A stretch of 64,000 bases of DNA from an uncultured Verrucomicrobiae bacterium (GCA_963809845.1 CAWELO010000003.1:68709-132708), one strand, 5' to 3'; shown: positions 1 to 64,000, counted from the first letter of the stretch. Notes: a model not told the origin generated them from the sequence alone. Numbers and translations: made by a program.

Positions 1-759
1 GGTGCTGCTGCTTCCATGATACACTGCGGGCGAATCCACAAACGTGGTCCCGGCAAAGTCGTTGCCCAGGGTCCCGCTCATGTTGATGACCCAGGTACCC
101 CAATTCTCACCCCGCGGGTCGTTTTCCTCCATCCACAGGATCTTTTCGGACGGATGCAGCACATGCGCTTTCCGGGTAAGGATCTTGTTTTGGGTTAAGA
201 TGGCCCAGGCTTGACCGTCAAAGCCGGTCACACCTGAGTAACTGCCGTAGGAAAAGCCCTGTCCCACCGTGCGCTTGTAGCGGGTGTCCGAGGGGCAATG
301 GATGATGTTGGCGTTTTTCAGGTATGGTCCCAGCGCGCCTTGGCGAATGCATTCCTGCATCAGAAAGATCTCCTTTTGCTGCACCGGCATGCTGTTGGCC
401 TCCGGCGGGATAACCGGCAGGCTGGGCGCGGGCGAATAAGGGGGTTGATAGCGCCAGGGCCGCTGGTTGATCCCCTCGGGATTGACCGTGTCCGCGTTGT
501 TGAAGTTGACCAACTGGTCCTGGTTATCATCCGAATACATCATCCAGGACAGGCCCATCTGCTTTTGATTGTTCAGACACGATGCTGTGGTTGCCTTGAG
601 TTTGGCGCGGGACAGCGCAGGCAAAAGCATCGCCGCCAGGATCGCAATAATCGCGATTACGACCAGCAACTCAATCAGCGTGAAGCCTTGATGCGGGCGC
701 GTCCGGTACGCCCGCAGGCCTGCGGAATGCCCCCCGCCGCGGTTGAAGCCTGGTGTCAT
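1..759 (-). CDS. prepilin-type N-terminal cleavage/methylation domain protein (type II secretion pseudopilin-like paralog); 3' end off-window
   Basis: Absent from the ORF track because it runs off the window edge. Reverse-strand ATG at 759. My translation is [79 protein letters not shown]..., which carries the [10 protein letters not shown] prepilin-peptidase motif. The frame stays open for 253 codons to position 1. Confidence 0.85.
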
Positions 760-1526
760 AGGATTGTCCGGCCGCTAAAAAGGACTGCGCGTTCTCCCAG
801 TTGTTTCGGTGGTTACTGCTCGCACACTAACCCGGTTCCCTACGCCAAGTCAACCACAATCGGGCCTCAAACCAGCCAAAGGCGCGGGACAAAATCCTCC
901 GTTTGCCTGGTTTGGCTTCAGGCTGCAAACACGGCTCGCGCACGCTCGTTTCCCAAGGGCGGACGAACGGAGCGGGCCCGGGGGATTGCCGCCGCCTTCG
1001 AGGATCACCGCCTCGAAGGACCGGGCCGGATGGAAACCATCGATAAACGCTATCGATCAGGCCCCGGCCGCACCGGGGTTTGGATCAACTCCGTTGAGGA
1101 TAAATAATTCCGAGGCCGGGCGCCGAGAACCCTTTTTTTGGCGCCCTGGCCTCGGCCCGCGCTTCGGAGGATGCGCGGGAAAAGTGCAAGCGATTGAGCC
1201 GCGGGCAGGTCCGCGCGGCGCACCGCACCGCCGTGGCTCGAACCACGAAAGCGGGGTAAATGATGGTTCCCGTTCCGAGCGGGGATTGAGCCTGGTGGTC
1301 AATCGGCCGAAGAAACCTGGGCGGCGCAGCCACCAACACCCCAGCAAACCGGAGGCGAAATCCGCCAGGCGCCAGCCGACGCAAATTCTCACCCCAAAGT
1401 CGAGCACCTGCCAGCACTCCACCACGATCTTGGTATTGAGCGATTTATGACTTTGTTCGTCTGGGATCATTCGTCTTTGCTGGCCGTTGGCACTTCGGTT
1501 CGCGAGTTCTGTTTGCTTCACGTGGA

Positions 1527-2621
1527 TCATCCACGGGCTTCGGCCAGAGCCGGCGCGGGTTGCTCGTAGCCCCCCGTTTTCACTCGTTCAAAAATGTCGC
1601 GGCGGAAGATGTTCTTAAGGACCGGCGTCCGGCCCAGGCCGTTGAGCTTGAACGGACTTTTCTGCAGCAACTCGTAGAGGCCCTCCATGATCCATCTGGC
1701 CTTCTCGTCCGTCGGGTCGTTGGCGTTGTGCCGGTGGAACACCGTCAGGTCCGTAAAGCTTTGTGCGACCTCCCCGCTGCGCGCAGGGGAGCCCCCCAAG
1801 CCCGCCTGCACGCAGTCCGCCGGAGCGTTCACATACTGCGGATGAGCAAGCATATCGCTCAGCAGCGGACGGTTTATAGGGAGGTCGCAAAAGGCGCAGG
1901 CCTCGAGCAGAGCGGCCAGCAACCGCTCATGCTCCTCGTTTCGGCCCGCGGCAAAACTCTGGCGCACCATCAACACCTTTTCGGGGTGGAGGGAGGCCAT
2001 CTCGGCGCTGGTGGCGAGGCAGGCCCCTACCCCGGCCTGCACCGCCACCGCCGTCCAAGGCTCGCCCACACAAAAGCCGTCAATATAGCCGAGCTTCAAC
2101 GTGGGAAACATCTGCGCCGCAGGGATCGGCACGATGCGAACGTCCGCCTCGGGCTTGATGCCCGCGCTCAAAAGCCAGCGCCGCAGCAGAATCTCTTGCG
2201 GGGAATAGGGAAAGACCACCCCGAAGGTGTAGGTCCGCTTTCCCCAGTCCTTATAGATCTGCTCCCGCAGCGTTTCCGGTCCCCGCACCCCCGCCTCCCA
2301 AAGCCGTTGTGAGATGGTGACGGCATTGCCCTGCAAGCTGAGCACCAACGCGCTCACGCACGCGCAGGGATCCGATTCCAGGCCGAGATTCGCCAGGAAC
2401 GGCAGCGTGGCCGGCGCCTGGGCCGCATCCAGTTCACCATAAATCACCTTATCCCGCAGCGAGGCCCAGCTCGCCTCGCGCTGCAACTGCACGTCCAGAT
2501 CGTACTTTTCGAACAGGCCCCCCTCGCAGGCGTAGATCAGGGGAGCACAGTCACTGACCGGCAGGAAACCGACTCTCAGCGGTTCCTTCCTTCTTAATAC
2601 GTCCAATCTTGTGCGGCTCAT
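1527..2621 (-). CDS. NrtA/CmpA (NMT1)-type substrate-binding-fold protein without signal peptide; NasS-like nitrate/nitrite-sensor candidate
   Basis: 364-aa ORF. RVGFLPVSDCAPLIYACEGGLFEKYDLDV...GELDAAQAPATLPFL matches the NrtA/NasS pattern from memory. There is no N-terminal signal or lipobox. Confidence 0.65.
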   Translation of the reverse strand: MSRTRLDVLRRKEPLRVGFLPVSDCAPLIYACEGGLFEKYDLDVQLQREASWASLRDKVIYGELDAAQAPATLPFLANLGLESDPCACVSALVLSLQGNAVTISQRLWEAGVRGPETLREQIYKDWGKRTYTFGVVFPYSPQEILLRRWLLSAGIKPEADVRIVPIPAAQMFPTLKLGYIDGFCVGEPWTAVAVQAGVGACLATSAEMASLHPEKVLMVRQSFAAGRNEEHERLLAALLEACAFCDLPINRPLLSDMLAHPQYVNAPADCVQAGLGGSPARSGEVAQSFTDLTVFHRHNANDPTDEKARWIMEGLYELLQKSPFKLNGLGRTPVLKNIFRRDIFERVKTGGYEQPAPALAEARG

Positions 2622-3165
2622 AATAAAACCTTCTCGCCTTAGAGCAAGGAACAGGCCAGCGCCGCAACGGCGTTGAAAACCGCTGCTTCACCACACTTCT
2701 GAGCCAGCCGCGCCGCCCGACCACGCGGCACGCTGATGAAATTTACTCAACGTGGATAAAATTCGGTGTCAAGTCTGCCACACTCAACGTGCCCTCCGCG
2801 CTTCGCATGGACTCGGCTGCGCTTTTCAAACGGCCTCGGAAAATCCATTGTTTGGCGAATTCAATTCGCCTAGAGTCATCGGAAGTGTCCGGCGCACCTG
2901 GGTTCACGACCGGGCCAGCACTTGAGCGCATGACACAATCCTCCGCTACGGATCATCCACGTTGGACGGGCGTCTTTCCGGCCATTCCCGCTCAGTCTCG
3001 AACGGAGCGGATACTCGGCCTCGAAGCCGCTGCGCGCCAGACTGAGGCGCGGGTGGATTCCGGCCGCGGGGGGAGGGCCAGACCAGCCTCCGGCCGCGAC
3101 GGGGTTAACGCGCAGGCCAAGTCGGTCCTGGACCAGCCCGATCCGTCTGCGTGGAGCATCCGTGC

Positions 3166-4299
3166 ATGACCCAGGCCTTCGACATCGTTATTGTTGGAGC
3201 CGGCATTGTCGGCGCCGCTTGTGCCGCGGAATGCGCTCGAGCCGGCCTCAAAACCCTGGTGTTGGACCGCGGCCCCATCGGCGGCGGGACCACCGGCGCG
3301 GGCATGGGGCACATTGTAGTGATGGACGATTCCGAAGCCCAATTCGCACTGACCGCCTACTCGCGCTCGCTCTGGCAGCACCTGGTCCCGGAACTCCCGG
3401 CAGAGGTTGAATATGAGCCGTGCGGAACGCTCTGGGTCGCCGCGGACGAGGAGGAGATGGGCGCGGTGCTCCGCAAAAAGCAACACTACGAGGCGCGCAA
3501 CATTCGCGTCGAAGTGCTCGACAGCGCCGCCCTGGCCCAGGCCGAGCCACACCTGCGGCCTGGGCTGGCCGGCGGCCTGCGTGTCCCGGGCGACGCGGTC
3601 ATTTATCCGCCTTGTGCCGCGCATTTTCTCATCGAACGGGCCCGGGCGTATCGCGCGGAACTGCGCCTCGGAGTGTCTGTTGTCGAATTGCTTCCCTCGG
3701 GTGTAGTCGTCCTGGCGGACGGATCCCGTATTTCAGCGGGCATTTCGGTAAACGCCACCGGCCCTTGGTCCCCCACCCTGAGCCCTGCGCTGCCGGTGCG
3801 CCCGCGCAAAGGTCATCTCCTCATTACGGATCGCTACCCGGGATTCGTTCATCATCAAATCGTTGAGCTGGGTTACCTCAAGAGCGCCCATGCCGTGAAC
3901 CAGGATTCCGTCGCGTTCAACATTCAACCCCGCAAAAACGGCCAGCTGCTCATCGGCTCGTCCCGTCAATTCGAGGCGGAGGACACCAAGGTCGAGCAGC
4001 GTATGTTGGACCGCATGCTCGAGCGCGCCCTGGCCTATTTGCCGATGCTAGGGTCACTATCAGCCCTTCGAGCCTGGACCGGGCACCGCGCCGCCACCCC
4101 GGACAAGCTGCCGCTGATCGGCCCCAGCTCCCAGAGCAGCCGCATTTGGTTAGCCACCGGACACGAGGGCCTGGGCATCACCACCTCGTTGGCTACCGGC
4201 CATTTGCTGGCCGCGCTCCTCTTGAACCTCAACACCGAAATCCCAGCCACACCGTACCTGCCGGCGCGGTTAGCGATTAGGGAGAACAGCGAAAATTGA
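3166..4299 (+). CDS. FAD-dependent oxidoreductase, DAO family (HcnC / OoxB / D-hydroxyproline dehydrogenase beta-like subunit)
   Basis: ORF 3151..4299. The ATG at 3166 gives MTQAFDIVIVGAGIVGAACA, a GxGxxG FAD fold at the extreme N-terminus. It is followed by a small 2Fe-2S protein and a second flavoprotein. Confidence 0.8.
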   Translation: MTQAFDIVIVGAGIVGAACAAECARAGLKTLVLDRGPIGGGTTGAGMGHIVVMDDSEAQFALTAYSRSLWQHLVPELPAEVEYEPCGTLWVAADEEEMGAVLRKKQHYEARNIRVEVLDSAALAQAEPHLRPGLAGGLRVPGDAVIYPPCAAHFLIERARAYRAELRLGVSVVELLPSGVVVLADGSRISAGISVNATGPWSPTLSPALPVRPRKGHLLITDRYPGFVHHQIVELGYLKSAHAVNQDSVAFNIQPRKNGQLLIGSSRQFEAEDTKVEQRMLDRMLERALAYLPMLGSLSALRAWTGHRAATPDKLPLIGPSSQSSRIWLATGHEGLGITTSLATGHLLAALLLNLNTEIPATPYLPARLAIRENSEN

Positions 4300-4412
4300 T
4301 TGCGATGATGACCTTGAGGCCAGAGCTTGCGCTGGGATCGTTACCGAAGCCAACGCCGCCATCCTTCGACCCGGCGACCGGAAACTTGGGGGTCGCGAAC
4401 TAAGCTGCTGCC

Positions 4413-4661
4413 GTGTCCGACGAAGTCCACCTCTCTGTGAACGGCGCGCGGTTAAGCGTGCCGGGCGGGACAATCGTAGCCGCCGCCATTGCGCGTGCGG
4501 GCATCACGTGCTTTCGCGGCTCGGTGTCCGGGACCCCCCGAGGACCCCTGTGCGGGATGGGCATTTGTCACGAATGCCGCGTGACCATTAACGGCCAGGC
4601 CAACTGCCGAAGTTGCCTCGTCCTTTGCGCCGAGGGCATGGAGATATTGACCGATGGGTGA
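4413..4661 (+). CDS. (2Fe-2S)-binding small subunit (HcnA / opine oxidase gamma-like)
   Basis: 82-aa ORF with the Cys cluster CGMGICHECRV...NCRSC. It sits between the two flavoprotein genes and overlaps the next start by 8 nt. Confidence 0.75.
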   Translation: MSDEVHLSVNGARLSVPGGTIVAAAIARAGITCFRGSVSGTPRGPLCGMGICHECRVTINGQANCRSCLVLCAEGMEILTDG

Positions 4662-5933
4662 GCGCCACTTCGAATGTGACATTGCCGTAGTGGGCGGCGG
4701 TCCGGCCGGCCTGGCCGCCGCTTGCACCGCCGCGGAGAGCGGCCGTCGCGTGCTGCTCTTGGAGGAGTCTCCCTGGCTCGGCGGCCAGATTTGGCGGGGT
4801 CAACCGCCGCGGCCTTCGCTTCCCCAGGCACGAACCTGGCTGGATCGATTCTCTCGGTCGGGCGCGGCCGTGCTCGAGGGGGCAACCGTCATTGCCGCCC
4901 CCCAGCCGGGCCTGCTGCTGGTCGAGCGCAATGGCCTTCCCGCGACGGTGGCCTGCCACCGCTTGATTCTGGCGACCGGCGCGCGCGAATTGTTCCTCCC
5001 CTTCCCCGGCTGGACACTGCCGGGCGTGTTTGGCCCGGCGGCCTGCAGGCCCTGATCAAGCACGGCTGGCCGGTCGAAGGCAAACGCGCTGTTGTGGCGG
5101 GGAGCGGACCGCTGCTGCTGGTGGTGGCGGATACCCTGCGAAAGCAGGGCGCAAGCGTCGTCTCGGTGAGCGAACAAGCGCCGGCAAAACGTGTGCTGGG
5201 CTTTGCGCGCAACCTCCTGGCCCATCCAGCCAAACTATGCCAGGGCATCGGGCTCCAAGCGCGCCTTCTCGGAACCCGGTGCCGCTACGGCGTCTGGACC
5301 GCCCGCGCGGAAGGCAAGTCCCACGTCGAGCGCGTGACCCTCACGAATGGCCGGACGTCCTGGACTGAGCCGTGCGATCTGCTGGCCTGTGGCTTCGGCC
5401 TCGTGCCCAATGTCGAACTGCCGCTCCTGCTGGGCTGCGAATTGATGGACGGAGCTGTCCGCGTAAATGAATTCCAGGCCGCTTCGGCCCCCGCCGTGTT
5501 TTGCGCGGGCGAACCGACCGGCATCGGCGGCGCGGATTGTGCCCTCGTTGAAGGCCGGATTGCCGGCTATGCCGCTGCGGAATGCAAGGCCCAGGCGAAG
5601 GCACTCTTCGCCCGCCGCGCTTCCTGGCACCGATTTCGCCGCGCGCTGGCCCGAACGTACGCCTTGCGGCCCGAGCTAAGGAGCCTGGCGGCGAACGAAA
5701 CGCTCGTGTGCCGTTGCGAGGACGTCGCTTTGGGAAAGCTGCGGTCCTTCGCCGGTTGGCGCGAGGCCAAGCTGCATTCTCGCTGCGGCATGGGGCCCTG
5801 CCAGGGCCGTGTTTGCGGCCCGGCCGCCCAGTTCATCCTCGGCTGGACCCTGGACTCCGTCCGCCCCCCGCTCGTGCCCGCCCGCGTGCAGCAGCCTCAT
5901 TTCGAGCAGCTCGGAACTCACCCAAACGCAATT
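4654..5933 (+). pseudogene. FAD/NAD(P)-binding oxidoreductase (HcnB / OoxA-like alpha subunit), reading frame broken by a 1-nt indel near 5030-5042
   Basis: Frame 1 (4654..5055) gives DIAVVGGGPAGLAAA...LPGVFG and then stops. The protein continues in frame 3 as GGLQALIKHGWPVEGKRAVVAGSGPLLL...CGMGPCQGRVCGP...SVRPPLVPARV. Frame 3 has no stop before the next gene. This could be an assembly error rather than a true pseudogene. Confidence 0.7.
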
Positions 5934-6605
5934 ATGAATCGTGACCAGGAACTTTGGACCGCCATTGACCAATATGTCGGTGCGCGGCTTATCGCTTCCG
6001 ACCCCATACTCGAAACGGCCCTCGATGCAAGCGCCGCCGCCGGCCTGCCGCCCATCCAGGTCTCCCCATGCCAGGGCAAGCTCCTGCAACTGCTGGCGCA
6101 AATTCATCAGGCGCGCACCATCCTCGAGATCGGCACCTTGGGCGGCTACAGCACCATCTGGCTCGGGCGGGCGCTACCCGCCGATGGGCGGCTGGTCACG
6201 CTGGAATTGGAACCGCGTCACGCCGAGGTGGCCCGGAGCAACCTGGCGCGCGCAGGCCTTTCCAGCCGGGTCGAGCAGCGCGTCGGGCCGGCCATCCAAA
6301 CCCTCCCGCGTCTCGCGGCGGAAGGCCAGGGCCCGTTCGATTTCATCTTCATCGACGCGGATAAGCCAGGCACAGCGGACTACTTCCGCTGGGCCGTGAA
6401 ATTATCCCGTCCCGGCAGTGTGATTCTCGTGGACAATGTCATCCGCAAAGGCGCGCTGATCGAGGAAGCCAGCACAGATCCTGCCGTGCAAGGCATGCGC
6501 CGCTTCCTCGACGTGCTCGGCGCCGAACCCCGCGTGACTTCGACCGTCATTCAAACGGCCGGCAGCAAGGGTTACGACGGTTTTGCTCTGTCGATCGTCC
6601 GATAA
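5934..6605 (+). CDS. class I SAM-dependent O-methyltransferase (family 3, caffeoyl-CoA OMT-like)
   Basis: The ATG at 5934 gives MNRDQELWTAIDQYV...ILEIGTLGGYSTIWLG (SAM motif I)...FDFIFIDADK...VILVDNV. It is the C-terminal part of the 627-aa track ORF 4722..6605. Confidence 0.8.
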   Translation: MNRDQELWTAIDQYVGARLIASDPILETALDASAAAGLPPIQVSPCQGKLLQLLAQIHQARTILEIGTLGGYSTIWLGRALPADGRLVTLELEPRHAEVARSNLARAGLSSRVEQRVGPAIQTLPRLAAEGQGPFDFIFIDADKPGTADYFRWAVKLSRPGSVILVDNVIRKGALIEEASTDPAVQGMRRFLDVLGAEPRVTSTVIQTAGSKGYDGFALSIVR

Positions 6606-6608
6606 TGG

Positions 6609-6642
6609 TTCGCGGCAAACTCGATTCAGAGTTTGCCGCGAA
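6609..6642. terminator. bidirectional stem-loop between convergent genes
   Basis: ttcgcggcaaact (6609-6621) and agtttgccgcgaa (6630-6642) form a perfect 13-bp inverted repeat with an 8-nt loop. It lies between the stop at 6605 (+) and the stop at 6671 (-). Confidence 0.6.
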
Positions 6643-6670
6643 ACCTATGGGCCCGGATCAAGTGCTCGGG

Positions 6671-8200
6671 CTACCCGGTCTGCTTGCTCTCGTCCACCAC
6701 CACGTAGTGGCTACCACCACCCTCCCAGACCCTCACCAGCGTGTGCTTGTCGGTCGTTTTTTCCGTCAACCGGACAGCGTCTTCAGCACTCTTCACCGGG
6801 TGCCGATTGATCTCCTCGATGACATCGCCGGGTTTGAGGCCGGCCTCGGCGGCGGCTGAATCGGGTTTTACTTCCTCGATCACGGCTCCTTTCACGTTGC
6901 CCGGCAGGTTGAACTGCTGCCGCATTTGCGGATCGACATCCTGGACTGTAACCCCGTTGAGCGTGCCCGTGTCCTGGTTGTTATTATCATCGTTTTGAGC
7001 CACCTGTTGTTCACCCGGAAGCGCGCGCAACGTGATTTCCATCGTTTTGGTCTCACCGTTTCGCAGAACCTTTACCGGCACCCGGGTCCCCGGCGCGGTC
7101 TCCGCGGCTTCCAACCGCAATTGGGTGCTGTCGTTGATCTTGTTGCCGTTGAACTCCACAATCACGTCGCCATCTTTGATGCCCGCCTTGGCGGCCGGGC
7201 TCTGGGGCACGACTCCACCCACCAACGCTCCGTGCAGGTCTTTCACGTCGAAGTCCTTGGCCAGCGCCGGGCTGAGATTCTGAATCATCAACCCGAGATA
7301 CCCGCGTGTCACATGGCCGTACTTGACCAGGCTAACCATGACGTTCCGAGCCAGATCCGACGGGATGGCAAAGCCGATGCCCTGATTGCCCCCGGATCGG
7401 CTGAGGATCGCCGTGTTAATCCCAATGAGCCGGCCCTCGACATCCACCAGCGCGCCGCCGGAGTTGCCAGGGTTGATCGCCGCATCCGTCTGGATGAAAT
7501 CCTCGTAGTCTTCAATCCCCATGTTCCCGCGATCTTTGGCGCTCACAATGCCCTCGGTCACGGTCTGCCCTACGCCGAAGGGATTGCCAATCGCCAACAC
7601 GACATCACCGACCTGCACCTTGCTGCTGTCGGCCATGGGCACCACCGGCAAATCGTTGGCGTCAATCTTCACCACCGCGATGTCCGACTTGGGATCCCGC
7701 CCCACCACCTTGGCCGTAAACTCCCGGCCGTCCAGCAGTGTCACTTTCACCTGGTCGGCGTGATCCACCACATGGTTGTTGGTCAGGATGTAACCGTTCT
7801 TGGTCACGATGACGCCCGAGCCCAACCCGCGTTCGCGGAACGGACCCGAAGGGGTCTGGGGAAACCCATTGCCGAATTGATTGCCAAAAAAATGACGCCA
7901 GAATGGGTCCTCAAGCCCAGGCATCTCCTGGGTCGAGGTATTCTGAATCGTGCTGGTCGTAACGATCTTCACGATCGCCGGGGCCACGCGTTTGACCACC
8001 GGGGCAAAACTCCCTGCGGGCATTCCTTCGCGGGAAACCGGATTTTCCGCCAGCGGCACGTTGACGGGGCCGGAAGCCCCGGCATCCGCCTTTTCGGTTG
8101 ATTTATGAGTAAACGCGACAGCCGAAGCGCCTACCGCCAGAGCGGTGCACAGGCCCGCGGCCACCACACGAATACGGGATCGATTTGGACTCGTTTTCAT
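6671..8200 (-). CDS. htrA: Do/DegP/HtrA-family periplasmic serine endoprotease with two PDZ domains
   Basis: 509 aa with an N-terminal signal-like helix. Catalytic motifs are TNNHVV, DIAVVKI and GNSGGALVD. Two PDZ-like C-terminal segments are present. Confidence 0.9.
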   Translation of the reverse strand: MKTSPNRSRIRVVAAGLCTALAVGASAVAFTHKSTEKADAGASGPVNVPLAENPVSREGMPAGSFAPVVKRVAPAIVKIVTTSTIQNTSTQEMPGLEDPFWRHFFGNQFGNGFPQTPSGPFRERGLGSGVIVTKNGYILTNNHVVDHADQVKVTLLDGREFTAKVVGRDPKSDIAVVKIDANDLPVVPMADSSKVQVGDVVLAIGNPFGVGQTVTEGIVSAKDRGNMGIEDYEDFIQTDAAINPGNSGGALVDVEGRLIGINTAILSRSGGNQGIGFAIPSDLARNVMVSLVKYGHVTRGYLGLMIQNLSPALAKDFDVKDLHGALVGGVVPQSPAAKAGIKDGDVIVEFNGNKINDSTQLRLEAAETAPGTRVPVKVLRNGETKTMEITLRALPGEQQVAQNDDNNNQDTGTLNGVTVQDVDPQMRQQFNLPGNVKGAVIEEVKPDSAAAEAGLKPGDVIEEINRHPVKSAEDAVRLTEKTTDKHTLVRVWEGGGSHYVVVDESKQTG

Positions 8201-8468
8201 AATTGTTTCTTTTCTCTATTAGATTAGAAGCTCGGAACATGACCGGAACCTTGCCCCAGCATGACAGAATTGTAATGCTCGCTCGCGCCCGTCCCTGCCC
8301 CCCCGGAGGGAACGGGCTGCGCGCTTCGGCCACGAAATGCCGGGGGAAGAAGTGTGGGCGCCGGGTCGCAGGCGCAGCGGTGCTTGACTTGGCCCCAGGG
8401 GCCCGCTGCGGGAACTGCACGGCGAAAGCTTTTTGCAATTACGACTCAAAGCGGTCAAGCTCCGCGCC

Positions 8469-11400
8469 ATGCAAAGTCCAGAGTCGGTGCGCATTTGGAC
8501 CGAAGACCTCGTCATCCCCACCTACCGGGCGGGCGAGCCAAACGCCAACCCGATGTTTCTGGAAAAGCGGGTTTACCAAGGGAGTTCGGGCCGCGTTTAC
8601 CCCTATGCGGTGATCGACAAGATTTGCGACGAAAAGTCGGATGAAACGCACACGGCAATCTTCCTTGAAAACGAGTATCTAAAGCTCATGGTCATGCCCG
8701 GGTTTGGCGGGCGCATTCAATCTGCCTATGACAAGACCAATGATTACGCGTTTATCTACCACAACCGCGTCATCAAGCCGGCGCTGGTGGGGTTGGCGGG
8801 CCCGTGGCTTTCGGGCGGTATCGAGTTCAATTGGCCCCAGCATCATCGGCCCGGCACGTATTGTCCCGTCGAGCACGCCACGACGTGGAACGCCGACGGC
8901 AGCCAAACGCTGTGGCTGAGCGAGCTAGAACCCATGTGGGGCCTCAAGAGCACCCTGGGCCTCACGTTGTATCCGGCCCGAGCCCTGCTCGAGATCAACC
9001 TTCGCCTCTGCAATCCCACTTCCCTGCCGCAAAGCTTTCACCTCTGGACCAACCCCGCCGTGCACGTCAACGACCGGTATCAGTCGGTCTTTCCTCCGGA
9101 CGTGCAAGCGGTCTATGACCACGGCAAACGCGATGTCTCGAGTTTCCCTGTCGCCCGGGGTGAATACTACAAGGTGGATTACTCGCGCGGCGTGGATATC
9201 TCCTGGTACAAGAACCTGCCAGTGCCCACGTCGTTTATGGCCGCCCACTCGGATTACAATTTTATCGGCGGGTACGATCACGGGCGGCAGGCCGGCGTTT
9301 TGCACGTCGCCGATCACCACGTCGTGCCTGGCAAGAAGCAATGGGTTTGGGGGTGCGGCGAATTCGGTCGCGCCTGGGACCGCAATCTCACGGACGAGGA
9401 TGGGCCTTACGCGGAGCTGATGTGCGGGGTGTTTGCCGACAATCAGCCCGATTTTTCCTGGCTTGAACCCGGCGAGGAGAAGGAGGTCCGGCAGTTTTTT
9501 CTCCCCTACAAAACCATTGGCCTGGTGCGCAACGCTACCATTGATGCGGCGGTGAGCCTCGAGCACGCTAACGGGCAAGTCTCGCTCGGCGCGTATGCCA
9601 CCGCCAGCCGGCCCCGGGCCAGCATCCGCTTGGTTTCCGGGCACAAGATCGTTTGGCAGACCATACAGGATTTGGCGCCTGACCGTCCGTTCACCGCCGA
9701 AGTAAAGCTTCCGCGAAAGCTCGGGAACGCAGATCTCGAACTGAGTGTCCATAGCCGTGAGGGCGCCCTGCTCGTGGCCTACGCACCCGAACCTGTCCAG
9801 GCCGCGGCCATTCCCCAGCCTGCGAAACCGATCCCGCGCCCTGACCAGGTCGAAACCACCGAGGCGCTCTACCTGGCGGGCTTGCACCTCGAACAATACC
9901 GTCACGCGACCCGGGAGCCGGAAGATTATTACCGTGAAGGGCTCCGCCGTGATCCCGGAGACGTGCGCAGCAACAACGCCCTCGGGCTCCTGCTCCTGCG
10001 CCGCGGCCAGTTTTCCCTGGCGGAGCCACTCTTCCGCGCGGCCATCCGGACCCAAACCCGGCACAACCCGAACCCACAGGACGGCGAGCCGCACTACAAC
10101 CTCGGCGTCTGCCTCAGGCATTTGGCGCGCAGCGCCGCAAGTCGAGCGGAGGCCTCGGACCGACTGTCTCTGGCCTATGACGCCTTTTACAAAGCCACTT
10201 GGAACGCGGCCTGGCAGGACGCCGCCTTTTTCCAATTGGCCCAGATCGCTTCGGCACGAGGAGATTTTGCCCAGGCGCTCGACTTTATCGAGCGATCCCG
10301 CGCGCGCAACGCCCACAACCAAAAGGCCCGCCATTTGGAGATCGTGCTGCTCCGCAAGCTCGGCCGCTCGGTCGAAGCCCAGGCCCGCGCGGAAGCGGCG
10401 CTGGCCCGGGACCCCCTGGATTTCGCGGCGCGGAATGAATTGAACCTCCTTCACACACCACCGGACGGCCAAAAGGCCGAGCGGCCAATCCCGCGCCCGC
10501 CGCGGACGGCGGAAGCGTGCGCGCGCGACGGTGATACGCCCCTCGGCGGTCCGGGGATCCATGCCGGCCTGGAACTCGCCGCCGATTATGCGCAAGCCGG
10601 AGCGTATGAAGAAGCCATCGCTCTCTTGCAATCCCTGGTCGCAGGGCGCGGCGGTGCTCGGGCGCCTCGGCGAGGCGGCGCGCCCCCCGCCGTCCCTGCC
10701 CCGGGCCACCTGGGCGAAACGAGCATGCCCAATGCCTGGCCCATGGTCTTTTATTTCCTGGGGAGCTACGCCACCCAGTTTGCCGACGCCAACGCGGCTG
10801 CCAGATACTTCAGGCTGGCGGCGGCGCAAAGCCCGGACAGATGCTTTCCGAACAGCCTCGATGCCCTTGGTGCTTTGCAGGCCGCGTTGCGCTTCAATCC
10901 CAAAGACGCCCGCGCCGCGCTTTATCTCGGAAACCTCTGGTATGACAAGCGGCAGGTGAAAGAGGCCATCGCGTGCTGGGAAGCGGCTCGCCAAGCCGAT
11001 CCCGCGCTGCCGGTGGTTCACCGCAATCTGGCGCTCGCGTATTTCAACAAGCTGCACGACCCGTCCAGGGCCTTGAGATCGCTGCAAACGGCTTTCCGAC
11101 TGGATCCTTCAGACGCGCGGGTGCTATTCGAGTTGGATTTGCTCAAAAGACGGGCCGGTGTGGCCCCTGAAAAGCGCATGGCGTTTCTAGCCAAGCATCT
11201 CCCGACCGTGCACCAGCGGGAGGATTTGCTCCTCGAATTCATCACCCTGCTGAACTTGTTCGGTCGCCACGAAGAAGCTCTGGATCGGCTTCTGAGCCGT
11301 ACGTTCCACCCGTGGGAAGGCGGGGAAGGCCGGGTAACGGGCCAATACGTGACCAGCCTCGTTGAGATGGCCAAGGACCGAATGCTCGCAGGGGGGCAAG

Positions 11401-12002
11401 CCGCAGCCGGCGCGGCACCGGCGCAGAACGCAGCCCGTTTGGCCCTCGACCTGCTCGAGCGGGCGCGGCATTATCCCGAGAGTCTGGGCGAAGGGAAGCT
11501 GCATGGCGCCCGGGAGAATCCGATCCATTTCTGGTTGGGCAAGGCCCACGAACAACGGGGCGATGCGAAAGCCGCGCGAACCGCCTGGCGATTGGCCGCG
11601 ACCGGCATGAGCGCGCCGACGCCGGCGGTGTACTATAACGATCAAAATCCGGAAACCATTTTTTACCAGGGGTTGGCGCTGGCCAAGCTGGGACGGGCCT
11701 CTGCCGCCCGCGAGCGGTTCCAAACTTTGGTCACCTTCGGCAAAGGGCATTTAAAGGATCGGGTGGAGATCGATTATTTCGCCGTGTCCCTGCCCGAGTT
11801 TATGGTGTTCGATGACGATTTGGACCGGCGCAACCAAATCAACTGCCGCTATCTCCTGGCCCTGGGCCTCTTCGGGTTGCGACGCGCCAAACCAGCCCGG
11901 GAGCAGTTGCGGCAGGTGCTCGCCCTCGACCCCGCACATCTCGGAGCGCGGCTCCATTCGAAATTGTTTCAGTTGGCCGCGCCGGAATCTCTGGGGCTCT
12001 AG
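8469..12002 (+). CDS. DUF5107 domain protein with C-terminal TPR repeats
   Basis: ORF 8433..12002. The ATG at 8469 gives MQSPESVRIWTEDLVIPTYRAGEPNANPMFLEKRVYQGSSGRVYPY...GGIEFNWPQHHRP (DUF5107 pattern from memory). A long TPR-like C-terminal half follows. Confidence 0.75.
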   Translation: MQSPESVRIWTEDLVIPTYRAGEPNANPMFLEKRVYQGSSGRVYPYAVIDKICDEKSDETHTAIFLENEYLKLMVMPGFGGRIQSAYDKTNDYAFIYHNRVIKPALVGLAGPWLSGGIEFNWPQHHRPGTYCPVEHATTWNADGSQTLWLSELEPMWGLKSTLGLTLYPARALLEINLRLCNPTSLPQSFHLWTNPAVHVNDRYQSVFPPDVQAVYDHGKRDVSSFPVARGEYYKVDYSRGVDISWYKNLPVPTSFMAAHSDYNFIGGYDHGRQAGVLHVADHHVVPGKKQWVWGCGEFGRAWDRNLTDEDGPYAELMCGVFADNQPDFSWLEPGEEKEVRQFFLPYKTIGLVRNATIDAAVSLEHANGQVSLGAYATASRPRASIRLVSGHKIVWQTIQDLAPDRPFTAEVKLPRKLGNADLELSVHSREGALLVAYAPEPVQAAAIPQPAKPIPRPDQVETTEALYLAGLHLEQYRHATREPEDYYREGLRRDPGDVRSNNALGLLLLRRGQFSLAEPLFRAAIRTQTRHNPNPQDGEPHYNLGVCLRHLARSAASRAEASDRLSLAYDAFYKATWNAAWQDAAFFQLAQIASARGDFAQALDFIERSRARNAHNQKARHLEIVLLRKLGRSVEAQARAEAALARDPLDFAARNELNLLHTPPDGQKAERPIPRPPRTAEACARDGDTPLGGPGIHAGLELAADYAQAGAYEEAIALLQSLVAGRGGARAPRRGGAPPAVPAPGHLGETSMPNAWPMVFYFLGSYATQFADANAAARYFRLAAAQSPDRCFPNSLDALGALQAALRFNPKDARAALYLGNLWYDKRQVKEAIACWEAARQADPALPVVHRNLALAYFNKLHDPSRALRSLQTAFRLDPSDARVLFELDLLKRRAGVAPEKRMAFLAKHLPTVHQREDLLLEFITLLNLFGRHEEALDRLLSRTFHPWEGGEGRVTGQYVTSLVEMAKDRMLAGGQAAAGAAPAQNAARLALDLLERARHYPESLGEGKLHGARENPIHFWLGKAHEQRGDAKAARTAWRLAATGMSAPTPAVYYNDQNPETIFYQGLALAKLGRASAARERFQTLVTFGKGHLKDRVEIDYFAVSLPEFMVFDDDLDRRNQINCRYLLALGLFGLRRAKPAREQLRQVLALDPAHLGARLHSKLFQLAAPESLGL

Positions 12003-12083
12003 TGGGCCGGTTACGCCCGCTCCACTGCCTGTCTCGCCATCGTGCTTGGTTTCCGTTGGGCATCCTTTAAGCTGTGTCCAGAA

Positions 12084-13511
12084 ATGATCGCGGTCCCCAA
12101 AGCTCCCGCGGATTCCGAGGCCGGAGAGCGCTTCAACGCCGGCTACGTTTGGACGATTTCGAGCATTGCCGCGCTCGGGGGATTGCTCTTTGGTTATGAT
12201 TGGGTGGTCATCGGCGGGGCCAAGCCCTTTTTCGAACGGTATTTCCATCTCACCAACGCCGCACAGTCCGGCTGGGCAAATAGCTGCGCGCTCCTGGGCT
12301 GTTTGTTGGGCGCGCTCCTGGCCGGCGGCTTGAGTGATCGCTTCGGGCGCAAACGGCTTCTGCTGCTCTCGGCCGTGTTATTCGCGGTCACCTCCATCGG
12401 CAATGCCCTGGCCCCCACATTTGTCATCTTCGTCTGCTGGCGGATTCTCGGCGGCACCGCCATCGGGCTCGCCTCGAACCTTTCGCCCATGTATATCGCC
12501 GAGATCGCCCCTGCCCGCCTGCGCGGGCGCTTGGTGTCCATTAACCAGCTCACCATCGTTCTCGGCATCCTCCTGGCGCAGTTCGTCAATTGGTTCCTGG
12601 TCCGGAACCTGCCCCCGGGCAGCACCGGGGAGTTTATCGCGACGTCGTGGTATGGGCAGGCCGGGTGGCGCTGGATGTTTGCGCTTACGGCAGCGCCGGC
12701 TTTGTTGTTCTTCGGCGGCCTGTTCTTCGTGCCCGAGAGCCCGCGCTGGCTGGTGAAGAACGGGCGCCAGGAACAGGCCCGCCAGATTCTCTCCCGAGTC
12801 AGCGGCGAGACCTATGCCCGCTCCGAGATCCACGAGGTGCGAAAAACCATTGCGGACGAGCAGAGCCAGCGCGTGCGTTTCCGGGACCTGTTGGATCCGC
12901 GCATCCGCAAGGTGCTCGTGCTCGGCGTCGTGCTCGCCGTCTTCCAGCAGTGGTGCGGTATCAACGTCATCTTCAACTACGCGGAGGAGATCTTCCACGC
13001 GGCGGGCTATGACATTTCCGGGGTCCTGAAGAACATCGCCTGGACGGGTTCCGTGAACCTGGTCTTTACCTTTGTGGCGCTGGGGGTGGTGGATCGAGGC
13101 GGACGCCGGGTGTTGATGCTCATCGGCGCCGCCGGCTTGGCGTTGATCTACACTGCCATGGGCCTTTGTTATCACGAGGGCATCAAGGGCCTGCCGATGC
13201 TCCTGCTGGTTCTCTCCGCCATTGGTTGCTATGCCATGTCGCTCGCGCCAGTCACCTGGGTGGTTATCTCGGAGATCTTCCCCAATCGGATCCGAGGCGC
13301 CGCCATGTCGGTGGCCGTGACGTCGCTTTGGATCGCCTGCTTTATTCTGACCTACACGTTCCCCCTGCTCAATTCGTGGCTCGGCTCGGCCAAAACCTTC
13401 TGGCTGTATGCGGGCATTTGCGCGGCTGGGTTCCTGTTCGTTCTGCGGCGGTTGCCTGAGACCAGGGGGAAGACCCTCGAGCAGCTCGAAGGGGAATTGA
13501 CGGAACTGTGA
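12084..13511 (+). CDS. sugar-porter family MFS transporter (XylE/GalP-like sugar:H+ symporter)
   Basis: GGLLFGYDWVVIGGA, GRKRLL, PESPRWL and PETRGKTLEQLE are signature motifs of the sugar porter family. About 12 hydrophobic segments are present. Confidence 0.9.
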   Translation: MIAVPKAPADSEAGERFNAGYVWTISSIAALGGLLFGYDWVVIGGAKPFFERYFHLTNAAQSGWANSCALLGCLLGALLAGGLSDRFGRKRLLLLSAVLFAVTSIGNALAPTFVIFVCWRILGGTAIGLASNLSPMYIAEIAPARLRGRLVSINQLTIVLGILLAQFVNWFLVRNLPPGSTGEFIATSWYGQAGWRWMFALTAAPALLFFGGLFFVPESPRWLVKNGRQEQARQILSRVSGETYARSEIHEVRKTIADEQSQRVRFRDLLDPRIRKVLVLGVVLAVFQQWCGINVIFNYAEEIFHAAGYDISGVLKNIAWTGSVNLVFTFVALGVVDRGGRRVLMLIGAAGLALIYTAMGLCYHEGIKGLPMLLLVLSAIGCYAMSLAPVTWVVISEIFPNRIRGAAMSVAVTSLWIACFILTYTFPLLNSWLGSAKTFWLYAGICAAGFLFVLRRLPETRGKTLEQLEGELTEL

Positions 13512-13513
13512 GC

Positions 13514-13600
13514 GGGGGGAGGACGGAGGGCGGAGGACAGAGGACAGAGGACAGAGGGCGGAGGACGGTCGGACGGTCGGACGGTCAGGCGGAGGCAGGG
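13514..13600 (+). repeat. purine-rich GGAGG/ACAGAGG simple repeat, sharing a core with 51341-51391
   Basis: gggggggaggacggagggcggaggacagaggacagaggacagagggcggaggacggtcggacggtcggacggtcaggcggaggc. The core gggcggaggacagaggacagagg recurs at 51351. Confidence 0.8.
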
Positions 13601-13690
13601 GGTTTTCGATGCGGAAAACCGCCGACGATGCTTTCATAGTGCCTCCGGGCTCGACCACCAGGGCTATCCCCGTTACAACAGGCATCGGTC

Positions 13691-15103
13691 ATGAGAAAAT
13701 CCGGGTTTGTCAGAACCAACCGCCTGTTGTCCGCCGTCCTGAGCGCAGGGGCGCTGCTGGCGCTCGCGGTATGGTGGTCTGGGAGGCTATCGGACTCGCC
13801 CCTCAAGCTGCGGGCGCCCGGCGCCGACCAGGCTCCGGGCAGTGCCGTGGGTACAAACGCCAATGCCGTCCTGGCCGGCCATCTCATCCGAGGCGACGGG
13901 CAACCCGCCAAACTCGCAGGTAACTGGCCCCAATTCCGCGGGCCAAGCCGGGATGGCATCAGCCCGGACACCACCCCCTTGGCGCGGAGTTGGCCCGCTC
14001 CCGGCCCGCGCGAACTCTGGTCGGCGGATATGGGCGAAGGTTACGCCGGCGCCGCCATCCTCAACGGACGGGTTTACGTGATGGATTATGACCAGCCCAA
14101 GCGGCAGGACGCGCTTCGCTGCTTGTCACTGGAAGATGGGCGCGAGATTTGGCGCTACGCCTATCCCGACCCCGTAAAACGGAATCATGGAATGTCGCGA
14201 ACCACCCCCGCAGTCACAGAAAAGCGGGTCGTGGCGATCGGCCCGAAATGCCACGTCGTTTGCTTGGATGCCGTCAGCGGCGAACTCCGGTGGGGCTTGG
14301 ACCTGGTCCGGCAGTTTGGCGCGACGGTACCGCCGTGGTATGCCGGCCAATGCCCGTTGGTTGATGGAGACAAGGTCATTCTGGCGCCAGGGGGCAAAGA
14401 CTCGCTTCTCCTGGCCATCGATGGCGAAACGGGCAAGCCACTCTGGAAAAGCCCGAACCCACACTCCTGGAAGATGACCCATTCCTCGATCATGCCCATG
14501 GAGCTCGACGGAGAGCGCATGTACGTCTATTGCGCCAACTCCGGCGTCGTGGGAGTGTCCGCCAGGGACGGCGCCATCCTCTGGGAAACCACCGATTGGA
14601 AAATCAGCATCGCCACGGTGCCTTCCCCGCTCGTGCTCGGGGACGGCCGGATTTTCTTCTCCGGCGGCTATAACTCCGGGAGCCTCATGCTCCGGGTAAA
14701 AAAGGACGGCGGGCGGTTCACGGCTCAAACCCTGTTCAAACTTGATCCCGAGGTTTTCGGAGCGACGCAGCACACTCCCATTCTTTTCGACCAGCACATT
14801 TACGGGGTGCGGCCGGATGGCAAATTCGTTTGCCTCGATCTCGAGGGCAAACCAGTTTGGACCAGCGCCCCGGGCCAGCCATTTGGGCTTGGCCCTTTCC
14901 TGCTGGCGGACGGAGTCCTCTTCGCCATGAACGACTCCGGCCTGCTCCGCTTGATCGAGGCCACGCCGCAGAAGTACAACTTGCTCGCACAGGCCCAGGT
15001 GCTTCAAGGGCGCGAATCCTGGGGTCCCCTGGCGCTGGCTGACGGGCGCCTGATCGCGCGGGATTTGACCCGCATGATCTGCCTGGATGTCGCCAGGCGG
15101 TGA
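13691..15103 (+). CDS. membrane-anchored PQQ-like beta-propeller repeat protein (BamB-like fold family)
   Basis: 470 aa with an N-terminal TM/signal anchor, then NWPQFRGPSRDG and repeated W/G-D propeller blades. It is a paralog of the C-terminal domain of 20484..22268. Confidence 0.8.
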   Translation: MRKSGFVRTNRLLSAVLSAGALLALAVWWSGRLSDSPLKLRAPGADQAPGSAVGTNANAVLAGHLIRGDGQPAKLAGNWPQFRGPSRDGISPDTTPLARSWPAPGPRELWSADMGEGYAGAAILNGRVYVMDYDQPKRQDALRCLSLEDGREIWRYAYPDPVKRNHGMSRTTPAVTEKRVVAIGPKCHVVCLDAVSGELRWGLDLVRQFGATVPPWYAGQCPLVDGDKVILAPGGKDSLLLAIDGETGKPLWKSPNPHSWKMTHSSIMPMELDGERMYVYCANSGVVGVSARDGAILWETTDWKISIATVPSPLVLGDGRIFFSGGYNSGSLMLRVKKDGGRFTAQTLFKLDPEVFGATQHTPILFDQHIYGVRPDGKFVCLDLEGKPVWTSAPGQPFGLGPFLLADGVLFAMNDSGLLRLIEATPQKYNLLAQAQVLQGRESWGPLALADGRLIARDLTRMICLDVARR

Positions 15104-15191
15104 ATCCGCGAAAGAAGTTCGGCTGCCAACAAAATGGCCGCGTTGCGCCAGGAACCGCGTGTTTACCGTGGGGGGTTATCCGCGCCCTCGG

Positions 15192-15276
15192 GCGTCGCTA
15201 CGCGACGCAACGCATAGCGGAGGCCACAGATCCATGGACTGAAGTCCATGGCTACCATCAATTGTCGCTCCGCGAC
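15192..15276 (+). repeat. three-hairpin dispersed intergenic element, copy 1 (type 1)
   Basis: gcgtcgc-tac-gcgacgc ... tccatggactgaagtccatgg-ctaccatc-aatt-gtcgc-tcc-gcgac. The same architecture occurs at 28302-28553 and 49606-49891. Confidence 0.85.
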
Positions 15277-15322
15277 AAGGGCCGTGCAGCCATTCGCGGG
15301 CCCTCATCCTCTCGCACTCTGG

Positions 15323-15462
15323 GGGGGTGTTCGCACGGGCGCGGGTTTGTTCCCACTGGCACGGGTTCATTCGCACAGGCCTGGGTTCATCCGCGCACGC
15401 ACGGATTTGTTCGTACTGGCTCGGGTTTAATGGTACTCGCGCGGGTTCATTCACGGGCCGGC
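15323..15462. repeat. tandem array, 7 units of exactly 20 nt (consensus GGGTTYRTTCGCACNGGCNC)
   Basis: Units start at 15323, 15343, 15363, 15383, 15403, 15423 and 15443. The last unit overlaps the stop codon (15451-15453) of the radical SAM gene. Confidence 0.8.
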
Positions 15463-16875
15463 GATCCGATCACGAGTTGCCATCCATGGCCCGGAGCCCA
15501 GGTGCTGGAGCATTGAGAAATAGCTCCACAGCGGTCCCAGCACACCGCGCTTCCGGAGCCGGGCGACCAAACTCTGGTAGGACGCCTCCGGGTCACCCAC
15601 AATCCAGTTTGGCGATTGTGCCGAGAATCCTCGAAGCGTGCTGAAAACCCCCGTTTCGGTCAGACCGGGTGCAAGATAGTACGTGGGCCTCAACAGATCG
15701 GCGTCGGGTGAAATCACCCCATCCGCCACCGCCTTCCGGAACAGATCCGTCCCGGGATAGATCCGCATGCCCGCGACGACGAGGATGACCGCTTCCTTGA
15801 GCCGCCGCGAATTTTCGAATCCCCGCTCGAGGGTGGCCTGGGTTTCACCAGGGCCGCCGGCGATGAGGAAATGGCAGAAGTCGATCTTCTCCGCCCGGGC
15901 GAGTTCACTCGATTGAAGAATGTCCTGAAAACTGAACCCCTTCTGGTAGCCGGCGAGAACTTCGTCGCAGAAGCTATCGGAACCAAACTCGATATGAGTC
16001 AGGCCCGCTCGCGCCATCAGCCGCATTAAGTCCGCCGACAGGCCCTGTGGACGCAAAAAGCAACCCCAGGGCACCCGGATGTTCCGCCGCAACAGCGCCT
16101 CGCAGATTTCAGCGACGTGCCGCGTCGAGGAGTTAAAGACGGAATCCACGATGAACACGTAACGCGCGCCCAACTGCTGCAATTGCGCGAATTCCTCGGC
16201 GACACTCTCCCCGGAGCGTCGGCGGTGATACCGGCCCTCGATCAGCGGGTACGTGCAATAGCAGCAACGCAAGGCGCAACCTCGCTGGGTTTGGACATTC
16301 AGCATCCCGCCGGTCTCGAGATAATAGCTGGCGATCGGCCCGGGCCGGTCTTCGAGCCTCAAGCCCGGCGCTTCGTGCCCCGGTTCGCCATCGTTGACCA
16401 TGATCTTCCCGGTTTGACGAAAGACCAACCCGGGGATGCTTCGGTAATCGCTCCCGGTTTCCAACGCCGCCGCCAATGCCACCAGGCCGGTTTCGCCTTC
16501 ACCCACAATTCCGAAATCCGCTCCGGTCCGCTCCAGCAGTGCCTCGGGGAAAATGCTGAAGCCACTTCCGCCCAGGATGACCTTGCAGCGGCTTTCTCGC
16601 CGAATCGCCGTAATCAGCGCAGCCACCTCCTCGAAAAAGACCTCGCGTTTGCGAATCAGCACGTCATCGATGTTGCGCACTGAAATGCCGGCGTATTGAG
16701 GCCCCCAGTTCCTGAGCGTTTCCACCAGGCGCTCCGGCTCGATCAGCCAATCCAGCCACCGGCACTCATGCCCCGCCCGGTTCAGCGCCCCGTTCAGGTA
16801 CGCCAATCCCAGCGGGAACACCGGGTCCGGGGTGTGGCACCGATTCGCGCTGATCAAAAGAATTCGGCTGGGCAT
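15451..16875 (-). CDS. B12-binding domain-containing radical SAM protein
   Basis: ORF 15451..17097. The internal ATG at 16875 gives MPSRILLISANRCHTPDPVFPLGLAYL (a B12-binding Rossmann-like N-terminus). The radical SAM motif is RGCALRCCYCTYP (CxxxCxxC). Confidence 0.85.
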   Translation of the reverse strand: MPSRILLISANRCHTPDPVFPLGLAYLNGALNRAGHECRWLDWLIEPERLVETLRNWGPQYAGISVRNIDDVLIRKREVFFEEVAALITAIRRESRCKVILGGSGFSIFPEALLERTGADFGIVGEGETGLVALAAALETGSDYRSIPGLVFRQTGKIMVNDGEPGHEAPGLRLEDRPGPIASYYLETGGMLNVQTQRGCALRCCYCTYPLIEGRYHRRRSGESVAEEFAQLQQLGARYVFIVDSVFNSSTRHVAEICEALLRRNIRVPWGCFLRPQGLSADLMRLMARAGLTHIEFGSDSFCDEVLAGYQKGFSFQDILQSSELARAEKIDFCHFLIAGGPGETQATLERGFENSRRLKEAVILVVAGMRIYPGTDLFRKAVADGVISPDADLLRPTYYLAPGLTETGVFSTLRGFSAQSPNWIVGDPEASYQSLVARLRKRGVLGPLWSYFSMLQHLGSGPWMATRDRIAGP

Positions 16876-17136
16876 GGCATTCCGCGGCTGCTGGACCGGC
16901 TCCGGCAGATTAGGCGCGCCGGCGGAAAACCGCCAAGGGAAAACCGCGGAAGGCGGCGTTGTCAGGCGCCAGCTTAGAGCCAAAGCGGTTGAAAGGTGCA
17001 GGCGGCCCTGGCGGATCGCTGAACAAAAAAAGTTAGCTTCACACCAAAAAAGGGTTGGGATTTGCCAAAACCGTCGTAGCGGCTTTCTTCGCCGCATACG
17101 AGGCTCGATCCGTTATCATTTAACCGCCCTGGGTAT

Positions 17137-17361
17137 ATGCGCTTTTTACCGCAACAGCGTGAAGGCCGTCGCGAGTTTCTCCGCGATGCCGCGCGCTATA
17201 GTGTGCTTGGCCTGTTGGCGCTGATCGCCGCTCTGTCAGCGAAGGTTGTTGGGGCCACCCGCCGGCGTTGTATTAATCGGAGCATTTGCAGCCGCTGCGC
17301 TGTATTTGCCGACTGCGAGCTGCCCGCGGCACTTTCCCGCAAGCAGAGTCAAAACGGGTGA
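17137..17361 (+). CDS. 74-aa protein with twin-arginine-like motif, one hydrophobic helix and a CX5CX2CX5C motif
   Basis: MRFLPQQREGRREFLRDAARYSVLGLLALIAALSAKVVGATRRRCINRSICSRCAVFADCELPAALSRKQSQNG. The stop lies 4 nt before the next start, so it is the first gene of the operon. Confidence 0.6.
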   Translation: MRFLPQQREGRREFLRDAARYSVLGLLALIAALSAKVVGATRRRCINRSICSRCAVFADCELPAALSRKQSQNG

Positions 17362-17365
17362 TTGG

Positions 17366-18400
17366 ATGCAGACGCCAAATCCAATGATAAACCGGAGAGA
17401 CTTCATCACGAAAAGTGCGAGTGGCGCCGGGCTGTTGGCGCTCGGCGGCGCTGTGGCAGGAGCCGTTGCCCGCGCCGGCGCTGCGGAAGCTGCACCCAAC
17501 CCATTCTCCTACGATCTCGGGAACCTGGCCAAAACGGATCCGGCGCTCCTGCGCTACGAACAGGTCACCCGCTTTTCCGCAGGGTGCCGGGAGCCCCGGC
17601 GACTGGCCATCGGCCCGGGGGATCGGGTTTACCTCGCGGCTCAAGGCGCGATCCGCATTCTGGGTCGTGAGGGCGAACCGATAAGCGAGATTCCGCTTCG
17701 GGGCTCAGCTCGGTGCGTCGCGGTGGCGGCGGACGGGACGGTTTACGCCGGACTGCGGGATCACATCGAGGTTTTTGATGCCCAGGGGGCGCCCCTCGGC
17801 GCCTGGGAATCTCCGGGAAAACGAACCTGGTTCACAGGACTTGCGCTGGATGCCGAGAATGTTTTCGCCGCGGATTCGGGCAATCGAGTCGTGCTCCGCT
17901 ATGACCAATCGGGACGGGTCCAGGGCCGGATCGGCCAAAGGAACAAGGAGCGAGGTGTTCCGGGGCTCATCGTCCCGAGCCCCTACCTGGACGTGGCGTT
18001 GGGCAAAGACGGCCTGGTCCGGGTAAACAATCCCGGCCGCCATGTGGTCGAGTCCTATACCTTCAACGGCGATCTCGAACTCTCCTGGGGAAAACCTTCC
18101 GGGGCGATCGATGGCTTTTGCGGCTGCTGCAACCCCATTGGGCTGGCCATGCTCCCGGATGGGAAATGTGTCACGTGCGAAAAGGGATTGCCGCGCGTTA
18201 AGGTCCACGCGGCGGATGGCAGCCTGGATTGCGTGGTCGCCGGTCCGGAGTCCTTCGCGGAGAACGCCCAGACCGGCTCCGTTCAGGACCTCTCCGACGG
18301 CGCCATGGGTGGTTTGGATGCGGCGGTCGATTCCGGCGGCAGGATATATATTCTCGATCTGGTGGCTCGCCAGGTCCGCGTCATGCGGAGGAAGGGATAG
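17366..18400 (+). CDS. Tat-signal NHL-repeat-like beta-propeller protein with CGCCNP/CVTC cysteine cluster
   Basis: ORF 17246..18400. The ATG at 17366 gives MQTPNPMINRRDFITKSASGAGLLALGG (Tat signal). It has repeated short blade motifs (DGTVYAG, NRVVLRYD, GRIYILD) and FCGCCNPIGLAMLPDGKCVTCEKG. Confidence 0.75.
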   Translation: MQTPNPMINRRDFITKSASGAGLLALGGAVAGAVARAGAAEAAPNPFSYDLGNLAKTDPALLRYEQVTRFSAGCREPRRLAIGPGDRVYLAAQGAIRILGREGEPISEIPLRGSARCVAVAADGTVYAGLRDHIEVFDAQGAPLGAWESPGKRTWFTGLALDAENVFAADSGNRVVLRYDQSGRVQGRIGQRNKERGVPGLIVPSPYLDVALGKDGLVRVNNPGRHVVESYTFNGDLELSWGKPSGAIDGFCGCCNPIGLAMLPDGKCVTCEKGLPRVKVHAADGSLDCVVAGPESFAENAQTGSVQDLSDGAMGGLDAAVDSGGRIYILDLVARQVRVMRRKG

Positions 18401-18408
18401 GGCGGCCA

Positions 18409-19005
18409 ATGAATACCGAGGAACATGGGGGAAACCAGCCGCAACCCGCCCGCCCGCCTGCCGTGAGCCGCCGCCAGTTTCTGCGGGATGGCGCGCGCGC
18501 GACGGCGCTGACGGGGTTCGGTGGATTGTTGGGGGTCCTGGCCGGCCGCAGCGCGGGGGCGGGAACGGTTTGGCAGATCGATCCTCAGAAGTGCGTCCGT
18601 TGCGGCAACTGTGCCACCCACTGTGTCCTCGAACAATCCGCGGTCAAATGCGTTCACGCCTATGCGATTTGCGGTTATTGCCAGCTTTGCACCGGCTATT
18701 TCGAGCCCGAACCCAACGAGCTGAACACCGGCGCCGAGAATTGCCTTTGCCCCACCGCCGCGATCAAGCGAACGTACGTCGAGGATCCCTACTACGAATA
18801 CACCATCGACGAGCAGTTGTGCATTGGCTGCGCCAAGTGTGTCGAGGGGTGCAACCGCTTCGGCAACGGTTCGCTCTTCCTGCAAATTCGGCACGACCGC
18901 TGCCTGAACTGCAACGAATGTTCGATCGCCAAAGTTTGTGCCGGCGATGCCATCCGCCGGGTGCCGGCCGCTCATCCTTACCTGTTGAAAACGATGAGCC
19001 ACTAA
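18409..19005 (+). CDS. Tat-exported multi-cluster 4Fe-4S ferredoxin (NapG/NosG-like)
   Basis: The ATG at 18409 gives MNTEEHGG...VSRRQFLRDGARA (Tat signal). Cys clusters are CVRCGNCATHC, CGYCQLC, CLCP, CIGCAKCVEGC and CLNCNECSIAKVC. Confidence 0.8.
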   Translation: MNTEEHGGNQPQPARPPAVSRRQFLRDGARATALTGFGGLLGVLAGRSAGAGTVWQIDPQKCVRCGNCATHCVLEQSAVKCVHAYAICGYCQLCTGYFEPEPNELNTGAENCLCPTAAIKRTYVEDPYYEYTIDEQLCIGCAKCVEGCNRFGNGSLFLQIRHDRCLNCNECSIAKVCAGDAIRRVPAAHPYLLKTMSH

Positions 19006-19006
19006 G

Positions 19007-20500
19007 ATGCACCGCCACCCATTAGCAGGAGCAACGTGGAACTGGCCCGGGCCGGATGGCGCAGCGGCTACGGCCGGCACAGGATGTCCAGCGGGACGGA
19101 GCCGGGCGGCCGCACCGTCCCGGCTTCGCGCTCCCCGCCAACCACGGCCTGGTTGGGCGAAGTTGGCCGCAGCCGCGGGCCGCTTTTTGTGCCTGGCGCT
19201 TTTCCTCTGCGCGCCGGCGCTCCTGGCGGACCAGCGCTTTCCGCCTCCCGAATTCGAGACCGGACATCAGGTGCCTTCGCCCGCCACTCCGCCGGCCCGG
19301 GGCCTGGCGTTTCAGTATTTGGATGTGGCCGTTTTAGCCGGCAGTTTAGGTGTTGCGAGCTGGCTGATCTTTAAGAAGCGCTCACGCAATGGCCTGGTGG
19401 CGCTCTCGGTATTTTCGGTGCTTTATTTTGGATTTTACCGCAAGGGGTGCGTTTGTTCGATCGGTTCGGTGCAGAATATCGCCCAGGCGCTGGGCGATCC
19501 CTCCTATGCGGTGCCTTTGGGAGTCATCGCCTTTTTCGTCCTGCCCCTGCTGTTCGCCCTGTTCGCGGGGCGGGCCTTTTGCGCCGGCGTTTGCCCGCAT
19601 GGCGCGCTGCAGGATTTGGTCCTGCTCAAGCCGATGAAACTCCCCGTCGCCCTCGAACAGGCTCTGAGCATCTTCCCCTATGTTTACCTGGGTGCCGGGG
19701 TGCTGTTCGCCGCCACCGGCAGCGCCTTTATCATCTGTGAATACGATCCGTTTATCCCCATTTTCCGGTTGAGCGGGCGGACGGTCATGGTATTGGCCGG
19801 AGCCGCGTTGCTGATCCTGGGAGTATTCATCGGCCGGCCGTACTGCCGATTCCTCTGTCCCTACGGCGCCCTGCTGAAACTGGCTGCTACGGTGGCGAAA
19901 TGGCGTGTCCGCGTGACGCCCGATTTTTGCACGCAATGCCGTCTTTGTGAGGCTTCCTGCCCGTTTGGCGCGATGCGCGAACCCGAAGCAACGCGGCCCG
20001 AACCGCGAGACCTGGCCCAGGATCGGAAGCGGCTTGTCCTGCTGCTGTTCCTGCTGCCGGCGCTCGTGGCCGGCGGCGGCTGGGTAGGATTCAGGTTCAG
20101 CGCGGCCGCCGCCAAGCTGCACCCGACGGTCGGCCTGGCCGAGAGCTTTTTGCGGGCGCAGGGATCGCCGAGAAAGACCGGCGCATTGTCGCCAGATGAC
20201 CTGGCCCTGGAACGGGCGCGGCAGACGCCGAAAGAGATCCTGACGGAAGCTGCGGCCGTTCGACACCGGTTTCGCATCGGTGGCTGGATTTTTGGCGGCT
20301 GGGTGGGGCTGGTCATCGGAGCGAAGCTCATCAGCCTGTCGCCTCATCGCCCCCGGACTGACTACGAACCCGATCGCGGCGATTGCTTTGCCTGCGCGCG
20401 CTGTTTCGAGTATTGCCCGAACGAATTGACCCGACGCGGCGTTCTGCCGCAGTTGCTTTCCGCGGAATCCATCAAACCGCCCCATGCCATCAACCACTGA
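19007..20500 (+). CDS. polytopic membrane 4Fe-4S protein of the NapH/NosH/MauN (CX3CP) family
   Basis: Motifs are GCVCSIG, RAFCAGVCPHGALQD and RPYCRFLCPYGAL, plus CTQCRLCEASCP and CFACARCFEYCP. Multiple TM helices are present. The start lies 1 nt after the ferredoxin stop. Confidence 0.8.
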   Translation: MHRHPLAGATWNWPGPDGAAATAGTGCPAGRSRAAAPSRLRAPRQPRPGWAKLAAAAGRFLCLALFLCAPALLADQRFPPPEFETGHQVPSPATPPARGLAFQYLDVAVLAGSLGVASWLIFKKRSRNGLVALSVFSVLYFGFYRKGCVCSIGSVQNIAQALGDPSYAVPLGVIAFFVLPLLFALFAGRAFCAGVCPHGALQDLVLLKPMKLPVALEQALSIFPYVYLGAGVLFAATGSAFIICEYDPFIPIFRLSGRTVMVLAGAALLILGVFIGRPYCRFLCPYGALLKLAATVAKWRVRVTPDFCTQCRLCEASCPFGAMREPEATRPEPRDLAQDRKRLVLLLFLLPALVAGGGWVGFRFSAAAAKLHPTVGLAESFLRAQGSPRKTGALSPDDLALERARQTPKEILTEAAAVRHRFRIGGWIFGGWVGLVIGAKLISLSPHRPRTDYEPDRGDCFACARCFEYCPNELTRRGVLPQLLSAESIKPPHAINH

Positions 20501-22268
20501 AAATACGGCCCGCGACTCCGCCGCTCACGCCGCCGCACGGCCTTGGCAGGCGACGGCGTGGATCAGTGGCGTCTTCTCGTTGCTAGTCGCGCTGACCCTG
20601 CTGGCCGGAGAGTTGGGCCATTCCCCTGTCCTCACCCTGACCTCCCCGGAAATGCTGGATCTTAAGACGAGTCTCCGCCGCAATCCCGCCGATGAGCCGC
20701 TGAAGAAATCGATCCGGGAGCTGGATTTGAAGCAGCGCCAAAGGTACTTTCGCCAGTTATCACAAATGCATTCTGGCGCTTTACTACTCCTGGCCGGAGT
20801 CGCGGTGTTTATCATCGCCGGCTCCCGTATCTCACGCTTCCGCAAACCACTGCCCATGCCGGGGCCGAAACCCGAGACGGCGGCACGCAATCCGCGCCGC
20901 TCGGCCCGGGCGCGCTGGTCCGTCGCGGCCGGCGGCGCCAGCATCGGCGCATTGCTCTTCGCCATCAGCCTGGGACTGAGCAATGCCGTCCCCGAACAAC
21001 CGGCCGATGTCGATAAACTACTCGGCTCCGGCCCGGCTACCGCCGCCACCGCCACGACGGACGCGGCCTCCGATGCCGAGATGGCACGCAACTGGCCGCG
21101 TTTCCGAGGGCCCGAGGGAGGCGGCGTGGGTTTCTTCACGAACTCACCGGTGCAGTGGGACGCCAAAACCGGCGCCGACATCCTTTGGAAAACCCCCGTG
21201 CCCGCGCCCGGCTTCAACTCTCCCATCGCCTGGGGCAATCGCATCTTTTTCTCCGGTGGAAACGCAACCCGGCGCGAGGTTTTTTGCCTGGACGCAACCA
21301 CAGGCCAGAGCTTGTGGCGTCAGGACGTGAGCAATGTGCCTGGGAGCCCGACACAAGGGGTGGAGGTTCCGGACACCACCGGTTACGCGGCGTGCTCGAT
21401 GGCCACGGATGGCCGGCGGGTGTATGTGATCTTCGCCAACGGAGATATCGCCGCGTTCACGCTCGACGGCAAACCGGTTTGGTCCAAGAGCTTCGGGCCG
21501 CTGAAGAACCCTTATGGTTACGCCACCTCGCTGGCGACTTGGAAGGACCGAGTCATTCTGCAGTTGGACCAGGGTGACGGCGACGATGGCAAATCCAAGC
21601 TCTATGCTCTCGACGGGCGCTCCGGCCAGGTCGTCTGGCAGACGTTACGCAAGGTCGGCAGTTCCTGGGCGACGCCGATCGTCTTCAACGCCGCCGGCAA
21701 GGATCAGATTCTCACCTTGGCTGTCCCGTGGGCGATTTCCTACTCCGCAACCGACGGCGGCGAACTCTGGCGGGTGAATTGCCTCAATGGTGAGATTACA
21801 CCCTCCCCGATCTTCGCCGGGGGGCTGGTCCTGGTGCCCAGCCCGTCGGACCGGTTGCTGGCAATCCGTCCCGATGGCCAGGGGGATGTGACCAAAACCG
21901 GCATCGCCTGGAGTACGGAGGAAAACGTCCCCGACGTGACCAGTCCCGTCAGCAATGGGGAGTTGGTCTTCACCTTGACTACCGGCGGCATGCTGACCTG
22001 TTTCGATGTGAAGGACGGGAAAAAGCTTTGGGACCATGACTTCGACACCGACTGCCATTCCTCGCCCGGCATTGCCGGCGGCCGGGTCTATCTCTTCACG
22101 CAAAAGGGCGGCGCCATCGTGGTTGAAGCCGCGCGCCAGTTTAAAGAAATCTCTCACACCGAAATGGGCGAGGCGTTCCATGCCAGCCCGGTCTTTCTGG
22201 ACGGACGCATTGTCCTTCGCGGAATGACCAACATTTGGTGCCTGGGGCAAAAGCCAGCGGGGAAATGA
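20484..22268 (+). CDS. membrane-anchored PQQ-like beta-propeller repeat protein
   Basis: 594 aa with two N-terminal hydrophobic helices, then NWPRFRGPEGGG and propeller blades. The start overlaps the upstream gene by 17 nt. Confidence 0.8.
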   Translation: MPSTTENTARDSAAHAAARPWQATAWISGVFSLLVALTLLAGELGHSPVLTLTSPEMLDLKTSLRRNPADEPLKKSIRELDLKQRQRYFRQLSQMHSGALLLLAGVAVFIIAGSRISRFRKPLPMPGPKPETAARNPRRSARARWSVAAGGASIGALLFAISLGLSNAVPEQPADVDKLLGSGPATAATATTDAASDAEMARNWPRFRGPEGGGVGFFTNSPVQWDAKTGADILWKTPVPAPGFNSPIAWGNRIFFSGGNATRREVFCLDATTGQSLWRQDVSNVPGSPTQGVEVPDTTGYAACSMATDGRRVYVIFANGDIAAFTLDGKPVWSKSFGPLKNPYGYATSLATWKDRVILQLDQGDGDDGKSKLYALDGRSGQVVWQTLRKVGSSWATPIVFNAAGKDQILTLAVPWAISYSATDGGELWRVNCLNGEITPSPIFAGGLVLVPSPSDRLLAIRPDGQGDVTKTGIAWSTEENVPDVTSPVSNGELVFTLTTGGMLTCFDVKDGKKLWDHDFDTDCHSSPGIAGGRVYLFTQKGGAIVVEAARQFKEISHTEMGEAFHASPVFLDGRIVLRGMTNIWCLGQKPAGK

Positions 22269-22275
22269 GCCTCCG

Positions 22276-24627
22276 ATGCCTGTCGATCTGACATTTGTTG
22301 AAGAAAGCGTGGCTCGCCTGGGGCGCACGCCGGACACGGTCATCCCGCTCCTGCAGGCGCTCCAGGATCACTACGGCTACCTGCCCCACGAAGCCCTCGA
22401 GCGAATCTGCCGCGAAACCGAGATCACCCCCGCTTCCGTCGCGGGGGTTGCTTCCTTTTACGACATGTTCCGGCATAAGCCGGTCGGCAAACATCTGGTC
22501 CGAGTTTGCCGCGGCACCGCCTGCCACGTCACGGGGGCCGAACGCGTCGAGGACGCCTTGCGCCGGTACCTCAAGATCCCGGCCCATGAGGACACCGATC
22601 CCCAGGGAACCTTCACCCTCGAACCGGTGGCTTGCCTCGGTTGTTGTACGTTGGCGCCCGTCGTGCGCATCGGCGAAACCACCCTGGGGTACGCGACCAG
22701 TGAGAAAGCGCCTGGAATGATCCGCGACTTTCTGAAACAGGGCCAAAACCGGCTGGACGCGCCCTCGACGGAAGAACCGCTGCCGCCCGCGAACGGCCTG
22801 GCCCAGATCAACATTGGGCTGGGCTCGTGCTGCATGGCCAAAGGCAGTGATCAGCTCTTTCATGCGCTGCGCCAAAGCGCCGCGCAAACAGGCGCGAGCG
22901 TCTCCATCAAGCGCGTTGGCTGCGTCGGGATGTGTCACCGCACACCCATGGTCGAAGTCATCCAGTCCGGACGGCCCGCCGCGCTTTACGCCGGGCTCGG
23001 TCCCTCGGACGCCCGCGGCCTGGTGCTCCGCCACTTTCGCCCCAAGGGGCTGCGCCGCAAGCTGGCTCGCTTATTCACGCGCGCGGTTGATTCCCTCCTG
23101 CTCGAGGACGGCGAAGAGCGGGTGACGCAGGCGCAGATGGATGTCCGCCAGCCGGAGGTTTCCAGCTTTCTGGGCCGGCAGGTGCATATCGCTACCGAAT
23201 CCTTTGGAAAAATCGATCCGCTGGATCTGGACGAGTACGTCGCCCAGAGCGGCTTCGAGGCCCTGAAACGATGCTTGGGCGCCGCGCTCGCACCGGACGA
23301 GATCATCGCGCAGCTTGAACGCTCCGGCTTGCGCGGCCGCGGCGGCGCGGGTTTCCCCACCGGCAAAAAGTGGCGCGCGGCCCGGCAGCAGCCGGGTGAC
23401 ACCAAATACGTCATCTGTAATGGTGACGAGGGGGATCCCGGCGCCTTCATGGACCGGATGCTCCTCGAGTCGTTCCCGTACCGCATCATCGAAGGGCTGG
23501 CGATTGCCGCCGTTGCGGTCGGCGCCCACGATTGTATTTTTTACATTCGTCACGAATATCCCTTGGCGGTCAAGCGGGTGCGCGCGGCCATCAAGCTCTG
23601 CCAGCAGCGCGGCTGGGTTGGCGAAAGACTGATGGGGACGGATTATCCGCTGCGCTTTGCCATCAAGGAGGGCGCCGGCGCGTTCGTGTGCGGCGAGGAG
23701 ACCGCCCTAATCGCCTCGATTGAAGGCCAGCGCGGCATGCCTCGGTTGCGTCCGCCTTTTCCTGTCGAACAGGGGCTGTGGGGCAAACCGACGCTCATCA
23801 ACAACGTCGAAACCCTGGCCCTGGTGCCCTGGATCCTCCGCCATGGGCCGGAAGCCTTCGCCGCTCACGGCACTGCGAGCAGCAAGGGAACCAAGGTCTT
23901 TGCCCTGGCGGGCAACGTGCAGCGCGGCGGCTTGATCGAAATACCCATGGGCACGACCATCCGCGAAATCATCGAGGAGATCGGCGGCGGCGTGCGGCCC
24001 GGCCGCAAATTCAAGGCGGTCCAAATCGGCGGGCCCTCGGGCGGGTGTGTGCCGGCCCGGCTGGCGGATACGCCGGTGGATTACGAATCGCTCCGCGACG
24101 TGGGGGCCATCATGGGCTCGGGCGGTTTGGTCGTGCTGGACGACAGCTCTTGCATGGTGGATATCGCCCGCTATTTCCTGCAGTTCACCCAAGACCAGTC
24201 TTGCGGCAAATGCACCTTCTGCCGCATCGGCACGCGACGCATGCTGGACATTCTGGATCGCCTTTGCCAAGGCAAAGGCCGGCAGCAGGACCTGTCCGAG
24301 CTGGAACATCTCGCCCACCAGGTGGGCGCCGGGAGCCTTTGCGGCCTCGGCAAAACCGCTCCCAATCCCGTCCTGACCACCCTGCGCTATTTCCGCGACG
24401 AATATGACGCGCACGTCCGGGGTCGATGCCCGGCCGGCAAATGCACCGCGCTGATCAAATATCAAATCCTCGAAAACTGCACCGGGTGCACGCTCTGCGC
24501 CCAAGCGTGCCCCGTCGATGCCGTTCCCATGACGCCCTACGCCCGGCATACGATCGATGCCGCCAAATGCACGCGCTGCGATTCCTGCCGCCAGGTCTGC
24601 CCTCACCACGCCGTCACCGTCGTATGA
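22276..24627 (+). CDS. NuoE-NuoF fusion: NAD(P)H-oxidising FMN/Fe-S flavoprotein (HydB/HndC/StnAB-like)
   Basis: CRGTACHV...CLGCCTLAP is NuoE-type 2Fe-2S. GRGGAGFPTGKKW and GDEGDPGAF are FMN/NADH motifs. DQSCGKCTFCR is the N3 cluster. The C-terminal CTGCTLCAQACP and CTRCDSCRQVCP are 2x 4Fe-4S. Confidence 0.85.
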   Translation: MPVDLTFVEESVARLGRTPDTVIPLLQALQDHYGYLPHEALERICRETEITPASVAGVASFYDMFRHKPVGKHLVRVCRGTACHVTGAERVEDALRRYLKIPAHEDTDPQGTFTLEPVACLGCCTLAPVVRIGETTLGYATSEKAPGMIRDFLKQGQNRLDAPSTEEPLPPANGLAQINIGLGSCCMAKGSDQLFHALRQSAAQTGASVSIKRVGCVGMCHRTPMVEVIQSGRPAALYAGLGPSDARGLVLRHFRPKGLRRKLARLFTRAVDSLLLEDGEERVTQAQMDVRQPEVSSFLGRQVHIATESFGKIDPLDLDEYVAQSGFEALKRCLGAALAPDEIIAQLERSGLRGRGGAGFPTGKKWRAARQQPGDTKYVICNGDEGDPGAFMDRMLLESFPYRIIEGLAIAAVAVGAHDCIFYIRHEYPLAVKRVRAAIKLCQQRGWVGERLMGTDYPLRFAIKEGAGAFVCGEETALIASIEGQRGMPRLRPPFPVEQGLWGKPTLINNVETLALVPWILRHGPEAFAAHGTASSKGTKVFALAGNVQRGGLIEIPMGTTIREIIEEIGGGVRPGRKFKAVQIGGPSGGCVPARLADTPVDYESLRDVGAIMGSGGLVVLDDSSCMVDIARYFLQFTQDQSCGKCTFCRIGTRRMLDILDRLCQGKGRQQDLSELEHLAHQVGAGSLCGLGKTAPNPVLTTLRYFRDEYDAHVRGRCPAGKCTALIKYQILENCTGCTLCAQACPVDAVPMTPYARHTIDAAKCTRCDSCRQVCPHHAVTVV

Positions 24628-24724
24628 TCGTCCGCCGCCCACCCACCGCGCAGCCACCTTCGTCCGGCCCGGTCACTGGTGACCGGGCGCGTCCGGGTTT
24701 GGAACGGGGGATGGCCGATCGTCA

Positions 24725-26356
24725 ATGAGCGCTTTTTCGATCAGCATCGACGGCCGGGAAGTCGAGGTGGCGCCGGGGCAGAGCGTGCTGGACGCGGCGC
24801 GTTCGCTGGGGATCGATATCCCGACGCTGTGTTACCTCGAAGAGTGCGGCCCTTTGAATTCCTGCCTGGTTTGCCTGGTGAAAATCAACGGGCGGTTGTT
24901 GCCCTCGTGCGGGACCAAGGCGCAGCCGGGCATGGTCGTGGAAAGTGAAACCGAGGAGGTCCACGAGGCGCGCAAGACCGCGCTCGAGCTGTTGTTTAGC
25001 GATCATGTGGGCGACTGTCTTTCACCTTGCGACCGCCTCTGTCCGCTGGGGTTGAACATCCCGGTAATGATGCGTCAGATCCAGGCGAACCGGCTGCCGG
25101 CGGCCCTCCTCACGGTTCGCAATGCGTTGCCATTGGCTGGAGTGCTGGGGCGCCTGTGTCATCATCCCTGCGAGCAAGGCTGCCGGCGCGGTTCCTGGGA
25201 TGACCCGGCCGGCATCCGGAACCTCGAACGATTTGTTACGGATTGGGAAAAGGACCGCCCTCAACCCGACACCCTGGGCGCGCCGCCCACGCCAAACGAT
25301 ACCGTCAAGACGGAGCGCGGACCGGGCGCCGCGTCGAACCAGCAATCCGGCGGCAAGACCGCCGTGGTCATCGGCTCGGGCCCGACCGGGCTGGCTGCGG
25401 CTTTTTATCTCGCGCGGCACGGTCACCGGGTGACGGTCGTGGACCGGCACCCGGTGGCGGGCGGAAGCTTGCGCGACCTACCGGAAGCCGATTTACCCGC
25501 CGACGCACTCGCGAATGAACTGCGAGCGCTCGAGCGCTTGGGCATCGAATTCAAACTCGGGGTCGGCTTGGGCGAGCACCTGAGTGTGGACGGCCTCGCG
25601 CGCGGATTCGACGCCATCCTCCTTACCGTCGGCGAACTTAGCCCCGCCGATGCGCTGAAGCTGGGCGTGCCCCTGGCGGGAACCTCCCTCAAGGTGGATC
25701 CCAACACGTGCCAAACGCCCGTGCCTAAAGTCTTTGCCGCCGGCGCGGCGGTGAAACCACTCAAACAACTGATCCGCGCCATGGCCGAAGGCCGCGCCGC
25801 GGCGGAGTGCGTCCACCTCTTTCTCGAAGGGCGCCCGGCACGCCGGCCGGAAAAGCCGTTTTCGAATATCATGGGCCGGCTCGCTCCCGGTGAACTGCGC
25901 CAGTTCCTGGCGGCTTCGAGTCCCGCGGGGAAAGCCACCCCGTGCGACCGGTGCGCGGGGTTGAATCACAAGGAAGCCGTCGGCGAAGCCGCCCGCTGTC
26001 TTCATTGCGATTGCCACTCTTCGGGGAATTGCCTGCTGCAGCATTACGCGCAGGCCTATGGGGCGGATGCCAGCCGCTTCCGCTCGGAGCGGCGCGAGTT
26101 CGAGCAATATCGCCAGCCCGGCGGCATCATCTTCGAACCCGGCAAATGCATCCTTTGCGGCATCTGTGTCAAACTCACCGAGCAGGCGCGCGAACCGCTG
26201 GGGCTGACGTTTATCGGGCGCGGCTTCGAGGTGCGCGTCTCCGCCCCGCTGAATCACTCGATCGAAGAAGGCCTGCAAAGGGTCGCCGACGCGTGCGTGC
26301 GACATTGCCCGACGGGGGCCTTGGTCAAAGCGACTCCGGCCAGCGCTCCGGCCTAA
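24725..26356 (+). CDS. 2Fe-2S (NuoG-N-terminal-like) + GltD/NfnB-like NAD(P)H flavoprotein + C-terminal Cys-rich domain
   Basis: The N-terminus is ISIDGREVEVAPGQSVLDAA...CYLEECGPLNSCLVCLVKING. The dinucleotide fold is KTAVVIGSGPTGLAAAFYLARHGHRVTVVD. The C-terminus has CLHCDC...CILCGICV...CPTGAL. Confidence 0.8.
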   Translation: MSAFSISIDGREVEVAPGQSVLDAARSLGIDIPTLCYLEECGPLNSCLVCLVKINGRLLPSCGTKAQPGMVVESETEEVHEARKTALELLFSDHVGDCLSPCDRLCPLGLNIPVMMRQIQANRLPAALLTVRNALPLAGVLGRLCHHPCEQGCRRGSWDDPAGIRNLERFVTDWEKDRPQPDTLGAPPTPNDTVKTERGPGAASNQQSGGKTAVVIGSGPTGLAAAFYLARHGHRVTVVDRHPVAGGSLRDLPEADLPADALANELRALERLGIEFKLGVGLGEHLSVDGLARGFDAILLTVGELSPADALKLGVPLAGTSLKVDPNTCQTPVPKVFAAGAAVKPLKQLIRAMAEGRAAAECVHLFLEGRPARRPEKPFSNIMGRLAPGELRQFLAASSPAGKATPCDRCAGLNHKEAVGEAARCLHCDCHSSGNCLLQHYAQAYGADASRFRSERREFEQYRQPGGIIFEPGKCILCGICVKLTEQAREPLGLTFIGRGFEVRVSAPLNHSIEEGLQRVADACVRHCPTGALVKATPASAPA

Positions 26357-26484
26357 ACTCGGGCTAATGCCCGGACGCATTGGCGGGCAGGCACGCCCTT
26401 TTCCGCACCGTCTGCGCTGGGGGAAAACTGAACGTCATTGAAAGGTCGATGCCAAAGTGGCACCATATAGACATGGGACAGGCA

Positions 26485-26757
26485 ATGGAAAAGCCTCGCA
26501 CGAGGATTACGGCTCGCGTGACGGATAGTGTGCGAGCCACGCTTGAACAAGCGGCGGAGCTTTTGGGGGCAACGGTCAACCAGTTCGTGGTGCAAATCGC
26601 CTATTTGGAAGCGCAACGCGTGATTGAACGCGAGTCGGTCATCCGGCTTTCTCAGAAAGACGCCCATAAGGTGCTGGCTCTGCTGGACAACCCGCCTAAA
26701 CCCAACCAGCGTCTCAAGGCCGCGGCAAAAGCGTTCAAGGCCACGGTCCGTGCATAA
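26485..26757 (+). CDS. DUF1778 (TacA-type, ribbon-helix-helix) type II antitoxin
   Basis: The ATG at 26485 gives MEKPRTRITARVTDSVRATLEQAAELLGATVNQFVVQIAYLEAQRVIERESVIRLSQKDAHKVLALLDNPPKPN. The length and pattern are typical of DUF1778 antitoxins. Confidence 0.75.
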   Translation: MEKPRTRITARVTDSVRATLEQAAELLGATVNQFVVQIAYLEAQRVIERESVIRLSQKDAHKVLALLDNPPKPNQRLKAAAKAFKATVRA

Positions 26758-26899
26758 AATCGAACGGCTGGCAAAGCCTCACGACCGGGATGGATTCGAC
26801 TTCGGGTCTGAATTCCCCAACTCCTATCGGTACCGATTTGTAAAACGCGCATTCTTCGGTCAGACTAGTTCCCTGAGTGCATGGATAAATCGAAAGTGA
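26750..26899 (+). pseudogene. remnant of the cognate GNAT (TacT-type) toxin, truncated to 49 codons
   Basis: A GTG at 26750 overlaps the antitoxin stop (GTGCATAA). VHKIERLAKPHDRDGFDFGSE resembles the conserved N-terminus of GNAT toxins. The frame stops at 26899 and is overlapped by the next gene start at 26881. Confidence 0.5.
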
Positions 26900-28272
26900 A
26901 AATACTGGTGGTGGACGACGAGCAGGGGCTCTGCGGGGGAATTCAGGAAGCCCTCAAGCGGGAGGGCTATGTCGTCGATGCCACGACGGATGCCCTGACC
27001 GGGCTGAAATTCGCCCAGGAGCGGTTGTATAACCTGGTCATTTCGGACATCAAAATGCCCGGGCTCGGCGGCCTGGACCTGCTCACCCAGGTCCGCTCCC
27101 GGCACCGCGACACGCTGTTCATTCTCATGACCGCCTATGGCACCGTGGAAAGCGCCGTGCAGGCCATGAAAGAGGGCGCGTACGATTACCTGCCCAAACC
27201 CCTCGATTTGAAGCGCCTGCGCGTGCTGGTGCAGAAAGCGCTCGAATTCCAAGCCGTCGTCGCCGAAAACAACGAGCTGCGTTTGCGCCTGCAAACCCGG
27301 TCCGAAGCCAGCCTGCTCATCGGCGAGAGCGAACCCATGCGCGCCGTCGCGCACCTGGTGGCCGAGGTCGCCCATAGCGAGGTCACCGTGCTTATCGAAG
27401 GCGAAAGCGGGACCGGCAAGGAGATTGTGGCGCGCTCGATCCACTTGCAGAGTTCGCGTCGCGACCATGCGTTTATCTCTGTCAATTGTGCCGCCCTGGC
27501 CGAGCAACTGCTCGAAGCCGAACTCTTCGGCCATGTCAAAGGCGCCTTCACCGGCGCCGTCGCCACCAAGCCCGGCCGGTTCCAGATGGCGGACGGCGGC
27601 ACGCTCTTTTTGGATGAAATTGGCGACCTGTCGCCCAAGGGCCAGGGCGACCTTTTGCGCGTGCTCGAAGACAGCAGCTTTCGCATGGTGGGCGGGTCGG
27701 AGTTGATCCGGGTAAACGTCCGGATCATCGCCGCCACCAACAAGAACCTGCAGGATGCGGTTAAAGCCGCCCGCTTCCGCGAGGACCTGTTTTATCGGTT
27801 GCAGGTCGTTCCCATCCTGATGCCGCCGCTGCGCGAGCGCGCCGAAGACATCCCGCTGCTCATCGAGGCCTTCTTCGAGCAATTCACCGCGAAACACAAA
27901 CGGCGCGACAAACGGATGTCCACCGAAGCCATGCAATTGTGCCAGCGGTTCCCCTGGCCCGGCAACGTCCGTCAACTCCGCAATACCATCGAGCGCGTGG
28001 TGATCACCTGCCGCGAGGCGGTCATCAGCGTGGAGCAACTGCCGGATTTCCTCAGGGAATTCGATCAGACCACGACCACCTTCACCGTTAAACCCGGCAC
28101 GCCCCTGGCCGACGTCGAGAAAATGTTGATTCGCCAAACGCTCACGCATGTGACGAGCAACCGCGAGGACGCCGCCCAAGCCCTCGGCATCAGCCGCCGC
28201 GCGCTCCAATACAAATTGAAGCAGTACGGACTGCTCGACGAAACCGTTTCCGACCGGGGCAGGGCCGCCTGA
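26881..28272 (+). CDS. sigma-54-dependent response regulator (NtrC family: REC + AAA+ + Fis-type HTH)
   Basis: KILVVDDE...SDIKMPG is the receiver domain. GESGTGKE is Walker A. GAFTGA is the sigma-54 contact loop. The C-terminal HTH is AAQALGISRRALQYKLK. Confidence 0.92.
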   Translation: MDKSKVKILVVDDEQGLCGGIQEALKREGYVVDATTDALTGLKFAQERLYNLVISDIKMPGLGGLDLLTQVRSRHRDTLFILMTAYGTVESAVQAMKEGAYDYLPKPLDLKRLRVLVQKALEFQAVVAENNELRLRLQTRSEASLLIGESEPMRAVAHLVAEVAHSEVTVLIEGESGTGKEIVARSIHLQSSRRDHAFISVNCAALAEQLLEAELFGHVKGAFTGAVATKPGRFQMADGGTLFLDEIGDLSPKGQGDLLRVLEDSSFRMVGGSELIRVNVRIIAATNKNLQDAVKAARFREDLFYRLQVVPILMPPLRERAEDIPLLIEAFFEQFTAKHKRRDKRMSTEAMQLCQRFPWPGNVRQLRNTIERVVITCREAVISVEQLPDFLREFDQTTTTFTVKPGTPLADVEKMLIRQTLTHVTSNREDAAQALGISRRALQYKLKQYGLLDETVSDRGRAA

Positions 28273-28301
28273 ACCCGGGGAGTGGCGGCGGGAGCGGTGG
28301 C

Positions 28302-28553
28302 GGCGCTACGCGACGCCGGGCATCGGGGAGGGCGCCGATCCATGGACTAAAGTCCATGGCTACCATCGTTCGTCGCTCCGCGACGAGGGTTGCCCCGCCG
28401 CCGCGTGGTGCCGCCGCGTAGCGGCCCCGCATGTCGCCGCGTGGTGCGGCGCGGTGCGGCGTGGTGCCGCGTAGCGGCATCCGATGGTAGCCGTGGACTT
28501 CGAGTCCACGGATCCCGGTTCCCCCCACGCGGAGATGCGTCGCGTCGCGACGC
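28302..28553. repeat. head-to-head pair of three-hairpin elements (copy 2 forward 28302-28385, copy 3 inverted 28466-28553) with a GC-rich spacer
   Basis: Copy 2 is gatccatggactaaagtccatggctaccatcgttcgtcgctccgcgac. Copy 3, reverse-complemented, is ggcgtcgcgacgcgacgc...atccgtggactcgaagtccacggctaccatcggatgccgctacgcggc. The spacer carries repeated ccgcgtggtgc units. Confidence 0.85.
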
Positions 28554-28575
28554 CCCTCACCCGCGCGCTTGAAAC

Positions 28576-29673
28576 CTACTTCCCTTCCCCTGCCGGCTGA
28601 TGGACAAAGGTGGCGACATCCCGCGCCGCTTTCGTTTCCACTCCCGGCTTTTGTAAAAACCCCAAATCCCGGAACCAATCGATAAACCGGTCCTGCCATG
28701 AGCCGAACGGCAGGTTCCGGTTGGCCAGGCCGGCGTTCATGCGGCTGCCATCGCCGAGCGGCTGGCCGGGATGACTGCCGTTGCCATAAATGTGCAGCTC
28801 GAGATTGGGAATGCGCTCGTGGAGCATGGCCCCGAAAAATTCATCCGCCCAAATGGCATGGACCCGATCGCCGGACCCCGCGCAGACGATGAAAGCCGGG
28901 GGCGCATTTCGCGGAATGGGCGGGTTCGCGCCGCGAGCGAACGGCGTAGGACCGGGATATACCAGGCCCACAAAGTCGGGACGGGAAGAAATGCCCGCCA
29001 GCGGGTCGCCGGGGTCCTGATGATCTTTGTCGAAGTCGCCGAAGAAAATGGCCGCCGGGGAGGCTAGTTCCGCTCCCGCTGAAAAACCCATGATCCCGAT
29101 TTTGTCCGGATCGATATTCCAATCCTTCGCGTGGGCGCGCACCAGGCGGATGGCCTGGAGCGCATCGTGCACCGCGTCCGTTTGCACGTTGTAGCCATCG
29201 CGCCGCAGGCGATATCGAAGGATCACCGTGTTGACGCCGTAGTTGTAAAAATAGGGCACAAAATCCGCGCTCTCGGACCCCACATTCAGCGTGTTGTGGC
29301 CGCCGCCGGCGGCGAGGATGACGACCGCACCCGTGTTCAGGCCGCCCTCGACGGTGTGGACTTCGATCGACGGGTTGTGGATGTTGACAATGCTGTTGAT
29401 CCGCCCGGGGACCGACCGGCTCAGGTTGTACTGCTCGGCTTCGCGAACACGGTCCGGTTTCAAGAACGGCGAGTCCGGGGCATAGAGCGGGATCACCACG
29501 CCGCCCTGCACGATTGGCTGCGGCGCATAGGGCGCAGCGTTGGTTGGGCCGGGCTTCGGCACTCCCAACGGCGGAGGAATCGGCGGCAGCTCGGCGGAGC
29601 GAACTTTTCCCCAGGGCGCCAGGACAGCGGACAGCAGCAGCAAGCGGGGCAGGAGCGAGGGCTGGATGTTCAT
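28576..29673 (-). CDS. secreted alpha/beta-hydrolase (esterase / carbohydrate-esterase-like)
   Basis: ORF 28576..29871. The internal ATG at 29673 gives MNIQPSLLPRLLLLSAVLAPWG (signal peptide). The nucleophile elbow is GFSAGAELA (GxSxG). Confidence 0.8.
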   Translation of the reverse strand: MNIQPSLLPRLLLLSAVLAPWGKVRSAELPPIPPPLGVPKPGPTNAAPYAPQPIVQGGVVIPLYAPDSPFLKPDRVREAEQYNLSRSVPGRINSIVNIHNPSIEVHTVEGGLNTGAVVILAAGGGHNTLNVGSESADFVPYFYNYGVNTVILRYRLRRDGYNVQTDAVHDALQAIRLVRAHAKDWNIDPDKIGIMGFSAGAELASPAAIFFGDFDKDHQDPGDPLAGISSRPDFVGLVYPGPTPFARGANPPIPRNAPPAFIVCAGSGDRVHAIWADEFFGAMLHERIPNLELHIYGNGSHPGQPLGDGSRMNAGLANRNLPFGSWQDRFIDWFRDLGFLQKPGVETKAARDVATFVHQPAGEGK

Positions 29674-29809
29674 CCCGGGAGGTTGACCGATTGTGCCCAC
29701 GAAGCCAAGCGCGCACCGCCCCGTACGTGGGCGAGCGGGCGAGATGCCCTCGCCTGGGGTGAATTGTGCGGCTGTGCTTTCTGGGCCATCGCACGACGGC
29801 GCGCGGTGC

Positions 29810-31027
29810 TCAGGTCCGGCGCAATGGGCCGAGGGCCTCCGCCATGGTCCGCTGGACCACCGGCATATCAAAATGTTTCAGGGCGGCCTGGCGGCCTCCT
29901 TCGCCCAACCGGCGGCGCAGCTCGGGGTTTTCGAGCGCCTGCTTGAGCGCCGCCGCCACCGCTTCCGCCGGATCCTCCGGCGAAACCACCAGCGCGCTCT
30001 TGAGATGTTCCACATACCGCGCATTGTCCCCGATGTTGGTGGTCAGCACGGCGCGGCCCGCGGCCAGGTACTCCGAGAGCTTGGTGGAGAGGCCCGACAC
30101 GCTCCAAATCGAATTCGTCCGGAGGTTCACCAGCACATTCGCGCCGGCGACCTCGCGTTTGACGGCATCGGCCAGGCAAAAGCCCTTGACCTCGACGCAA
30201 TCTTCCAGGTGCAGCTCCGTGACGATGGCCTGAAGCTGTTGCACGCCGGGAATGTCCGCTTTGCCTCCCAGGAACCGCATGCGGAAGGGAACGCGCTGGC
30301 GCTTGAGACAAGCCAGCGCGTGGGCGAGTTTGACGAAATCGTCCTGCTCCCCGAAGCCGCCCGAGTAGAGGATCAAGGGTGCCGCTGTGTCCGGTTCGGG
30401 CGGCAGGGACCACGCCGCGCAGTCGATGATGGTCGGGATGATGCGCACGCGCCCGGGCCGGCGCGAGAGCCGCGCGTATTTGTCGCGCAGGTACGAGGAG
30501 ATGGCCCAGATTTGGTCCGCCATGCGGGAGCACCAGTGGTCGGCCGCCCATGAATTCCAGCCAAACACCCGCTGGGCCAGCCCCAGCTTTTTCGCCACGA
30601 CCACTTCCAGGCGCTCGTCTTCGTAACACTGGATCGTCGGGATCCCCAGCCGCCGCGCGAGACGGGTAATTGGGTAAGTGTCGTAGAACGCGAGGTTATT
30701 GAACACGATCAAGTCCAACTGCCCGGCGCGTGCGGCCTGGCGGACGCGCCCGAGGATGTTGCGCACGGCGCGGAGCTTCAGGGCGGTAACCCGAAATCCA
30801 TGGGAGCGCCGCGTGGTGCCCAGCACATACTCGAAGTGCGCCCCGCCCAATTCGCCGGACACCTCCTGCACCCCGACCAGGTTCATCCCGTGCTGATTCC
30901 AGATGACCACCCGGTGCCCCAGCCCCACCATCGCCGCCACCAGCGTCCGCAACCGCCCCGTCCGCCCCGCCCCCTCCGGCAAGTCGGCAATCGTCACGAA
31001 GGCGCAAGAAAGCGACAGCCGACCCAT
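29810..31027 (-). CDS. glycosyltransferase family 4 (GT-B, retaining)
   Basis: 405 aa with a C-terminal GT4-type pattern (VLVNLRTNSIWSVSGLSTKLSEYLAAGRAVLTT). It lies next to the polysaccharide locus. Confidence 0.75.
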   Translation of the reverse strand: MGRLSLSCAFVTIADLPEGAGRTGRLRTLVAAMVGLGHRVVIWNQHGMNLVGVQEVSGELGGAHFEYVLGTTRRSHGFRVTALKLRAVRNILGRVRQAARAGQLDLIVFNNLAFYDTYPITRLARRLGIPTIQCYEDERLEVVVAKKLGLAQRVFGWNSWAADHWCSRMADQIWAISSYLRDKYARLSRRPGRVRIIPTIIDCAAWSLPPEPDTAAPLILYSGGFGEQDDFVKLAHALACLKRQRVPFRMRFLGGKADIPGVQQLQAIVTELHLEDCVEVKGFCLADAVKREVAGANVLVNLRTNSIWSVSGLSTKLSEYLAAGRAVLTTNIGDNARYVEHLKSALVVSPEDPAEAVAAALKQALENPELRRRLGEGGRQAALKHFDMPVVQRTMAEALGPLRRT

Positions 31028-31569
31028 GGGGTGATTTCAGGCCTGACCCGATAGCCTCGGCCCGGTTCTGAAGACAGCACCTTGAGGGAAGCAGGGACGG
31101 CCAAACTTGTTCACTGGCGCTATTCTAGCAAGGACCGTCATTAGATCAAGCCCATCCCTTGGCCCCCACGGAATTCTGCGGAATCCGACCAAGATGCGTG
31201 CCTGCGGGAATGAGCGGGTTCTTGGCCCATAATTCTATACTGGTTTTCAGTGCTTTATTCACATGATTGTCAAGACACTGAAGCGCTGAGCTTACTCACG
31301 GTCAACTCACCCGGGTCAGCGCTGTCGTGTGATCCAAACGAGCGGGGTTTTGCCGAGGTGGCCGTCGCTGAACGCGAAGCTGAGAATTTGGGCTCCACAA
31401 CCAGGTGGGCCTCTGAAACGCGCGGCTTCCATCCGATGTTTGCCATTCTGTCGTGCGGCCGGGCGGGATTGAACGGAACAGAAACACGCTTTCCGTTTGC
31501 TTTGGGTGGAACGTCATCGATAATCTACACTCTCTTTAGCTGGCTGGACTGGGCTCTAATACGGGTGTG

Positions 31570-33088
31570 ATGGTTAGATCCACCACGCGAAGACGATTTG
31601 CACGCACGAAGACAACGGAAACCAAAATGATGGAAGCTGAAGCGATTGAACGGCCCACGGCACGGCCAACGATCGTATCCTTAGCCCGACGAATATCGGA
31701 ATCGGCGGTCGCTTGGACGATCGCTCTGAATTTCTTGAAGCTCGCCCTAGGGCTCCTACTGCTGCCGTTGCTGTTGCACATGCTGTCGGAAGCAGATCTT
31801 GGGATGTACTACCTTTTCTCTGCAGCTAAATGGGATTGTCGTCGTTCTGGATCTGGGCGTTTCGCCCACGATTGGAAGATTTGTGAGTTATGCGATGGGG
31901 GGTGCGACCAAGCTTAAGGCCCAGGGACTGGTGGCCGAAGCGGGCACCGGGTCTCCCAACTATGCGCTGCTCTGGGAGCTTTTGTTTACCGCGCGCATTT
32001 TTTACAGGTACGTCGCCTGCGCGGCTGTGCTGTTATTGTCCACCCTGGGCAGTTTGATGGTGTGGAGCAGGGTTGGCGGCACGTCCGCACCGCACATAAC
32101 ATGGCTCGCATGGGGGATCGGCATAGCAGCCGTCGCTGCGGAAACCTACTTTAACTTCTGGAATGCCTACCTGCGTAATGCGAACCGGGTTCTCGCGGCT
32201 ACGCGGATTGTGATGTTAAGCTACGGTTTAAGGTTGGTTGTCGCCAGCACACTCTTGATCTGCGGCGCGGGACTAATGAGTCTGCCAATTGCCAGTTTAT
32301 CGACCTCCTTTCTGCTACTGGTCCTATCCCGGAGGGAATGCCTCAAGCTCCTGGCCCACTGCCCACCCCCTCACCGGGTCGATTGGAAAAACCACCTCAG
32401 GATCATTTGGCCAAACGGGTGGCGTCTGGGGCTTTATTTCGCCAGCGCTTACCTCAGCACAAGCGCGAACGTCTTCCTGTGCTCCCTGGCCTTCGGGCTG
32501 AAAGCGAACGCCCGATATGGCCTGTCCTTGCAGGCGTTCAACATCGTCAGTGGCATGGCCGCGGTTTGGACCTCCGTGAAGTGGCCGGTAATAGGGCAGT
32601 TGATCGCCCGAGGTGATCTCGACAGACTTCGGATGGTTTTCGGCCCACGGTTATGTTTGGTGATCGGGAGCTTCATTACCATGGCAGCGGGAATTGTCGC
32701 CATCGGTCCGCCCCTGGTTCACATGTTCAGCTCGAACAAAGCAATGCTCCCTTTGGGTTGGCTGATTTTGCTGGCCGCCAGCAGTCTTTTTGATGCCCAC
32801 TGCACGGCGTGGAACACGATGATTAGCTTGTGGAATCGACTGCCGATGCTGTGGCCGACAATGGCGACCAACGCCGTGGCACTGGCGATCAATATCATCC
32901 TCGTCCAGCTCCCGCATGCCCAACCCGGCTGGTTGGTCCTCGGGCCCTTTCTCGCCGGAGCCGCTTTTAATTATTGGTTCTGGCCGCGTTATGGGAGCGG
33001 CCTTCTTGGATTTCACTGGCTGCAGTTCATGCGTGGCAGCCTCCGTCGAGTCCCGTCCGAAAAATGCGCCGTGAGGCTTCATGGATAA
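31570..33088 (+). pseudogene. Wzx-like polysaccharide flippase (MOP superfamily), frame broken near 31812-31824
   Basis: The frame-1 N-terminus (AVAWTIALNFLKLALGLLLLPLLLHMLSEADLGMYYLF) continues in frame 2 (SLQLNGIVVVLDLGVSPTIGRFVSYA..., track ORF 31799..33088, which starts on TTG). About 12 TM segments in total. Confidence 0.65.
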
Positions 33089-33650
33089 GTTGGTTGAAAC
33101 CAAAAAAGAGCGGTTTTGGAACCGCGAGGCTTGGGGTCCGCGACCAGTGGGTAAAGGCCGAGGCCGCCAAGTTGAGTCCGGGGAAGCGGGTGCTTGATGC
33201 GGGGGCGGGCGCGTCCAGGTACAGGCCTTTCTTCGCCCACTGCCGCTATGAGACGCAGGATTTCTGTCGGTCCAGAGGCGCTCTATCAACTACCTGGAGC
33301 CGATCAACTACATCTGTGAAATCACCCGTATCCCTCTCCCCGATGCCAGCCTGGACTGCATTCTTTGCACCGAAGTGCTCGAGCATGTGGTGGATCCGAT
33401 GGCTGTCTTAGCGGAGTTCAATCGGTTGCTAAAGGCCGGAGGACGGCTACTCCTGACGGCCCCACAAGCATCGTACGTCCACATGGAGCCCTTCCACTAC
33501 TACGGAGGACTTACGCCGTATTGGTATCGCCATTGGCTTGACAAGCACGGTTTCGCAATCGAGAGCATGGCTTCCCAGGGCGGGCCTGGTCGCTGCGCCG
33601 TAGGCTCGATACAGGGGTTTTATCAGAGCTGGAGAAAAGTGGGAGCGTAA
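33084..33650 (+). pseudogene. class I SAM-dependent methyltransferase disrupted by at least two frameshifts
   Basis: Frame 3 gives MDKLVETKKERFWNREAWG. Frame 1 gives VRDQWVKAEAAKLSPGKRVLDAGAGASRY...ETQDFC. Frame 3 then gives INYICEITRIPLPDASLDCILCTEVLEHVVDPMAVLAEFNRLLKAGGRLLL. The shifts are at the G-run 33133-33136 and near 33262-33285. Confidence 0.65.
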
Positions 33651-33886
33651 GCTCTCTCCATTGAGCCGGGGATTGTCGGTGGCGTGTCGGGTCGGTCTGC
33701 TCAAGCTCCCGGTGCATTACCTCTTGCCTTGGGTGCTCACGAAATTTGATCGGCACCTTGACTCCCATCCGATCTCGATTGGATTTATGGTAGCCGCCAT
33801 ACGGACAGGATCGACCGTGCTGCCTCAACCTGTGTCAGGCGGATAGTCTTGCCCACGGCGCCCAGTCTCTACTATCATCTGTAAAA

Positions 33887-34639
33887 ATGAACGATAGAGT
33901 GATCGTCGATAAGGTGGGCAGAGCGCGCTGGGAGCAGGCGCAGCAGTGGGAGCGGCAGCACTGGGTCCGGACCCAGAAACTGCGAGCCCGCTATTTCAAG
34001 AATTATATTTGGCGAACGCTGGCACTGCTCGGCATGGTGAGCAAGCACCGAGGAGATGACTGGAACCACTGGTGGAAAAAGCAGTTCGACGATTACCAGT
34101 TCCTCCCGCCGGCCATTCAGAACGCTCTTGAGGTTGGCTGCGGGCCGTACACGAACATCCGCTTGATCCGGGAGCGCTGCAGCATTGAACACCTATATCT
34201 CTCCGATCCTCTGATTCGCACCTACGTTAGATTCAAGCTAACCCTGGTGGCCGACCTGTACCGGAAAGGGGAGTGCGTTTTGGACGACCACCCGCTGGAG
34301 GAGCTGCCATTTGCTTCGGATTACTTCGATCTGGTTGTGATGATCAACGTGCTCGACCACGTGCAGGACGCCCAGCTATGCATGGAGAACCTTCTCAGGG
34401 TGGTCAAACGGGGCGGGATCGTCATCCTTGGTCAGGATCTGACCAATGAGGAAGACCTGTTGGCTATGCGTGATGACATCGGCGCTACCGGCCATCCGAT
34501 CAAGCTGGATCACAACTGGTTTACCCCTTATCTGGATGGCCGATTCTCTCCCATCATCAACAAAGTGCTTAGCCGCGAACAGGGTCGCTCACCGGAATAC
34601 CATTACGGAAACTTGATCTTCGCGGGTCGCAGAGTCTAA
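33887..34639 (+). CDS. class I SAM-dependent methyltransferase
   Basis: 250 aa with ALEVGCGPYTN (motif I) and FDLVVMINVLDHVQDA. Confidence 0.75.
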   Translation: MNDRVIVDKVGRARWEQAQQWERQHWVRTQKLRARYFKNYIWRTLALLGMVSKHRGDDWNHWWKKQFDDYQFLPPAIQNALEVGCGPYTNIRLIRERCSIEHLYLSDPLIRTYVRFKLTLVADLYRKGECVLDDHPLEELPFASDYFDLVVMINVLDHVQDAQLCMENLLRVVKRGGIVILGQDLTNEEDLLAMRDDIGATGHPIKLDHNWFTPYLDGRFSPIINKVLSREQGRSPEYHYGNLIFAGRRV

Positions 34640-34657
34640 GACGCACCGGTTCGGCCC

Positions 34658-35806
34658 ATGAGGTTAGCCATCGTCACCACCGACGTACGAGAGCATAAGC
34701 GTGATTACGGGAATCCGGTAGCTACCTTCGGCACCGCTCCAGCTGCCCTTTTGGAAGGCTTGGCCCTTCTCCCGGAAGTCGAGGTCCACGTTTTGTCCTG
34801 CGCCCGCCGGCCAATGAGGTCCCAAAAGAAGCTGGCTGACAATACTTGGTTCCACAGCCTCCACGTACCTCGTATCGGCTGGATGCGCACGGCCTACCAG
34901 GGATGCATCCGGGCTGTGCGCCGCAAATTGCGCGAGCTGCGGCCCGACATCGTGCATGGGGAAGGTACCGAGTTGGACTGTGCCATCGATGCGGTGTTAT
35001 CCGGTTTTCCCAATGTCATCACCTTACACGGGAACATGCGTTTGCTGGCGCCGCTGGCGCGGGCAAAGCCTTTCTCCTTCCTTTGGCTGGCGGCTCGGCT
35101 CGAGGCGTTTACGATCCCCCGCGCCCAGGGGGTTGTTTGCATTACGCAATATACCCAGGCGGCAGTCTCCGGTCTGGCTCGCCAGTCCTGGGTGGTGCCG
35201 AACGCGGTGGAGGGGGGGCTTTTCGACATCACTCCGGTGCCGGTTCCCGGGACCGCGCCGAGAGTGCTGTGCGCTGGCGTAATCTGTAAAAGGAAGAACC
35301 AAAACGATTTTATTCGGGCACTGGATCCCCTGGCAGGAAGAATGAGGTTTGAGGTTGTTTTTCTGGGGGAGGGCCCAGCGGCGGATCCCTATAAGGCTGA
35401 GTTCGAGAGCCTAGTAAGGACGCGCCCCTGGTGCACCCATGCAGGATTTGCGAATCGAGATCAGTTTCGGGCGCACCTTGGAACCGCAAGCCTGCTGGTT
35501 CTCCCCTCGATCGAGGATAATTGTCCGATGGTCGTGCTGGAGGCCATGGCGGCTGGCGTTCCAGTGATCGCCTCAAGGGTCGGTGGCGTTCCCGATCTCG
35601 TCGAAGATGGCCAGACAGGACTCTTTTGCGATCCCATGGCCCCCTCCACCATCGCCGTGGCTGTAGAAAAGGTGCTGGCCGACCGTTCGGTCGCCACGGA
35701 GCTGGCTGAGCGAGCCAAAGCCCGCGCTCGGGCGCGGTTCCATCCAGCGGTGATTGCACAGGCGCATCTTGGGATTTACCGCGAGATCTTAAGAACCGCC
35801 GCATAA
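34658..35806 (+). CDS. glycosyltransferase family 4
   Basis: 382 aa with LVLPSIEDNCPMVVLEAMAAGVPVIASRVGGVPDLVEDGQTGLF, an EX7E-type GT4 motif. Confidence 0.85.
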   Translation: MRLAIVTTDVREHKRDYGNPVATFGTAPAALLEGLALLPEVEVHVLSCARRPMRSQKKLADNTWFHSLHVPRIGWMRTAYQGCIRAVRRKLRELRPDIVHGEGTELDCAIDAVLSGFPNVITLHGNMRLLAPLARAKPFSFLWLAARLEAFTIPRAQGVVCITQYTQAAVSGLARQSWVVPNAVEGGLFDITPVPVPGTAPRVLCAGVICKRKNQNDFIRALDPLAGRMRFEVVFLGEGPAADPYKAEFESLVRTRPWCTHAGFANRDQFRAHLGTASLLVLPSIEDNCPMVVLEAMAAGVPVIASRVGGVPDLVEDGQTGLFCDPMAPSTIAVAVEKVLADRSVATELAERAKARARARFHPAVIAQAHLGIYREILRTAA

Positions 35807-36786
35807 ACCTGGCGCAACTGGTCTGCAACTTGAATCCAGGAAAGCGGCTTTGTGGCAGTGGGCAATTCCGGGGCTTGGTCGTAAAATCGGCGGAGCACTC
35901 TCGCTGTGTTTGGGATGGAAGGTGTAATGGGGCAATAGGTCGCACGTTCGCCAAAGACCGTCCTCGCCCATGGCAGATCACTGAGGAGCAGCGGGCAACC
36001 GCAGGCTGCTGCCTCGAGAGCGGCGAGGCTCAGACTCTCCATGGTGCTCAGCAATACAAAGCCCCGCGCCTCGCGATATATTTGTGCCACCCTGGCTCGA
36101 TCCTGAACCTGTCCTTCGTAACGCAGCAAATCGTGGTGTAATTCGCATAGTTTGAGGAAGCTGAGGGAGTAAGGGTCTGAGGGCGCGTATGGCTTCCCTA
36201 TGATCAAGAGGGGCGTCTTGGCGGAGCACGCTGCCTGCGCCAGCTCCAGGACCCGCTTCCGCTCAGTTATTACGGCGGAACAAACGAGGAATGGACCACG
36301 CTGTGCGGGTGAGTCCCTTAGGAATAACTCTTCGACGCCATTGGGAACCACGTGAACCTTTTCTGGTTGTGCCCCGAAAAGGTACTGCATGAGGTGAGCT
36401 TCCCAGCGGGTGAGCGCCAGGCACGCATCGGCTTTTTGGAACGCTTCCCATCCATAACGTTTGGTGACCAGCGGTGGCAGGATCCCGCGCGCAACTCGAA
36501 TAGCCAAGCGTTGGGTTCGGAGCGCCAACGCCGCACGAGAGCCTGCCGCGGTCAACAACTCTGCTGCTATGACCCGGATGCCTTTCCTGCGCGCCAGCTC
36601 CAAGTATTCCACTGGGGGCCGCCCGAAGTAATGGATGAGATCGGCTTTTTGGGAATCTTCCCACCATTGCAAATGTTCGACGCAAACTCCAATTTCCTTG
36701 AGGCTGCGGAAGGTTTGTTCGATTTGGATTTGCTGCCCGCCATGAGCCAGGGAGAAAGGAACGGAACAATCCAGCAGCACTTTCAT
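35776..36786 (-). CDS. glycosyltransferase (GT4-like GT-B)
   Basis: 336 aa with FVLLSTMESLSLAALEAAACGCPLLLSD. The 3' end overlaps the convergent GT4 gene by 31 nt. Confidence 0.75.
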   Translation of the reverse strand: MKVLLDCSVPFSLAHGGQQIQIEQTFRSLKEIGVCVEHLQWWEDSQKADLIHYFGRPPVEYLELARRKGIRVIAAELLTAAGSRAALALRTQRLAIRVARGILPPLVTKRYGWEAFQKADACLALTRWEAHLMQYLFGAQPEKVHVVPNGVEELFLRDSPAQRGPFLVCSAVITERKRVLELAQAACSAKTPLLIIGKPYAPSDPYSLSFLKLCELHHDLLRYEGQVQDRARVAQIYREARGFVLLSTMESLSLAALEAAACGCPLLLSDLPWARTVFGERATYCPITPSIPNTARVLRRFYDQAPELPTATKPLSWIQVADQLRQVYAAVLKISR

Positions 36787-37670
36787 GGATCGGGCGCGCC
36801 GCAGGGAGGCTTTTGGGCCAGAACGGCGAATTCGATTACGCGGAGTTCGTCACGAGGGCATTTTTTCGCCGCTGCTCGCAAACGTGGCCCCACCGAGCTG
36901 AGATACAGGTCATCAATCGTTCGCAGGGGCGCCGTCTTACGCAGCACGAACCCTGCCTCGGAAATCGCCTCCTGGTGCTCACCCAGGAACCGCCGTGTTG
37001 CTCGATGGTATGGAGGATACATCCAATTAAAAATCCAGTCGGGGTAGGTCTGAAAATCTAAAGGTGGAAGCGGGTCTTCGAACTCCCCGTGCCCACCCAG
37101 GTCAACAATGTGGAGCATCCACCCACCATCTGCCAGAGCGTTCCAGCAGGCTCGGTAAAAGCCTCGGAGATCCTCCACATGCTCAACCACCGAGTGGGAA
37201 AAAATAACGGCAAACCGCACGGGCGCGACGAACTGCTCCATGTAGGTAGGATGGTAGGTGATGCGCTTAGTGTCCAGGCGGAGGGTATGGCCCAACTCAA
37301 TGACCGACATGTCAATGGGCAGCCCCTGGCCCTTCAAAGATCTCAACACCTCGACTTGCTTCTCGTTCACGACTGGGTCGGCCTTTTCCACCATATCTGC
37401 CCGGGTCGCGCCCATTCCCAGAGCCAGGGCAGCCAGTGCCAGGCAGTCCCCCGGTCCGACTTCGCAAAAATTTTGCCCTCGTAGATTAACCTCCGGTGGC
37501 AGGTTTTCCAGAAGGAGCCTTGCGATTGCGCCATGGCGCTCAATGACTTTCTCGATCGGTTGTCCCAAAACCGGGGGTGGCCTAACTCGTGGTTTGAGTC
37601 TCAAAAGCTCCCGAACTCTGCGGCGAGCACTGTAATATGAGGCTAAAAAAACTCTTTTCTTATGCAACAT
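36783..37670 (-). CDS. class I SAM-dependent methyltransferase
   Basis: 295 aa with FCEVGPGDCLALAALALG (motif I) and FAVIFSHSVVEHVEDL. An ATGA stop/start overlap links it to the downstream GT gene. Confidence 0.75.
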   Translation of the reverse strand: MLHKKRVFLASYYSARRRVRELLRLKPRVRPPPVLGQPIEKVIERHGAIARLLLENLPPEVNLRGQNFCEVGPGDCLALAALALGMGATRADMVEKADPVVNEKQVEVLRSLKGQGLPIDMSVIELGHTLRLDTKRITYHPTYMEQFVAPVRFAVIFSHSVVEHVEDLRGFYRACWNALADGGWMLHIVDLGGHGEFEDPLPPLDFQTYPDWIFNWMYPPYHRATRRFLGEHQEAISEAGFVLRKTAPLRTIDDLYLSSVGPRLRAAAKKCPRDELRVIEFAVLAQKPPCGAPDP

Positions 37671-38145
37671 GGCGGGGGCAACTCTACCTGCTTCCCATGG
37701 GCGTCCGAACGGAGCGGCCCTCCAGCTCTGCCAGGGCGAAATGGTTCTGTTGCTTCACTGAGGAGCGCTACATTAGCACCTAGCAGCATTTGGTCAAGCA
37801 CTCGCTTTTGGCCGTTTCGAAGCCGAGGAAGAACGCGCCAACCGACCTTCTTCAGAGCCCCCAGGATCCTGGCCTGCTGGCCCTGATGCGTCCCGGGGCG
37901 AATGGGTTGTCGCCGTGGAGCGGCGGTTTGTTCGGAATTCGAGTTGCAAATCGCTCCTGTCCTTGTTCTAATCTGTAGCAAAATGGAAACATCATCTGGA
38001 AAGCCGCATGTCCGATGCGCCAGCGCCCCCCCGGCGGAGGCTCAAATGTCCCCTCGGGGCGGCGGATTAGGAGGGGCTGCCGTTGATCGTTGGGATCGGT
38101 TGTACCTACTGAAGGCCCTTTGTTTCCTCCACAATCCTGACTTGA

Positions 38146-39696
38146 ATGATCTCCGCCGCTTCTTCCGCACGAGCGCTTTTGGTCTATGCGCTGATCTTGC
38201 CCATGGCGCTCATCATGGGGTATCTGCTGGCCTCGCCGTCCGACCTGGGCACTTGGGCCATGGTCGGGGTAATTTTGCTGGTCATTTCCGCACCACTTGT
38301 TTTAGCCAAGCACCATGCGGTATTGTTCTTGAGCTGGAACGCCACGGCAGTCGCATTTTTTCTGCCCGGCCGACCCCCATTTTGGCTGGTAATGGCAGGG
38401 GTCAGCCTTTCCCTTTCACTTTTCGAGCGGGCTTTGTCGAAGGAGCGCCGTTTCATCAGCGCGCCATCTATCATAATGCCCCTCATTTTTCTGGGCGCGG
38501 TTGTCTTTATCACAGCCAATCTTACGGGTGGGTTCGGCCTTCAAATACTGGGGAGCGAAAACGTTGGTGGAAAGAGGTACGTGTTGATATTCGCAGGGAT
38601 AGCCGGCTTTCTAGCAATGATAGCCCAGCCCATTCCGAAAGAGAAGGCTACGAGGTACCTAGGCCTCTTTCTATTGGGAGCGGCTTTCGATGCCATAAGC
38701 ACCCTGGCGCCATTTCTGGGACCTCAGTTCTATTTTTTGTTCCTCTTCTTCCCCCCAGAGAGTGTTGGGATACGTGACATTGGATTCAATGCGGATATTA
38801 TACGCCTTTGGGGAACCAGCGTGGCGGGCACGGGCGGATTCTGTTTTTTGCTGGCTCGGTACGGAATTCGCAACGTTGTGTCGTCCAAACACCCCTTCCG
38901 GCTGCTCCTCCTCGTAATCCTGTTTGTCATCGGCAGTGCCGGAGGCTTTCGGTCGTTTCTGATTCTCATGGGCCTGACTTTCACCTTTCTGTTTTTGTTT
39001 GAGGGCCTTCTTCGCTCCAAATACGCTATGGCTTTCGGAGCCGGGGTTGTGCTATGTGGGGCGCTGGTCGTGCCGTTCGCTCATGATCTTCCTCTTCCGA
39101 TTCAACGGACACTCAGTTTCCTCCCTTTGGACGTCAGCCCGATCGCGCGCTATGACGCAGAAGGCTCCAGCGAGTGGCGCTTGGGAATGTGGCGCGTGCT
39201 GGTGCCCGAGGTCCCAAGGTACTTGTGGCTGGGCAAAGGACTGGGGATCTCCTCGACCGATCTGGAGCTGGCGTCCGAGATGGTACGGCGTGGAAGAACG
39301 ACCTCCCAGGAGGTGGCAATGCTCGCAGGCGATTACCATAACGGTCCCCTGTCGGTCCTAATTCCTTTCGGGGTCTGGGGAGCTCTTGCTTTCGTGTGGT
39401 TCCTCGTGGCTTCTTTTCGAGCACTTTATTTGAATTACCATCATGGGGATCCAGACCTAAAGATCATCAATACCTTTTTGATTGCATACTTTGCTGCTCG
39501 GCTGGTCTTCTTTACAGCGGTTTTCGGAGGCTTTTACGGAGATCTAGCCGTGTTCTCTGGTATCGTGGGTTTGAGCATCGCCTTAAACCATGGCATTCGC
39601 AAGCCAGTCACCGTCCCGGCGATAGCCAAGGCAGTCGAGCAGGCTGAACCCGAACCCGCCTTACCCCCCGCTCCGGCGTTTGGCCGACTCGCCTGA
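38146..39696 (+). CDS. O-antigen ligase / Wzy-like polymerase family membrane protein
   Basis: 516 aa and polytopic. SSEWRLGMWRVLVPEVPRYLWLGKGLG and AGDYHNGPLSVLIPFGVWG resemble the Wzy_C / O-antigen ligase loop motifs. Confidence 0.7.
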   Translation: MISAASSARALLVYALILPMALIMGYLLASPSDLGTWAMVGVILLVISAPLVLAKHHAVLFLSWNATAVAFFLPGRPPFWLVMAGVSLSLSLFERALSKERRFISAPSIIMPLIFLGAVVFITANLTGGFGLQILGSENVGGKRYVLIFAGIAGFLAMIAQPIPKEKATRYLGLFLLGAAFDAISTLAPFLGPQFYFLFLFFPPESVGIRDIGFNADIIRLWGTSVAGTGGFCFLLARYGIRNVVSSKHPFRLLLLVILFVIGSAGGFRSFLILMGLTFTFLFLFEGLLRSKYAMAFGAGVVLCGALVVPFAHDLPLPIQRTLSFLPLDVSPIARYDAEGSSEWRLGMWRVLVPEVPRYLWLGKGLGISSTDLELASEMVRRGRTTSQEVAMLAGDYHNGPLSVLIPFGVWGALAFVWFLVASFRALYLNYHHGDPDLKIINTFLIAYFAARLVFFTAVFGGFYGDLAVFSGIVGLSIALNHGIRKPVTVPAIAKAVEQAEPEPALPPAPAFGRLA

Positions 39697-39978
39697 ACTT
39701 CCTTTCACAGTATTCATGAACGCTGTGGGCCGCGGGTTGTTATTGCCCCAAAAGAGCCTCGGCGCGCAGGTTGAAGATACGGACGTGGGGCTCATTTTAC
39801 CTGTCTACAGAAGCTGTCACGGCATGTATTTGGGCTCGAACTCGCCAAGGACGCACGGGGAGCCGATATGCCACTTTACACCTATTCGACACCGTGGCTA
39901 CCTTGTTGAAATGAAATATGCAGTTCTGGTTACGAACGTCCCCGCCACCATCGCGCTCGGTTGGGAAACCGGCAAGTC

Positions 39979-40671
39979 ATGAATTGGCGGCACTTGAGGG
40001 CGTTCCCCTGGCTTGACACCCGCGCCCGGTTTGTGGCCACAGTGCCACGAGGAGGGGCGCTTTTGGATCTTGGTTCATCAGACGGCGAAACCCTGCGCCA
40101 CATTCTCAGAGTTGCGGCCCGATTTGCGGTTCTTCTCGGTGGACCTGGAAGGCTGCCCGGAAATTACCCACCGGGTTGCGAGTTCCAGCGAGCGAACCTG
40201 GAATCGGATAGCCTTCGCTGGGCGGACGGCTCGATCGACGCCATCACCTGCATGCACTTGATCGAGCACCTGGGCGATTTGAAACATCTGCTGCAAGAAA
40301 CCGCCCGCCTGCTCAAACCGGGAGGCCGAGTCTATTTCGAGACGCCCCACCCAAAATCATTAACGCTCTCCAGTCCGCCGGGAACCGCCGCCGGAACCTT
40401 CACGCTCAACTTTTTTGACGATCGCACACACGTGCGGCCCGTCGTGATGGGAGCGCTGGCCCAGGACCTCCGAGACCGCGGGCTGGAAGTCTTGGCGAGC
40501 GGAATTTCTCGAAATTGGGTGTTCGCGGCTTCCCGTCTGATCTTCATGTTCTTTCCCGCGAGCCGAAAGAAATTCACCGCTCAGATTCATTGGGTGGGGT
40601 GGTCGGCTTACCTGATAGCCCGCCGACCAGCCAGAAAGCAATCCCTGCAATTTGCAAAGTGCTTGTTCTAA
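39979..40671 (+). CDS. class I SAM-dependent methyltransferase (with a probable compensated double frameshift at about 40100-40166)
   Basis: The ATG at 39979 gives MNWRHLRAF...GGALLDLGSSDG (motif I) ... IDAITCMHLIEHLGDLKHLLQETARLLKPGGRVYFETP. Confidence 0.75.
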   Translation: MNWRHLRAFPWLDTRARFVATVPRGGALLDLGSSDGETLRHILRVAARFAVLLGGPGRLPGNYPPGCEFQRANLESDSLRWADGSIDAITCMHLIEHLGDLKHLLQETARLLKPGGRVYFETPHPKSLTLSSPPGTAAGTFTLNFFDDRTHVRPVVMGALAQDLRDRGLEVLASGISRNWVFAASRLIFMFFPASRKKFTAQIHWVGWSAYLIARRPARKQSLQFAKCLF

Positions 40672-40722
40672 CTCAAATAGACATGCCAGCCCTGTGAGGA
40701 CATGCTCTGAATTGACGCATTG

Positions 40723-42840
40723 ATGCAGACTCCTGGTTTAAGACCCGCCCTTATTGCCCTACTCTTGCTCAGTTTGATGGGAGGGAAGCTGCTGGGGGCT
40801 CCGGTAGCGGGCGCGATGCATGCTTTCTTCATCGTGGCGACGAATGGGAACGATTCCTGGTCGGGTAACCGCTCAGTGGCGAACACCGCCAGGACTGATG
40901 GGCCTCTCGCCACTTTGTCGCACGCGCTGGCAGCCGCTCGCGCCTGGAAGCAAAGCCCGGGAACTCCCTCCAACGCGGTTGCAGCTATTTTCGCCCGCAG
41001 CGGGACTTATTTCTTGATCGAACCCTTGGTGCTCAAGCCGGAGGACTCAGGCTTCGTCCTTTCGTCCTACGGAACAGAGAAACCCGTGCTCAGCGGAGGA
41101 CGGCGCATCACCGGGTGGCGGGCCGCCGAAGTCAATGGCAAGACCGCCTGGATGGCTGAAGTCCCCGAGGCGCGAGGTGGCAAGTGGCGGTTTCAGGAGC
41201 TTTGGGTGAACGGGCGCCGAGCGACACGGGCGCGGTATCCGGCCCACGGTTATTTGAACATTGCCGAAGTGCCGGACCAAGCTCCCAAGGCAAATAGCGT
41301 CACGTGGAAATTTCGGTTTCGACCGGATGAACTGAAGCCGTGGCCAACCGCCACCAACGCGGAAGCGGTGGTGATGAACGTGTGGATCGATTCCCATCTT
41401 CCGGTGGCGAGTGTGGACCCCGCCGTCCGGTCCATCCAGTTTAGGAAACATTCGCGGTTTCAACTCCACCCGGGAGACCTATACTACCTCGAAGGCGCTT
41501 TGGAGTTTCTCGACGAGCCTGGGGAGTGGTGCCTGGATTCCTCCCGCGGAGTGCTCTATTATCTGCCGCGTCCGGGAGAGACCTTGCAGACGGTGGAGGC
41601 CGTTGCACCGGCGCTGACCCAGGTTCTCCGCCTCGAGGGCCATCCGGAGAACGGACGGATGGTGGATCACGTTCGCGTCAAGGGGCTGACCTTTTCGCAC
41701 ACGGAATGGCATTATCCCGGTAGCAAGGATAAACTGGTCAACCAGACGTTAGACCCCAAGCTCGATTCGGAGCAGGGCGGAGTTGGCCAATCCTCGGTGG
41801 TGGTGCCCGGAGCGGTCTGGGGCGAAGGCGCCCGAGGTTGCTCGTGGAAGAAGTGCTCGTTCGTTCATTTGGGCACCTATGGGCTGGAACTGGCGCGCGG
41901 ATGTAGTTCGAACCTCATTTCTCATTGCGAGTTCTCGGACCTGGGCGCCGGCGGGGTCAAGCTGGGGGAAGGAGTGATTCGCAATTCGACCGCCGAACAG
42001 ACCGGGGACAACGAGCTCAGTGATTGCCACATTTACGACGGCGGCAAACGATTCCACAGCGCAGTGGGAGTTTGGCTGGGGCAGACGCCAAACAACCGCG
42101 TCGTCCACAACCTGATCCACGACTTTTATTCCACAGGCGCTTCGTTGGGTTGGACGTGGGGCTACGGGGCCTCGTTGTGCACGAACAATCTTTTTGCGTT
42201 CAATCACATTCACCATATCGGCGCGCGATCTGACGGAGATGGCCCCATTCTGAGCGACATGGGCGGCATCTACACACTGGGCAAGCAACCCGGCACAAAG
42301 ATCCTGAATAACCTGGTGCACGATGTGGCCGCGTTGCGATATGGAGGCTGGGGAATCTACCTGGATGAGGGCAGCAGCGGCATCCTCATCGAAAGCAATA
42401 TCGTGTATCGCACGACCCACGGCGGTTTCGAGTTCCACTATGGCGCCACCAACGGCGTGCTGAACAATATCTTCGCCTTCGGCCGCAATATCCAACTGAA
42501 TCGGACCACCCCGGAGCAACATCTCAGTTTCCTGTTCATGCGCAACCTGGTCTATTTCGACTCCGGCGTGCTACTGGGCGAGGACTGGACACCCCACCAG
42601 TATCGCATGGACATGAATCTGTACCTTGATACTCGGCTTCGCGCGGACCCCACCCGGTTTCGCTTCGGGAACGCCACGCTCAAGGAATGGCAAGCGATGG
42701 GGAACGATCGCGGCTCGATCATCGGGGACCCGCTCTTCCGGGCGCCGCTTGAGGGCGATTTTCAATTAGCGTCGAATTCACCCGCCTTTCGCCTTTACTT
42801 CCAACCGATCGACATCAGCCAAGTGGGCGTGCGCAAGTGA
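40723..42840 (+). CDS. secreted right-handed parallel beta-helix repeat protein (polysaccharide lyase/hydrolase/epimerase-like)
   Basis: The signal peptide is MQTPGLRPALIALLLLSLMGGKLLG. FIVATNGNDSWSG...GPLATLSHAL is the typical beta-helix N-cap. Repeated G-x-x-I/L-x-N coils follow. Confidence 0.7.
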   Translation: MQTPGLRPALIALLLLSLMGGKLLGAPVAGAMHAFFIVATNGNDSWSGNRSVANTARTDGPLATLSHALAAARAWKQSPGTPSNAVAAIFARSGTYFLIEPLVLKPEDSGFVLSSYGTEKPVLSGGRRITGWRAAEVNGKTAWMAEVPEARGGKWRFQELWVNGRRATRARYPAHGYLNIAEVPDQAPKANSVTWKFRFRPDELKPWPTATNAEAVVMNVWIDSHLPVASVDPAVRSIQFRKHSRFQLHPGDLYYLEGALEFLDEPGEWCLDSSRGVLYYLPRPGETLQTVEAVAPALTQVLRLEGHPENGRMVDHVRVKGLTFSHTEWHYPGSKDKLVNQTLDPKLDSEQGGVGQSSVVVPGAVWGEGARGCSWKKCSFVHLGTYGLELARGCSSNLISHCEFSDLGAGGVKLGEGVIRNSTAEQTGDNELSDCHIYDGGKRFHSAVGVWLGQTPNNRVVHNLIHDFYSTGASLGWTWGYGASLCTNNLFAFNHIHHIGARSDGDGPILSDMGGIYTLGKQPGTKILNNLVHDVAALRYGGWGIYLDEGSSGILIESNIVYRTTHGGFEFHYGATNGVLNNIFAFGRNIQLNRTTPEQHLSFLFMRNLVYFDSGVLLGEDWTPHQYRMDMNLYLDTRLRADPTRFRFGNATLKEWQAMGNDRGSIIGDPLFRAPLEGDFQLASNSPAFRLYFQPIDISQVGVRK

Positions 42841-42877
42841 TCCTCTCCTGAAGGCGCAGGCGGTCCGGGAAGACGCC

Positions 42878-43657
42878 TCAAGCCCTGACGGCGACAAAGC
42901 TCTTCGTCAAACCGAACCACTTTTCGCGGATAATCTCGCAGTCGGGAAAGAGCTCCTTCACCTCGCGGAAAGTCAACAGCCGCAGTTCATCCGCCAGTTG
43001 CTTAAGATCCACATTGTCTCCTTTGCGAAACCAGGCTCGGAAAGAAAAGATTCGGAGGAGGCGCTTGGCCAAAGGCCAGGGCAGGAAATGAACAAAGGCC
43101 ACTCCAAAGTGAGGCTCGACAAAGAACCAGCGGTTGGGGGTCTGGATAAAGACCTTCTTCCCGACGCGCCGAACTTCGGCGGCAAAACGCTTTTGGTTCT
43201 CATAGCTGCCCACGTGCTCGATGACACTGTTCGAGAATAGGATATCGAAGGCCTTATCTGAAAACTCCATACGGCAGCCATCCCCCGTCAGGCACTGAAA
43301 ACGCTCAGGAAACGTCTGCATCGGCGGATAGGCAACGTTCAAGCAGGTAATCGGTGACTTAATCGGGACGATGCCCTCCCAGTCGAATGGGTAGCCACCG
43401 ACATCAAGGATCCGCGTCGTGGAACTGGGTTGCAGACGCTCCAAGAAGAGGCGGATGCGCCGGCCTCGGAATCCGGGTTGGATTATCCGGTAAAGATTGT
43501 AAATGTTGAAAGCCATTACTTGTTCGTTGATACGTGCTATCCGAATTCTGCCAGTGAAAACCTCTGTTAGCAACCCACGAGTCATCCGGCCAAGCAGGAA
43601 AGTAAGCGCACGGAGCCCAAACCGGTCCACGGGCAAAAGAAGTTCGAAAGGGAGCAT
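42878..43657 (-). CDS. class I SAM-dependent methyltransferase (start uncertain: 43657 or 43516)
   Basis: TRILDVGGYPFDW (motif I) and FDILFSNSVIEHVGSYENQKRFAAEVRRVGKKVFIQTPN. Confidence 0.75.
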   Translation of the reverse strand: MLPFELLLPVDRFGLRALTFLLGRMTRGLLTEVFTGRIRIARINEQVMAFNIYNLYRIIQPGFRGRRIRLFLERLQPSSTTRILDVGGYPFDWEGIVPIKSPITCLNVAYPPMQTFPERFQCLTGDGCRMEFSDKAFDILFSNSVIEHVGSYENQKRFAAEVRRVGKKVFIQTPNRWFFVEPHFGVAFVHFLPWPLAKRLLRIFSFRAWFRKGDNVDLKQLADELRLLTFREVKELFPDCEIIREKWFGLTKSFVAVRA

Positions 43658-43880
43658 TCCGAGGTCCTCCCGAGGCCGCTTAGTCGCGGAGGGAGCCGTG
43701 GCTTTTCTCTTGTTCCCAGCCGAGTGTATCGCTAGCTTGCTGCAACTTGCAATTGGTACGCTTGCAAATCCTGTTGGCAACACCCGGCGGCATCCTCGAA
43801 CCCGGCAAGCGGGTGCAACCCGCCTTTTATGTCAAGCGTTGTGTCCGGCCGGCGGCTGGCAGAACTCCTGAGTTGACCCG

Positions 43881-44624
43881 ATGAACAGCAACCCGTCCTT
43901 TGTCGAGCCACGGTCCAATGCCGAAGTTGATCCCTGCTTGTCGGTGGTCATGCCCGTCTATAACGAGGCGGGCAGCGTTGCCCAGGTGGCGCGACTGGTC
44001 CTCGAACAGCGTCCGGTCCAGGAACTGATCATCGTGGACGATTGCTCCAACGATGGCACCTGGGAGGAGTTGCGGAAGCTGGAACCGCTGCAACCCAAGC
44101 TCAAACTGGTTCGCCACGAACGGAACCAGGGCAAGGGAGCGGCGTTGCGGACCGGTTTCGGTCGCGCCTCGGCGCCGATCGTCATTGTCCAGGATGCCGA
44201 TTTCGAATACAGCCCGGCCGAGTATTACCTGGTCCTCACACCGATTCTCAGCGGCAAGGCCGACGTCGTTTTCGGGTCGCGGTTCATCGGCTCGGGCGCC
44301 CACCGGGTGCTCTATTATTGGCATTCGGTCGGGAACCGGCTGTTGACCACGCTCTCCAACATGGCCACAAACCTGAACCTGACGGACATGGAGACCTGCT
44401 ATAAAACCTTCCGCCGCGAAGTGCTGTCGCGCATTACAATCGAAGAAAACCGGTTTGGGTTTGAACCAGAAGTGACGGCAAAGGTCAGCAAGCTGAAAGT
44501 GCGGGTCTATGAAGTGGCCATCTCGTATTACGGCCGCACGTACGAGGAAGGCAAGAAGATCAACTGGCGGGATGGGTTTAGCGCCTTGCGTTGCATCCTG
44601 AAATATAATTTCCTGAGAGGATGA
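43881..44624 (+). CDS. glycosyltransferase family 2 (polyprenyl-phosphate sugar synthase-like: DPM1/ArnC type)
   Basis: LSVVMPVYNEAGSV...IIVDDCSNDGT...VIVQDADFEYSP (the DxD region). At 247 aa it is soluble-sized. Confidence 0.8.
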   Translation: MNSNPSFVEPRSNAEVDPCLSVVMPVYNEAGSVAQVARLVLEQRPVQELIIVDDCSNDGTWEELRKLEPLQPKLKLVRHERNQGKGAALRTGFGRASAPIVIVQDADFEYSPAEYYLVLTPILSGKADVVFGSRFIGSGAHRVLYYWHSVGNRLLTTLSNMATNLNLTDMETCYKTFRREVLSRITIEENRFGFEPEVTAKVSKLKVRVYEVAISYYGRTYEEGKKINWRDGFSALRCILKYNFLRG

Positions 44625-45334
44625 GCGACCAACCCAATGTGCTGGCCAGCACCGAGGATTTCGAGTTCGCCGCTTTGGCGGAAGCGCGAAACTACCGGGA
44701 GGCGCTCTTCGCCGAGTTTCGCGACTTTCTGCGCGGGGAGGTCATCGAAGTCGGGGCGGGCGTGGGGCAGATGACGGATCACCTGGTGCGTCTGCCTGGA
44801 GTCACGCGAGCACTGGCCGTCGAGCCCGATTCCAGCTTCTGCGCGCAGCACCGCGTGCGATTTCCAAATCATGAGATCCTGGAAGGAACGGCTGCCGACC
44901 TCCCGCCCTCTACCGCCTGTGACGCGATCCTGAGCATCAACGTACTCGAGCACATCGGCGAAGATGAGGGCGAACTGCGCCGTTACAGCGAGTTGCTGCG
45001 ATCACGGCATGGGGCGTTATGCCTGTTTGTTCCGGCCCGCCCGGAGATTTACGCGCCCATCGACAAAGACTTCGGCCATTTCCGCCGGTACACCCGGCGT
45101 GAACTCAAGGAGAAGTTGTCGCGGGGTGGGTTCCAGATCGAGCGGCTGTGCTATTTCAACTGCGTGGGTTATTTTGCCTGGTGGCTCAACTTTTGTTTTT
45201 TGAAGAAGCGTATCTTTGAACGCGCCAAGGTCCGATTGTTTGATCGAGTCATCTTTCCCGTGGTCCACGGGCTGGAATCCAGGGTGTTACGCCCGCCCTT
45301 CGGCCAGAGCCTGCTGGCAGTGGGCCGTGCCTGA
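44621..45334 (+). CDS. class I SAM-dependent methyltransferase
   Basis: An ATGA overlap links it to the GT2 stop. EVIEVGAGVGQMTDHL (motif I) and DAILSINVLEHIGEDEGEL. Confidence 0.8.
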   Translation: MSDQPNVLASTEDFEFAALAEARNYREALFAEFRDFLRGEVIEVGAGVGQMTDHLVRLPGVTRALAVEPDSSFCAQHRVRFPNHEILEGTAADLPPSTACDAILSINVLEHIGEDEGELRRYSELLRSRHGALCLFVPARPEIYAPIDKDFGHFRRYTRRELKEKLSRGGFQIERLCYFNCVGYFAWWLNFCFLKKRIFERAKVRLFDRVIFPVVHGLESRVLRPPFGQSLLAVGRA

Positions 45335-45412
45335 GACGATGCTCGGCCCCACTCCGGTCAAGGCCTGCTTCAAGCCAAGGGTTCAGCACCGAGCTGCCTG
45401 CACCCTCAGAGT

Positions 45413-47632
45413 TCAATTCGAGACCGCAGCAGGTGCGACGGCCGGTTTTCTTTCGAAGGCCATTACCATGGATCCTTTGGGATCGCTGGCTTGGAAGAGG
45501 GGCTGAAAACCGTGGGCGGCAGCCCAATCCTTCATGACTTCGAATTTATTCTCGACGACCACATAATCCAATGGGACGGGCGGATCGAGCACCCGGTCAA
45601 AATCGCGGCAGTCCACGAGGGCCACAACCTTATTTTGAAAGCCCCCTCCGAATAGGTAATCGCATTCGGCATTCATATCCCCCACAAAACCAATGGTGCA
45701 GGGCTGGCGGAGGCCGCTCATCAGTTGGGCGTAGATTTCCCGGTAGGTGTACTCCTCACGGATGTGCAAGTCCTGCTCGGGCTGAGCGCGCCACTGGTAT
45801 TTGGCATCGACGCCGTGGGCGTTTTGCAGCCGGGCGACGATCTGAAACGGCTTGCGCTCGGCCAAATCCAACCTGCGGGCCACATTCCCCACCCAGAAAG
45901 TGAGAAACATGAGGCCGCTGATGGCCAATACTCCCAAGGCCCCGGCTCTCTGCCAGGGCCGGGCCAAAACAAGCGCCGAGAGGGGGGCTCCCGCCATGAC
46001 GAACGGAAGCATCAGGCGCAGCACGCCGATGGACTGCCACCGGAGAATGAGGTGAACCATGACAAACGAACCCGCCGTCATCATCAGCAGAACCAGGACA
46101 TTGAACCGGTCTGTCGCCGCCCGTCCGGAGCCGCGCTGCCTTGGCGACAGATAGAAGACAGCGGCCAGCCACGCGGGGCCAAAAATGGCGATCCCAACCA
46201 GGCCAAGCCCCTTGCGCGGAGTCAACGAGCCAGGCTTGAAATGATAGTATTCGTTATCCTCGGGCAGGTCTTTGTACCCTCCCAAGGCCTTCACCGCATG
46301 CTCGCAAAGCCAGGCATAGCGGCGCTTGGCGGAGCCAGGTATCCAGGTGGTGTCGAACGCCAGCAAGGTCGCCCCGCGGCATAATCGGGTCCACATGGCG
46401 CGCGGACGGAAGTCTGTGGAGACGGTTTCCTGGATGAGGTGAGGTCCGCGAGTGTTGCCAAACCACATTTTGTTTGAGGCATAGTTCCAGGGCAGCCCCG
46501 AGCAAGCCAAGCCGGCGGTACCAGCAAGAGCCAGCGCCAAGGCCAGCCGGGGCAAAGAACCCTTCCGACAGCATCGTCTATCGCCAGGACGGATACTCTC
46601 CGGATTAGCGACCGCGCCCTCGGGCTCGATCCCGCTGCCTGACGCGCCCGCGCTTAGCTCTTCGGAATTGGCCGCGGTTCGCCGGAAGCCGCTCCCGATG
46701 ATCAAGACCGCCGTCGCCAGGTAAAACGGCGCCATGAACACAGTGGTATTCTTCGAGCCACAGGCCATCAGAAAGCAAAAGAGCGAGCAGGAAAGCTCGA
46801 CCGCCTGCTCTCGGCTCATCGCCACTCGCTGACGCGCATCCAGCAAAAAAATCAAGCTCCCTCCAAACCACAGCCCGACAAGGAACGTGGCCGAAGCCGC
46901 GTCCATCGGGTCCATGGCAAAACGGGTGCAACCGGCGGCGACCGCCGCAGCGCAGATGGAGGAGGCGAAGCCCGCTCCGATTCTTCGGGCCAGGGAAAAG
47001 ACGATCCACAGGCAGAGCGACCCAGCGCCCAGGGTCAGAAGGGAAGCCAGCCTCCAAGTGTGTGCGTAAAGGAATCCTGGCAGCGTCAGCGCCTCGCTTA
47101 CGAACGACAGCGACACGACCCGGGGGTTGGCAATGGGGAAGGGAGCGACGGACCGGTGCTGCATCCAAAAGACGGGCATCTCAAAATGGTAGGAGTCGCC
47201 GAATGGAATGAGCAGCCAACCCGCCAGGCAGGCCGTCAGAAACATCCCCAGCGCCATAATCCCCAACGCCAAAACCAGGAGATTGGTTCGCAGACTCAGC
47301 ACCTCCGACCATGCCCGCTCGACGAGGGTCCCCCAAGGTGCGCGGCCCATGGCGGGAGGCTTCAACCGGAGCGTGAGCAGGACCACTCCGGTGAACGCGA
47401 GATTGGCCAACATGAAGCCGCGACCGGTCAGCCAGTGGACCAACGAGAGACCCTGGACCAGAATCATCAGTTGGCCGGCCGCAACCGCCGAGATCAGGAT
47501 GAGGCGCTTTATTAAGCTATTCAGCGCCAACCGGCGCTCGATACAGCTTCCGGAAATCCCGCACAACAGATACAGAAAGATGGCACTCAGCATAATCTCA
47601 ACACGGCATGCGGGTCTCGGTGCCTCGGTCAA
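45413..47632 (-). CDS. large polytopic membrane protein, possible GT-C-fold (ArnT/PMT-like) glycosyltransferase with a C-terminal soluble domain
   Basis: 739 aa with more than 10 hydrophobic segments across the first roughly 560 aa and a roughly 130-aa soluble tail. The function is inferred mainly from the adjacent GT2 polyprenyl-P-sugar synthase. Confidence 0.45.
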   Translation of the reverse strand: MTEAPRPACRVEIMLSAIFLYLLCGISGSCIERRLALNSLIKRLILISAVAAGQLMILVQGLSLVHWLTGRGFMLANLAFTGVVLLTLRLKPPAMGRAPWGTLVERAWSEVLSLRTNLLVLALGIMALGMFLTACLAGWLLIPFGDSYHFEMPVFWMQHRSVAPFPIANPRVVSLSFVSEALTLPGFLYAHTWRLASLLTLGAGSLCLWIVFSLARRIGAGFASSICAAAVAAGCTRFAMDPMDAASATFLVGLWFGGSLIFLLDARQRVAMSREQAVELSCSLFCFLMACGSKNTTVFMAPFYLATAVLIIGSGFRRTAANSEELSAGASGSGIEPEGAVANPESIRPGDRRCCRKGSLPRLALALALAGTAGLACSGLPWNYASNKMWFGNTRGPHLIQETVSTDFRPRAMWTRLCRGATLLAFDTTWIPGSAKRRYAWLCEHAVKALGGYKDLPEDNEYYHFKPGSLTPRKGLGLVGIAIFGPAWLAAVFYLSPRQRGSGRAATDRFNVLVLLMMTAGSFVMVHLILRWQSIGVLRLMLPFVMAGAPLSALVLARPWQRAGALGVLAISGLMFLTFWVGNVARRLDLAERKPFQIVARLQNAHGVDAKYQWRAQPEQDLHIREEYTYREIYAQLMSGLRQPCTIGFVGDMNAECDYLFGGGFQNKVVALVDCRDFDRVLDPPVPLDYVVVENKFEVMKDWAAAHGFQPLFQASDPKGSMVMAFERKPAVAPAAVSN

Positions 47633-47771
47633 CGTACAGACCTAACCACGATAAACTGAACGGATCTTGGCATCGGAGCGCGCCTTAAGCATTTCTCGAT
47701 TCGATACAATGACAAGCCCGCCTGCTGTAAGTCAATGCCGAGATCCGAGGGTGGATTGATTGATTGAGGGA

Positions 47772-47847
47772 GTGGAGCCAACGGTCAGAATTGAACTGAC
47801 GACCCGCGCTTTACGAAAGCGCTGCTCTACCGACTGAGCTACGTTGG
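47772..47847 (-). tRNA. tRNA-Thr (anticodon CGU), CCA encoded
   Basis: The reverse strand reads GCCAACGTAGCTCAGTCGGTAGAGCAGCGCTTTCGTAAAGCGCGGGTCGTCAGTTCAATTCTGACCGTTGGCTCCA. It folds by hand into a 7/4/5/5-bp cloverleaf with anticodon loop TTCGTAA and T-loop TTCAATT. Confidence 0.93.
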
Positions 47848-48125
47848 CGTCCCGGCGGCACGAACGCACGCGTCTTGGCAGAACGCGGGCTCGCGGCACG
47901 CGGTTATCTATACTCGACGCCCGGCACGGAGGCAAGCGCGGCTCTCACCACGACCCACACAAGATAGCGGCGGTGTTCCGCGAGCGAGGAATGCCCGGCG
48001 TCGGAGGATTTGTGGTCACTTTGGCCCCCGGCCCAAATCCGCTTGCCAGGGCCGGATGGCGCGGAGGGGGCGGAGCGCGAACTGGCGGTGAGCGGATGCC
48101 CTCGAATCATGCCGCCAGGGGGCCA

Positions 48126-48153
48126 TTTTTCGCGTATTTCGCATATTTCGTGG
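48126..48153 (+). repeat. three 9-nt tandem units (T/A)ATTTCGYR
   Basis: tttttcgcg tatttcgca tatttcgtg. The same TTTCGTG motif family occurs at 56668-56755. Confidence 0.6.
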
Positions 48154-48283
48154 CCATGGCCCCTCCCGCATGGCCGTCGCGCGGTCTCGGCCCACGCCTG
48201 CGCGATTGACAGGCGGGTCGGCGCTTGGCAAAAGAGAGGGCGAGAATGGACAATCAAACTTGCAGTCCCCGAAGCGCCCGGCC

Positions 48284-49546
48284 ATGAAAGCGCTCGACCG
48301 GGTGTCGGTGTTTGGGCTGGGCAAACTCGGCGGGTGCATCGCCGCCACGATGGCCCAGCGCGGCTTGCCCACCGTGGGGATCGATGTCGATCCCGAAAAG
48401 GTGCGCCGGATCAACGCCGGCCAGGCGCCCGTCGAGGAGCCGGGCCTGGCGGAAACCGTGCGCGCCGGAGGCGAGCGCTTGCGGGCCACGCTGGACGTGG
48501 CGGAAGCGGTGGACACGGATGTGTCGTTTTTTATCCCGCCGTCGCCGAGCTTGCCGGACGGGAGTTTTTCGTCGGAGTTTTTGTTGAAGGCGATGCATCC
48601 GCTGGCGGTGGCGTTGAAGCGGGCGGGGAAGAAGGGCCATTTGTTTGTCTGCAGCTCCACCACCACGCCCGGGGCGTGCGACAGCGTATTGATCCCGATG
48701 ATCGAAAAGGAGACGGGATGGAAATGCGGGGCGGATTTCGGTTTTTGCTATAACCCCGAGTTTATCGCGCTGGGGAACGTGGTGCGCGGCTTGCTCGAGC
48801 CGGACCTGGTGCTGATCGGGGAATCGGATGGGCAGAGCGGCAAGGCGCTGGAAGATTTATATCGCGCTTATAACCGGAACCAGCCGGCCATCCGGCGGAT
48901 GTCCATCATCAGCGCGGAGCTCACCAAGATTTCGGTGAACAGCTTCATCACGATGAAGATTAGCTTCACCAACCAGCTCCGGATGATCGCCGAGCGCTTT
49001 CCCGGCGCGGACATCCACGCGGTGCTGGGCGCGATTGGGAGCGACAGCCGGATCGGGACCAAATACCTGCGGGCCGGGCTGAGCTACGGCGGGCCGTGTT
49101 TCCCGCGGGACAACCGGCTGCTGGCCTACACGGCCAAACAACTCGGCGTGGCCGCGCCGCTGGCGGAGGCCTCGGACCGAGTGAACGAGCAGACCAAACT
49201 GGACCTGTTGGAACAAGTCCGCAGCCGGGTGGGCAAGGCGGACACCGTGGCCGTGCTGGGCCTGGCGTATAAACCGGACACCTACATCGTGGAGGAATCG
49301 GCGGGGCTTTTCCTGGCGCAAAACCTGCATCGGCACGGCTACCAGGTCCTGGTGCATGACCCCGGGGCGACGCCGGCAAATTGCCCGAGCTTGCACGAGT
49401 TCGAGCGGCTCGAAGACCTCGCGAGCCTGAAGTCGCGCCCGGAGGTGAAGCTGGCGGTGGTTTGCTGCCCCTGGCCGGAGTATGAGAACCTGCGCTTGGC
49501 GCCCGGGACCGCGCTGCTCTCGCCCTGGGCCCAGCGCACGGGCTAG
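48284..49546 (+). CDS. UDP-glucose/GDP-mannose dehydrogenase family (nucleotide-sugar 6-dehydrogenase)
   Basis: ORF 48170..49546. The ATG at 48284 gives MKALDRVSVFGLGKLGGCIAATMA (NAD fold). The catalytic-Cys region is GLSYGGPCFPRD. Confidence 0.85.
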   Translation: MKALDRVSVFGLGKLGGCIAATMAQRGLPTVGIDVDPEKVRRINAGQAPVEEPGLAETVRAGGERLRATLDVAEAVDTDVSFFIPPSPSLPDGSFSSEFLLKAMHPLAVALKRAGKKGHLFVCSSTTTPGACDSVLIPMIEKETGWKCGADFGFCYNPEFIALGNVVRGLLEPDLVLIGESDGQSGKALEDLYRAYNRNQPAIRRMSIISAELTKISVNSFITMKISFTNQLRMIAERFPGADIHAVLGAIGSDSRIGTKYLRAGLSYGGPCFPRDNRLLAYTAKQLGVAAPLAEASDRVNEQTKLDLLEQVRSRVGKADTVAVLGLAYKPDTYIVEESAGLFLAQNLHRHGYQVLVHDPGATPANCPSLHEFERLEDLASLKSRPEVKLAVVCCPWPEYENLRLAPGTALLSPWAQRTG

Positions 49547-49605
49547 CGGGCATCGCATAGACCGGCTGGGTTTTCGGTGTGGTTCGGAGGGCATTCGCAT
49601 CCATC

Positions 49606-49891
49606 AGGCGTCGCGACGCGACGCATCCCGTTCCGGTGGCTGAATTCCGTGGACTAAAAGTCCACGGCTACCATCGGACGCCGCTACGCGGCGGAGGTGG
49701 CGGAGGTGGCGGCGGCAGCAGCAGCCCAGCCCGTGTCGCGGAGCGACAAACGATGGTAGCCATGGGCTTCAGTCCATGGATCGGCACGCGCCCCGGGCGG
49801 TCAGGCGTCGCGACGCGACGCATTTCAAGCCGGCGACCGCATTCCGTGGACTAAAAGTCCACGGCTACCATCGGACGCCGCTACGCGGCGG
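49606..49891. repeat. cluster of three three-hairpin elements (copy 4 forward 49606-49694, copy 5 inverted 49735-49822, copy 6 forward 49803-49891) plus GCN triplet tracts
   Basis: Copies 4 and 6 are identical over attccgtggactaaaagtccacggctaccatcggacgccgctacgcggcgg. Copy 5 is the reverse complement of the type-1 form. Copies 5 and 6 share the palindrome gcgtcgcgacgcgacgc. Confidence 0.9.
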
Positions 49892-49963
49892 CAGCGGCGG
49901 CAGCGGCAGCCGCAGCGGCGCAGCAGCGGCAGCGGCGTGTGAGGCTCGAGGGGGCCACCACAA

Positions 49964-50920
49964 TCAGGCGCCCACCGTGTTCCTGAGCACGGCCAGGCTT
50001 TTGGGCACGGCGATGTCAGGATTCTCTTTGCCCTCGAATTCCAGGCAGCAATAGCCGGTGTAGCCGGCCTCGGAAAGGATTTTGGCGATCCGCGCGTAGT
50101 CGAGATCCAGCGTGTACCATTCGCCGCCGCCGTAGTAGGTTTTGGCCTGGACATAGACCGTTTTGGGGGCGATCTGCCGGAGCTTGTCGTAGGGGTCTTC
50201 CATGAAATTGCCGGTGTCCATCAGTGCGCCCAGCCAGGGCGAGGGAACGGCATTGATGAGGCGGAGCTGGCCTTCCGGGGTGCGGCTCAGGCCCCAATGA
50301 TTCTCGAGCGCCATCACCACGCCGCATTCCTCGGCCTTCGGGATGCATTGCTCGATGCACTCGATGCACCATTTGAACCCGTCGTCCTCTGTGCAATCGG
50401 GCGGTATCGGCTCGAGACCGCGGGCCTTCATGAGATCATCGAAATCCGCAATGGTCTTCCACCGGCCGGAATTCAGCCGGATGCATGGGATGCCTAGTTC
50501 ATGGGCGATTTCCAGGCATTTATGGGTGTGCTCGACCTGCTTTTGGCGGTCGGCGGCGGTCTTCTGGACGAAATCCTGGTGAATGGACAGGCAAACCAGG
50601 TCGATGCCGTTGCGGAAGGCATGGCGCTTGAGCTTTTGCAGATAGCGCCGGTGCTCGGCGGTCAGCGGCTCCTTTTCCGGAATGTCCATCTGCCGGTGGA
50701 GGATGTCCACCCCTTGGGCGCCGAAGTGAGCGGCTTTTTCGATAACCGTTTCAATCGAGACCTTCGGGTCGCGAAAGTGCCAGTAGGAATAGGTGCAGAG
50801 GCCGAGCCGGATGCGCTGTGAATGGGTTTCCGGACCGGGAGCGGAATCCTGGCCGTGCGCGCCGAGCGCCACCCCGGCGCCCAGGCACCCCGCCGTCGAG
50901 AAAAAGGAGCGTCGATTCAT
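49964..50920 (-). CDS. Tat-signal sugar phosphate isomerase/epimerase family protein (xylose isomerase-like TIM barrel)
   Basis: ORF 49964..51103. The internal ATG at 50920 gives MNRRSFFSTAGCLGAGVALGAHG (Tat signal), followed by a TIM-barrel pattern (LGLCTYSY...ALENHWG). Confidence 0.8.
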   Translation of the reverse strand: MNRRSFFSTAGCLGAGVALGAHGQDSAPGPETHSQRIRLGLCTYSYWHFRDPKVSIETVIEKAAHFGAQGVDILHRQMDIPEKEPLTAEHRRYLQKLKRHAFRNGIDLVCLSIHQDFVQKTAADRQKQVEHTHKCLEIAHELGIPCIRLNSGRWKTIADFDDLMKARGLEPIPPDCTEDDGFKWCIECIEQCIPKAEECGVVMALENHWGLSRTPEGQLRLINAVPSPWLGALMDTGNFMEDPYDKLRQIAPKTVYVQAKTYYGGGEWYTLDLDYARIAKILSEAGYTGYCCLEFEGKENPDIAVPKSLAVLRNTVGA

Positions 50921-51340
50921 GCGGCCATCATGGCCAGAGCCGCGCGGGTTGGCAACCGTGGAAGGGACGGGGTCGTGACGCGACGGGCGTCCGATCGGGA
51001 GGCCGAGGAGCCGGAGGACTGGGACAAACCGCCTGGGGGCACAACCGTGACGCGCGAACGAGAAGATCCCCCATGAAAAAGCCAGGGCGGCAACGGTTCG
51101 CAACTTAAAGCCCGCTACCCGTTACCGCCCCGACCAGTCAAAAACCAGCCTCCCGAGGCTGTACCGTTTATTCGACCCCTTTCTACCGCAGTTCCCCTGC
51201 GCGGTCACTGTGCGTTTCGACGCACACCCCCTAATAAGGCTGGGCTTCGGACTCTCTGTGCGTTGCGGGGGGATCGGGGGTTGAGAGGGCTTGGGGACGT
51301 TGGGGGTGGGAGACGCCTTATTAGTTTTGCGCTTCGCGCG

Positions 51341-51391
51341 GAGGGCGGAGGGCGGAGGACAGAGGACAGAGGGCGGAGGGACGGAGGGGGA
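51341..51391 (+). repeat. purine-rich repeat, second copy of the 13514-13600 motif, preceded by a G-run tract (51267-51310)
   Basis: ggagggcggagggcggaggacagaggacagagggcggagggacggaggggg. Confidence 0.8.
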
Positions 51392-51522
51392 ATGCGCGGC
51401 GCGCGTGCCTGCAAGCGCGGCAAAGCTTGACTTGTCCCCCACGTGTTTTCAGATTCAAGGGGTCCGGTCGTAAGACCACCGAATCAAGGCTTTAAGCGTG
51501 GTTGGTTTTGGAATCGAAAGAA

Positions 51523-52299
51523 ATGCAAACGATGTTACTCGACGGCAAGCTGGGAATTGTCTTTGGCGTGGCCAATAAGCGCTCGATCGCCTGGGCCATC
51601 GCCCAGGCCTGGCACAAAGCCGGAGCACGCCTGGCCTTCACCTACCAGGGTGAGCGACTAAAGGAAAACGTCGAGGAACTGGCCGGGAGTTTCGGGGCGG
51701 ATACCATGATATTGCCTTGCGACGTAACCCGGGACGACCAGATCGAGAGCGTGTTTAAAACTGTCGGCGAGAAGTTCGGCAAACTACACCTGCTGCTGCA
51801 CTCGGTCGCCTTCGCGCCGAAGGACGCCCTCGAAGGCGAATTCCTCAACACGAGCCGCGAGGCCTACCGAATCGCGCACGAAGTGAGCGCCTACTCGCTG
51901 GTGGGATTGGCCCGCGCGGCGGCGCCGCTGATGACCGAGGGCGGGAGCATGGTGGGCATGAGCTATTACGGCGCCGAGAAGGTGGTGCCGCACTACAACG
52001 TGATGGGTGTGGCCAAAGCCTCGCTGGAAGCCTGCACTCGGTACCTGGCCTATGACCTGGGCCCCCGGAAGATCCGGGTCAACTGCATCAGCGCCGGGCC
52101 CGTCAATACCCTGGCAGCGCGTGGCATCGCCGGGTTCAACGAAATGCTCAAGCACTACGAGGCGCACGCGCCGCTGAAGCGAAACGTCCTGCCCGAAGAA
52201 CTGGGAGCCACCGGACTATTCCTCGCCAGCGACGGCGCGGCAGCCATCACGGGCCAGGTGCTTTACGTGGATTGCGGGTACCAGATTATGGGGATGTAG
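51523..52299 (+). CDS. fabI: enoyl-[acyl-carrier-protein] reductase (NADH), FabI
   Basis: MQTMLLDGKLGIVFGVANKRSIAWAIAQAWHKAGARLAFTY...YNVMGVAKASLEA (the Y-x6-K region) is a classic FabI pattern. Either ATG 51523 or 51532 is possible. Confidence 0.92.
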   Translation: MQTMLLDGKLGIVFGVANKRSIAWAIAQAWHKAGARLAFTYQGERLKENVEELAGSFGADTMILPCDVTRDDQIESVFKTVGEKFGKLHLLLHSVAFAPKDALEGEFLNTSREAYRIAHEVSAYSLVGLARAAAPLMTEGGSMVGMSYYGAEKVVPHYNVMGVAKASLEACTRYLAYDLGPRKIRVNCISAGPVNTLAARGIAGFNEMLKHYEAHAPLKRNVLPEELGATGLFLASDGAAAITGQVLYVDCGYQIMGM

Positions 52300-52302
52300 G
52301 GG

Positions 52303-52340
52303 CGTAAGACGTAACAACGTAATAACGTAACAACGTAAGG
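52303..52340 (+). repeat. five tandem CGTAA-containing 7-8-nt units directly after the fabI stop
   Basis: cgtaaga cgtaacaa cgtaataa cgtaacaa cgtaagg. Confidence 0.75.
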
Positions 52341-52416
52341 ATGGGCGGGGGGAGAGGGCTTGACAGGGGGTGGAATCGGGGGGATCTTGTTGCAAGAACT
52401 TGCCGCAGGAATAGTT

Positions 52417-53384
52417 ATGAAGCTTTTGAAACCCGGACGGAATCCATTGGGCGATTGGGGGAGGAGATTTACCTTAGTCGCAGCCGTGGCCGGGGTGGCT
52501 GGGGCCGGTCCGGGGCAAGCCCTGGCGACCGACACCATCGCTCCCATATCGGTCCAAGCCCAAGCGGCTCCCATTCCGCGCTACTCGCCCGGCATCCGTG
52601 AGATTCTCAAGATGCTGGACGCTAAAGTCGATCCGCAGGTGGTCAGGGCATACATCCAGAACTCGACCACCGCGTATTCCCTGAGCGCCCAGGACATCAT
52701 CGACCTCAAACAGCGGGGCGTTCCCGATGACGTTCTCACGTCGATGATGCAGCATGGCGCGGAGGTGAGGGCTCGGTCCATGCCGGCGGCGCAGCCGTAC
52801 TCAGCGCTGCCGCTCCGCAATATGCTCCGCAGTACGCTCCGGCGGCTCCCGCGCCGGATGCCAACGCCTATGCCACGGCGCCCGGGTATGGCTACGACTA
52901 CGGGGATTATGGCTATCCCGCATACGATTATTCGTATTATTCCGGCTATCCCTACGGCTCGTACTACGGCTACCCGTACAACGGGTGGGGAGTCGGCTAC
53001 GGCTATCCCTGGTACGGGTTCTATTCCCCCTTCTTCTTCGACGCGGATGGGTATCGTCATTTCCGCGGGTATGGCGGCGACCGGTTTGGCCACTATCGCG
53101 GATACGGCGGCAATCGAGGGTTCGGCGGACGGTATGGCGGTGCCTATGGGGGACGCTCCCGCGGCTCAGCCTGGCAGCCGGTCGGCACCTATGCGGGACG
53201 CGGCGGAGGCAGCGCCTTCGGCCCGGTTCGCAGTTACGCGGCCCGCCCCGCAGGCGGATTTGCCGGGCATTCCATGTCGTTTGGCGCTCGCAGCGGAGGG
53301 TTCCGCGGCGGAGGCGGATTCGGCGGGGGTTTTCGCGGGGGAGGCGGATTCGGCGGGCACAGTGGCGGCGGCGGACATCGCTGA
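52417..53384 (+). pseudogene. secreted protein: signal peptide + small two-repeat helical domain (frame 1) joined by a frameshift near 52795-52812 to a roughly 190-aa Tyr/Gly/Arg/Phe-rich low-complexity tail (frame 3)
   Basis: Frame 1 from ATG 52417 gives MKLLKPGRNPLGDWGRRFTLVAAVAGVAGAGPGQALA...IREILKMLDAKVDPQVVRAYIQNS...DIIDLKQRGVPDDVLTSMMQHG. Frame 3 (open 52731-53384, no start codon, so absent from the track) gives ...APQYAPQYAPAAPAPDANAYATAPGYGYDYGDYGYPAYDYSYYSGYPYGSYYGYPYNGWGVGYGYPWYGF...GGFRGGGGFGGGFRGGGGFGGHSGGGGHR*, hand-translated codon by codon. The frameshift may be an assembly indel. Confidence 0.6.
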
Positions 53385-53421
53385 AAACTTCGAGCCTGCC
53401 GGCGCGGTGCTGCGGGGCTCG

Positions 53422-53718
53422 TCAATGGCCAGTCTTGGCCCGACAATCCGTGCAAAGGAATGAGCGTCCATCGAAGAGGATGTTGAAAGGTGAAACCAGC
53501 CGGGCGCAGCCGTCGCAGGTTTCCAAAATTTCCTTCGGTTCCACCTCCTCGATTTCCAGCGCCAGGCCCTGGGTCTTACGAATAATCTCGAGTTGCTCGG
53601 CAACCCGATGTTCGAGGTAATCAAACACAATCGCCTGGGTACAATCGTCGGAAAACCCCACGTCGGACGCTCCTGCGGCAAGATACTTCCCCTCGTGGTT
53701 GCGAATCCGCACTTTCAT
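53422..53718 (-). CDS. small hypothetical protein with C-terminal CxxC...CxxC zinc-ribbon-like motif
   Basis: ORF 53422..53823. The internal ATG at 53718 gives MKVRIRNHEGKYLAAGASDVGFSDDCTQAIVFDYLEHRVAEQLEIIRKTQGLALEIEEVEPKEILETCDGCARLVSPFNILFDGRSFLCTDCRAKTGH. Confidence 0.55.
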   Translation of the reverse strand: MKVRIRNHEGKYLAAGASDVGFSDDCTQAIVFDYLEHRVAEQLEIIRKTQGLALEIEEVEPKEILETCDGCARLVSPFNILFDGRSFLCTDCRAKTGH

Positions 53719-53827
53719 GGGGCAGGGAGGCTCATCGGAAGAACTATAGCGCAGGTCGGGAACCGTGACAATCACACCTTTACCGCCTGACAGGGGCGGG
53801 CGGCGCCCGTATATTTGCGTCACCTGA

Positions 53828-55300
53828 ATGCGGCCCGCCCCGAATCTTTGGGAACTTGCGCATAGCGCATGGCATATCGGATTCGCCGCTCTGGCCTTGC
53901 TGCTGGCCCTGGCGGCTTCCGCGCATGCCGTGCTCTACAAGCGGGACTCGCGCTCGGCCATTGCGTGGGTGGGTTTCATCTGGCTGGCGCCGCTCGCCGG
54001 GGCCGTGCTTTATTTCATCTTCGGCGTCAACCGCCTCCGCCGCCACGCCGCCGGATTGCGCGAAAGCCTGGAACATTACCATGCGCCCCTCCTGCACGCG
54101 GAGTGCCTGCCCGAGGGATTGCACCAGCATTTCCCCGCCCGGGCCAACCAGTTGGAAATGCTGGCGCGGGTGGTGGGCCAGGTCGTCGATCGCCCGCTGC
54201 TCCCCGGCAACTCGATTGAACCTTTGATCAATGGCGACCAGGCCTACCCGGCGATGCTCGAAGCCGTGCGGCACGCGCGGCAGACCATTGCTTTCGAAAC
54301 CTACATTTTCGACCGGGACCCGGTGGGCTTGGAGTTCGCCGCCGCGCTGGGCGAGGCGCAGCGGCGCGGGGTCGAGGTGCGCGTGCTGATCGATGCGGCC
54401 GGCACGCGTTATTCTTTCCCCAGCATTCTCAAGGCATTGCGCCACGAGGGCGTGCCGCATGCGCGGTTTCTTCCTTTGCTCGGCAGTGGCTGGCGGCTGC
54501 TCTCGCTGAATTTGCGGACGCACCGCAAAATCATGGTGGTGGACGGACGAGAAGGGTTCACCGGCGGAATGAACGTCCGCCTGGGCAACTGCCTGCGCCG
54601 CAACCCGCCGCGCCCGGTGCAGGATCTTCACTTTCGGGTGCGGGGTCCGGTGGTCGCGCAATTGCAGGAGGCCTTCGCCGATGACTGGCTCTTTACGACC
54701 CGCGAAGCGCTCCGGGGCGAGGCCTGGTTTCCCAAAGCCGAGCCGGCCGGAGCGGTGCTCGCCCGGGGCGTCACCGACGGTCCGGATGAAGACTTCGAGA
54801 AACTCCGCTGGACCTTGCTGGGCGCGCTGTCAATCGCCAGCGAGTCGGTGTGCATCGTCACGCCCTATTTCCTCCCGGACCCGGCGGTGGTGTCGGCCCT
54901 GAACCTGGCGGCGATGCGCGGCGTGCGGGTGGACATCCTTCTGCCGTCCCGCTCGAACCTGCCCTTTGTGCAATGGGCCTCGCGGGCCATGTGGTGGCAG
55001 GTCCTCGAGCATGGGTGCCGCCTTTGGCTCACGCCCCCGCCCTTCGATCACTCCAAGCTCATGCTGGTGGACTCGTGCTGGGCCTTGGTCGGCTCGGCCA
55101 ATTGGGACGCCCGGAGCCTGCGCTTGAATTTCGAATTCAACGTCGAGTGTTACGATCTCGACCTCGCGCGCCAGCTCCAAAAGATCGCCGACGCCAAGCG
55201 CAAAGACGCCGTGCAAGTCACCCTCGCGGACATCGATGCACGTCCCCTGCCCGTCCGCTTGCGGGACGGCGTCGCCCGGCTGCTGACGCCGTATTTGTGA
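53828..55300 (+). CDS. cls: cardiolipin synthase (phospholipase D family, two HKD motifs)
   Basis: There are N-terminal TM helices. The HKD motifs are HRKIMVVDGREGFTGGMN and HSKLMLVDSCWALVGSANWD. Confidence 0.9.
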   Translation: MRPAPNLWELAHSAWHIGFAALALLLALAASAHAVLYKRDSRSAIAWVGFIWLAPLAGAVLYFIFGVNRLRRHAAGLRESLEHYHAPLLHAECLPEGLHQHFPARANQLEMLARVVGQVVDRPLLPGNSIEPLINGDQAYPAMLEAVRHARQTIAFETYIFDRDPVGLEFAAALGEAQRRGVEVRVLIDAAGTRYSFPSILKALRHEGVPHARFLPLLGSGWRLLSLNLRTHRKIMVVDGREGFTGGMNVRLGNCLRRNPPRPVQDLHFRVRGPVVAQLQEAFADDWLFTTREALRGEAWFPKAEPAGAVLARGVTDGPDEDFEKLRWTLLGALSIASESVCIVTPYFLPDPAVVSALNLAAMRGVRVDILLPSRSNLPFVQWASRAMWWQVLEHGCRLWLTPPPFDHSKLMLVDSCWALVGSANWDARSLRLNFEFNVECYDLDLARQLQKIADAKRKDAVQVTLADIDARPLPVRLRDGVARLLTPYL

Positions 55301-55379
55301 TGCGGCGCGACCGAATCCTCCACCTGTTGGTTGACGCACGCCACGGGCTATGATTGACTGTCCGCAGTTGGAGCAATAT

Positions 55380-56516
55380 ATGAGAGTTCCATTCAGTCTT
55401 ATCACGGCGTGCGGATTGCTAACCCCATGGATTTGCAGCGGCGCGCAGACAGCGCAGGCGAGGATGTTTTGCATTTCGGTCCGGTTGGACCCGGCGACAG
55501 ATTCCTACGGTGATATGCTGAGCGTGAACAGCACTGGAACGCCTGACGGCGCCGGAGAATTGCTCCCCTGGGGCCTGCCACCGCAACGCGAAATCGATCA
55601 ACCCCCGGTGATTCTCTACACCAGCGTCGCCACGCTGTACGACAGCACGTTCGATATCACCGCGGTGGATGGTGGCTTCACGGTCTATCTGCCCGAGTTG
55701 GTGGACGCGAACACGAACGGCTATCCCGATTTTTTCGAGGTGTCGCAAGGAGTCAACACCAACAGCTATAATAGCAGTTACAATTTTGGCTCGGTGATCG
55801 GCAGCGGGCCGATCTGGACGACGTGGTTCCGGGCGCCGTCTTCCTCCCAGGGCACCTGCACGCTCTATTTGCCCAATTACCAGAGTTCCTTCACGCATAG
55901 CTTCGAGATCCTCGAGTACACCGGCCCGCTGGTGTATACGCCCGGCTCGAACAGCGTCTCGGCCACCGTCGCTCTGAAACAGACCGGCGCGGCGACCAAC
56001 ACGTTCCAGGGCTCACTGCAGTTTGCCAAATCACCCACCGACCGGATGAACCAGTTAACGCTCCAATTCGGCAAACTCCTCGACGCGTCCCAACAAACAC
56101 ATTGGTTCACCAACCATGTGTTCTTCCGGAACCTGAATTGGCCCACCAACTATTCCGGGTACGTCGAGTTCGACAACGACGGCACGCAGAATACGCCTTA
56201 TCCCTATGCTTTCTGGGTGCTATCCATCACCGACACCAACGATATCAACCAGAACGGCATTCCAGATTTCAGCGATGATCCCCCCGCCGGACAGCCGGTT
56301 TTGCCCCGCGCACCCCAACTTGCCCTGACGGCCACGCCAACCAACTTCCTCCTCACCCTCCACGGTGACATCGGGCACTTGCACACGGTTCAGACCTCCT
56401 CCGTCCTGCCGGGCAACTGGCAGGATCTCCTGTCCCTCACCCTGACCAACGACCCGCAGGTCATTCCCGTGCCACTCCGGGGAACGACTGAGTTCTGGCG
56501 GGCCTTCGCGCAATAG
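55380..56516 (+). CDS. secreted hypothetical protein with two N-x-NG-x-PDF motifs and a C-terminal beta-sandwich-like tail
   Basis: ORF 55350..56516. The ATG at 55380 gives MRVPFSLITACGLLTPWICSGAQTAQA (signal). It carries DANTNGYPDFFE and DINQNGIPDFSDD. The C-terminus is ...VQTSSVLPGNWQDLLSLTLTNDPQ...TEFWRAFAQ. Confidence 0.65.
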   Translation: MRVPFSLITACGLLTPWICSGAQTAQARMFCISVRLDPATDSYGDMLSVNSTGTPDGAGELLPWGLPPQREIDQPPVILYTSVATLYDSTFDITAVDGGFTVYLPELVDANTNGYPDFFEVSQGVNTNSYNSSYNFGSVIGSGPIWTTWFRAPSSSQGTCTLYLPNYQSSFTHSFEILEYTGPLVYTPGSNSVSATVALKQTGAATNTFQGSLQFAKSPTDRMNQLTLQFGKLLDASQQTHWFTNHVFFRNLNWPTNYSGYVEFDNDGTQNTPYPYAFWVLSITDTNDINQNGIPDFSDDPPAGQPVLPRAPQLALTATPTNFLLTLHGDIGHLHTVQTSSVLPGNWQDLLSLTLTNDPQVIPVPLRGTTEFWRAFAQ

Positions 56517-56536
56517 AGAGCCTAACGAGGCTCGCC

Positions 56537-56557
56537 CTCAAACCGCCGGGGTTTGAG
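56537..56557 (+). terminator. stem-loop just after the stop of 55380..56516
   Basis: ctcaaacc-gccgg-ggtttgag: an 8-bp perfect stem 21 nt after the stop. There is no clear U-tract, so confidence is low. Confidence 0.35.
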
Positions 56558-56667
56558 CGGTAGTGTCGGGTGGAGTGGGCCTGAACACGTCGCGGGTGGC
56601 AGTCGCCTCATTCCTTTGGCCCGTCCCGCAGTCTCCGGTGATTCGGGCACTTCGAAGTCTCCTAATC

Positions 56668-56755
56668 TTTCGTGTATTTGGCGTATTTCGTGGTCTGCCG
56701 GTTTTGCGCGTGTTTCGTGGGTTTCGTGGTCCCCGGGTGTTTCATGCCTTTCGTA
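56668..56755 (+). repeat. irregular tandem array of TTTCGTG heptamers
   Basis: TTTCGTG occurs at 56668, 56686, 56713 and 56722. Variants are TTTCATG at 56739 and TTTCGTA at 56749. Confidence 0.75.
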
Positions 56756-56800
56756 GTCTCCCGAGGAGGATGTGCCCGGCGGTTGGGTGCACGACAAAAC

Positions 56801-57054
56801 TCTTCGTTGCCTTCGTTTGCTTGGTGTACAAAGAATTCTGGGTTTCCATGGCTTGCCTGCCGGGTACAAACACGGCCCAGGCATTCTGTTTTCCCAGTTG
56901 CGGAGCTAGAGGAAGCCGCCGGATATACCCCGAGAGTTGAGCAGCCTCAACCTCTACGGGAAGAAGCGGACGGATGGCCGGATACGCAGGATCCCGCCGC
57001 GTGCGAACTGCAGGGGCCAAACCCAAGAACAAAAGCAAACGAAGGAAACGAAGA
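56801..57054. repeat. 22-nt inverted repeat pair (21/22 identical) flanking about 208 bp; MITE-like or long-hairpin element
   Basis: tcttcgttgccttcgtttgctt lies at 56801-56822. The reverse complement of 57033-57054 is tcttcgtttccttcgtttgctt. Confidence 0.6.
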
Positions 57055-57238
57055 GGCTGCCTCGAGAGTTGGTCGAGTTGGCCTCATTGTTTGCAGCGGG
57101 AAGCCATACGACCCCACAAGAAACACTGGGAAATCCACAAATGGAGATTTTTGTCTTACGCCCCCGGCGGTTTGAGATGATCGAGATCTCTTGACCTATA
57201 AGGAAAGTGGAAGGAACTTATTAGCTCATCGTCAGCCC

Positions 57239-59896
57239 ATGATTGTCCCGGTCACACAGGTCCCGGTCGCCTCGAGCGGAAGCTCCCGGCTGTCCCGGGG
57301 CGTCGCTCGGGCGCGCTCGGCGGCCGGCGCGCAGATCGCATTGGTGCTTCTGGCGGCGGTTCCGGGCCTCCTGGGGATCTCGGCTCGCGCGAACGGGGCC
57401 ACGTCGGCGGATTTCAATCGCGACATCCGGCCTATTCTTACCGAAAACTGCTATAAATGCCACGGGCCTGACGAAGGCGCCCGAAAGGCCGGCCTGCGGC
57501 TTGATGTTCGCCCGGATCCACTCAAGCCCGCGAAGTCGGGGCGCACCCCGATCGTGCCCGGGGCGCCCGAGCGCAGTGAACTGATCGCCCGTGTTACGGC
57601 GCAGGACCCCCGCAAGCGCATGCCGCCGCCCGCCTCGGGCAAGAGTCTTACGGCGGCCCAAATCGATGACTTGCGGAGATGGATCACCGAAGGCGCCCCC
57701 TACGCCATGCATTGGGCGTACGTGCGGCCGGTGCGCCCGCCCCTGCCCGCGGTCAGGCACAAGGAATGGCCGCGGACTGCTCTCGACTACTTTATCCTGA
57801 ACCGCCTGGAACACGAGGGACTGCAACCCTCTCCCCCGGCGGACCGGCGGCTGCTGATCCGGCGCGTGTCATTGGATCTGACGGGTCTGCCGCCCACCCT
57901 GGGAGAGATCGAGCAGTTTGTCAGCGATACGCGCCCTGACGCCTACAGCCGGCTGGTGGATCGGTTGCTGGAAAAGCCCGCTTATGGAGAACGCTGGGCC
58001 AGGATGTGGCTGGATCTGGCCCGGTATGCCGATTCCGCAGGTTACGCCGATGATCCCCTGCGGACGATCTGGGCCTACCGCGATTATGTGATCCGTTCTT
58101 TCAACAAGAACAAACCGTTCGACCGGTTCACCATCGAACAAATCGCCGGGGACCTGCTGCCGGACGCCACCGAGGAAGATCGCGTGGCCACAGCGTATCA
58201 CCGCAACACCATGACCAATAACGAAGGTGGCACCGATGATGAGGAATTCAGGAACGCCGCCATTGTGGACCGGGTCAACACGACGATGTCCGTATGGATG
58301 GCGACCTCGATGGGTTGCGCGCAGTGCCATCACCACAAGTACGATCCGATCTCCCAGGAAGAATACTTCCGCTTCTTCGCCATCTTCAACAATACCGAGG
58401 ATGCGGACCGCTCCGATGAAGCGCCGGTGCTCAAGGTGTTCACGGAAGATCAGCAGCGCGAGCGCGCGCCGCTGCTACGGGAGGCGGGTGAGATCCACCG
58501 CCGATTTCGGACTCCCACACCCCGGGCCGGCGCGGAGCTGCCACGCTGGGAGAAGGAGTTTCCGCTGGAATTGATCTGGCAAAATGCGCTCGGACGATCG
58601 GTCGTCCCGGCCTACCCGGACGAAGCCGCCGCTCAGTCCGCCGGAATACCCGAAGCAACGCTCGGGATCCTGGAACTCAGCGCCTCGGAGCGGACCGCCT
58701 CCGAGCAGGCCGATTTGCTCGAGTATTTCCAGGCTCACATCGCGGCGGAAACCGCACCCGAGCGGCAACGCCTTGCCGAACTCGAGCACCAGCTCGCGGC
58801 CATCGAACCGACGACCGTTCCCGTGATGCAGGAACTGGAGGGAGACAGGCGGCGCAAAACCCACGTGGAACTCCGAGGCAATTTTAAGGCGCTGGCAGAA
58901 ACGGTGACCGAGGGGGTTCCCGCGGTATTTCCGCCGTTGCCGACAAATATGCCGCCGAATCGCCTGGCGTTGGCGCGCTGGCTGGTGGACGACCGCAATC
59001 CTTTAACCGCGCGTGTGCTCGCCAACCGCCTGTGGGAACAGATTTTCGGGATCGGCATTGTTCGCACCTTGGAAGATTTCGGCTCTCAAGGGGATTTACC
59101 CACGCATCCGGAGCTGCTGGATTGGCTGGCGTGCGAAATGATGAGCCGGCATTGGGATATCAAGGCCTTCCTGAAGCTGCTGGTCACTTCCGCGGCGTAT
59201 CAGCAATCCTCGCGCGTCACTCCCGAACTGCTCGAACGCGACCCCGACAATCTGCTCCTGGCGCGCGGACCGCGCTTTCGCCTGCCCGCCGAGGAAGTCC
59301 GGGACCAGGCGCTGTTTGTCAGTGGTTTGCTCAGCTCGAAAATGTATGGCGCGCCCGTGCGCCCGCCTCAACCCTCGTTGGGCCTGAGCGCGGCTTTTGG
59401 GAGTTCGCTCGACTGGAAGACCAGCGAGGGGGAAGACCGGTATCGCCGCGCGATCTATGTGGAGTGGCGGCGCACCAACCCCTATGCCTCGCTGGCCACC
59501 TTTGACGCCCCGAACCGGGAGGTATGCGCGCTGCGGCGGCCCCGCAGCAACACGCCGCTGCAGGCGCTGGTCGTGTTGAACGACCCGGTGTATGTCGAGG
59601 CCGCTCAATCCCTCGCGCGGCGCATGGAGCAGCATAGTGGTTCGGCGCAGGATGAAGTTGCCTACGGTTTCCGGCTTTGTCTGGCACGTCCGCCTCGGGA
59701 AGCCGAGTTGCGCCGCCTGGTGGCGTTTTACGACGCAGCTTGCACGGATTTCCGCCAGGACGAACGACACGCCGCCAAACTGGCGACCGACCCTATTGGC
59801 TCCTTTCCCGAAGGAGGCGATACGGCGGACCTGGCCGCGCTGACGGCGGTGGGAAATGTGCTGCTCAATTTGGATGAGACCCTGATGAAGCCCTGA
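57239..59896 (+). CDS. PSCyt1 (CxxCH haem-binding) + DUF1549 + DUF1553 domain protein
   Basis: ORF 57191..59896 (TTG start); the ATG is at 57239. FNRDIRPILTENCYKCHGPDEGARKAGLRLD is the Planctomycete-cytochrome-C-type domain. The remainder has the characteristic DUF1549/DUF1553 length and pattern. Confidence 0.85.
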   Translation: MIVPVTQVPVASSGSSRLSRGVARARSAAGAQIALVLLAAVPGLLGISARANGATSADFNRDIRPILTENCYKCHGPDEGARKAGLRLDVRPDPLKPAKSGRTPIVPGAPERSELIARVTAQDPRKRMPPPASGKSLTAAQIDDLRRWITEGAPYAMHWAYVRPVRPPLPAVRHKEWPRTALDYFILNRLEHEGLQPSPPADRRLLIRRVSLDLTGLPPTLGEIEQFVSDTRPDAYSRLVDRLLEKPAYGERWARMWLDLARYADSAGYADDPLRTIWAYRDYVIRSFNKNKPFDRFTIEQIAGDLLPDATEEDRVATAYHRNTMTNNEGGTDDEEFRNAAIVDRVNTTMSVWMATSMGCAQCHHHKYDPISQEEYFRFFAIFNNTEDADRSDEAPVLKVFTEDQQRERAPLLREAGEIHRRFRTPTPRAGAELPRWEKEFPLELIWQNALGRSVVPAYPDEAAAQSAGIPEATLGILELSASERTASEQADLLEYFQAHIAAETAPERQRLAELEHQLAAIEPTTVPVMQELEGDRRRKTHVELRGNFKALAETVTEGVPAVFPPLPTNMPPNRLALARWLVDDRNPLTARVLANRLWEQIFGIGIVRTLEDFGSQGDLPTHPELLDWLACEMMSRHWDIKAFLKLLVTSAAYQQSSRVTPELLERDPDNLLLARGPRFRLPAEEVRDQALFVSGLLSSKMYGAPVRPPQPSLGLSAAFGSSLDWKTSEGEDRYRRAIYVEWRRTNPYASLATFDAPNREVCALRRPRSNTPLQALVVLNDPVYVEAAQSLARRMEQHSGSAQDEVAYGFRLCLARPPREAELRRLVAFYDAACTDFRQDERHAAKLATDPIGSFPEGGDTADLAALTAVGNVLLNLDETLMKP

Positions 59897-60080
59897 AGCC
59901 ACCACGCATGATGCGAATTGCGATGAAATCAATACGGGTGGGCCGCCGGCGGCAGACAGGTGGTGAACGTTGCGAGTGGCAGGTTGCGGGCCACACGCTG
60001 CGCGCCGCCAGTCTCGGCGAAGCTTCAACCCTCGACCTTCAACCCATGATTGAAGCCGCAGGAAAACTCGGCATGCCATT

Positions 60081-61538
60081 ATGAAAGATCCCCGGTTCGA
60101 GCAGCTCCAGAATTTCACACGACGGAGCTTTCTGAAAAGCACCGGCCAGTTTTGCCTGGGCGCAATTGCCCTGGCGGACCTGTTGGGCCGGGAGGCGAAT
60201 GCCGGGCCGCTTTCCAGCGCGAACCCCCTGGCGGCCCGGCGTCCCCATTTCGCGCCGAAGGTCAAGCGCGTGATTTACCTGCACATGTCCGGTGGTCCGC
60301 CCCACCTGGATTTGTTCGATTACAAGCCGGAGTTGGTCGAGTGGAATGACAAGCCGTGCCCGGACGAGTTTCTCAAGGGCCGGCGCTTTGCCTTCACCAC
60401 CGGGGTGCCCAAACTCATGGGCACGCCCCGGGAGTTCGGGCGCTACGGTGACGCGGGCATTTGGATGTCGGACGCCATTCCGAAGCTGCACGACGTGGCG
60501 GATGAACTGTGCGTGATTCGCTCGATGAACACCGATCAGTTCAACCACACCCCGGCGGAGCTGTTGCTCTTCACCGGATCTCCGCGTGCGGGGCGTCCCT
60601 CGATGGGTTCCTGGGTCACCTATGGCCTGGGGACGGAGAACCAAAACCTGCCGGGTTTCGTGGTGCTCATTTCGAGCGGGACCCAGCCGAGCGCCGGCCC
60701 CAGCGCCTGGGGCAGCGGATTCCTGCCTTCGGTGTTCCAGGGGGTGCAATGCCGCTCCAAAGGCGATCCGGTGCTTTATGTATCCGATCCGCCGGGGATG
60801 GACCGCGCGTTGCGCCGCAAGACGCTGGATGTGCTGCGGGATCTGAACGAAGACCAGATGCGGGAGTTGGGCCATCCGGAAACTGCCACGCGGATTGCCC
60901 AATACGAGCTGGCTTACCGCATGCAAATGTCGGTGCCTGAACTCATGGATATTTCGCGCGAGCCTCAGGCCATGATCGATAGCTACGGCGCCAAGCCGGG
61001 CGAGGCCAGTTTCGCCAATAATTGCCTGCTGGCCCGGCGCCTCGTCGAGCAAGGGGTCCGTTTCGTGCAGCTCTTCGACTGGGGCTGGGACTTTCACGGG
61101 ACCAGCGAAGCCGAGGACATCCGGGATGGCCTGACGAAAAAGTGCGCGCGCATGGACCAGCCGGTGGCCGCGCTGATCCGGGACCTGCGCCAGCGCGGTT
61201 TGCTCGATGAAACGCTCATCGTTTGGGGCGGCGAGTTTGGGCGCACGCCATTCCGTGAGGGCCGCACGGCCGCTGGAAAGATCCTGGGCCGGGACCACTA
61301 CCCGGATTGTTTCACCATGTTCCTTGCCGGCGGCGGCATCCGCAAGGGGTTCACGTATGGGGAGACCGACGAACTCGGCTTCGCCGTCACGCGGGACAAG
61401 GTGCCGATCCATGACTTCCAGGCCACGATCCTTCACCTCCTGGGGTTCGATCACGAGCGGCTTACCTTCCGGTTTCAAGGGCGGGACTTCCGCCTGACGG
61501 ATGTCGAAGGCAAAGTCGTCAGTGGGATTTTGACCTGA
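60081..61538 (+). CDS. DUF1501 domain protein (sulfatase/alkaline-phosphatase-like fold) with Tat signal
   Basis: MKDPRFEQLQNFTRRSFLKSTGQFCLGAIALADLLG is the Tat signal. GGPPHLDLFDYKP and GRDHYP are DUF1501 hallmarks from memory. It is the usual partner of DUF1553 proteins. Confidence 0.85.
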   Translation: MKDPRFEQLQNFTRRSFLKSTGQFCLGAIALADLLGREANAGPLSSANPLAARRPHFAPKVKRVIYLHMSGGPPHLDLFDYKPELVEWNDKPCPDEFLKGRRFAFTTGVPKLMGTPREFGRYGDAGIWMSDAIPKLHDVADELCVIRSMNTDQFNHTPAELLLFTGSPRAGRPSMGSWVTYGLGTENQNLPGFVVLISSGTQPSAGPSAWGSGFLPSVFQGVQCRSKGDPVLYVSDPPGMDRALRRKTLDVLRDLNEDQMRELGHPETATRIAQYELAYRMQMSVPELMDISREPQAMIDSYGAKPGEASFANNCLLARRLVEQGVRFVQLFDWGWDFHGTSEAEDIRDGLTKKCARMDQPVAALIRDLRQRGLLDETLIVWGGEFGRTPFREGRTAAGKILGRDHYPDCFTMFLAGGGIRKGFTYGETDELGFAVTRDKVPIHDFQATILHLLGFDHERLTFRFQGRDFRLTDVEGKVVSGILT

Positions 61539-61568
61539 AGGGCCTTCCCCCTTCACCGCCGAGACGCG

Positions 61569-63266
61569 TTAATCGCCTTGTAAAAGCGCCTGGGCATGCT
61601 TGCGCGCGGCCTCGGTCTGGCCGCCGAGCATGCGCGCCAGTTCCCTGACGCGCTCCTCCTTCTCAATCCGAGTAATCTCGGAGATGGTGCGACCCGCCTT
61701 CGCCTGCTTGGTGACCACATAATGGGCCGAAGCGGCAGCCGCGACCTGGGGCAAATGAGTGACGCAGAGTACCTGCCGCTTTTGCGCGATTTGCCGCATC
61801 TTCCCGCCGACGGCGTGGGCGGTCTCGCCACCGACATGGGCATCCACCTCGTCAAAAACCAGCACCGGAACCTGGTCTTCGGCGGCCAGGACGGTTTTGA
61901 GCGCGAGCATCACCCGCGCCAATTCCCCGGAGGAAGCGATGGCCCGCAGGTTGCGGGCGGGTTCGCCCGGATTCGGGGCGAACTGAAATTCAACCGTGTC
62001 GAAGCCGGAATGGGAGAGCTGTTCCGGGAGACTGTCGGCGCGCGAACTCCGGTTGTGCTCCCGGGTCGCTAGCGCGATATCGAACCGGCTTTGCTTGAAA
62101 CCGAGATCCGAGAGTTGCTTGGTGACGGCCTTGGAAATTTGCGGGATGAGCCCGCGGCGTTCGAGTGAGAGCGACCGCCCGGCGCGCACGATTTCCGAGT
62201 CCACCTTGTCCAACTCGCTGTTGATGCGGGCCAGCGCCTCGTCGCGCTGTTCCAGGTCTTCGAGCTTGCGCTTTGCCTGCTCGCCAAACGCCAGCACTTC
62301 ACCCAGCGTCGAGCCGTACTTCAACTTGAGCGAATGCAGCAGGTTCAGGCGCTGTTCCAGTTCTTGAAGCCGCGCCGGTTCCACTTCCACGTGGTCCGCG
62401 TAATGGGACAGTTCGGCCTGCAACTCCCGCAGGTCAGCGGTCACTTGTTCGTGCTGCGCCAGCAGCCCCGCGGCCCCGCTATCGAGCCGCTGCAATTCCT
62501 GCAAGGTCCGGCCCACCGCTCCGGCTTGGGTGAGAATGGAAGGATCGCTCTCGGCCAGCAAATCCAAGGCGGCATGGCTGAGTTCCAGCAGCCTGGCTGC
62601 ATTACTGGCCCGACGGTACTCCTGTTCGACCTCTTCCTCCTCGCCGACGCGGAGCCGGGCCGCGGTAATCTCCGCGACTTGGAACCGCAGCAGGTCCAGT
62701 TGCTGAGCGTAGGTCCGTTCATCGACAATCAGACCCGCCTTTTCAGCGGTGAGCGCGGACCGCCGGCGCACCCAGCCTGCGAAGCCCTCGCGTTGCGAGT
62801 CCAGCTTCCCGAACGCATCAAGGATGGCGAGTTGCTGGTCGGGGTGCAACAGCGACTGGTGCTCGTGGGGTCCGTGGATATCTACCAGCCACTCGCCCAG
62901 CTTGGCCAGCGTGCTCAGGCTCGCGGGCGAGCCGTTGATGAATTGCCGGTTGGTCCCCGCGCTCGTGAACGTGCGCTTGAGGACAAGCTGGTGATCCTCA
63001 CAAGGCTCGAGTCCGTTGGCCTCGAGAAACGGCCCCAATTTGGCCCCGAGCCCCGCCACCTCGAATACCGCCTCGACCGAGCAACTGTCCGCGCCGCTGC
63101 GAATCAGGGTCCGGTCTGCGCGCTCGCCCAGCACGAGCCCCAGCGCGCCAATCAGGATCGATTTTCCAGCCCCGGTTTCACCGGTGATGACGTTATACCC
63201 GGGCTGCAGTTCCAGCGTGAGGTCCACCACCAGGGCCAGGTTCTTGATGCGCAGTGTCGTCAGCAT
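61569..63266 (-). CDS. recN: DNA repair protein RecN
   Basis: MLTTLRIKNLALVVDLTLELQPGYNVITGETGAGKSILIGALGLVLGERAD has the Walker A motif. A long coiled-coil middle follows. The C-terminal FDEVDAHVGG is Walker B. 565 aa. Confidence 0.93.
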   Translation of the reverse strand: MLTTLRIKNLALVVDLTLELQPGYNVITGETGAGKSILIGALGLVLGERADRTLIRSGADSCSVEAVFEVAGLGAKLGPFLEANGLEPCEDHQLVLKRTFTSAGTNRQFINGSPASLSTLAKLGEWLVDIHGPHEHQSLLHPDQQLAILDAFGKLDSQREGFAGWVRRRSALTAEKAGLIVDERTYAQQLDLLRFQVAEITAARLRVGEEEEVEQEYRRASNAARLLELSHAALDLLAESDPSILTQAGAVGRTLQELQRLDSGAAGLLAQHEQVTADLRELQAELSHYADHVEVEPARLQELEQRLNLLHSLKLKYGSTLGEVLAFGEQAKRKLEDLEQRDEALARINSELDKVDSEIVRAGRSLSLERRGLIPQISKAVTKQLSDLGFKQSRFDIALATREHNRSSRADSLPEQLSHSGFDTVEFQFAPNPGEPARNLRAIASSGELARVMLALKTVLAAEDQVPVLVFDEVDAHVGGETAHAVGGKMRQIAQKRQVLCVTHLPQVAAAASAHYVVTKQAKAGRTISEITRIEKEERVRELARMLGGQTEAARKHAQALLQGD

Positions 63267-63404
63267 GTCACCGTGTCCCCGGCAATGTAAGTGAGAACCG
63301 CCCGCGACAAAAGCAAACTTGGCGCTTTCGCTTGCTCCGGATCACAAAAAGTCTGCCCCGGCAAGGCGAGGAGCCCGCCCCTTCGCAGTGCCAGAGGTTG
63401 GTCG

Positions 63405-64000
63405 CTAAACCTCCCGGATCAGCCGGGTACCCAGGTTGAGGAGCCGCCCGACGTCCGCGTCGGATTTGGCTTCCGCGTAGATGCGGAGGATCGGTTCGGT
63501 GCCGGAGCCACGCAGCATCAACCACGAGGTGTCCTGGGCGATGTACTTCACGCCGTCGTACGATTTGATTTCGGCCAGGGGCGAGCGCACGAGTTTGGCC
63601 GGGGGGTGCTTTTGGAGGAACTCCATCAAGGCCGGTCGCTTTTCGAGAGGGAAATGGGTGTCGATGCGGCCATACCGATGGGGGCCGAATTCTTTTTCCA
63701 GCCGGGAGATCAGTTTTGTAACCGGCACGCGCTCGGTCGCGAGCATCTCGAGCAGCAGCAGTCCGGCGGCGATGCCGTCGCGCTCGGGAATATGGCCCGC
63801 AAAGCCAATCCCGCCGCTTTCTTCGGCGCCCAGCAGCACGCCGCCCTTGATCATCTCCGCCGCGATGTATTTGAAACCAACGCCGGTCTCGGTCAGTTCG
63901 AGACCGTAGGCGGACGCCATTTTATCGACCATCGAGGTCGTGGTGAGAGCTTTGACGACCCGTCCCTGGCCGCGGCGATGGATGACGAAGTGGCGCAGCA
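63405..64000 (-). CDS. phosphomannomutase/phosphoglucomutase family protein, C-terminal part (5' end off-window)
   Basis: GAEESGGIGFAGHIPERDG and MLRGSGTEPILRIYAEA are alpha-D-phosphohexomutase domain III/IV motifs. The frame stays open upstream of the listed Met to the window edge. Confidence 0.85.
   Translation of the reverse strand, partial: LRHFVIHRRGQGRVVKALTTTSMVDKMASAYGLELTETGVGFKYIAAEMIKGGVLLGAEESGGIGFAGHIPERDGIAAGLLLLEMLATERVPVTKLISRLEKEFGPHRYGRIDTHFPLEKRPALMEFLQKHPPAKLVRSPLAEIKSYDGVKYIAQDTSWLMLRGSGTEPILRIYAEAKSDADVGRLLNLGTRLIREV

Follow-up and report, generated by a model that had tools for sequence, protein, structure and literature searches.

Why should three gaps between genes of one bacterium hold the same block of secondary structure, six times over? 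The question is raised by a stretch of 64,000 nucleotides from an uncultured Verrucomicrobiae bacterium (GCA_963809845.1, CAWELO010000003.1:68709-132708), the whole of which we call the window. A preliminary description had picked out of it six copies of a three-hairpin element, all in gaps between convergent genes, and had left two readings side by side: a repeat of the REP/BIME kind, or a family of small structured RNAs.

The copies are about 88 nt long, and they lie at the places, and have the features, first ascribed to them; both the sequence itself and a covariance model spanning the entire unit (R1) bear this out (Table 1). Trained on 37 copies and run with its filters off over all 64 kb, R1 gives the six copies 75–92 bits and everything else 25 bits or less, the remainder being antisense echoes of the same copies. 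An unbiased repeat search of the window recovers the same families, and GGCTACCATC occurs there six times exactly and 11 times with at most one mismatch, against a mean of 3.15 in shuffled sequences, of which none in 100 reaches 11.

The window units are all built to one plan. Hairpin A (7 bp, GCGTCGC-NNN-GCGACGC) is followed by a spacer of 20–24 nt, by hairpin B (9 bp, CC[AG]TGGACT...AGTCCA[TC]GG), by the invariant CTACCATC, by 3–4 nt and, finally, by hairpin C, which has 5–6 bp and distinguishes two subtypes: GTCGC-TCC-GCGAC in type 1 and CGCCGC-TAC-GCGGCG in type 2. When the six copies are aligned, identity is limited to the hairpins and the tag; the hairpins are 80–93% identical, the spacer and linker 44%. 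Folded as single-stranded DNA, five of the six form three hairpins or nearly so, with z-scores from -1.9 to -6.2. In one of these folds, that of the copy at 49606, the end of the spacer pairs with CTACCATC as well; the pairing is not conserved across copies, and we do not count it as part of the element.

The six ORFs that flank the three loci all contain Pfam domains, so these loci are true convergent-gene gaps; the ORFs called across the copies are artefacts, as had been supposed. Two of the gaps hold more than one copy. At 28 kb, the copies 28302-28385(+) and 28466-28553(-) stand tail-to-tail, and in the tract between them, rich in GCGTGGTGC, sits a solo palindrome resembling hairpin C that is probably, to judge from a weak match, a partial duplication of the neighboring copy's end. 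At 49.6 kb, the copies 49735-49822(-) and 49803-49891(+) stand head-to-head and have a single, palindromic hairpin A in common. A GGAGGTGGC tract comes after position 49694, much as a microsatellite, doubtfully a part of the element, comes after the last copy.

Table 1. Copies of the element in the window, and adjoining features, in order of position. Scores are in bits; the coordinates of RF01687 matches are in brackets; z refers to single-stranded DNA folds
Feature	Position	Strand	R1	RF01687	z	Remarks
Type 1 singleton	15192-15276	+	89.4	37.7 (15232-15277)	-3.9	
Type 1 copy	28302-28385	+	79.9	40.4 (28340-28385)		
Solo hairpin-C-like palindrome	28413-28425	-	8.5 (weak)			GCCGC-GTA-GCGGC; R1 model positions 84-96
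Type 2 copy, inverted	28466-28553	-	80.6		-6.2	
Type 2 copy	49606-49694	+	92.5	31.9 (49647-49693)	-4.7	TCAG lead-in, then hairpin A
Its hairpin A	49608-49624					GCGTCGC-GAC-GCGACGC; spacer follows
Its hairpin B	49647-49667					CCGTGGACT-AAA-AGTCCACGG
Its tag	49668-49675					CTACCATC
Its hairpin C	49679-49693					CGCCGC-TAC-GCGGCG
Type 1 copy, inverted	49735-49822	-	74.9	31.0 (49734-49779, -)	-1.9	Left arm of head-to-head doublet; hairpin B with one mismatch (AGCCCATGG)
Type 2 copy	49803-49891	+	90.5	31.9	-3.9	Right arm of the doublet
GCGGCA / GCGGCGGCA microsatellite	49885-49937	.				TRF; adjoins hairpin C of the last copy

A repeat catalogued as Acido-Lenti-1 RNA

The preliminary description implied that the family was new, and itself named a match to a known repeat or RNA family as a ground for refutation; such a match exists. 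Hairpins B and C, together with the GCUA linker, are RF01687, the Acido-Lenti-1 RNA of Rfam. A scan of the window at Rfam's curated thresholds finds RF01687 in two copies, 28302-28385 and 15192-15276, both above the family's gathering score of 37 bits; three further copies score 31.0–31.9 bits, under the gathering score, and for the copy at 28466-28553(-) the scan reports no RF01687 match at E ≤ 10. The 46-position Rfam model aligns with hairpin B (8–9 bp, 3–4-nt loop) and hairpin C (5–6 bp, 3-nt loop), and the architecture of the family—a hairpin of 8 bp with a 4-nt loop, a 12-nt linker starting GCUA, and a hairpin of 5 bp with a 3-nt loop—is present here.

Acido-Lenti-1 originates from Weinberg et al. 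2010 (PMC2864571), who reported it from Acidobacteria and Lentisphaerae, sometimes near group II introns, and who judged it, from its covariation, to be a likely RNA. Rfam gives its type as 'Gene; sRNA'. What we see differs from that entry in three ways. The Rfam model spans just half of the unit; the listed hosts are Acidobacteria and Lentisphaerae, but the window comes from a Verrucomicrobiae bacterium; and where Rfam has an sRNA gene, the evidence set out below favors a DNA repeat associated with a transposase. The published seed includes sequences from Rhodopirellula baltica and Geobacter uraniireducens, and tandem copies spaced at approximately 74, 110 and 200 nt. In the published flanks, in Lentisphaera and Koribacter, a stem like that of hairpin C lies 22–28 nt upstream of hairpin B; hairpin A is thus a property of the whole family, and one that the Rfam model omits.

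Hairpins of RNA or of DNA

That selection acts on pairing was first argued from one base-pair exchange in hairpin B, A-to-G in the 5' arm and T-to-C in the 3' arm. The exchange is real, and the argument is strengthened by larger sets of copies, in which covariation is far stronger. In the first set, compensatory changes occur at four pairs of hairpin A and at four of hairpin C, and hairpin B is invariant on account of the way in which the copies were collected. In a second set, of copies that flank Y1 transposase genes, 19 of the 22 pairs have compensatory changes, including seven of the nine in hairpin B, in an alignment that was fitted to model R1. In this set 95.4% of the cells are paired, and the covariation score is 0.517, compared with 0.132 in shuffles.

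Could each copy, then, be what Rfam takes it for, a small structured RNA gene, transcribed on its own account and acting in trans? The match to RF01687, the strong covariation across three helices and the 'likely RNA' rating of Weinberg et al. all speak for it. Paired stems are predicted equally by hairpins of single-stranded DNA, however, and the remaining evidence points away from RNA. Mismatches in the copies comprise 34 G·T and 47 A·C, with no strand preference; and in the Rfam seed, on the annotated strand, A·C exceeds G·U by 38 to 8, the opposite of what is expected of an RNA transcribed from that strand. No copy has a promoter in a scan limited to the sigma-70 type, and no intrinsic terminator (a G+C-rich hairpin and a T-run) overlaps any copy, the sequence after hairpin C being G-rich. 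Copies face either way, for the most part within inverted doublets and arrays; dozens in one genome are nearly identical; and copies bound a transposase gene as its inverted ends. We consider an RNA gene highly unlikely, and the small-RNA half of the preliminary description is disfavored with it.

The REP-like half fares better. On the minus strand, all six window copies read GATG-GTAG-CC[GA]TGGACT..., with GTAG directly 5' of the 9-bp hairpin B; in the wider family this tag degenerates to NYAG. GTAG-REPs, likewise, are short stem-loops (6–13-bp stem) in which a GTAG-like tetranucleotide is left unpaired at one end. They occur in many copies, mostly as dimers with GTAG outward, as the element does in related loci, and they, too, form heterodimers of two subtypes and clusters of reiterated dimers. 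In Di Nocera et al. 2013 (PMC3733652), GTAG-outward dimers predominate, with partners 20–100 bp apart; the repeats are placed mostly between co-directional and convergent genes; and the superfamily, of 24 families, is recorded from Opitutus terrae, R. baltica and G. uraniireducens. The element agrees on each of these points with this description, which is that of the superfamily as a whole. R. baltica and G. uraniireducens are at once GTAG-REP carriers and contributors to the RF01687 seed. The likeness has its limits: a REP is a single palindrome of 20–40 bp, whereas the conserved unit here is about 88 nt long and has two extra GC hairpins. We considered these two, A and C, as CGTC-type REPs and rejected the idea; their stems are of 5–7 bp, all G/C, with 3-nt loops, whereas CGTC-type REPs, as described in PMC3733652, have 8–9-bp stems with A/T pairs, and loops of 4–5 nt.

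Copies elsewhere are numerous, and they are arranged in a REP-like manner. The 17-mer AGTCCAYGGCTACCATC matches at least 108 stretches in a collection of species-representative genomes, the window not among them. Most of those listed are from one metagenome-assembled genome (MAG), CAVVMW01; the other sources listed include Luteolibacter, Limisphaerales, Akkermansiaceae, Chthoniobacter, other Verrucomicrobiota and a Mariniblastus. For a protein of the window, too, the best homologue with a name comes from a MAG of the Limisphaerales. Lone matches in coding sequence of Pseudomonas, Methylophilus, Arthrobacter and other unrelated taxa have no 5' arm of hairpin B, and we set them aside as chance-like. 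R1 finds 221 copies in 100 of the 17-mer loci listed. Neighboring copies in these loci make 119 pairs: 92 head-to-head (a minus copy then a plus copy, with A hairpins adjacent), 19 tail-to-tail and 8 direct. Random orientation would make 25% of pairs head-to-head, and the excess is significant at p = 8e-33. Some MAG loci (L074, L004) contain arrays of 211-bp units, each made up of a forward copy and, after it, an inverted copy of a different subtype, and the window cluster alternates in the same way: 49606(+, type 2), 49822(-, type 1), 49803(+, type 2). Clusters in which two subtypes alternate in orientation are a mark of the BIMEs of Escherichia coli, also. One MAG has 65 copies that share 90% identity or more and are spread over 53 loci with unrelated flanks; even their spacers are 85% identical, and such likeness indicates recent amplification.

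Isolated doublets, 63 of them, have unrelated flanks in which no target-site duplication is visible. In one empty-site comparison the orthologues are 83–84% identical, the downstream genes differ, and the gaps measure 58 and 73 nt. The doublets, being inverted-repeat structures of about 200 nt without coding capacity, call to mind the miniature elements (MITEs) derived from DDE-type insertion sequences, with their terminal inverted repeats and target-site duplications. The 63 doublets have no such duplications, though, their ends are hairpins rather than simple terminal inverted repeats, and the sole gene that we found inside a doublet encodes an enzyme of another kind, a Y1 HUH transposase. 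A DDE-type origin is, to our minds, scarcely credible.

Gene context bears on a different proposal, that the copies are retained chiefly as cis-acting structures in the 3'-untranslated regions of mRNAs, where they would block exonucleases or stop read-through between convergent genes, the transposase explaining only how they got there. REPs have an established role in stabilizing upstream mRNA (PMC3733652). In the window, each of the three loci comes immediately after the stop codons of convergent genes, and in the window genome the hairpins were kept while the spacers drifted. The convergent setting, which the preliminary description pointed out, is a coincidence of the window and not a trait of the family: by crude gene calls, gaps with copies elsewhere comprise 48 co-directional, 19 convergent and 9 divergent, against a background of 291, 103 and 104. 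Divergent gaps, those with promoters, are under-represented (9/76 versus 104/498), but this is a trend only (p = 0.09, non-significant) and comes from those same crude calls. No hairpin is followed by a U-tract, moreover, wobble pairs have no strand bias, and the minus-strand gene at the 49.6-kb cluster would meet an antisense copy first. A 3'-UTR role as the reason for the element is, in our estimation, unlikely. It is compatible with the explanation that we prefer, that of a transposase-associated repeat, without replacing it; copies that are transcribed may also act at the RNA level, as a secondary role of this sort.

Y1 transposase genes flanked by the element

The preliminary description advised looking for a transposase of the RAYT (TnpA-REP) type elsewhere in the genome. 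The window contains none; related loci contain a Y1 gene, though not one with the RAYT motif. A tblastn search of the window and the 108 loci, with an E. coli RAYT sequence as the query, found nothing below E = 0.4, and the best match (in L008) is spurious, being antisense inside a 664-aa gene. A regular-expression search of the window and the copy-bearing loci for the class 2 RAYT motif, H-u-H ... Y-x-x-x-N-P, found no instance. Quentin et al. 2018 (PMC6006769) drew attention to further Y1 classes, and a search for the class 1/3 motif uncovered one gene, in a locus from a Verrucomicrobiales MAG (L060), and this is the only Y1 gene in the 64-kb window and about 0.86 Mb of dispersed-copy loci taken together. 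The gene (1835-2287) encodes a protein of 150 aa that matches PF01797 (Y1_Tnp) at 90 bits and NF033573 (IS200/IS605 transposase) at 68 bits, and it lies inside a head-to-head doublet, between an inverted, partial copy of the element (hairpins B and A, 1717-1805) and a complete, forward copy (2313-2411).

Nor is this an accident of one locus. At E ≤ 1e-10 the L060 protein has 1488 homologues, of which almost all are 150 aa long and many lie on very short contigs. Thirty of these were aligned, and 80 metagenomic loci were taken for analysis with R1, which found 129 matches in their 194 kb. Among the 69 loci in which both flanks of the gene are available, 38 have copies on both sides, the upstream one inverted and the downstream one forward, and 48 have at least one correctly placed copy; in the other 21, R1 finds no flanking copy, and these are the more divergent homologues, for which either limited sensitivity or real absence may be to blame. 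Of the adjacent copies upstream, 32 are on the minus strand and 0 on the plus; of those downstream, 41 are plus and 4 minus. In about 29 loci the downstream copy overlaps the stop codon, its start lying 4–6 nt upstream of the codon's end, and the upstream copy ends mostly 0–40 nt before the ATG. RF01687 itself matches both flanks of the Y1 gene at 48–55 bits in three loci (L160, L184 and L185), and in several loci the hairpins are almost the same as the window's. One locus examined by eye (L132) reads C', TTAG-B', spacer, A', 22 nt and ATG upstream, and TAA-TTCAG-A, spacer, B-CTAA and C downstream. A search by sequence only, with nhmmer, found 18 of the 69 loci to be doubly flanked, fewer than the 38 found by the covariance model because the stems covary.

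As a rule, the two ends of these units are not specialized by subtype. The notion that type 1 marks the left end and type 2 the right holds in three loci (L113, L119 and L130) but not in general; overall, upstream ends divide into 19 with the T-A pair and 12 with C-G, and downstream ends 17 to 17.

An ordinary insertion sequence of the IS200 type might, of course, have inserted into doublets that already existed, the repeats being its target and having spread by other means. Some insertion sequences do target REPs, ISPpu9 being one (PMC8450116); NCBIfam calls the protein an IS200/IS605 family transposase; and the two A hairpins bracket the gene exactly. But homologues that are only 40–56% identical have the junction at the same place to the nucleotide, 4–6 nt inside the stop codon, and the hairpin sequences vary among Y1 loci while pairing is kept. 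The gaps between the gene and the A hairpins, only about 0–40 nt, show no separate IS ends. And on one contig of 2.34 Mb (L191), where the same flanked Y1 gene lies inside a znu operon, a context in which it recurs in three samples, the gene with its flanks is alone, no other copy occurring within 10 kb on either side. We find insertion into pre-existing doublets very unlikely.

What the observations favor instead is a single unit of gene and repeats. We think it probable that the six window copies, which are without a gene and non-autonomous, represent a palindromic DNA repeat that forms the ends of a Y1-transposase unit, a link that rests on related sequences rather than on the window itself. 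The complete unit consists of a gene for a 150-aa HUH/Y1 (IS200-like) transposase between two inverted ends of about 100 nt, each with hairpin A next to the gene, then the variable spacer, then hairpin B and its adjacent GTAG/CTAC tag, and hairpin C outermost. Loss of the gene would leave a head-to-head doublet; the one at 49735-49891 has just this geometry, the Y1 unit minus the gene, and the copy at 15192-15276 is most likely a half-unit. Doublets, half-units and alternating arrays would then build up in intergenic DNA. If it works as the TnpA proteins of IS200/IS605 and the REP-associated transposases do, the Y1 enzyme would recognize the hairpins once the DNA is single-stranded, cutting and rejoining beside them, and its action would keep the stems paired, through compensatory changes, while the spacers drift. 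The GTAG by hairpin B is a candidate for a guide-like tetranucleotide. We infer, too, that this enzyme mobilizes the copies, and that the genome of the window has, or has had, a gene for it; which of the hairpins it would recognize is likewise a matter of inference.

Systems of similar design exist. The REPtrons, or REPIN-RAYT systems, were reportedly described by Nunvar in 2010, Bertels and Rainey in 2011 and Ton-Hoang in 2012; there, as in the sequences related to the window, inverted copies of the repeat lie on either side of a Y1 HUH gene, and inverted doublets without the gene are far commoner than the gene. The enzyme here differs in lacking the Y-motif of RAYTs (YI..NP, class 2 TnpAREP) and is named for the IS200/IS605 family by NCBIfam. 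With IS200/IS605 elements and PATEs the unit shares a Y1 transposase some 150 aa long, hairpins near both ends of the gene, gene-less derivatives and the absence of target-site duplications. The left and right ends of IS200/IS605 elements carry hairpins, too, but they are not inverted repeats of each other, whereas here the ends are inverted repeats of about 100 nt with three hairpins apiece; tnpB is absent, and copies with the gene are rare compared with those without it.

The motifs of the Y1 protein, DHVH, WQDGYG and Y-I-x-x-Q-R-E-H-H, match those of one subclass, as does its length of 150 aa. Quentin et al. (their Table 1) give the signature DHVH/WQ/YIxxQREHH for TnpAY1 subclass 1.2, into which, by motifs only, the enzyme appears to fall. 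Members of this subclass are described there as low in copy number, without IS features, mostly cyanobacterial and Bacteroidetes, and 'REP: no'. The 'TIRYT' genes of Di Nocera belong to subclasses 2.1, 2.2 and 2.5 and are, therefore, a separate set from the family discussed here. In the literature that we searched, we found no link between Acido-Lenti-1 and a transposase, and the connection between this RNA family and a Y1 subclass reported to be without repeats appears to be new. Whether the former is the recognition module of an unrecognized REP-like system that has the latter as its enzyme, rather than an RNA gene, is a narrower question, and on it we lean, by a little, toward yes.

What the repeat means for gene gaps, families and enzymes

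For the window, the lesson is simple: each block of about 90 nt in the three gaps between its genes is a copy of a repeat already catalogued, and ORF calls that span such blocks should be dropped. The REP/BIME-like interpretation of the preliminary description has gathered weight from several directions—the GTAG tag, dimers that stand head-to-head, arrays in which two subtypes alternate, the many near-identical, dispersed copies and, in related genomes, a Y1 transposase gene flanked by the element. For Rfam, an orphan family 16 years old is re-read: since its copies are the inverted ends of a Y1 transposase gene, Acido-Lenti-1 most likely belongs with REP, REPIN and BIME elements and not with regulatory RNAs. 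The repeat also accounts for the frequently very short metagenome contigs on which these Y1 genes are found, and it ought to be masked in pipelines for RNA motifs and gene prediction in the phyla concerned.

For the enzymes, Y1 subclass 1.2 gains a candidate DNA substrate. If our reading of that subclass is true, domestication of the REP type would have taken place at least twice within the Y1 superfamily, and the version with a three-hairpin unit of about 90 nt would be that of Verrucomicrobiota, Planctomycetota, Acidobacteriota, Lentisphaerota and soil metagenomes.

Tandem repeats and other features of the window

Short tandem repeats, with units of 3–20 nt, often adjoin the hairpin-C end of the three-hairpin copies, both in the window and at the loci L099, L033, L027 and L072 of the genome collection. 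At several loci, the heptamer arrays on the two flanks of a doublet—two head-to-head copies with hairpin C outermost—are reverse complements of each other, and so the inverted symmetry reaches past the element itself. The purine-rich 7-nt arrays of the window are related and make up one repeat family, its members separated by 38 kb; neither of them adjoins any three-hairpin copy in the window. G+C content falls to 0.56–0.585 across positions 32001–44000, versus ~0.63 elsewhere in the window, and this segment may be a foreign island. The tRNA-Thr shares 91% identity with a tRNA at locus L022 of the MAG CAVVMW01.

Repeats and tRNA gene of the window
Feature	Position	Strand	Context
20-nt array, x5	15328-15428		After singleton copy
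GCGTGGTGC-rich tract	28390-28465		Between members of 28.3-kb pair
GGAGGTGGC and GCGGCA tracts	49690-49722, 49885-49937		Around 49.6-kb cluster
Purine-rich 7-nt arrays GGAGGAC / GCGGAGG, ~7 copies each	13514-13568 and 51338-51388		
Tandem duplication, 30-nt unit x2.2	53293-53357		
Tandem duplication, 27-nt unit x2.0	56710-56763		
tRNA-Thr (CGT)	47773-47848	-	Sole tRNA of window

Strand of the RF01687 motif

On its annotated strand, the Rfam RF01687 seed (from the supplement of PMC2864571) contains 38 A·C mismatches versus 8 G·U, and many of its Lentisphaera copies have an identical A·C mismatch within hairpin B (CCUAGC / GCCAGG). If the motif is ever functionally transcribed, the opposite strand is the better candidate.

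Surroundings of the Y1 transposase gene

Contigs with the gene for the 150-aa Y1 protein very often measure just 0.6–3 kb and terminate inside the flanking copies or shortly past them (metagenomic loci L111–L190 and the list of homologues), a pattern to be expected should the repeat disrupt metagenome assembly. At L060, the Verrucomicrobiales MAG locus in which the gene lies inside a doublet, hairpin A' is followed by a TATAAT-like ATTATAAT ahead of the start codon, and GAGATGGTATGG (2286–2293) stands immediately 3' of the stop codon; the latter is similar to the GATGGTAG tag, but without an adjoining hairpin B. On a 2.34-Mb contig (L191, 8069–12493), a znu-type ABC transporter cluster has the flanked Y1 gene lodged between its permease and ATPase genes, on the strand opposite to them. 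Because the same znu-type context is seen in three samples, the evidence suggests that the location of the Y1 gene in this cluster is stable and vertically inherited.
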